Below, piece by piece: positions 1 to 32,918 of a stretch of DNA of 32,918 nt. The DNA is from Acidimicrobiia bacterium (GTDB lineage: Bacteria > Acidobacteriota > Vicinamibacteria > Vicinamibacterales > UBA2999). The notes below the pieces were generated by a model. That model was not told the origin of the DNA. It was given only the letters and a program-made list of their open reading frames with translations, and ran no database searches. A program made the position numbers and the translations under genes. The stretch spans positions 1 through 32,918 of the forward strand of contig JAYWEJ010000313.1 of the NCBI GenBank assembly GCA_043779345.1, given 5' to 3'. Position 1 is the first letter of the stretch. The number at the start of each line of letters is the position of its first letter.

Positions 1-6
1 CGAGCG

Positions 7-267
7 CTAACCCCTGAAAAGATTGTGCTGGTGGCCGCGCGCCTCGATGATCGTGACGGCGCGGCGTGAGCGGTACCAGATGTATCCGGCGCCGGCAAGC
101 AGTCCGGCGACCAGCGCCGACACCATGATCACGCCGATCAGGTTAAAGGCCGCCAGCGACACGTCGATCATGGTCAGCTCGCGCGCCGGCTGCTGGTCCG
201 GTGCCATCTGGACGATGGTGACTTGCTGTGCTTCCTGCGGTGCTTCTTTCGGTCTTTCCTGCACCAT
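7..267 (-). CDS. small single-pass membrane protein (hypothetical)
   Basis: The track ORF 7..282 starts at a TTG. An in-frame ATG at 267 gives MVQERPKE.... There is one hydrophobic helix, IDVSLAAFNLIGVIMVSALVAGLLAGAGYIWY, with GC3-rich codons. The ORF begins 4 nt after the pepA stop. No family recognised and the start is uncertain. Confidence 0.45.
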   Translation of the reverse strand: MVQERPKEAPQEAQQVTIVQMAPDQQPARELTMIDVSLAAFNLIGVIMVSALVAGLLAGAGYIWYRSRRAVTIIEARGHQHNLFRG

Positions 268-271
268 CTGA

Positions 272-1774
272 TTATCCAGCAAATCCGCCGCGCGCGACTT
301 CGATCAGCGTGCGGATCATCACCCCGGTGGCGCCCTTCGGTTGCCACGGCTTGCTCTCATCCGCCCACGCAGTGCCGGCGATATCCAGGTGCGCCCACGG
401 CCCGGTGCCCGCGAATTCCTTGAGGAACATCGCCGCGGTGATCGATCCGGCGGGCCGGCCCGGGCTGTTGAGCATGTCGGCAATCTCGCTCTTCAGCTGT
501 TCCTTGTATTCGTCGAACAGCGGCAGCGCCCAGACCTTCTCGCCGGCGCGATCGGCAGCCTGGCTGATGTGAGTGACCCAGGGTTGCGGCGTGCCGAACA
601 GGCCCGTCGTGATCTTGCCGAGGCCGACGACGATCGCGCCCGTCAGCGTGGCAACGTCGATGAGATGCGTGGCGCCGAGCTGACGCGCGTACCAGAGGCC
701 ATCGCCGAGAATGAGGCGGCCTTCGGCATCGGTGTTGTTCACTTCCACGGTCAGTCCCGACGCGCCGGTGAGGATGTCGCCGGGCTTGGTGGCCTTGCCG
801 CCGGGCATGTTCTCGGTCATGAGCACGATCGCGATGGCGCGAATCGGCAGCTGCTGCATGGCGATCGATCGCATCGCCGCGACGACCGAGGCGCCGCCCG
901 CCATGTCGTCCTTCATGCGCTCCATGCCGTCGGCGGGCTTCAAGGACAGCCCGCCGGTGTCGAAGGTGATGCCCTTGCCGACGAGACCGAGCGTCTGGTT
1001 GGCCGGTGCGCCCGCGGGCGAGTACTTGAGCACGAGCAGGCGCGGCGGCTCGACGCTGCCACGCGCGACGCCGAGCAGCAGGCCCATCTTGAGCTCTTCG
1101 ATCTTGCGTTCGTCGAGAATCTCGGCGCTGATGCCCGGCACCGACGCGAGCGACGCGGTCTTGTCGGCCATCACGCGGGGGGTCAGGTAGTTGCCCGGCT
1201 CGTTGATCAGCACGCGCGCCGCATTGATCGACTCGCCCATCGCGCCGCCGTTGGTGACCGCGGTGGTGGCGGTGTCGGACGTGAAGATGACGCCTTCGCG
1301 GATGAAGAATTGGTTCTCGTTGCGGCTCTTGTGAACACCGTTGTCGAAATTCGCGAGGACCAGTCCTTCGGCGACGGTTTCGATTCTCGCGGCCGCGGCG
1401 ATGACGCCCGGTTCGACGTCGGCCCAGCCAACTCGCGCGCGGCGCTGAGACCGCGCGACCTGCGCGGCGCTGATCGCCATGCGGCGGACGCGCTCGACGG
1501 TGATCTCGGCGCGCGGCCCTCCGCCCACGAACACGATCCGGGCGGCGCGCCAGCCGGTCGCCGGCGTGGGCGCGACGTAGATTTCGTTGGCCTTGGCGCG
1601 GAACTCGCCGCGCTCGAGGGCCGACTTCAGATCGTCGCCCAGGGGGCCGTCATAGCGTGACGCCGCCGCTGCGGCATGGTCTTGGGCGATCGGGATGATG
1701 ATGAGGTCGAGGTCGGCCTCGGCCAGGGGCGCGCCGCTCACCGTCAGGCGAGGTACTTCATACGGAACATGCAT
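272..1774 (-). CDS. pepA: leucyl aminopeptidase, M17 family
   Basis: 500-aa ORF with an ATG start. It carries the M17 signature NTDAEGRLILGD and GKGITFDTGG, and has typical length. Confidence 0.93.
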   Translation of the reverse strand: MHVPYEVPRLTVSGAPLAEADLDLIIIPIAQDHAAAAASRYDGPLGDDLKSALERGEFRAKANEIYVAPTPATGWRAARIVFVGGGPRAEITVERVRRMAISAAQVARSQRRARVGWADVEPGVIAAAARIETVAEGLVLANFDNGVHKSRNENQFFIREGVIFTSDTATTAVTNGGAMGESINAARVLINEPGNYLTPRVMADKTASLASVPGISAEILDERKIEELKMGLLLGVARGSVEPPRLLVLKYSPAGAPANQTLGLVGKGITFDTGGLSLKPADGMERMKDDMAGGASVVAAMRSIAMQQLPIRAIAIVLMTENMPGGKATKPGDILTGASGLTVEVNNTDAEGRLILGDGLWYARQLGATHLIDVATLTGAIVVGLGKITTGLFGTPQPWVTHISQAADRAGEKVWALPLFDEYKEQLKSEIADMLNSPGRPAGSITAAMFLKEFAGTGPWAHLDIAGTAWADESKPWQPKGATGVMIRTLIEVARGGFAG

Positions 1775-1820
1775 GTTGGGTTAGAATTCCTTTGCGCCCC
1801 GCCTGCAAGGGGACCTTGTC

Positions 1821-2303
1821 ATGTATTTGAAATCAGGCGTCGCTCAGGCTTTCGTCCTGGCGTTCAGCGCGCTTCTCCTCAGCCCGTCCAGTTCCCTGCT
1901 GGCCCGCGAGCAGGGCGGCAACAGAAAGCCTAGCTTATCACTCAAGGCAACACCGGCCATTTCGTTCGCACCGGCGCGCGTGATCTTGGTCGCCGAGGTG
2001 AAGGGCGGGGCGGATGATTTCGAGGACTTCTACTGCCCCACCGTCGAATGGGAGTGGGGCGACCTCACCCAGTCGACGGCGGAAGCGGACTGCGAGCCCT
2101 ACTCACCCGGCAAGAGCTCGATCAAGCGCCGTTACACGGTGGAGCATCGCTTCAAGAATGCCGGCGGCTTCAAGGTCATCCTGCGCTTGAAGAAGGGCAA
2201 CAAGGTGATCGCGAGCGCCAACACGCAGGTTCAAGTGCGTGCCGGGCTCGAGCCCGGAGACACCGGCGATGTCACCGCCGGCGCCAGCGTCAGAAGGCAG
2301 TAG
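1821..2303 (+). CDS. secreted hypothetical protein (Ig/PKD-like fold suspected)
   Basis: 160-aa ORF with an N-terminal signal-like segment, MYLKSGVAQAFVLAFSALLLSPSSS. Third-position G/C bias is strong. There are two Cys residues (FYCPTVEWEWGD...ADCEPY). It is divergent from pepA. No family recognised with certainty. Confidence 0.6.
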   Translation: MYLKSGVAQAFVLAFSALLLSPSSSLLAREQGGNRKPSLSLKATPAISFAPARVILVAEVKGGADDFEDFYCPTVEWEWGDLTQSTAEADCEPYSPGKSSIKRRYTVEHRFKNAGGFKVILRLKKGNKVIASANTQVQVRAGLEPGDTGDVTAGASVRRQ

Positions 2304-3312
2304 CGCTCGCCGTCGGTGCGGGAGGCGGCACGGTAATCGGCGGCGGCACCGTGTACCAGCGGCCCAGCCCCGTCGTAATCGCGGCGCCCAACCCCGTCGT
2401 CCACGCGACGAATTCGACGGTGAGCCCGATCGTCACCAGCACGATCGTCAGCGGCCATGCGCCAATCGATACGACGTCGACGAAGCGCGCCAGCAGCGTC
2501 GGCCCCAGCAGCACGATGAATCCGATTGCCGTGGCTACATAGGCGTTGCCCGGCGGCCAGCCGAGGCGATCTTCGATCCATTCGCCGAGTCGGCACGCCA
2601 GCGCCGTGAAGCCGAGCACAAACGCGAACACGGCGATCACGATCGCGATCGGCACGAGGATCGCCAGGAACGGAATGCCGATAATGGTCATGGCGATTCC
2701 GATCGCGGCGGCGATCAGTATCGGCAGGAAGAACACTTCGGCGACCAGGCCGATCACAAAGGCGCGCAGCGGTGCTGCGAGCGCCGCGCGGCCGACGCGG
2801 GCCACCGGCGCGCGCGCCACGATCAGCATCATCACCATCAGCACGCCGAGCGCCGAGACCCGCGCCAGGGTGCCGGCGAGACTGAGCCAGCGTGGCAACT
2901 CGCCGAAACGCACCGAGGGGAAAAAGCCGAAGTTGCGGCGCGACCACTCGCCGAATGACACGTGGTTGATGCCGCCGCTGAGCTGGGCGCCGGCGTCGCG
3001 CGTCAGCGTCCCGCCCACCAGGACGACGTCGCCCCGCACGTCGGCGGTCGATGCCAGGTGGAGGTTGCCGCCGACGACGACCACGCCGTCGCGGACGCGG
3101 CCTTCGACGTTGAGGCTGCCGCCGACCACGACCGCGGCGTCGGTCACTTCCTCGTCGCGCTCAATTCTGATGTCCTGCCCAAACGCGATGCGCGTGCCGG
3201 TCAGGCGATAGGTGATGGGGTCCTGGGATTGGGCGACCGCGGGGGCCTGAACGAGCAGACCGATGGCGGCGCTCATCAGGAGAAAAGCCGGGACAGCTCT
3301 GCGCATCGTCAT
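2290..3312 (-). CDS. membrane protein with an N-terminal bactofilin-like beta-helix repeat region and a polytopic C-terminal half
   Basis: 340-aa ORF with a signal/TM segment at the N-terminus. Repeats VVVGGSLNVEGRVRDGVVVVGGNLHLASTADVRGDVVLVGGTL resemble polymer-forming (bactofilin-type) beta-helix repeats. At least 5 hydrophobic helices and a Pro-rich tail (VPPPITVPPPAPT) follow. A strong SD, AGGAGAAGG, lies upstream of the ATG at 3312. Confidence 0.7.
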   Translation of the reverse strand: MTMRRAVPAFLLMSAAIGLLVQAPAVAQSQDPITYRLTGTRIAFGQDIRIERDEEVTDAAVVVGGSLNVEGRVRDGVVVVGGNLHLASTADVRGDVVLVGGTLTRDAGAQLSGGINHVSFGEWSRRNFGFFPSVRFGELPRWLSLAGTLARVSALGVLMVMMLIVARAPVARVGRAALAAPLRAFVIGLVAEVFFLPILIAAAIGIAMTIIGIPFLAILVPIAIVIAVFAFVLGFTALACRLGEWIEDRLGWPPGNAYVATAIGFIVLLGPTLLARFVDVVSIGAWPLTIVLVTIGLTVEFVAWTTGLGAAITTGLGRWYTVPPPITVPPPAPTASATAF

Positions 3313-3343
3313 GTCACCTTCTCCTACGGGACGAAGGATGGGA

Positions 3344-3994
3344 TCAGAAGGTTCCGAGCGGAGTCGCCACGGTCAACTTTGCGCCGGTCGCCGCGAGCAC
3401 GGCGTCGAGGGTGGTGTCCGAGGCAATCTCCTTCAGCACGAGGCCGCCGGCGGTGACGTCGATCACGGCCAGCTCGGTCACGATGCGGTTGACCACCTTC
3501 AGGCCGGTCAACGGCAGCGTGCACGCCGGCAGGATCTTGTGGCCGCCGTCCTTGGTCGTGTGCTCCATCGCGATCACGACGCGCTTGGCGCCGGCGACGA
3601 GATCCATCGCGCCGCCCATGCCCTTGACCATCTTGCCGGGGATCATCCAGTTGGCGAGGTTGCCCTGCGCGTCGACTTCGAGCGCGCCGAGCACGGTGAC
3701 GTCGATGTGGCCGCCGCGCACCATCGCAAACGAATCGGCGCTGCTGAAATACGAGGTGCCGGGCAGCTCGGTCACCGTCTCCTTGCCGGCGTTGATCAGA
3801 TCGGGATCCATCTCGGCTTCGCTCGCCGGATACGGACCGACGCCGAGCATGCCGTTCTCGGAGTGAAGCGTGATCTCGATGCCGGGCGGGATGCAGTTGG
3901 CGACCAGCGTCGGCATGCCGATGCCGAGGTTGACGTAGTCGCCGTCCCGGAGATCCTGGGCGATCCGGTGAACGATCCGATCGCGCTTATCCAC
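3344..3994 (-). CDS. scoB: 3-oxoacid CoA-transferase subunit B
   Basis: 216 aa with a GTG start that overlaps the scoA stop by 8 nt. It has the catalytic-Glu motif SENGMLG and YVNLGIGMP. Confidence 0.9.
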
Positions 3995-4679
3995 GGGTCA
4001 CCTTCTTTTCGATGCGCTTGTCGTACGACGGCCCCTGAATCAGCCGCTTCACGTAGACCCCCGGCGTGTGCACGCCATCGGGCTCGAGCGAGCCGGCGTC
4101 GACCAGCTGCTCGACCTCGGCGATGGTATGACGCGACGCCGTCGCCATCACCGGGTTGAAGTTGCGCGCCGTCTTTCGATACACGAGATTGCCGGTGCGG
4201 TCGCCCTTCCACGCCTTGACAAAGGCGAAGTCGGCGTGGAGCGGCGGCTCGAGAATGTAGGTGCGGCCGTTGATGACGCGGCTTTCCTTGCCTTCGGCGA
4301 TCAGGGTCCCCGCGCCGGTGGGCGTAAAGAAGCCGCCGATGCCGGCGCCGGCGGCCCGCATCCGCTCCGAGAAGGTCCCCTGCGGCACCAGCTCCACCTC
4401 GATCTCTTTCGCCAGGTACTGCCGCTCGAATTCCTTGTTCTCTCCGACGTAGGTCGCGATCATCTTGCGAATCCGCCGCGAGTGCAGCAGCGGGCCGACG
4501 CCAAACTGATCGATGCCGGCGTTGTTGCTGATGATGGTGAGGTCTTTGGTGCCGCGCCGATGCAGCGCCGCGATCAGGTGTTCGGGAATGCCGCAGAGCC
4601 CGAAGCCGCCCATCATGATGGTGGCGCCGTCGGGAATGACGGCGACCGCCTCGTCGGCGGTGGCCAGCACTTTGTTCAT
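3987..4679 (-). CDS. scoA: 3-oxoacid CoA-transferase subunit A
   Basis: The track ORF 3987..4685 starts at a GTG. The ATG at 4679 gives the typical MNKV... N-terminus. The [10 protein letters not shown] motif is present. Confidence 0.9.
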
Positions 4680-4682
4680 GGC

Positions 4683-4712
4683 CACAGATTAAACACAGAT
4701 TGGACGCAGATA
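4683..4712 (-). repeat. three 11-bp-phased direct repeats (AATCTGTG x2 plus TATCTGCG) directly upstream of scoA
   Basis: The plus strand reads cacagatt at 4683-4690 and 4694-4701, and cgcagata at 4705-4712. The repeats sit in an AT-rich 52-nt gap between the tyrA stop and the scoA ATG. No Shine-Dalgarno is visible. Confidence 0.6.
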
Positions 4713-4731
4713 AAAGAACGAACGGCGCACG

Positions 4732-5517
4732 TCACTTAATGGACGCTTTGGCGCGGTTGGCTTCGTCGAACAGCTTGCGGATCGCCTCCGGATCCTCGAG
4801 ACGATCAGCGAAGGATGCGAGCTCCGACGCGAGGTATTTGATCAGCGGCTTGAGCTCGTGGCTGTTGCTGGCCAGCACGCTCTGCCAGATGTCGGCCTGG
4901 CTCGACGCGAGGCGCGTGGTGTCGCGAAGGCCGCTGCCCGCCCACTGGAGATTGTCGGCGCCCACCGCCCGCGCCACGATCGCCATCAGCACCGACGCGG
5001 TGACCTGCGGCAGGTGGCTGACCGCGGCCATCAATCGATCGTGCTCCTCGCCGCGATCGGTCAGCACCACCGGCTTGGCGCCGAGCCCTTCGACCAGCTT
5101 GGAGGCGCGCTTCACGGCGCCCGGCGAATCGGGGTTGGTCAGGAACCAGGGGTGGCCGTCGAACAGGTCGGCCCGCGCATCGGCGCCGCCGGTGCCCCCG
5201 GCCATCGGGTGGCCGCCGACGAAATGACGAATCTTCGCGGCCGCGGCCGCGGTCATGATCGCGCTCTTGGTGCTGCCGGTGTCGATGACGAGCGCCCGCG
5301 GCGAAATCACCAGCGGCAGGCTCGGGATGATGTCGAGGATGGCATCGACGGGCGCCGCGAGCACGACGACGAGGGAGTCGCCGATGGCGCTCAGCGACTG
5401 GCCCTTGTCGATGGTCTTGATCTGCAGATCGGGCCAGCGGCGCTTGGCCGCGAGCGCGATTGATGAGCCAATCAGGCCCGGCCCGACAATCGCAAGACCC
5501 TGCGGGGTGTCGGGCAT
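4732..5517 (-). CDS. tyrA: prephenate (or arogenate) dehydrogenase
   Basis: The track ORF 4732..6270 is an over-extension. The in-frame ATG at 5517 gives MPDTPQGLAIVGPGLIGSSIALA (Rossmann fold), and a GGHPMAG motif is present. The product is 261 aa and starts 5 nt after the DAHP synthase stop. Confidence 0.88.
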   Translation of the reverse strand: MPDTPQGLAIVGPGLIGSSIALAAKRRWPDLQIKTIDKGQSLSAIGDSLVVVLAAPVDAILDIIPSLPLVISPRALVIDTGSTKSAIMTAAAAAKIRHFVGGHPMAGGTGGADARADLFDGHPWFLTNPDSPGAVKRASKLVEGLGAKPVVLTDRGEEHDRLMAAVSHLPQVTASVLMAIVARAVGADNLQWAGSGLRDTTRLASSQADIWQSVLASNSHELKPLIKYLASELASFADRLEDPEAIRKLFDEANRAKASIK

Positions 5518-5522
5518 GGCGG

Positions 5523-6569
5523 CTACCGCGCCCAGCCGCGGCGCGCGACGGGCTCCAGGCAAATACTCCTGCCGATCGCGGGCGCGATGATGCGCAGCTC
5601 CGCCATCAGGCGATCGAACTGCGCGGGGAACATCGACTGCGCCCCGTCGCTGAGCGCGTGATCCGGATCGTTGTGGACCTCGATGATCAACCCGTCCGCG
5701 CCCGCCGCCACCGCCGCGCGCGCCATCGGCGCGACCTTGTCGCGGCGGCCCATGCCGTGGCTCGGGTCGACGAAGATCGGCAGGTGCGACAGCTCCTTCA
5801 CGATCGGAATCGCCGACAGGTCGAGCGTGTTGCGCGTGAACGTCTCGAAGGTGCGGATGCCGCGCTCGCAGAGGATGACGTCCTTGTTGCCGCCGGCCAG
5901 GATGTACTCCGCCGACAACAGCCATTCCTCCATCGTCGCGGCGATGCCGCGCTTCAGCAGGATCGGCATGCGCGTGCGTCCGAGCTCGCGGAGCAGCGTG
6001 AAGTTCTGCATGTTGCGGGCGCCGACCTGGTAAATGTCCGCGTACTTGCCGATCACCTCGATCTGGTTCGCATCCATGACCTCGGTGACCAGCTTGAGGT
6101 CGTGGGCATTCGAGCCTTCGCGCAGCAGCTGCAGTCCGGCCTCGCCCATCCCCTGGAAGCTGTACGGTGACGATCGCGGCTTGAAGGCGCCGCCGCGCAG
6201 GATCTTGGCGCCGGCGCGCTTGACGGCCGCGGCGGTCGCGTGGACCTGCGCTTCGCTCTCCGCCGAGCACGGGCCGGCGATGACGATCACCTCGTCGCCG
6301 CCGATTCGCAGATCGCCGATGGTGATGATGGTGTCTTCGGCCTGGAAGGTCCGGCTCGCCAGCTTGTAGGGCTGCGAGATGCGCACCACTTCGTGCACGC
6401 CGGCCATCAGCTCGATCAGCCGCGGGTCGACCTTGCCGCCGCCGACCACGCCCAGCACGATGCGCGACGCGCCGGTCGAGCGATGCACGTCCATGCCGTT
6501 TTCGACGAGTTGCGCAATCACCGCTTCCACTTCGGTATCACTCGCCCGTTCCTTCATCACCACAACCAT
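5523..6569 (-). CDS. aroF: 3-deoxy-7-phosphoheptulonate (DAHP) synthase, type I-beta, with an N-terminal ferredoxin/ACT-like regulatory domain
   Basis: 348 aa with KPRSSPYSFQG and FVDPSHG motifs. A roughly 75-aa N-terminal extension (MVVVMKERASDTEVEAVIAQLVENGMDVH...) resembles the Thermotoga-type regulatory domain. Confidence 0.9.
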   Translation of the reverse strand: MVVVMKERASDTEVEAVIAQLVENGMDVHRSTGASRIVLGVVGGGKVDPRLIELMAGVHEVVRISQPYKLASRTFQAEDTIITIGDLRIGGDEVIVIAGPCSAESEAQVHATAAAVKRAGAKILRGGAFKPRSSPYSFQGMGEAGLQLLREGSNAHDLKLVTEVMDANQIEVIGKYADIYQVGARNMQNFTLLRELGRTRMPILLKRGIAATMEEWLLSAEYILAGGNKDVILCERGIRTFETFTRNTLDLSAIPIVKELSHLPIFVDPSHGMGRRDKVAPMARAAVAAGADGLIIEVHNDPDHALSDGAQSMFPAQFDRLMAELRIIAPAIGRSICLEPVARRGWAR

Positions 6570-6571
6570 AA

Positions 6572-6916
6572 TCAGCTCTCGGTACTTTCTTTATTTGCTA
6601 TTTCGTCTTCTTTATTTCTCGTCTTGTCGCGCGCCGCCTCGATGCGCTGAATCCGGCGCGCTTCGTCCATGATGCGTTCGTAGAGCCGGGCCACCGCATC
6701 GCCGTCGAGCGGCCCGCCCAGCGCTTCATTCACCTGGCGCACGTGCGCGATCACCGCGGCCTCGCGCGCCGGCTCGTAGATCGGCCGGCCCAGTTCGTGC
6801 TTCAACCGGCCGACCGTGTAGGCGCACCGCGCGCGGCTGTCGAGCAGCCGCACGATCACCTCGTCGATCTTGTCGATCTCCTCGCGGAGCTGTTCGAGAC
6901 TCAGTTCCGCAGCCAT
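6572..6916 (-). CDS. chorismate mutase (AroQ class, monofunctional)
   Basis: The in-frame ATG at 6916 lies inside track ORF 6572..7015. It gives MAAELSLEQLREEIDKIDEVIVRLLDSRARCAY, a typical AroQ helix 1. The gene overlaps the trpA 3' end by 16 nt. The last roughly 19 codons are AT-rich and low-complexity. Confidence 0.85.
   Translation of the reverse strand: MAAELSLEQLREEIDKIDEVIVRLLDSRARCAYTVGRLKHELGRPIYEPAREAAVIAHVRQVNEALGGPLDGDAVARLYERIMDEARRIQRIEAARDKTRNKEDEIANKESTES
6587..6617 (-). repeat. 10-nt direct repeat (AAATAAAGAA on the minus strand) x2, 21 nt apart, within an AT-rich island
   Basis: The plus strand reads ttctttattt at 6587-6596 and 6608-6617. The surrounding roughly 50 nt are strikingly AT-rich for this window. 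The repeats lie in the chorismate mutase 3' tail, 18-48 nt upstream of the DAHP synthase ATG at 6569. Confidence 0.6.
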
Positions 6917-7686
6917 CGCACGTACCGTTCCACTTCGTCCAACAACCCCGCGGACTGTCCATGCTCCGCGATCACCTTGACGAGCGCGCTGCCGACGACC
7001 GCGGCGTCGGCCCACTGCCCGATCGCTCGCACGTGCTCGGGCCGCGAGATGCCGAACCCGAGGGCCAGCGGCATGCGCGTTTCGGATTTGACCCGCTCGG
7101 CAAGCTCGCGCGCCGAGTCGTCAACCGTGTCGCGCACGCCCGTGACGCCGAGGCGGGAGATCCCATACAGGAACCCGCTGCCGAGCTCGGATGCCCGGCG
7201 TATCCGCTCGACCGTCGTCGTCGGGCTTAACAGGAAAATTGTATCAATCCCGGCGCGGCCGAAGGCCGTGCGGAACGTCTCCCCTTCCTCGGGCGGCATG
7301 TCCAGCGTCAGGACGCCGTCCACGCCCGCGGCGCGTGCTTCGGTCACAAAGGTCTCCAACCCCATCCGAAGTATCGGATTGGCGTAGCTAAAGATGACAA
7401 TCGGCGCCGAAATCGCCGGGCGCAGCGTTTTCAGCATGCCGAGGACGCCCGTGAGCGTCACGCCTGACGCCAGCGCCCGCTCCGTCGCCCTCTGGATGAC
7501 GGGGCCGTCGGCGAGCGGATCCGAGAACGGCACGCCGATCTCGAGCACGTCGGCGCCGGCGTGATCGAGACGCTTGATGATCTCGGCCGAGCGCGTCAGA
7601 TCGGGATCGCCCGCGGTCACGTAGGTGACGAGGCCGGTCTTGCCGGCGGCGCGCAGTTGTGAGAAGCGCTCGTCAATCCGCGACAT
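6901..7686 (-). CDS. trpA: tryptophan synthase alpha chain
   Basis: 261 aa with the signature LEIGVPFSDPLADGPVIQ. An AAGGAG SD lies upstream of the ATG at 7686. Confidence 0.95.
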   Translation of the reverse strand: MSRIDERFSQLRAAGKTGLVTYVTAGDPDLTRSAEIIKRLDHAGADVLEIGVPFSDPLADGPVIQRATERALASGVTLTGVLGMLKTLRPAISAPIVIFSYANPILRMGLETFVTEARAAGVDGVLTLDMPPEEGETFRTAFGRAGIDTIFLLSPTTTVERIRRASELGSGFLYGISRLGVTGVRDTVDDSARELAERVKSETRMPLALGFGISRPEHVRAIGQWADAAVVGSALVKVIAEHGQSAGLLDEVERYVRWLRN

Positions 7687-7728
7687 ATTTGACTCCTTCG
7701 CGAGAGATTGCCCCTGTCTCTTCGCGAG

Positions 7729-8945
<1,217 letters not shown>

Positions 8946-8949
<4 letters not shown>

Positions 8950-9560
8950 ACTTGCTCCTTCGCTCGTTCGATGAATTCGCGCAACCTGTCGTGATCCTTG
9001 ATGCCCGGTGAGGACTCCACGCCCGACGCGACGTCGACCGCCATGGGCTTCACCGCCGCGATCGCCTGTTTGACGTTGTCGGGCGTCAGCCCTCCGGCAA
9101 GAAAGAGGTCGCGAGACCGGGCGATGGCCGCGGCGCGCGCCCAATCAACGGTCTGACCTGTGCCGCCGTGTTTGACCGGGTCGTGCGCGTCGAGAAGAAT
9201 CAGGTGCTCGGTATCTGGAACATCCGGCTCGATGCCTTCACCGCTCGCGGCCAGGTGCACGGCGCGGACGATCACCAGCCGCGGGCGGTCCTCTCCCCAA
9301 TCAGGCACCTCGCCGTGAATTTGCGCCATGCGAATCCCGGCCTTGTGTCCGGAGCGCACCTCGTCGGCTGATGGATTCACGAAGACGCCGACCGGGGTCA
9401 CGTGCTCCGGCAGCTTCCGTCGAAGTCGGTCCACGAGCTCGAGTGTCGCTGCCCGCGGGCTCCGTGGCCAGAGGACGAACCCGACAAAGTCGGCGCCGAA
9501 ACGCACCGCGGCCTCGGCGTCTTCTCGACGGGTGATACCGCAAATCTTGACGGCGGTCAC
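8946..9560 (-). CDS. trpF: phosphoribosylanthranilate isomerase
   Basis: 204 aa with a GTG start in a GTGA overlap with the trpC stop. The N-terminus is (M/V)[10 protein letters not shown]..., and the gene sits in operon context. Confidence 0.9.
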
Positions 9561-10392
9561 CGAGTGGCCCCACCTTCGCCAAGGCTACGGTGGGCAGGCT
9601 GCATCGACTCGATTAGTCCCGCGAGGGCCGCGCCGGGATCCGGCTCGATCATGAAGCGCTCGCCGATCAGGAACGCGCGGTAGCCGAGCGCTTTCATCGC
9701 CTGCAAATCCGCCGGTGTCTTGAGGCCGCTCTCGCTGATGCCGATCGCGGACGGGGGCAGCACGCCCGCTACTTCGCGCGACGCATCGAGATCCACCTGC
9801 AACGTGCGCAGGTTGCGATTATTGACGCCGATGATCGTCGCGCCCGCCGCGAGCGCGCGCCGGCACTCGGCGGCGTCGTGCACTTCAACCAGCGCGGCCA
9901 GCCCCAGATCGCGCGCCGCCGCGGCCAGCGCCGCCAGCGAGCAATCGTCGAGTGCGGCGACGATCAGGAGAATCGCATCGGCGCCGAGCGCGCGCGCTTC
10001 GAGCAATTGGTACTCGTCGATGATGAAGTCCTTGCGCAGCAGCGGAATCGCCACCGCCGCCCGCACGGCCGCGAGGTGCTCGAGCGAACCGTCGAAGAAG
10101 CCGGGCTCGGTCAGGACGGAGATCGCCGCGGCGCCGGCCTGCTCGTAGCCGGCGGCAATCGACACCGGGTCGTACGCCGTCCGCAGCACGCCTCTCGATG
10201 GCGAGCGCCGCTTGCATTCGGCGATCACGTTGATCGATCCGCTGCGCGACAGTCGCGCCGTGAAGCCCGCCGCGTCCGGCGTTCGCGCCATCGCGCGACG
10301 CTCGAGAGGGGCGCGCGGCTCGCGCGTCATCGCGGCGTCCACCCGGAACCTGGTGGCGGCGACGATCGCCTCGAGCAGGTCGGGGGTCGCGC

Positions 10393-10396
<4 letters not shown>
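9557..10396 (-). CDS. trpC: indole-3-glycerol phosphate synthase
   Basis: This is the C-terminal part of the artefactual 731-aa track ORF 9557..11752. The in-frame GTG at 10396 forms a GTGA overlap with the trpD stop. Motifs VIAECKRRSPSRG and GVNNRNL are present. The product is 279 aa. Confidence 0.9.
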
Positions 10397-11415
<1,019 letters not shown>

Positions 11416-11418
11416 GAT

Positions 11419-11985
11419 CTACAACTCGAGAAAGTTGCGAAGGATGCGGCGGCCTTCGCCCGTCAGCACCGACTCCGGATGAAACTGCACGCCGTGAATG
11501 GGCATCGTGCGGTGGCGCAGTCCCATGACCAGGCGGTCTTCCTTCGTCCGCGCCGTCACCTCGAGCTCCACCGGCAGCGACTGCTCGCCGACGACCAGCG
11601 AGTGATAGCGGCCGGCCTGAATGGATCCCGCCAACCCCGCGAAGAGACCCTTGCCGTTGTGCTCGACCGTCGAGGTCTTGCCGTGAATCGGCAGCGGCGC
11701 GCGCATCACTTCCCCGCCGAACGCGAGGCCGATGGCCTGGTGGCCGAGGCACACGCCAAGCAGCGGCATGCGCGGCCCGAACTCCTTGATCACCGCCAGC
11801 GACACCCCCGCCTGCTCCGGCCGCCCGGGCCCGGGCGAGATCACGACGCGCGCGTGACCGAGGGCGCGCAGCTGCGCGATGGTCGCCTCGTCGTTGCGGC
11901 GCACCACCACCGTCGCGCCCAGCTCACCGAGATACTGGACGAGGTTGTAGGTGAACGAATCGTAGTTGTCTATGACCAGGACCAT
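11419..11985 (-). CDS. trpG: anthranilate synthase component II (glutamine amidotransferase)
   Basis: 188 aa with MVLVIDNYDSFTYNL, the catalytic Cys in GVCLGHQ, and GVQFHPES. Confidence 0.94.
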   Translation of the reverse strand: MVLVIDNYDSFTYNLVQYLGELGATVVVRRNDEATIAQLRALGHARVVISPGPGRPEQAGVSLAVIKEFGPRMPLLGVCLGHQAIGLAFGGEVMRAPLPIHGKTSTVEHNGKGLFAGLAGSIQAGRYHSLVVGEQSLPVELEVTARTKEDRLVMGLRHRTMPIHGVQFHPESVLTGEGRRILRNFLEL

Positions 11986-11990
11986 CGTGG

Positions 11991-13463
11991 CTACAACCCA
12001 CCCTGCGCGAGCTCGAGCGCGCGGATCATCGCGCGCGCCTTGTCGCGCGTTTCTTCGTACTCCGCCGTCGCGTTCGAGTCGGCGACGATGCCGGCGCCGG
12101 CCTGGATGTAGGCCTTGCCGCCCTCGAGCAGGATCGACCGGATGGCAATGCAGAAGTCGAGATTGCCGGCGAAGTCGAGATAGCCGACGGCGCCCGCATA
12201 CAGCCCGCGCCGCGTCGGCTCGAGTTCGTTGATGATCTGCATCGCCCGCACCTTCGGCGCGCCGGAGACCGTGCCGGCCGGAAAGCAGGAAACCAGCGCA
12301 TCGAGCCGATCGCGGCCCTCGGCGAGCTGGCCCTCGACGACCGACACCAGGTGCATGACGTGCGAGTAGCGCTCGAGCGCCATGTAGGTCGGCACGCGGA
12401 CGGTGCCGTAATCGCAGACGCGCCCGATGTCGTTGCGGCCGAGATCGACCAGCATCACGTGCTCGGCCTTCTCCTTCTCGTTCCGCTTCAGCTCCTCACC
12501 GAGCCGGACGTCTTCTTCTTCCGACTTGCCACGCGGCCTGGTGCCGGCGATCGGGTGCGTGATGGCGTGGCGGCCTTCGACACGGACCAGCATCTCCGGC
12601 GACGATCCGACGATCGAGCGATCGCCCATCCGGAGGAAGAACATGTACGGCGAGGGATTGACGTGGCGCAGCGCGCGATACACGGTGAACGCGTCAACGC
12701 CGACTTCGGCTTCGAAGCGCTGCGACAGCACGACCTGGTAGATGTCGCCGGCGGCGATGTATTCCTTGGCCCGCTTGACGATCGACTCGTAGGCCTGCTG
12801 CGACATGTTCGAGACGAGGTTGACGGCGGCGCCGCCGGCCGGCCGCTTGAGCGACAGCGCGCGCTCGAGCTCGCTCTCGAGGAAATCGATCTTCGCGCAG
12901 GCAAACTGGTAGAGCGACTTCAGATCTTCGTCGCCGGAGATGCGGGCGTTGGCGATCAGCAGGATCCGGTGCTGCACGTGATCGAACGCCAGCACCGTGT
13001 CGAACAACATGAACCCGGCATCGTCGCGATCGATCGGCCCGTCGCCGTCGCGCTTCGTGGTCGGCTCGAACCACGCGCCGGTGTCGTAGCCGAGATACCC
13101 GACGGCGCCGCCGGTGAAACGCGGCAGCCCTGGCACGAACGGCGACTGGAAGCTGTTCATCAGGTCGCGCAGGGTGTCGATGAACGGCTTGTCGGCGTTG
13201 GTCGTTACGCCGGCCTTCTCGATGATCGTCTCGCCCTGGCGGCCGCGAAGGATCAGGAACGGATCCTTGCCGAGGAACGAGTAACGCCCGACGTGCTCGC
13301 CGCCCTCGACGCTCTCGAGGAGGAACGCGTAATCGGAGTGCTCGGCGACCTTCAGGAACGCCGAGACCGGCGTCAACAAGTCGGCCACGATCTCCCGGCA
13401 CACCGGCACGAACGTGGCCCGCTTCGCCAGGTCCACGAATTCATCGAACGTCGTCTGCTTCAC
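11991..13463 (-). CDS. trpE: anthranilate synthase component I
   Basis: The track ORF 11991..14081 is over-extended. The in-frame GTG at 13463 forms a GTGA overlap with the aroD/E stop and gives [14 protein letters not shown].... Motifs [16 protein letters not shown] and GAGIVADS are present. The product is 490 aa. Confidence 0.92.
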
Positions 13464-14944
13464 TGCTTGTCCTCTGCGCTGGTCGCGCTTTCTGCGGCGG
13501 TTGCCTGCAATTGCGCCATTGCCGCTTCGCGCATCACGCGAGGCGCGGGGCGGCGGCCGGTCCACCATTCGAACTGCGCCTGGGCCTGGGCGACCAGCAT
13601 GTCGAGGCCGCCGATGATCCGGCAGCGCGCGCGTTCCGCGTCGGCGAGCAGGCGTGTGTACGGCGGGTTGTAGACCAGGTCGTAAACGGTGGCGCCGCTG
13701 TGAAACAGGTAACCATCCGGCAACGGCGAGGCGTCGCCGTGTGACCTGGTGCCGACCGGCGTCGCGTTGACGAGCAGATCCCATGACGCCGGATCTGGCG
13801 GCCATTCGGAGGTCGCCGCGCCCGTCAGCGCCGCGACCGCTTGCGCCTGGTCCCTCCGGCGGGCGGCGATGGTGACCTTCACGCCGGCCGACGCGAGCGC
13901 GACGGCAACCGATCGCGCGGCGCCGCCCGCGCCAAGAATCGTCGCACGCGTGCCGGGCAGCCGCATCGCCGATGCGAGCGGAGCCAGGAAACCGGTCACG
14001 TCGGTGTTGCAGCCAAGCCACCTGCCGTGTTCGCGGCGCAGCGTGTTGACGGACTGAATACGGCGGCTCACCGGATCGCATTCGTCGGCGCGCTCGAACG
14101 CGTCGACCTTGAACGGCGCCGTGACGCTCACGCCGGCGACGGCGGCGTCGCCCGCGAACGCTTCGAAGTCCGCGAAGTCGGACGCGGCAAGCGGGAGGTA
14201 GACCGCATCGTGATGCGCGGCGCGGAACGCCGCATTGTGCATGGCCGGTGACACCGAATGGGAGACGGGCCTGCCGAGGATGCCGTAGACCGTGGTGCGA
14301 GCGCCGATGCGCCGGAACCGGAATTCATCCTGCATCCGGCTCGCCGGCAGCTGGCCCGGCGCCGCGCCGTCGCCGGCGTAGGTCCAACAGGAACCCATCC
14401 ACGACGCGAGCACGCGTGAGGCGAGGCCCGCCTCGCCCATGGCGATGAGCGACATCGGCACCCGCGTGTTCTTGCCGATGTCCCGGAGCGTCAGGCAATC
14501 GCGGAGGCGGTGCGCGGTGATCGCCAGCTTGACGACCTCGGCGCCGCTCGCCAGCATCGCCTGCGCCATCTCCTTCAAGTCATTCGGCACGCCGCTGAAA
14601 TCGTGATGCGAGAGGATCACGCGCCGGCCGCCGGTGCTTTGCATCAAGTCGACGCACGGGCCGTTCCACTCGAGATCGACGTACTCGGCGCCGAGGGCAA
14701 GCGCCTCGCTCAGAATCAGACGGCGCTCCTCTTCGCTGCCCGCGAAGTGCCCGCCCTGGGACTTTGGCCGGCAGGTGATGATGACCGGTTTCTTGCGGCC
14801 GGCGAGCGCGGCCGCGGCGCTCGGATCCTTCACCGTATCCAGCCGCAGCTCGACCATATCGGCGTCACCCGCCTGGTCGCGGCGCGTACGCAGTTCGGCC
14901 ATGGTGTCGGCCGTCACGGTCAGGCAGAGCTTGGCAGGTCGCAT
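13460..14944 (-). CDS. aroDE: bifunctional type I 3-dehydroquinate dehydratase / shikimate 5-dehydrogenase
   Basis: 494 aa. The N-terminal half has type I DHQase motifs (VELRLD, ILSHHDF, VVKLA). The C-terminal half has shikimate dehydrogenase motifs (GRPVSHSVSPAMHNAAF, NTD, GAGGAARS). An AGGAAG SD lies at 14954-14949. Confidence 0.9.
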   Translation of the reverse strand: MRPAKLCLTVTADTMAELRTRRDQAGDADMVELRLDTVKDPSAAAALAGRKKPVIITCRPKSQGGHFAGSEEERRLILSEALALGAEYVDLEWNGPCVDLMQSTGGRRVILSHHDFSGVPNDLKEMAQAMLASGAEVVKLAITAHRLRDCLTLRDIGKNTRVPMSLIAMGEAGLASRVLASWMGSCWTYAGDGAAPGQLPASRMQDEFRFRRIGARTTVYGILGRPVSHSVSPAMHNAAFRAAHHDAVYLPLAASDFADFEAFAGDAAVAGVSVTAPFKVDAFERADECDPVSRRIQSVNTLRREHGRWLGCNTDVTGFLAPLASAMRLPGTRATILGAGGAARSVAVALASAGVKVTIAARRRDQAQAVAALTGAATSEWPPDPASWDLLVNATPVGTRSHGDASPLPDGYLFHSGATVYDLVYNPPYTRLLADAERARCRIIGGLDMLVAQAQAQFEWWTGRRPAPRVMREAAMAQLQATAAESATSAEDKQ

Positions 14945-14958
14945 TCATCTTCCTGAGC

Positions 14959-14990
14959 AAAAAAAAACGCCTCTTCGTATCGAAGAGGCG
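14959..14990 (-). terminator. intrinsic terminator / attenuator hairpin upstream of aroDE
   Basis: The minus strand reads CGCCTCTTCG-ATA-CGAAGAGGCG (14990-14968), followed by T9 (14967-14959). The T run ends 14 nt before the aroDE ATG, so this lies in the leader rather than at a gene end. Confidence 0.8.
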
Positions 14991-15021
14991 CTTCGGTCGA
15001 GCGTCAGAGTGTGTGGTGGAA

Positions 15022-15141
15022 CTACACGGACCGGTTAGCCTCTCCTGTAGGGCACCAATACCACCACGAACCCACACCATTCCCCGTCCGGCCACTATAA
15101 CCGGTCGAAAACAGGGCGATGGCCACGGCTCGCGAGCGCAT
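15022..15141 (-). CDS. candidate trp leader peptide (39 aa from the ATG; 17 aa if started at GTG 15075)
   Basis: This ORF is not in the track, which shows nothing under 60 aa. The peptide is MRSRAVAIALFSTGYSGRTGNGVGSWWYWCPTGEANRSV*. The codons TGG TGG TAT TGG lie at 15066-15055 and the stop TAG at 15024-15022. It lies between a candidate promoter and the terminator. The RBS for the ATG is weak; GGGGA lies 5 nt before the GTG at 15075. Confidence 0.6.
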   Translation of the reverse strand: MRSRAVAIALFSTGYSGRTGNGVGSWWYWCPTGEANRSV

Positions 15142-15153
15142 TTGAACGTCGAA

Positions 15154-15183
15154 AGGCTAACAGACCACTTGATGCGCCGTCAA
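15154..15183 (-). promoter_or_regulatory. candidate sigma-70 promoter for the leader and aro-trp operon
   Basis: The minus strand has TTGACG (15183-15178), an 18-nt spacer, then TAGCCT (15159-15154). This would put the TSS only a few nt before the ATG at 15141. Motif match only. Confidence 0.3.
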
Positions 15184-15206
15184 ACCCCGAATGCGAGCAA
15201 GGCTCG

Positions 15207-15212
15207 TATAAT
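15207..15212 (+). promoter_or_regulatory. perfect -10 hexamer TATAAT upstream of the S55 peptidase gene
   Basis: TATAAT lies 32 nt upstream of the ATG at 15244 in an otherwise GC-rich window. No convincing -35 is present at 16-18 nt. Confidence 0.3.
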
Positions 15213-15243
15213 GGGTCTAAGTCAGCTTCTATCTGGCATTTGC

Positions 15244-17115
15244 ATGCATTTACGAACGATTTTCTCCGCAGTCCTGGCGCTCGGTGTCCTCGCCGCCGCG
15301 CCGCTTGCTCAAACGACCTACTTGCCGCTGGACCAGGTCCGGCCGGGCATGATTGGCGTCGGCCGTACGGTGTTCTCCGGCACGACGCTCGAAGACTTCA
15401 AGGTCGAAGTGCTCGGCGTGATGCGCAATGTGATCGGGCCGAAGCGCAACCTGATCCTCGCGCGCCTCGAAGGCGGACCGCTCGCCAAGACCGGCGTGAT
15501 CGCCGGCATGAGCGGCAGCCCGGTTTACGTCGACGGCAGGTTGATGGGCGCGGTCTCGTACTCGCTCGGCCAGTTCTCCACCGAACCGATCGCGGGCATC
15601 ACGCCGATCGACGAGATGATCGACGCGACGATGCTGTCGGGAGCGGCGCGCGTCACGCGTCCGGTCGCGCTGTCGCTGCAGCCGACACCGCGCGAACTGC
15701 TCGATATCTGGGCGCGTGATCTCGGCCGATCGAGACCCTTCGTCGAGGATGCGTCGCAGGCGCTGGTGCTGTCCGGCGCATCGGACCTGAGCCGCATGGG
15801 CGCGATGCTGCGGCCGATCGCGGTGCCGATGATCGCGTCGGGGTTCGACGCGGCGGTGTTCGATTCAATTTCGTCGTCTTTTTCCGCCGCGGGCTTCGTG
15901 GCTCTTTCTTCTGGGCTATCCTCCGGGCCGGCTTCCGGGCCGGCGGGTCCGCAATCGCCAGGCGCCGGCATGTCGGCCGCCAACACCCGTCCGCTCCAGC
16001 CCGGTGATGCGGTCGGCGTTGGACTGCTGACCGGGGATTTCGAGCTCGGCGCGACCGGCACCGTGACGCACGTCGATGGCGATCGCGTCTATGCGTTCGG
16101 CCATCCGCTTTACAACCTGGGCCCGACGCAGTTTCCGATGACGCGCGCGGTGGTGCAGGTCGTCCTGCCCAGCCTGATGTCGTCGAGCAAGCTGGCGAGC
16201 TTCGGCGAGGTCGTCGGCATCGTGCAGCAGGATCGCGCCACTGCCATCGCCGGCCGCCTCGGGCCGGGGCCGTCGATGATTCCCGTGACGATCACGCTGA
16301 ACTCGGATCGCGCGCCGTCGCGCACCTTCAATTTCGGCGTGGTGCGTGACTTCACGTTCACTCCGCTCCTCACCTATCTCTCCGTCGCCAACGTCCTGAC
16401 CTCGTACGAGCGCGGCGCCGGCCCGGCGTCCTTTGCGATCCGCGGCAGCGCCTCGATTCGATCCGAAGGCGAGCTGTCGTTCGAAGACATTTTCAGCGGC
16501 GATCAACCTGCGGGCGGCGCGGCCGCCTACGTCGCCGGTCCGTTGACGGCGCTGCTGAAGAACTCCGGCGAGAACGTCGAGGTCGAAAAGATCGAGCTGA
16601 CCATCGACGCCAGCGAGCAGCCGCGCAGCGCGCGCATCGAGCGCGTCTGGCTCGACACGACGCGGCCACGCTCGGGGCAGCACGCCATCGTCAACGTCGC
16701 GCTGCGATCGGCGCGCGGCCAGGAGATCGTGCGCCAGGTGCCGATCCAGATTCCGGCGAACCTGACCGGGGCGCTGCAGCTCACCGTGGCCGACGCCGTT
16801 CGCACCACCGCCGACGATCGCCGCGACAGCCGCGGCGCCGACATGCAGCGCGTCTCGCAGATGATGCGGTCCTTCAACCGCGCCCGCCGCAACAATCGCC
16901 TCTACGTTCGCCTGACGTCGTCCGATGCCGGCGCGATCGTCAACGGCGAGCCGATGGCCGGCCTGCCGCCGTCGGTCCTCGCGGTGATGGAAGCCGATCG
17001 CAACAGCGGCACCGTCGGATCGCTCCGCACGATGACGCGCGGCGAATGGGAGCTGGCGCTCGATTTCGCGGTGACCGGATCCCGTCAGCTGACCCTTTCC
17101 CTCGATCAACCCTGA
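15244..17115 (+). CDS. secreted SpoIVB-like serine peptidase (S55 family domain) with a long C-terminal region
   Basis: The in-frame ATG at 15244 within track ORF 15013..17115 gives the signal peptide MHLRTIFSAVLALGVLAAAPLAQ. GVIAGMSGSPVYVDGRLMGAVSY (GMSGSP at 15505-15522) closely resembles the SpoIVB catalytic Ser segment. GTVTHVDGDRVYAFGHPL (His codon at 16102-16104) resembles the SpoIVB His segment. The product is 623 aa. Confidence 0.75.
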   Translation: MHLRTIFSAVLALGVLAAAPLAQTTYLPLDQVRPGMIGVGRTVFSGTTLEDFKVEVLGVMRNVIGPKRNLILARLEGGPLAKTGVIAGMSGSPVYVDGRLMGAVSYSLGQFSTEPIAGITPIDEMIDATMLSGAARVTRPVALSLQPTPRELLDIWARDLGRSRPFVEDASQALVLSGASDLSRMGAMLRPIAVPMIASGFDAAVFDSISSSFSAAGFVALSSGLSSGPASGPAGPQSPGAGMSAANTRPLQPGDAVGVGLLTGDFELGATGTVTHVDGDRVYAFGHPLYNLGPTQFPMTRAVVQVVLPSLMSSSKLASFGEVVGIVQQDRATAIAGRLGPGPSMIPVTITLNSDRAPSRTFNFGVVRDFTFTPLLTYLSVANVLTSYERGAGPASFAIRGSASIRSEGELSFEDIFSGDQPAGGAAAYVAGPLTALLKNSGENVEVEKIELTIDASEQPRSARIERVWLDTTRPRSGQHAIVNVALRSARGQEIVRQVPIQIPANLTGALQLTVADAVRTTADDRRDSRGADMQRVSQMMRSFNRARRNNRLYVRLTSSDAGAIVNGEPMAGLPPSVLAVMEADRNSGTVGSLRTMTRGEWELALDFAVTGSRQLTLSLDQP

Positions 17116-19337
17116 TGACCTCAACCGAATTGTGGAGGCGGCCCCTGCGCGGGGCGGCCTTGCTGATCGCGGCAATCGTCGCGACGGCTGCAGTCTCCGC
17201 TGCGCCAGGGTTCTGGCAGGCGGCGACGCAGGCGGATTTCCTGCGCGGCGAAGTCGATCAGCTGTCGATCGACGAGCACGGCCGCCTGACGCTCGGGCCG
17301 GAGCTGACGAAAGTTCACGACGCCGCTGCCCCGTTCGTCTGGACGATCGCGGCCGGCGCCGACGGCGCGTGGTTTCTCGGCACCGGCAACGACGGCAAGG
17401 TGATCAAGGTCGACAAGAACGGCCAGGGCTCGCTGTTTTACGACAGCACCGAAATGGAAGTGCACGCTCTCGCGCCCGCGCCGAATGGCGGGCTCTACGT
17501 GGGCACCTCACCGGATGGCCGCATCTATCGCGTCGATGCGAAGGGACAAGCGACGACGTTCTTCGATCCCGATGACAAGTACATCTGGTCGCTGATCGTC
17601 GACCGCGACGGCAACGTGTTCGCAGGCACCGGTGACAAGGGCACGGTCTACAAGATCACGCCCGACGGCAGGGGCGCCAGGTTCTTCGCGTCGAAGAGCG
17701 CGCACGCGGTATCGCTGGCGTTCGACCACAATCGGCAGCTGCTGGTCGGCACCGGCGCTCCTGGCCGCGTCTTCCGTGTCGATGCGGGCGGCAGGGGTTT
17801 CCTGCTGCTCGACACCACCTACCAGGAAATCCACGCGATTCGCGTCGACCCCAAGGGTGTGATCTACGCGGCGGCGCAGAGCGGCCGCCCGCAGGGCGGC
17901 GGTGACTCGCTCACCGAGGCGACCCCGCCGCCGGTGACGCCGTCGATCCCGAACGTCTCGACCGAGATCACCTCGATCACCGTTGTTGACGTCGGCGGCG
18001 CGCAATCGAGCGGCGGCGCCTCGTCCGGCGCCCGCAGCACCATCACCGGCGCGGTGTATCGCGTGCAGCCCGATGGGCTTTGGGACGAGCTGTGGACCTC
18101 CAGGGAAGATGCGCCGTATGACGTCGCGATCGAACCCGATGGCGCGGTGCTGGTCGCGACCGGCACGAAGGGCAAGCTGTTTCGATTGAGCGGCGATCCC
18201 GTCAGCGCGGTGCTCGTGACACGCGTGCCGGCGCAACAGGCCACGATGATCGCGCGGGCCGGCGAGCGCACGTTCCTCGCCACCGCGAATCCAGGACTGC
18301 TGATGTCGGTGTCGACGGCGCGCGCCTCGCGCGGCACCTACGAGTCGGACGTGAAGGACGCGCGCCTGGTGTCAACGTGGGGCGTGGTGGCATGGCGGGC
18401 GGCCGCGCCCGCCGGCAGCAAGGTCGAGGTCTTCACCCGCTCCGGCAACACCCGGACGCCGGACGATGGGTGGAGCGAATGGAGCGCGGCCTACGCGAAC
18501 GCCGCAGGGTCGCAGATCACCAGCCCCAAAGCCCGCTACCTGCAGTGGCGCGCGGTGTTGTCCGGCACCGCGACGGCGGCGCCGGTGCTGACGTCCCTGT
18601 CGTCGGCCTACCTGCCCCGCAACATCCGGCCGCAGGTGGCGTCGATCACCATTCACCCGCCCGGCGTGGTGTTCCAGAAGCCGTTCTCGAGCGGCGAGGC
18701 CGAGATCGCGGGCCTCGATGAGGATGCGCAGGACAAGCGCGCCTCGGCGAACAATCCCCTCGGCGGCGGCGCGCCGCCGCTTGGCCGGAGAATTTTTCAG
18801 CGCGGCCTGCAGACCTTCGCCTGGAAGGCCGAGGACGACAACAACGACGAGTTGAGCTACGACGTGTTCTACCGGCGCGAGGGCGACACGACGTGGCGGA
18901 CGCTGAAGTCGGACCTGCGCGACACCCTGCTGGTGTGGGACACCAGCTCGGTGCCGAACGGCACCTATGTGTTGAAGGTGCTGGCGTCCGATCGCAAATC
19001 GAATCCGGCGGAGAGCGCGCTTGCCGGCGAGCTTGAAAGCAGCAGCTTCGACATCGACAACGTCGCGCCAACCGTGCAGATCGGATCGCTGCGCAAGGAC
19101 GGCACCAGGTTCGTCGTGCCCGCCGAGGTCCGCGATACCGATTCAGCGGTACTGAAGGTCGAGTACTCGCTCGACGCGCAGCGCTGGCAGCCGGCGTTCC
19201 CGCGCGACGGCATCCTCGACGGCCGGCTGGAAGTGTTCGAGATCCGGCTCGATGCGGACGCGCAGGGGCGCACCCTCGTGATTCGCGCGACGGATGCGCT
19301 TGGAAATGTCGGGACCGGACAGGTTCGAATCCAGTAG
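17115..19337 (+). CDS. secreted beta-propeller repeat protein with C-terminal Ig/FN3-like (Y_Y_Y-like) domains
   Basis: The ATG at 17115 overlaps the upstream TGA by 1 nt (TGATG). A signal-like segment LRGAALLIAAIVATAAVSAAPG is present. Roughly 43-aa repeats occur: GTGNDGKVIKVDKNGQ, GTSPDGRIYRVDAKGQ, GTGDKGTVYKITPDGR, GTGAPGRVFRVDAGGR and ATGTKGKLFRLSGD. The C-terminal segment ELSYDVFYRREGDTTWRTL...NGTYVLKVLASD resembles Y_Y_Y/Ig domains. The product is 740 aa. Confidence 0.7.
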   Translation: MTSTELWRRPLRGAALLIAAIVATAAVSAAPGFWQAATQADFLRGEVDQLSIDEHGRLTLGPELTKVHDAAAPFVWTIAAGADGAWFLGTGNDGKVIKVDKNGQGSLFYDSTEMEVHALAPAPNGGLYVGTSPDGRIYRVDAKGQATTFFDPDDKYIWSLIVDRDGNVFAGTGDKGTVYKITPDGRGARFFASKSAHAVSLAFDHNRQLLVGTGAPGRVFRVDAGGRGFLLLDTTYQEIHAIRVDPKGVIYAAAQSGRPQGGGDSLTEATPPPVTPSIPNVSTEITSITVVDVGGAQSSGGASSGARSTITGAVYRVQPDGLWDELWTSREDAPYDVAIEPDGAVLVATGTKGKLFRLSGDPVSAVLVTRVPAQQATMIARAGERTFLATANPGLLMSVSTARASRGTYESDVKDARLVSTWGVVAWRAAAPAGSKVEVFTRSGNTRTPDDGWSEWSAAYANAAGSQITSPKARYLQWRAVLSGTATAAPVLTSLSSAYLPRNIRPQVASITIHPPGVVFQKPFSSGEAEIAGLDEDAQDKRASANNPLGGGAPPLGRRIFQRGLQTFAWKAEDDNNDELSYDVFYRREGDTTWRTLKSDLRDTLLVWDTSSVPNGTYVLKVLASDRKSNPAESALAGELESSSFDIDNVAPTVQIGSLRKDGTRFVVPAEVRDTDSAVLKVEYSLDAQRWQPAFPRDGILDGRLEVFEIRLDADAQGRTLVIRATDALGNVGTGQVRIQ

Positions 19338-19359
19338 TTGAAAGTCTAAAGTTTACAGT

Positions 19360-20268
19360 TTAAAGGCCGCCGGCCGCGGCGGCAGCGAGCGCCGCAGCTT
19401 CGGGCCCGATCGGCTTCAGCAACGGCGCCGCCTGCGGCTTCGGCTCACCGGCCGCGTGCGGAGGCATCGGCAGCGGCGCGATCGGGGCGGGCGTCGTTCG
19501 CAGCCGCAGCGCCTGCCGCAACGACTCCATCGTCTCGTCGTGACGGCCCTTCACGGTGGTATTCGTGACCAGCCACACCATGCTCACCGCCACCGCGTCG
19601 CCGCGCGCCGTCGCCGGCGCGAACTTCATGCGGTAGGCCTCGTTGAGCATCGCGTTGACGCCCTGCCGGTCGGCCGGCTCGTTGATCATCTCGACGCCCT
19701 GCACGCGGCCTTCGCGCGACACCACGGCCGACAGCGCGTACTCGGCGTCTTCTCCGGACATCTCGATCGCGGCATCGGTGGCGGCGCGCGGCGCCATCAT
19801 TTCGTAGTTGAGCCGCAGCGGGTTGTCGTTCGAGCCCGGGCTCGCGAGCACGGCGATGACGCGCGCCATCGAGTTCGGCCGCTCCTGGTTCGCGGCGTGC
19901 AGCACGCTCGCCGAGCCGATCACGCAGATCGCCGTGGCCGCCGAGGCGCCAAGGCCGGCCCACACCAGGTGCATGTCCTGGAACCAATCGGTGACTTGCG
20001 CGCGGATCGAAAACGATTCTTCGACCTTCAGCCGCTCGACGACGTTCGACGAAATGCGCAGCGGCTCGACGGACTGATGTTCGGTCACGACCGCGGAGAA
20101 CTCACGCAACCTGGCGCCGAGCTCCGCCAGCTCGCCGGCGGCCATGTTGCAGGCGCCGCATTGACCGAGGTGCTCCTGGATCGCGACGCGATCGTCGATC
20201 GAGAGCTCGCCGTCGTGAAACGACTCGAGACGTTCGCGCACGTCGCGGCAGGCGTAAAGACCCATCAT
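19360..20268 (-). CDS. zinc-binding (ZAS, zf-HC2) anti-sigma factor with a TonB-C-like extracytoplasmic domain
   Basis: 302 aa. The motif HLGQCGAC fits HxxxCxxC. One TM helix (LVWAGLGASAATAICVIGSASVL) is present. The segment AVVSREGRVQGVEMINEPADRQGVNAMLNEAYRMKFAPATARGDAV resembles the TonB C-terminal fold. The tail is Pro-rich. An ATGA overlap joins it to the sigma gene. Confidence 0.8.
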   Translation of the reverse strand: MMGLYACRDVRERLESFHDGELSIDDRVAIQEHLGQCGACNMAAGELAELGARLREFSAVVTEHQSVEPLRISSNVVERLKVEESFSIRAQVTDWFQDMHLVWAGLGASAATAICVIGSASVLHAANQERPNSMARVIAVLASPGSNDNPLRLNYEMMAPRAATDAAIEMSGEDAEYALSAVVSREGRVQGVEMINEPADRQGVNAMLNEAYRMKFAPATARGDAVAVSMVWLVTNTTVKGRHDETMESLRQALRLRTTPAPIAPLPMPPHAAGEPKPQAAPLLKPIGPEAAALAAAAAGGL

Positions 20269-20900
20269 GGCCGGACCTCCCTCAATTCGTCACGCAACGT
20301 TTGCCGCGCGCGCGTCAGCCGCGACTTCACGGTGCCGATAGCCACGCCGAGGGAGTCTGCGATTTCTTCGTAACTCAAGCCGTCGACCTCGCGGAGCACG
20401 ATCACCGTGCGCTGGTCGAACGGCAGGTGGTTGAGCGCCGACCACAGGCGCTGGGCCAGCTCCTTGCGCGCATAGGCACGATCGGGAGCGGTGTGATCGC
20501 CGGGCTGGCGCAGGTCGCCGTGGGCGGCGACGTGCTGATCGAGGGATACCTGGTCGGCCTTGTGACGCCGCCTCCACCATCGCTGGCGGTTGCGGGCCTG
20601 GTTAATGCAAATCCGGTAGATCCAGGTCTTCAGCGCCGACTGGCCGCGGAACTTGTGGATGGTGCGGAAAACGCTGAAAAAGACTTCCTGGGAAAGGTCG
20701 AGGGCCTCGTCGCGGTCGCCCAGGAGGTGCAGGGCGAGCTGGTAAACCATGCGTTCGTGGCCGGAAACGAGCTCGGAGCAGGCCGTGGGCTCACCCGCCG
20801 CGCAGCGCTCGATTAAAGCCGCTTCGCGGTTACCGACCTCTACCCATCCGAGTGCGCCGGCGTCTTTCATGACGGTGTTGGCGACGGTTCGAGCGCCCAT
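20265..20900 (-). CDS. ECF-type RNA polymerase sigma factor (sigma-70 family group 4)
   Basis: 211 aa. Region 2 is DLSQEVFFSVFRTIHKF...WIYRICINQARN. Region 4 is LSYEEIADSLGVAIGTVKSRLTRAR. The start may instead be the ATG at 20870 (MKDAG...). Confidence 0.9.
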   Translation of the reverse strand: MGARTVANTVMKDAGALGWVEVGNREAALIERCAAGEPTACSELVSGHERMVYQLALHLLGDRDEALDLSQEVFFSVFRTIHKFRGQSALKTWIYRICINQARNRQRWWRRRHKADQVSLDQHVAAHGDLRQPGDHTAPDRAYARKELAQRLWSALNHLPFDQRTVIVLREVDGLSYEEIADSLGVAIGTVKSRLTRARQTLRDELREVRP

Positions 20901-20916
20901 GGCCAGTGTACCAACA

Positions 20917-20944
20917 TTAGAAACCGGCCGCGGCGGAAAGTTCC
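20917..20944 (-). promoter_or_regulatory. candidate ECF (RpoE-type) autoregulated promoter
   Basis: The minus strand reads GGAACTT-N16-TCTAA (GGAACTTTCCGCCGCGGCCGGTTTCTAA), ending 16 nt upstream of the ATG at 20900. This matches the RpoE-like -35 GGAACTT and -10 TCnAA with 16-nt spacing. Confidence 0.5.
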
Positions 20945-20960
20945 CTGTTACGATTCTGAC

Positions 20961-22346
20961 GTGCGGCGCAGCATCCTAGCCGTCGTTGTTGTCGCCATCG
21001 CCGGCGTTGCCGGCGCCCTGGCTTTCGGGGCCCTGGCCAACGAGCGTGACTTCGACCGTCTGATCGCCGAAGGTGACGCCGCGGTCGTGGCCGAGCGGCC
21101 GTTCCAAGCACTCGAGGCCTACACCGGCGCCATCACTCTCAGGCCCGATTCCATGCTCGCGCACTTCAAGCGCGGTTCCGTCTACCAGACCCAGAACGAG
21201 CTGGAAGCGGCCCTGCGGGATTTCCGGAGCGCCGCTGACATCGATCCGAGCTCGCTCCGCGCGCTCGAGTCGATTGGCGACGCGAACGTCGCGCTCGGCC
21301 GGCACGCTCGGGCCATCGAGCGCTACGAGGCGTTCAGAGCGCTCGACGACCGCCATCCGCGCGTGCTCTACAAGCTTGGGCTGGCCCGGTATCGTACCGG
21401 GCGCGGCAAGGAAGCCATTCCGATCCTGCAACAGGCACTCTCGATCGATCCGGCCATGGGCGAAGCGCATTACGTGCTTGGCCTCGTCCAGCGCGATCTC
21501 GATCAAATGCCGGCCGCGCGCAAGTCGCTCGAAGAGGCGGCGCGCCGCTCCCCCGCCAGCCAGACCTCGGCGCGCGAAGCGCTTGCCAACGTGTATCTGC
21601 TGGACGGCGATTACGGCCGCGCCATCAACGAGCTCGAGGCCCTCGCGGCGCTCGAACCGACGCGTTCCGATCGCGTCGTCGCCGTCGGTCTGGCGCAGGC
21701 GCGCGCCGGGCGCGAGGATGCCGCGGTGATCACGCTTGGCCGCGCCGTTGAGCGATTCCCCGACGCCCCGCAGGTCTACGCCGCACTCGGGCATGTGTGG
21801 CTGGCCGAGGCCGAGCGCCGCGGCGATCGCGTCGCGCTGAACAAGGCGCTCGAAGCCTTGCAGCAGGCGGCCGGCCGATCAGATACGACCAGCGATACCT
21901 ATGCGGAATTGGGACGCGCCTGGATGCTCGCCGGCGATCGCCAGGCGGCGGAGCGCGCATTGCGCCAGGCGGTCGCGAAATTGCCGGTGCCCCCGGACGC
22001 GTATCTCCAGCTCGCCGACGTCACGGGTCGTGATGGACGGATCCAGGACGCACGCGATGCGCTGCTGAAGTACGCGACGCTGATCGGGGATGAGAAGCCG
22101 CTGGCCACGGTCGCCACGCAAATCGCGGACTACTCGGTGCGGCTCGGCGAGCCCGCGCTCGCGGTCCGCTGGTTCGACCGCGCGATTGACGAAGCCGGTC
22201 CAAGCGCCGCGCTGCAGGTGAGGCTCGCCGAAGCGGCGTATCGCGCGGGCGACGTCGCCCGCGCTCATCAGGTCGTCGACGAAGGGCTGGCCTCAGAGCC
22301 CGGCAACCGTCCGCTTCAGCAACTCAAGCGCCGGCTTCCCCGCTAA
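20961..22346 (+). CDS. membrane-anchored TPR repeat protein
   Basis: 461 aa with a GTG start and an N-terminal TM helix (ILAVVVVAIAGVAGALAFGAL). Multiple roughly 34-aa TPR-like repeats follow (e.g. AHFKRGSVYQTQNELEAALRDFRSAADIDP). It is divergent from the ECF sigma gene. Confidence 0.8.
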   Translation: MRRSILAVVVVAIAGVAGALAFGALANERDFDRLIAEGDAAVVAERPFQALEAYTGAITLRPDSMLAHFKRGSVYQTQNELEAALRDFRSAADIDPSSLRALESIGDANVALGRHARAIERYEAFRALDDRHPRVLYKLGLARYRTGRGKEAIPILQQALSIDPAMGEAHYVLGLVQRDLDQMPAARKSLEEAARRSPASQTSAREALANVYLLDGDYGRAINELEALAALEPTRSDRVVAVGLAQARAGREDAAVITLGRAVERFPDAPQVYAALGHVWLAEAERRGDRVALNKALEALQQAAGRSDTTSDTYAELGRAWMLAGDRQAAERALRQAVAKLPVPPDAYLQLADVTGRDGRIQDARDALLKYATLIGDEKPLATVATQIADYSVRLGEPALAVRWFDRAIDEAGPSAALQVRLAEAAYRAGDVARAHQVVDEGLASEPGNRPLQQLKRRLPR

Positions 22347-22352
22347 GCAGGT

Positions 22353-23171
22353 TCACTTGGTCCGGCGGGGATCGAGCCTGTCCCTGAGACCGTCGCCGAG
22401 GAAGTTGAAGCCGAGCACGACGATCGCAAGAAACAATCCCGGAAAGATCGTGAGGTGCGGCGCATCGAGCAGGTGCACGCGGCCGCCATTGATCATCGTC
22501 CCCCAGCTCGGCGTCGGCGGTTGAACGCCGAGACCCAGGAAACTCAGCGCGGCCTCGGACAGAATCGCGCCGGCCATCCCCAGCGTGGCCTGAACCAGCA
22601 GCGGCGGCAAGGCTGTCGGCAGCACGTGTCTCACCAACACTCGCGCGGTGCCGGCACCAAGCGCCTTCGCCGCGGTGACATATTCGAATTCGCGCGCGCG
22701 CAACACTTGCCCACGAACCAGCCGCGCGTAACCCACCCAGCCGATCACGGCAAGGGCCAGGACGACGTTCACCAGGCTGGGGCCAAGCACGGCCACGAGC
22801 GCAATCGCGAGCAGCATGCCGGGAAACGCCATCAGCACGTCCATGAAGCGGCCGATCAGCTGATCGACGCGTCCCCCGTAGTAGCCGGACACGCCGCCGA
22901 TCGCCATGCCGGCGATCGAGGACACGCCGACGACGATGACGCCGACCAGTAGCGACACACGCGCGCCCAGCAGCACGCGCGCGAGGATGTCGCGGCCCAG
23001 CTCGTCGAGGCCGAACCAGTGTTGCCACGTCGGCCCCTGCAGCCGGTTCGGCAAATCCTGCGTGGCCGCGTCCCAGGGCAGCAACCACGGCGCGGTCAGC
23101 GCGCCGATGAAGACGATGGCGACGATGACCAATCCCGCGCGCGCCTGCCCTGAGCGAAGTCGAAGGGTCAT
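22353..23171 (-). CDS. ABC transporter permease, Opp/Dpp/Nik family (DppC-like)
   Basis: The in-frame ATG at 23171 within track ORF 22353..23327 forms an ATGA overlap with the upstream permease stop. The segment GLDELGRDILARVLLGARVSL is typical of OppC/DppC. The product is 272 aa. Confidence 0.88.
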   Translation of the reverse strand: MTLRLRSGQARAGLVIVAIVFIGALTAPWLLPWDAATQDLPNRLQGPTWQHWFGLDELGRDILARVLLGARVSLLVGVIVVGVSSIAGMAIGGVSGYYGGRVDQLIGRFMDVLMAFPGMLLAIALVAVLGPSLVNVVLALAVIGWVGYARLVRGQVLRAREFEYVTAAKALGAGTARVLVRHVLPTALPPLLVQATLGMAGAILSEAALSFLGLGVQPPTPSWGTMINGGRVHLLDAPHLTIFPGLFLAIVVLGFNFLGDGLRDRLDPRRTK

Positions 23172-24088
23172 TCGAGCCTGATCCGCGGATCCAGGACGCC
23201 GTACAACAAATCGGTGACGAGGTTGACGCTGACGTAGGTGACGGCGATCAACAGGATGCAGCCCTGCACCATCGGGTAATCGCGGAAGCCGATCGATTGA
23301 ATCAGCAGCCGCCCGATGCCCGGCCACGCGAAGATCGTCTCCGTGATCACCGCGCCGGTGAGGACCGCGCCAAACTGCAGCGCGATAATCGTCAGCAGCG
23401 GCACCATGCTGTTCCTGAGCGCGTGGACGGTGATCGAGGCGGCATGCGACACACCACGTGCACGCGCGGCGCGCACGTACAACTCACCAAGCTCATCGAG
23501 CAGGCTGGCCCGAGTCATTCGCGCGAGAATCGCCGCCAGCGCAAGGCCAAGTGAGATCGCCGGCAAGACCAGGTGCGCGAGAGTGCCGCGTCCGGAGACC
23601 GGCAGCCAGCCGAGCTCCACCGCGAAGACGATCGCCAGCAGCGGCCCCAGCCAGAAATTCGGAATCGAGACGCCCGCCAGCGCGAAGGTCATGGCGCTGT
23701 AGTCGATGGCGGTGCCACGCCACACCGCGGCGACGACACCCAGCGGAATGGCGATCAGGATCGCCACGAACATCGCCGCCACGGCCAGCTCGGCCGTCGC
23801 GGGAAGTCTTTCGACAATCATCGTCGTCACCGGCTGGCCGGTGCGAAACGAGACGCCGAGATCGCCGGTCACCGCGTGACGGAGAAAGGTGGCGTACTGC
23901 GTGAGCAGCGGTTGATCGAGGCCGAGCGTCGTGCGCAGCTCGGCCACGTCCTGGGGCGAGGCGCCGTCGCCCATCATCGCCTGCGCCGGATCGCCGGGCA
24001 CGAGATGGATCAGCGAGAACACCAGCGTGGCGACGCCGAGCAGTACCGGAACGGCCAGCAACACGCGGCGAACGAAATAGCGCAGCAC
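23168..24088 (-). CDS. ABC transporter permease, Opp/Dpp/Nik family (DppB-like)
   Basis: 306 aa with a GTG start. The N-terminus (M/V)LRYFVRRVLLAVPVLLGVATLVFSLIHLVPGDPA is typical of OppB/DppB. Confidence 0.88.
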   Translation of the reverse strand: MLRYFVRRVLLAVPVLLGVATLVFSLIHLVPGDPAQAMMGDGASPQDVAELRTTLGLDQPLLTQYATFLRHAVTGDLGVSFRTGQPVTTMIVERLPATAELAVAAMFVAILIAIPLGVVAAVWRGTAIDYSAMTFALAGVSIPNFWLGPLLAIVFAVELGWLPVSGRGTLAHLVLPAISLGLALAAILARMTRASLLDELGELYVRAARARGVSHAASITVHALRNSMVPLLTIIALQFGAVLTGAVITETIFAWPGIGRLLIQSIGFRDYPMVQGCILLIAVTYVSVNLVTDLLYGVLDPRIRLE

Positions 24089-24094
24089 TCGCGC

Positions 24095-26425
<2,331 letters not shown>

Positions 26426-26490
26426 CGCCGCCTGATCCGGCGTGTGGCGCGCCCGAGGCTCGCAATTTCTTCGTATAGAATGCTCGACGG

Positions 26491-27711
26491 ATGCTGCGTT
26501 TTTTGACGTCCGGTGAATCCCACGGACAAGGACTCGTCACGATCCTCGAAGGGCTCCCCGCGGGCTTACCGATCGATTTCGAAGCCGTCACGCTGGAGTT
26601 GCGGCGTCGCCAGGGCGGCTACGGCCGCGGCCGGCGCATGGCGATCGAATCGGATCGCGCGGAGTTCTTGTCGGGCGTGCGCCGCGGCAAGACGACCGGC
26701 GCCCCGGTCGCGCTGCTGGTGCGCAACAAGGACTGGGAGAACTGGCAGAACACGATGCATGTCGAGGCGCAGGCCCCGGCCGGATCGACCGGCGCCAACC
26801 GCGCCCCGGTCGTGCGGCCGCGCCCCGGTCATGCGGATCTCGCGGGCGCACTCAAATACGATCACGACGACATCCGCGACGTCCTCGAGCGCGCCAGCGC
26901 GCGCGAGACGGCGGCGCGGGTCGCGGCGGGCGCCGTGGCCCGCCAGTTGCTGCTGGCCGTGGGATGCGACATCACCAGCCACATCACCGGCATCGGCGCC
27001 GTCGTCTCGGCCGGCGCCGCGGTTTCGTTCGATGCGGCACGGGCGCTCGCCGCTGAAGCGCCGCTCCGCTGTGTCGACACGGCCGTCGAAAAGCAGATGA
27101 TGGCCGCGATTGATGCCGCCAAGGACGCCGGCGACACCCTCGGCGGCTCGTTCGAGGTCATTGCCCGGAACGTGCCGCTCGGCCTTGGCAGTTACGTCCA
27201 GTGGGATCGCAAGCTGGATGGCCGGCTCGCCCAGGCGGTGATGTCGATTCCCGCGATCAAGGCCGTCTCGATCGGCGACGGCGTCGACGGCGCCCGCCGG
27301 CCCGGCTCGCAAGTGCACGATGAGATCGTCGCGGATCCCAAAGCGGCGATGGGCCAGCCGGTGATCGTCCGCCCGACCAATCGTGCCGGCGGCCTCGAAG
27401 GCGGTGTCACCAACGGCGAGGAGTTGCGCGTCACCGCCTACATGAAGCCGATCTCAACGTTGATGAAGCCGCTGCGATCGGTCGACTTGACCACGCTCGA
27501 AGAAGCGCCGGCGGCCATCGAGCGCAGCGACACCTGCGCGGTTCCGGCTGCCGCGGTGGTTGCCGAGGCCATGGTCGCGCTCGTGCTCGCCGATGCGTTG
27601 CTCGAGCGATTCGGCGGCGACTCGATGGTCGAGCTTCGCGCCCGCGTCACCGCTACCGGGTCGCGCATCCGCGGCCGGGTCTCGCGCCGCCCCGCCACCG
27701 CTCCGGCCTGA
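26491..27711 (+). CDS. aroC: chorismate synthase
   Basis: 406 aa with the N-terminal signature MLRFLTSGESHG and RPGHAD. It has a short Arg-rich C-terminal extension. Confidence 0.94.
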   Translation: MLRFLTSGESHGQGLVTILEGLPAGLPIDFEAVTLELRRRQGGYGRGRRMAIESDRAEFLSGVRRGKTTGAPVALLVRNKDWENWQNTMHVEAQAPAGSTGANRAPVVRPRPGHADLAGALKYDHDDIRDVLERASARETAARVAAGAVARQLLLAVGCDITSHITGIGAVVSAGAAVSFDAARALAAEAPLRCVDTAVEKQMMAAIDAAKDAGDTLGGSFEVIARNVPLGLGSYVQWDRKLDGRLAQAVMSIPAIKAVSIGDGVDGARRPGSQVHDEIVADPKAAMGQPVIVRPTNRAGGLEGGVTNGEELRVTAYMKPISTLMKPLRSVDLTTLEEAPAAIERSDTCAVPAAAVVAEAMVALVLADALLERFGGDSMVELRARVTATGSRIRGRVSRRPATAPA

Positions 27712-27714
27712 CCC

Positions 27715-28224
27715 GTGCTGCGTCCCATCCTGCGACTCGGGGACTCGATCCTGAGCGAGCCGGCGCGCGCCGTCGAACACATCACGCCGGAGATTGAAAC
27801 GCTGATCGACGACATGATCGAAACCATGTACGCCGCACCCGGCATCGGACTGGCGGCGCCGCAAGTGGGCGTCTCGTTGAAGATTTTCGTGATCGATCTG
27901 TCGCTGGGCAAAGATCCGACCGCGCTGCATACGATGTGCAACCCCGAATTCATCGAGCGTGAGGGCATGCAACTGGAGGAAGAGGGCTGCCTGAGCATTC
28001 CCGGCTTCACCGCCACCGTCGCCCGGCCCAAGCGCGTGATCGTCGAAGGTCTCAATCGACACGGCGAGAAGTATCGACTCGAAGGCACGGCCCTGATGGC
28101 GCGCGCCCTGCAACACGAGGTCGACCACCTGAATTCCTGCCTGTTCGTCGATCGGTTGCGCGGCATCTCGCGCGATCTGATCCTCCGTAAAATCAAGAAG
28201 CTGTCGAAAGCCGGCAAGTGGTGA
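27715..28224 (+). CDS. def: peptide deformylase
   Basis: 169 aa with a GTG start. Motifs GIGLAAPQ, EGCLSIPG and QHEVDHL are present. Confidence 0.95.
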   Translation: MLRPILRLGDSILSEPARAVEHITPEIETLIDDMIETMYAAPGIGLAAPQVGVSLKIFVIDLSLGKDPTALHTMCNPEFIEREGMQLEEEGCLSIPGFTATVARPKRVIVEGLNRHGEKYRLEGTALMARALQHEVDHLNSCLFVDRLRGISRDLILRKIKKLSKAGKW

Positions 28225-28231
28225 GGCGCTG

Positions 28232-29182
28232 ATGCCGCTGCGTGTCGTCTTCTTCGGCACACCGGCTTTCGCGGTGCCGACGCTCGAGCACCTCGTAAAT
28301 TCGCCGCACCAGGTGGTTGGCGTGATTACGCAGCCCGACAAGCCGCGCGGCCGCGGGCAGCAGATCACGGATGGCCCGGTGAAGTCGCTGGCCACGTCGT
28401 TGCGGCTGCCGGTGCTGCAGCCGGTCAGGCTGGCCCGCGACCAGTTCGAGGTGCCGTTTGCGCCGCTCCAGGCCGACATCGGCGTGGTCGCCGCCTACGG
28501 CAAGATCCTTCCCGACTGGCTGCTCGCCACGCCCCGTTTCGGCCTGATCAACGTGCACGCCTCGCTGCTGCCGCGGTATCGCGGCGCATCGCCCGTCCAT
28601 CGCGCCGTGATCAACGGCGATCCCGAAACCGGCGTCACGATCATGCGCGTCGTCAAGCAGCTCGATGCCGGCCCGATGCTGCGGTCGGCGCGCATTCCCA
28701 TCGGCACCGACGACACGACGACCATTGTCGAAGCGAGGCTGGCGATTCGCGGTGCGGAGCTGCTCGTGGAGGCACTGGCGACGATCGAGGCCGGCACCGC
28801 GCGCGAGACGCCGCAGGACGGATCGCTCGTCACCCACGCGCCGAAGCTGGCCAAGGCGGAAGGGCTCGTCGACTGGACGCTGCCGGCGCCGCAGATTCAC
28901 AACCTGGTTCGCGGCTTGTGGCCCTGGCCGCACGCCTATACCTACCTCGGTCAAACGCGGTACATCCTTCACCGCTCGCGCCTGTCAACTCGGCCGACGC
29001 TGAACGAGCCTCCAGGAACGATCGTTCACGCCACGGCGATCGATGGTCTGCACGTGGTGTGCGGCGATCGCACCACGCTCGAGCTCGTCGATCTGCAACT
29101 CGAAGGCAAACGGGTGATGAGCGCCCGGGCCACGATGGCCGCGAAGACCCTCGTGGACGGCGCCCGCTTCTCGCAGCCATGA
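28232..29182 (+). CDS. fmt: methionyl-tRNA formyltransferase
   Basis: 316 aa with VVFFGTPAFAVP and INVHASLLPRYRGASP. Confidence 0.95.
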   Translation: MPLRVVFFGTPAFAVPTLEHLVNSPHQVVGVITQPDKPRGRGQQITDGPVKSLATSLRLPVLQPVRLARDQFEVPFAPLQADIGVVAAYGKILPDWLLATPRFGLINVHASLLPRYRGASPVHRAVINGDPETGVTIMRVVKQLDAGPMLRSARIPIGTDDTTTIVEARLAIRGAELLVEALATIEAGTARETPQDGSLVTHAPKLAKAEGLVDWTLPAPQIHNLVRGLWPWPHAYTYLGQTRYILHRSRLSTRPTLNEPPGTIVHATAIDGLHVVCGDRTTLELVDLQLEGKRVMSARATMAAKTLVDGARFSQP

Positions 29183-30480
29183 TCGCGCCCGCGAGGCGTG
29201 CGGCGGTCGACGCGCTCGCCGTGATCGATGCCGGCGATCTCGACATGGGCAGCGCCATCGCGCGCGCGCGCGCCGGCCTCACCGACGAGCGCGACCGCGC
29301 CTTGCTGCTCGAGCTCGTCACCGGCACCTTGCGGATGCAGGCGGCCCTCGACTATCAGCTGTCCCGGCGCGTCAAGCGCCCCCTCGAGAAACTGGATGCC
29401 GCCGTCCTGCGCGTGCTCAGGATGAGCGCCTTTCAGCTGGTCTACCTGTCGCGGCAGCCGGCATCGGCGGTCATCAACGACGCGGTGGAACTGACGCGCC
29501 GGTCCGGCAAGACGAGCGCCGCGGGTCTCACCAACGCGGTGTTGCGTTCGCTGGCGCGGGAGCGGGAGGCGCTGTCGTGGCCGTCGCGCGCGAATCTGCT
29601 CGAACATCTCTCGGTCGTGCATTCGCATCCCGGCTGGCTCGTCGAACGCTGGCTTGGCAGGTACGGTGAGGCGTCGACCGAAGCGTGGCTGGCGTTCAAC
29701 AACCAGCCGGCGGCGATGTGCCTTGCGGTCAACCGTCACCTGACAACCCGTGAAGCGGCCGCGCGAGAGCTTGCCGATGCCGGCGTCGTGACGACGCCAA
29801 CCGAGCGTGCCGCGCATGGCCTCCGCGTGATCGAGGGACGTGCGCTCAGCACCGCCGCATTCGTCGAGGGCCGGGTGATCGTGCAGGACGAAGCCTCGCA
29901 ACTGATCGCCGAGCTGGTGTCGCCGCCTGCCGGCGCAGTCGCGCTCGATCTCTGCGCGTCTCCCGGAGGCAAGACGCTGGCAATCAGTGCCGCGGTTGGC
30001 GCGGGCGGGGTCGTGATTGCTTCGGATGTTCGCGCTCCGCGCGTGCGGCTGCTGGCGAGCACGCTGGGGCGATGCCGCGTGCCGAACGCGAAGGTGGTGC
30101 ACGTTCCGGCGGAGGGACCGCTGCCCTTCACGCCGGACATATTCGACTTCATCCTCATCGATGCGCCGTGCTCCGGCCTCGGCACGGTTCGACGCGATCC
30201 CGACATCCGCTGGCGGCGGTCGCCGGACGACCTGCCGCGCTTCGCCGCCGCGCAGCACGAGCTGCTGTCGCGCGCTGCCGGCCTCGTCAAGCCCGGGGGC
30301 CGGTTGCTCTACTCGACGTGCTCGAGCGAGCCCGAAGAGAACGAGGATGTGGTCGCCGCGTTCCTCGGCGTCCGCGCCGATTTCTCGCAAGAGCGCACGC
30401 ATCAAACCCTGCCGTTTCGCGACGGCCTCGAGGCGTTCTACGGCTCAGTCCTTCGTAGAACGTCAGTAGAACGCACGTAG
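29179..30480 (+). CDS. rsmB: 16S rRNA (cytosine967-C5)-methyltransferase
   Basis: The in-frame ATG at 29179 within track ORF 28918..30480 forms an ATGA overlap with the fmt stop. It has a NusB-like N-terminus and the motifs DLCASPGGKT, IDAPCSGLGT and LLYSTCS. The product is 433 aa. Confidence 0.9.
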   Translation: MIAPARRAAVDALAVIDAGDLDMGSAIARARAGLTDERDRALLLELVTGTLRMQAALDYQLSRRVKRPLEKLDAAVLRVLRMSAFQLVYLSRQPASAVINDAVELTRRSGKTSAAGLTNAVLRSLAREREALSWPSRANLLEHLSVVHSHPGWLVERWLGRYGEASTEAWLAFNNQPAAMCLAVNRHLTTREAAARELADAGVVTTPTERAAHGLRVIEGRALSTAAFVEGRVIVQDEASQLIAELVSPPAGAVALDLCASPGGKTLAISAAVGAGGVVIASDVRAPRVRLLASTLGRCRVPNAKVVHVPAEGPLPFTPDIFDFILIDAPCSGLGTVRRDPDIRWRRSPDDLPRFAAAQHELLSRAAGLVKPGGRLLYSTCSSEPEENEDVVAAFLGVRADFSQERTHQTLPFRDGLEAFYGSVLRRTSVERT

Positions 30481-30504
30481 AACCTGCGTAGAACGCTGTA
30501 GTAC
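30455..30504 (+). repeat. five tandem direct repeats with 11-nt period (GTAGAAC x4 plus GTAGTAC)
   Basis: GTAGAAC occurs at 30455, 30466, 30477 and 30488, and GTAGTAC at 30498. The 4-nt spacers are variable. The array spans the last codons and TAG stop of rsmB (30478-30480) and ends 10 nt before the PASTA gene start. Confidence 0.85.
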
Positions 30505-30514
30505 CATTGCTCTG

Positions 30515-31243
30515 TTGGCAACAGCCCTCAAGACCCGCGTCTGGAGCTACGGCAAGATCCTCGTGCTCGCAGGCGCCCTCGCGGTCACATTTTTCGTGTT
30601 TGCCGGGATCGCGATGCGCGTCGCCGTTCGTGCCCGCCAGGTCAGCGTTCCCGATCTGGTCGGCAAGTCGCTCGCCGACGCCACTAACCTCGCCTCCACG
30701 CTCGATCTGCAGCTGCGCATTGACGAAGCGCGCCGCCCCGACGCCAAAGTGCCGGTGGGTTTCGTGATCGGACAGGATCCGGCGTCAGGATCGACGGTGC
30801 GGCGGCAGCGCAGCGTCCGCGTCTGGGTCAGCGCCGGCGCGCGCATCGCGCGCGCACCGAGCCTGCTGGGTGAAACGCAGCGGTCCGCCGAGATTCGTGT
30901 CGCTCAGGACGGCCTGATGATTGGCACCGTCTCCGAAATCCGATCGGGGCTGTATCCGCCCGACGTCGTGATCGCGCAGGATCCGCCGCCGGCGACGCAG
31001 ACCGCGGAGGTTCGCCTGCTGGTCAATCGCGGTGAGGACCGCGCCACCTACATCATGCCCGACCTGATCGGCACCAACGGCGATCGCGCCGCTGACCTGA
31101 TGCGCGTGCGCGGCTTCCGTGTCTCGATCACCGCGCAATCCGCGGCGTCGGCGATTCCGCCGGGCGTGGTCGTGCGGCAGACACCGGCCGGCGGTTACCA
31201 GGTGCATCCCGGCGACGCGATCTCTCTCGAGGTGAGCCGGTGA
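30515..31243 (+). CDS. membrane-anchored protein with three PASTA domains and no kinase or PBP domain
   Basis: 242 aa with an apparent TTG start. The frame opens at 30470, and the only other candidates are ATT at 30506 and CTG at 30512. The TM helix is ILVLAGALAVTFFVFAGIAM. Three roughly 65-aa repeats follow, of the type VPDLVGKSLADA...VIGQDPASGSTV...V.VWVS. Confidence 0.8.
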   Translation: MATALKTRVWSYGKILVLAGALAVTFFVFAGIAMRVAVRARQVSVPDLVGKSLADATNLASTLDLQLRIDEARRPDAKVPVGFVIGQDPASGSTVRRQRSVRVWVSAGARIARAPSLLGETQRSAEIRVAQDGLMIGTVSEIRSGLYPPDVVIAQDPPPATQTAEVRLLVNRGEDRATYIMPDLIGTNGDRAADLMRVRGFRVSITAQSAASAIPPGVVVRQTPAGGYQVHPGDAISLEVSR

Positions 31244-31935
31244 CCCTTCGACCGGGCTCAGGGCAGGTGATCCGCCTCGCCCCGTCGGTTCTCGCCGCTG
31301 ATTTCGCGAATCTTGGCGCCGAGATCGCGGCGGCCACCCGCGGCGGCGCCGACCAGGTGCATGTCGATGTGATGGACGGCCACTTCGTGCCCAACATCTC
31401 GATTGGCGTGCCGGTCGTGAAGTCGTTGAAGAAGGCGACCAGCCTGCCGCTCGATGTGCACCTGATGATCGAGGACCCCGATCGCTACCTCGAGGCGTTC
31501 ATCGACGCGGGCGCGAACATGGTCTCGGTGCACGTCGAAGTGCTGCCCCACCTGCATCGCACCATCAGCCAGATCAAGAAACTCGGCGCCAAGGCCGGCG
31601 TGGTGCTGAATCCGTCGACACCGGTCGCCGCCATCGAAGAGATCGCCGCCGACGTCGATTTCGTGCTGGTGATGTCCGTCAATCCCGGGTTCGGCGGACA
31701 GGTGTTCATTCCGCACACCCTCAAGAAGATCGCGAGCGTCCGCGCGCTGCTCGATCGCGCGGGCAACCGCGCGCCGATCGAGGTGGATGGCGGCATCGAC
31801 CTCACCACCGTCGAAAGCGTCGTCAAGGCCGGGGCCGAATGGCTCGTCGCCGGCCAGGCGATCTTCGGGAGCGGCGACGCCGAGAAGGCGGCAAAGGCGA
31901 TCAAGGACAAGGCCATCGCGGCCGCGAAGGGATGA
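31240..31935 (+). CDS. rpe: ribulose-phosphate 3-epimerase
   Basis: 231 aa with a GTG start in a GTGA overlap with the PASTA gene stop. Motifs HVDVMDGHFVPN and MSVNPGFGGQ are present. Confidence 0.94.
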   Translation: MTLRPGSGQVIRLAPSVLAADFANLGAEIAAATRGGADQVHVDVMDGHFVPNISIGVPVVKSLKKATSLPLDVHLMIEDPDRYLEAFIDAGANMVSVHVEVLPHLHRTISQIKKLGAKAGVVLNPSTPVAAIEEIAADVDFVLVMSVNPGFGGQVFIPHTLKKIASVRALLDRAGNRAPIEVDGGIDLTTVESVVKAGAEWLVAGQAIFGSGDAEKAAKAIKDKAIAAAKG

Positions 31936-32321
31936 GCTCCTCCCTGGTGCGGGTGCGCTACGCTGAAACGGACAAGATGGGTGTCGTTTACCACTCGAAC
32001 TACCTGATCTGGTTCGAGATTGGCCGGACCGACTGGTTGAGGGAGACCGGCTGCACGTATCGCGACCTGGAAGCCGACGGCATCCAGCTGCCGGTGATCG
32101 AGGCGCACTGCGAATACCGGCAGGGCGCGCGCTACGACGATGAGGTCGAGATTCTCACGCAGGCGAAGAAGCTGTCGCCGGTGCGGGTGCAATTTGATTA
32201 CGAAGCGATCCGGCGCGCCGACGGCGCCCGGCTCGCCACGGGCCACACGGTGCACGCGTCCGTCGATCGCGACGGCCGTCCGGTGCGGATGCCCGACCGC
32301 GTAAAGGATTTGTTCGCGTGA
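31932..32321 (+). CDS. acyl-CoA thioesterase, 4HBT/YbgC family
   Basis: The in-frame ATG at 31932 within track ORF 31839..32321 forms an ATGA overlap with the rpe stop. The segment VRYAETDKMGVVYHSNY is a typical hotdog-fold active-site region. The product is 129 aa. Confidence 0.85.
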   Translation: MSSSLVRVRYAETDKMGVVYHSNYLIWFEIGRTDWLRETGCTYRDLEADGIQLPVIEAHCEYRQGARYDDEVEILTQAKKLSPVRVQFDYEAIRRADGARLATGHTVHASVDRDGRPVRMPDRVKDLFA

Positions 32322-32918
32322 ATGCATTAGTGACGGGGGGCGCCGGATTTATCGGGTCCCACTTGAGCGAGCGATTGCTCGACCAGGGCGCGCGGGTGCG
32401 CGCCATCGACGCGTTCACGGATTTCTATCCAAGGCCGTTGAAGGAGCGCAATCTCGCCAACCTGCGCGGCCGCGAGCGCTACGAGTTCATCGAGGGCGAT
32501 CTCCGCGCTCTCGATCTGCCGACACACCTTGACGGCATCACGCACGTCTTTCATCTCGCGGCGCAGGCCGGCGTGCGCCGCAGCTGGGGCTCCGAGTTCG
32601 GCGTCTACACCGGCCTCAACGTCGATGCCACGCAGCGGCTGCTCGAAGCCTGCGTGAAGAAGCCGATCGAGCGCCTCGTTTACGCGTCGAGCTCGTCGGT
32701 TTATGGCGACGATGTGGCGATTCCGATGGTGGAGACGGCGCTGCCGCAGCCGGTGTCGCCGTACGGCGTGACCAAGCTCGCCGCCGAACAGCTCTGCCAC
32801 CTCTATCACGTGAACTTCGGCGTGCCCTGCGTGTCGCTGCGCTACTTCACCGTGTACGGCCCGCGGCAGCGTCCGGACATGGGTTTCAACCGCTTTTTTA
32901 CGGCGATTCTGCAGGGCA
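32318..32918 (+). CDS. NAD-dependent epimerase/dehydratase (extended SDR), 3' end truncated by the window
   Basis: This ORF is not in the track because no stop lies before the window end. The GTG at 32318 forms a GTGA overlap with the thioesterase stop and gives VNALVTGGAGFIGSH.... The YxxxK motif is present (SPYGVTKLAAE), as is RYFTVYGPRQRPDM. Confidence 0.85.
   Translation, partial: MNALVTGGAGFIGSHLSERLLDQGARVRAIDAFTDFYPRPLKERNLANLRGRERYEFIEGDLRALDLPTHLDGITHVFHLAAQAGVRRSWGSEFGVYTGLNVDATQRLLEACVKKPIERLVYASSSSVYGDDVAIPMVETALPQPVSPYGVTKLAAEQLCHLYHVNFGVPCVSLRYFTVYGPRQRPDMGFNRFFTAILQG

Follow-up and report, generated by a model that had tools for sequence, protein, structure and literature searches.

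A putative leader-peptide attenuator with mixed Trp and Tyr codons upstream of the aro-trp-tyrA operon in Vicinamibacterales-like Acidobacteriota

The window (the whole stretch of DNA analysed here, 32,918 nt) carries on its minus strand a ten-gene operon (4732..14954), whose genes were assigned with Pfam and follow the order aroDE-trpEGDCFBA-DAHPS-tyrA. The first gene, aroDE (14944-13460), starts with the ATG at 14944 and is preceded by the Shine-Dalgarno sequence AGGAAG (14954-14949). It is followed by trpE, trpG (11985-11419), trpD (11415-10393), trpC, trpF (9560-8946), trpB, trpA (7686-6901) and the gene for DAHP synthase (6569-5523), and the operon closes with tyrA, whose stop codon is at 4732. 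On the other side of aroDE, a divergent S55 gene starts with the ATG at 15244, leaving an intergenic region of 299 nt, the size given in the preliminary description of this DNA. The leader described below lies in this divergent intergenic region, where no same-strand upstream gene is in need of a terminator. All features that follow are encoded on the minus strand.

The gap contains a leader open reading frame (ORF) of 39 codons, read from the sequence as MRSRAVAIALFSTGYSGRTGNGVGSWWYWCPTGEANRSV* (15022..15141) and ending with the stop codon UAG (15022..15024). Both this ORF and its tract TGG TGG TAT TGG (15066-15055), which had been singled out earlier, were verified base by base. The tract, UGG UGG UAU UGG in the RNA, constitutes a regulatory run of aromatic codons (Trp-Trp-Tyr-Trp, 15055..15066). 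In a motif scan it was the sole match in the window, even with one mismatch allowed (0.06 expected), and the background usage in six operon genes is 0.9% of codons for Trp and 1.25% for Tyr. The aromatic codon run is thus more than chance.

Upstream of the ORF, a promoter-like element (15154..15183) comprises a -35 hexamer, TTGACG (15183-15178), an 18-nt spacer and an extended -10 element, TG-T-TAGCCT (15162-15154). In the window this element, TTGACG-N18-TGnTAGCCT, ends 12 nt 5' of the leader ATG. A sigma-70 consensus scan called no promoter, because the -10 element matches the consensus at only three of six positions. The pattern TTGAC(G/A)-N17/18-TGnTAnnnT is nevertheless present in all three sequence classes of the leader, 11-12 nt 5' of the start codon, and this conservation suggests that it is the promoter. 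Transcription would then start just upstream of the leader AUG, with a 5' untranslated region probably of about 5 nt. The leader ORF has no Shine-Dalgarno sequence, so its efficient translation would hang on leaderless-like initiation, which is putative for this lineage.

Past the ORF lies an intrinsic terminator (14959..14994). A terminator scan returned a 14-pair stem (14994-14964), with the core CGCCUCUUCG-AUA-CGAAGAGGCG (14990-14968) followed by U9 (14967-14959). The base check and the scan both uphold the hairpin as first described, CGCCTCTTCG-ATA-CGAAGAGGCG followed by T9, and the distance of 14 nt between the U tract and the aroDE ATG is likewise as reported. The 5' strand of the candidate antiterminator (15026..15045) comprises GGAGAGGC (15045-15038), CGGUC (15033-15029) and CGU (15028-15026); it lies wholly within the leader ORF, beginning 9 nt past the last Trp codon, and the stop codon stands 13 nt 3' of its 8-mer. 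The 3' strand (14982..15004) comprises ACG, GACCG (14998-14994) and GCCUCUUC (14989-14982), the last of which doubles as the 5' arm of the terminator. The four segments of the pairing proposed earlier (GGAGAGGC, CGGTC, GACCG and GCCTCTTC in DNA letters) are all where they had been placed. Between the stop codon and the antiterminator 3' strand, a CCAC box, CCACCACACAC (15009..15019), is complementary to the Trp codons and pairs with them in computed folds. Of the earlier statement on this complementarity, the two heptamers stand, GTGGTGG (15067-15061) and CCACCAC (15019-15013), and the gap after the stop codon is 2 nt, not 3. We consider the CCAC box a candidate 3' strand of an anti-antiterminator hairpin that would enclose the antiterminator 5' strand.

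The preliminary description had proposed a comparison with related genomes. In our sample of Vicinamibacterales-like Acidobacteriota, all of them metagenome-assembled genomes (MAGs), the leader ORF, the Trp tract, the terminator and the antiterminator are all kept, so that the refuting case named there, W codons and helices lacking in relatives, does not apply. The leader is found upstream of aroDE in all relatives with enough upstream DNA, amounting to about 110 distinct leader sequences. A search with the AroDE protein recovered it at 33 of 33 loci having upstream DNA. A genome-wide search with a DNA pattern placed 63 of 69 matches directly upstream of aroDE, with about four chance matches expected, and a profile search returned 490 relatives, of which 80 were kept; nearly all of those with intact upstream DNA have the leader. 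The gene order of the window is the same in 20 relatives, and tyrA belongs to the operon in all 20 relatives in which both ends are visible, the leader standing about 9.5 kb upstream of it.

Conservation within the ORF is of a particular kind. Leader length ranges from 23 to 43 codons, and the middle of the peptide is conserved neither in sequence nor in length. The distance from the ATG to the first Trp codon takes eight different values (27-84 nt), every one a multiple of three, and the first codons, MRSRA, vary synonymously (CGC/CGT, TCG/TCC/TCA/TCT, CGA/AGA). The run of Trp and Tyr codons is present in the roughly 110 distinct leaders in differing order (WWYW, WRWYW, YWWWY, WWYY, WYWYW and others), so that what is conserved is codon identity, neither sequence nor order. 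Conservation of the frame and of codon identity indirectly argues that the leader is translated. Tyr codons occur in the run of nearly all leader variants, with occasional Phe codons, and the 20 relatives having trp genes and tyrA include lineages with YWWWY leaders. The earlier remark that the Tyr codon deserved attention, given tyrA in the same operon, is therefore strengthened. For the two codons 3' of the run, it is the nucleotides (nGC nCn) and not the encoded residues that are conserved, and the RNA strands as a whole are conserved more strongly at the nucleotide level than the peptide.

The pairing constraints are clearest in the antiterminator. A purine 8-mer, GRRGRGGC, is conserved and pairs with the terminator 5' arm; of 110 leaders, 73 have its start 9 nt past the run and 23 have it at 12 nt, and the stop codon follows the 8-mer at 1-22 nt, at exactly 13 nt in 87 of 110. 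The antiterminator is 93.8% paired, versus 37-49% for slid positions of the partner strand. Across the 110 unique leaders, 8-mer positions facing C are always G, whereas those facing U show a mixture of A and G (65/39, 102/8 and 81/29). With C for U in the terminator arm, the 8-mer carries G in 10 of 11 cases, and one leader (L056) displays a three-strand change from A:U to G:C. Since the amino acids encoded by the 8-mer vary (EEA, EGA, GEA, GGA), the constraint acts on the RNA. The terminator is 97% paired over 33 relatives, with three pairs changed on both sides. The helices show few compensatory changes affecting both strands, because most of their positions are invariant. RNAalifold applied to the 3' half recovered the terminator alone, and applied to the truncated class A RNA it recovered the antiterminator with zero both-side changes, the sequences being nearly invariant there; only the wider set of relatives supplied informative variation.

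The helix between Trp codons and CCAC box differs between classes. In class B it comprises 10 pairs, is 96% paired, with wobble-compatible changes only, and beats shuffled controls (z -2 to -3.4). Against shuffles, the duplex is significant in both class B and class C; in class A, to which the window belongs, it does not exceed composition-matched shuffles (z about 0). The hairpin does appear in the minimum-energy fold of the class A window.

Ribosome position was introduced into folding as a footprint constraint, and the folding gain was defined as the free energy that the nascent RNA obtains when the terminator arm is sequestered. Over 110 leaders, a ribosome with its A site on the first or the second aromatic codon gave a median gain of -10.2 or -10.8 kcal/mol, compared with -4.3 kcal/mol without ribosome and -4.7 kcal/mol for one at the stop codon. 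In the window, the gains were -9.4 and -11.1 kcal/mol for the first and second aromatic codon, -1.7 kcal/mol without ribosome and -1.9 kcal/mol on the stop codon. Once the W codons were masked by a footprint, the pairing put forward in the preliminary description, GGAGAGGC/CGGUC with GACCG/GCCUCUUC, became the minimum-energy fold of the window's nascent RNA. These models favour a dependence of antiterminator formation on the position of the ribosome. Folded alone, the antiterminator reaches -23.6 kcal/mol and the terminator -20.8 kcal/mol. At equilibrium, the terminator fold is always the more stable (for example -59.6 versus -48.1 kcal/mol with the ribosome on W2), and therefore the switch must be kinetic, that is co-transcriptional, as in E. 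coli. The earlier claim that a ribosome at the stop codon covers the antiterminator segments holds for CGGUC, and such a ribosome also covers the CCAC box; of GGAGAGGC, it masks only the last two of eight nucleotides, in class A as in class B.

The anatomy of the sequence and its conservation, together with the constraints on pairing and the folding changes computed for ribosome footprints, make it highly likely that a ribosome-mediated, trpL-like transcription attenuator governs the whole aroDE-trpEGDCFBA-DAHPS-tyrA operon, and very probably switches it on when Trp and Tyr run short. As we picture it, transcription would begin shortly ahead of the leader AUG, and a ribosome would translate the 39-codon leader as RNA polymerase proceeds toward the terminator. 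When charged tRNA-Trp is scarce, the ribosome would stall on UGG UGG UAU UGG, and scarcity of tRNA-Tyr would probably cause the same stall. The stalled ribosome would keep the Trp codons from the CCAC box while its leading edge halts just before GGAGAGGC. Thus freed, GGAGAGGC and CGGUC would pair with the emerging GACCG and GCCUCUUC, sequestering the terminator 5' arm, and the polymerase would read through into aroDE. With Trp and Tyr plentiful, the ribosome would instead pass over GGAGAGGC, reach the stop codon lying 13 nt beyond it and cover both CGGUC and the CCAC box; with the antiterminator thus blocked, the terminator hairpin with its U9 would form and transcription would end 14 nt before the aroDE ATG. 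In untranslated RNA, the hairpin between Trp codons and CCAC box would bury GGAGAGGC, leading to termination too. From this arrangement we infer that transcription and translation are coupled and that the operon responds to Trp and Tyr.

An Rfam scan of the whole window returned no family at the gathering score, and at E<=10 the interval 14800-15400 gave four chance-level matches, none of them a Trp leader or a T-box; the exclusion of T-boxes and other known leaders suggested in the preliminary description was thereby achieved. The T-box core motif is absent as well. TRAP regulation of the Bacillus type finds no support in the 299-nt gap, the longest chain of (G/U)AG there being one triplet versus the 9-11 needed, 2-3 nt apart. 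We regard it as very improbable that a trans-acting factor (a TRAP-like protein, an uncharged tRNA acting as in a T-box, or a small-molecule riboswitch) runs the switch and the ORF is incidental. Conservation of the RNA strands beyond the peptide and the missing Shine-Dalgarno sequence would suit such a factor, and the UGG repeats could in principle pair with the CCA 3' ends of tRNA; yet, besides the lack of any Rfam match, triplet chain or T-box core, the frame is preserved over the eight different lengths, the stop codon is tightly spaced from the antiterminator strand, and Trp/Tyr codon identity is kept while order and sequence vary, a variation that would defeat a sequence-specific binder.

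In Sinorhizobium, attenuator RNAs as well as leader peptides can act in trans (PMC6614838, PMC7298713), and this precedent lends some credit to an independent small gene or small RNA that has its own promoter and terminator and does not regulate aroDE, itself served by its own promoter. The promoter-like element, ORF and terminator do form a unit, and in many relatives the terminator stands 67-190 nt from aroDE, leaving room for a promoter. In the window, however, the U tract is only 14 nt from the aroDE ATG. The element occurs essentially only upstream of aroDE, the peptide middle is unconserved, and the complementarity between ORF segment and terminator arm, with its wobble-aware conservation, would be purposeless in a free-standing gene, which leaves this explanation, like the preceding one, with a very small probability. 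A function in trans may exist besides attenuation. That the nascent peptide WWYW(C/G/S/R)(P/T/S) is an arrest peptide sensing a free aromatic amino acid or some other ligand in the exit tunnel rather than tRNA charging has the established precedent of TnaC-type sensing of free Trp and the conservation of the motif and the two following codons in its favour, but is the least probable explanation of all, as the order and number of W and Y vary too widely for a specific tunnel peptide (WWYW, YWWWY, WWYY, WRWYW), the codons after the run are constrained as nucleotides, and a ligand-induced stall there would give read-through at abundant Trp, the wrong sign for a biosynthetic operon.

The attenuator favoured here resembles E. 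coli trpL (Rfam Trp_leader RF00513; Pfam Leader_Trp) in having a short ORF with clustered Trp codons before trp genes, an intrinsic terminator whose 5' arm is taken up by an alternative antiterminator, and a further hairpin at the Trp codons, here a candidate, that would favour termination in RNA untranslated across them. No sequence or structure homology to trpL is detectable. The leader has 23-43 codons rather than 14, its run contains Tyr besides Trp codons, and it has no Shine-Dalgarno sequence and a predicted very short 5' untranslated region. The antiterminator 5' strand lies in the ORF between run and stop codon, enclosed by the candidate hairpin of Trp codons and CCAC box, whereas in E. 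coli segment 2 is shared by the 1:2 and 2:3 pairings. The operon here also adds aroDE, DAHP synthase and tyrA. The Pfam Leader_Trp and NCBIfam trp leader peptide families left three representative leader peptides unmatched at E<=10, and an exact look-up of six leader peptides found none in a collection of 15 billion proteins. The mechanism is classical, and the sequence family, from soil Acidobacteria, is new and uncatalogued.

The Bacillus subtilis aro supraoperon, aroFBH-trpEDCFBA-hisC-tyrA-aroE, similarly sets the trp genes within a larger aromatic operon with tyrA and common-pathway genes, with a TRAP-dependent terminator/antiterminator decision upstream of the trp genes. There, the TRAP protein senses via (G/U)AG repeats, absent here, and the attenuator of the present family stands before the whole operon. 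Attenuation by trp leader peptides with tandem Trp codons is described for Corynebacterium glutamicum, for the trpE leader of Streptomyces venezuelae and for trpL/rnTrpL of Sinorhizobium meliloti (PMC4833913, PMC6614838). Those actinobacterial and alphaproteobacterial leaders share with ours the tandem Trp codons and non-enterobacterial, high-GC hosts; they belong to other phyla, show no sequence relationship, carry runs of W alone and control just trpE or trp genes, in contrast to the aro-trp-tyrA supraoperon. The mixing of several end-product codons in one peptide is known from the E. coli thr (Thr and Ile) and ilvGMEDA (Ile/Val/Leu) leaders; here the mixture is Trp and Tyr, with occasional Phe, in an unrelated sequence family. 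In the full-text literature, we found no description of a combined Trp and Tyr leader and no Trp or Trp/Tyr attenuator for Acidobacteria, coverage of subscription journals being patchy and earlier comparative-genomics reports possible.

The attenuator probably senses both Trp and Tyr. To the fuller reading, in which a two-input sensor with leaderless-type initiation de-attenuates the supraoperon whenever shortage of charged tRNA-Trp or tRNA-Tyr (in some lineages tRNA-Phe) stalls the ribosome, we give slightly less than an even chance. If it is true, one switch would control the common shikimate steps (aroDE, DAHP synthase) together with the Trp and Tyr branches, the mix of codons in the run would, across the lineage, be adjusted to what the operon contains, and the terminated leader RNA or its peptide might also act in trans like rnTrpL/peTrpL of Sinorhizobium. 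Trp/Tyr codon mixing before an operon with trp and tyrA would extend the principle of multi-amino-acid leaders to aromatics. A start codon 11-12 nt past the -10 element and lacking a Shine-Dalgarno sequence suggests that the coupling ribosome loads via a leaderless-like route, which bears on attenuation in lineages with few Shine-Dalgarno sequences. For the Vicinamibacteria, an abundant soil lineage, the leader would provide a concrete, putative means of regulating the synthesis of aromatic amino acids, in a phylum with almost no cis-regulatory RNA of assigned function (PMC2965389). Its hundreds of members make up a family of RNAs and leader peptides that is unannotated and could join Rfam and annotation pipelines.

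Two further structures lie within the leader ORF. A long-range pairing of codons 1-2 with the region of the third Trp codon displays one-sided changes only and is unproven. A hairpin, CCGGUUA-UAG-UGGCCGG (15088..15104), is seen in minimum-energy folds; most class A relatives carry an equivalent CGGUCUUUUGACC/GGCC hairpin inside a CACCG..CGGUG stem, and its role may be to pause or synchronise RNA polymerase.

We read the minus strand of 14850-15350 base by base, and every feature of the preliminary description was recovered. A leader ORF at 15141-15022 on the minus strand, encoding MRSRAVAIALFSTGYSGRTGNGVGSWWYWCPTGEANRSV*, carries the regulatory codons TGG TGG TAT TGG at 15066-15055, a site that occurs nowhere else in the 32.9-kb window, even when one mismatch is tolerated (0.06 expected). 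Downstream on the same strand lie the terminator core hairpin CGCCTCTTCG-ATA-CGAAGAGGCG (14990-14968), a run of nine T directly 3' of it (14967-14959), an AGGAAG upstream of aroDE (14954-14949), and the aroDE ATG at 14944; a terminator scan returned a 14-pair stem at 14994-14964. All the complementary segments named in that description were also found in place. The upstream gene, encoding an S55 peptidase, is divergent (ATG at 15244, plus strand, 299-nt gap to aroDE), and a terminator at this position is therefore not needed by any gene on the minus strand. Pfam assigned the downstream minus-strand genes to aroDE, trpE, trpG, trpD, trpC, trpF, trpB, trpA, DAHP synthase, and tyrA. Beyond tyrA, and separated from it by 46 nt, two CoA-transferase subunit genes (3344-4685, minus strand) lie on the same strand.

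An AroDE protein search limited to one genome per species yielded 38 loci, all from Vicinamibacterales-like Acidobacteriota MAGs, some of them mislabelled. Wherever enough upstream sequence was available (32 loci and the window), the element was present, each locus showing a short ORF (with an MRSRA start in most), WWYW, and a terminator, while the mid-portion of the ORF differed in sequence and length. A DNA-pattern search combining the Trp tract with the purine 8-mer GRRGRGGC, the first 5' segment of the antiterminator (15045-15038 in the window), returned 69 loci. In 63 of them the match is immediately 5' of aroDE and trpE, and the six that remain are about what chance would give. Finally, a profile search built from an AroDE alignment gave 490 relatives, of which 80 were kept, and nearly all of these with intact upstream DNA have the leader, the 8-mer, and the terminator. 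Once duplicates were removed, about 110 distinct leaders remained. The short ORF with Trp codons and alternative helices, expected in relatives if the proposal held, is found upstream of their aroDE genes. The leaders fall into three main sequence classes, distinguished by the peptide end: ..GEAxRSV* in class A, the window's type, ..EEASALA* in class B, and ..EEAA* in class C.

Across 33 relatives the terminator is 97% paired, and both sides have changed at three of its pairs. The proposed antiterminator pairing is likewise conserved, being 93.8% paired compared with 37-49% when the partner strand is slid, and RNAalifold returned it as the consensus of the nascent class A RNA, lengthened by CGU:ACG. 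Because the antiterminator is almost invariant within one class, the wide sample provides the informative test, and variation among the 110 leaders follows the pairing. All 110 sequences have G at the 8-mer positions that face a C of the terminator arm; positions opposite U are A or G freely (65/39, 102/8, and 81/29), and where the arm has C in place of U, the 8-mer has G in 10/11 cases. In one relative (L056), A:U became G:C jointly in the 8-mer and both arms of the terminator. Since the residues encoded by the 8-mer vary (EEA, EGA, GEA, GGA), it is the RNA that is constrained.

How ribosome position would affect this pairing was modelled by folding the nascent RNA from 12-15 nt 5' of the codon run to a point just short of the terminator 3' arm, with a ribosome footprint extending from 15 nt upstream of the first base of the A-site codon to 12 nt downstream of that base. 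The free energy gained by allowing the terminator 5' arm to pair was -9.4 kcal/mol in the window (median of the 110 leaders, -10.2) with the first aromatic codon in the A site and -11.1 (-10.8) with the second; it was -1.7 (-4.3) with no ribosome and -1.9 (-4.7) with the ribosome on the stop codon. When the Trp or Tyr codons were masked by a footprint, the minimum-energy structure of the window was exactly the antiterminator proposed. Folded alone, the antiterminator segment reaches -23.6 kcal/mol, and the terminator -20.8. At full length, the fold containing the terminator was the more stable in every case, and the decision must therefore be kinetic, as in E. coli. In most leaders, the 8-mer starts 9 nt 3' of the run, exactly where the front of a ribosome stalled on the final codon of the run would lie, and the stop codon lies 1-22 nt 3' of the 8-mer. 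A terminating ribosome wholly covers the 8-mer in class C; in classes A and B, its footprint takes in the CCAC box and the second antiterminator helix, yet no more than 2 nt of the 8-mer.

This CCAC box, just 3' of the stop codon, would pair with the Trp codons to form a candidate anti-antiterminator enclosing the 8-mer. In class B, the helix has 13-16 pairs with a core 96% paired, and the box changes only from C to U or A to G, retaining wobble pairs with the invariant UGG codons. In classes B and C, the helix outperforms those made with shuffled boxes (z -2 to -3.4). Class A, including the window, has a G/U-rich strand facing a C/A-rich one, and pairing is about as good after shuffling; the window helix is thus present in the predicted fold, but not independently proven.

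Three indirect lines of sequence evidence point to translation of the leader ORF. Eight spacings occur between the conserved start codon and the first Trp codon (27, 57, 60, 69, 72, 75, 81, and 84 nt), all multiples of three; the first codons show synonymous changes (CGC/CGT, TCG/TCC/TCA/TCT, CGA/AGA); and, across the wider sample, the run is kept as a codon set rather than a nucleotide string. Its variants are WWYW, WWWYW, W-R-W-Y-W, WW-R-YW, YWWWY, WWYY, WWWYY(Y), YWYWYY, and WYWYW, with a few including Phe. Trp and Tyr codons are shuffled yet always present, which fits selection on decoding, not on an RNA or protein binding site. TAT accounts for 98/130 Tyr codons in the runs of the about 110 leaders (TAC, 32), whereas aroDE, trpG, trpD, trpF, trpA, and DAHP synthase in the window use 19 TAC and 4 TAT in a 67% GC genome, and the minor Tyr codon is therefore preferred in the run. 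The preliminary description had singled out the Tyr codon on account of tyrA. The window operon holds both the trp genes and tyrA. In 20 relatives, including YWWWY-leader lineages with only 43% TyrA identity, tyrA follows the leader on the same strand at a distance of about 9.5 kb. The mixed run matches the operon content, and on balance we favour tyrosine as a second input.

At the 5' end, the three classes have in common TTGAC(G/A), a 17-18 nt spacer, and TGnTAnnnT. This element stops 11-12 nt short of the leader start codon, which is ATG or, in part of class B, GTG. A Shine-Dalgarno sequence was found in none of the classes. The promoter-like element of the window occupies 15183-15178 and 15162-15154 (minus strand); a simple promoter scan of the window gave it no score. 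If it acts as the promoter, the 5' UTR would be only about 5 nt long and initiation of the leaderless type. Within the ORF, a conserved hairpin at 15104-15088 (minus strand; CCGGUUA-UAG-UGGCCGG, or CGGUCUUUUGACC/GGCC in the alignment of class A relatives), surrounded by a CACCG..CGGUG stem, could be an RNA polymerase pause site synchronising ribosome and polymerase. RNAalifold also pairs the first leader codons (GCGCU..GCC, 15139-15127) with the Trp run and the nGC next to it (15066-15051, minus strand), corresponding to columns 15-27 and 104-117 of that alignment, with one-sided changes only; this pairing might be the reason that the two codons 3' of the run are kept as nucleotides (nGC nCn), not amino acids. 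On the plus strand, a perfect TATAAT (CTCGTATAATGG) at 15207-15212 precedes the S55 peptidase ATG by 32 nt and probably belongs to the promoter of this divergent gene; relatives have CTCGTATAATGG or CCGTATAACC at this site, and class B relatives have TTGACC-N17-TATAAC at the equivalent place. Synteny of the S55 gene with the operon is conserved.

Known leaders, including T-boxes, were sought with Rfam, and no model matched even at E<=10. Pfam and NCBIfam leader-peptide models gave no match, the leader peptides are absent from the protein collection, and neither TRAP-type triplet repeats nor a T-box core were found in the element. The logic is that of trpL-type attenuation, yet the element is outside every catalogued family. 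It departs from E. coli trpL in its long leader, in a run that combines Trp with Tyr codons, in an antiterminator whose 5' strand is located within the ORF and enclosed by the hairpin of the Trp codons, in a 5' UTR that is probably very short, and in the regulated operon, a ten-gene aromatic supraoperon. Multi-amino-acid leaders have precedents in thr and ilv; no description of one combining Trp and Tyr was found in the literature, nor did full-text searches find such a leader in Acidobacteria, for which one paper remarks that almost all predicted attenuators are without assigned function (PMC2965389). Taken together, the comparative and folding evidence supports the attenuator interpretation, with refinements, and the element is very likely a leader-peptide attenuator. 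This new form of a well-known switch is solid and should help in the annotation of an understudied phylum, if unsurprising in principle.

Upstream of aroDE in one relative (L169, about 940-1200), no recognisable aromatic leader ORF was found; a long terminator-like pairing, GCCTCTTCC ... GGTTGGAGGGGC-TTTC, directly follows TATAGT, and this relative may have lost or restructured its attenuator. In four loci on contigs of MAG isolates named MFD... (L033, L035, L036, and L037), aroDE contains frameshifts or internal stops, and in L035 the leader has no in-frame stop; these defects are probably assembly indel errors, not biology, and cautious use is advised. The spacer between terminator and aroDE ATG, 14 nt in the window, reaches 67-190 nt in many relatives (L006, L023, L020, L007, L001, L002, and L016), where it is filled by short tandem repeats, TGA- or GATTG-rich, such as GAGAGCTGAAAGCTGAAAGCTGAGAGCTGAGAGCTGAAC and GATTGCAGATTGCGGATTGCGGATTGCGGA.
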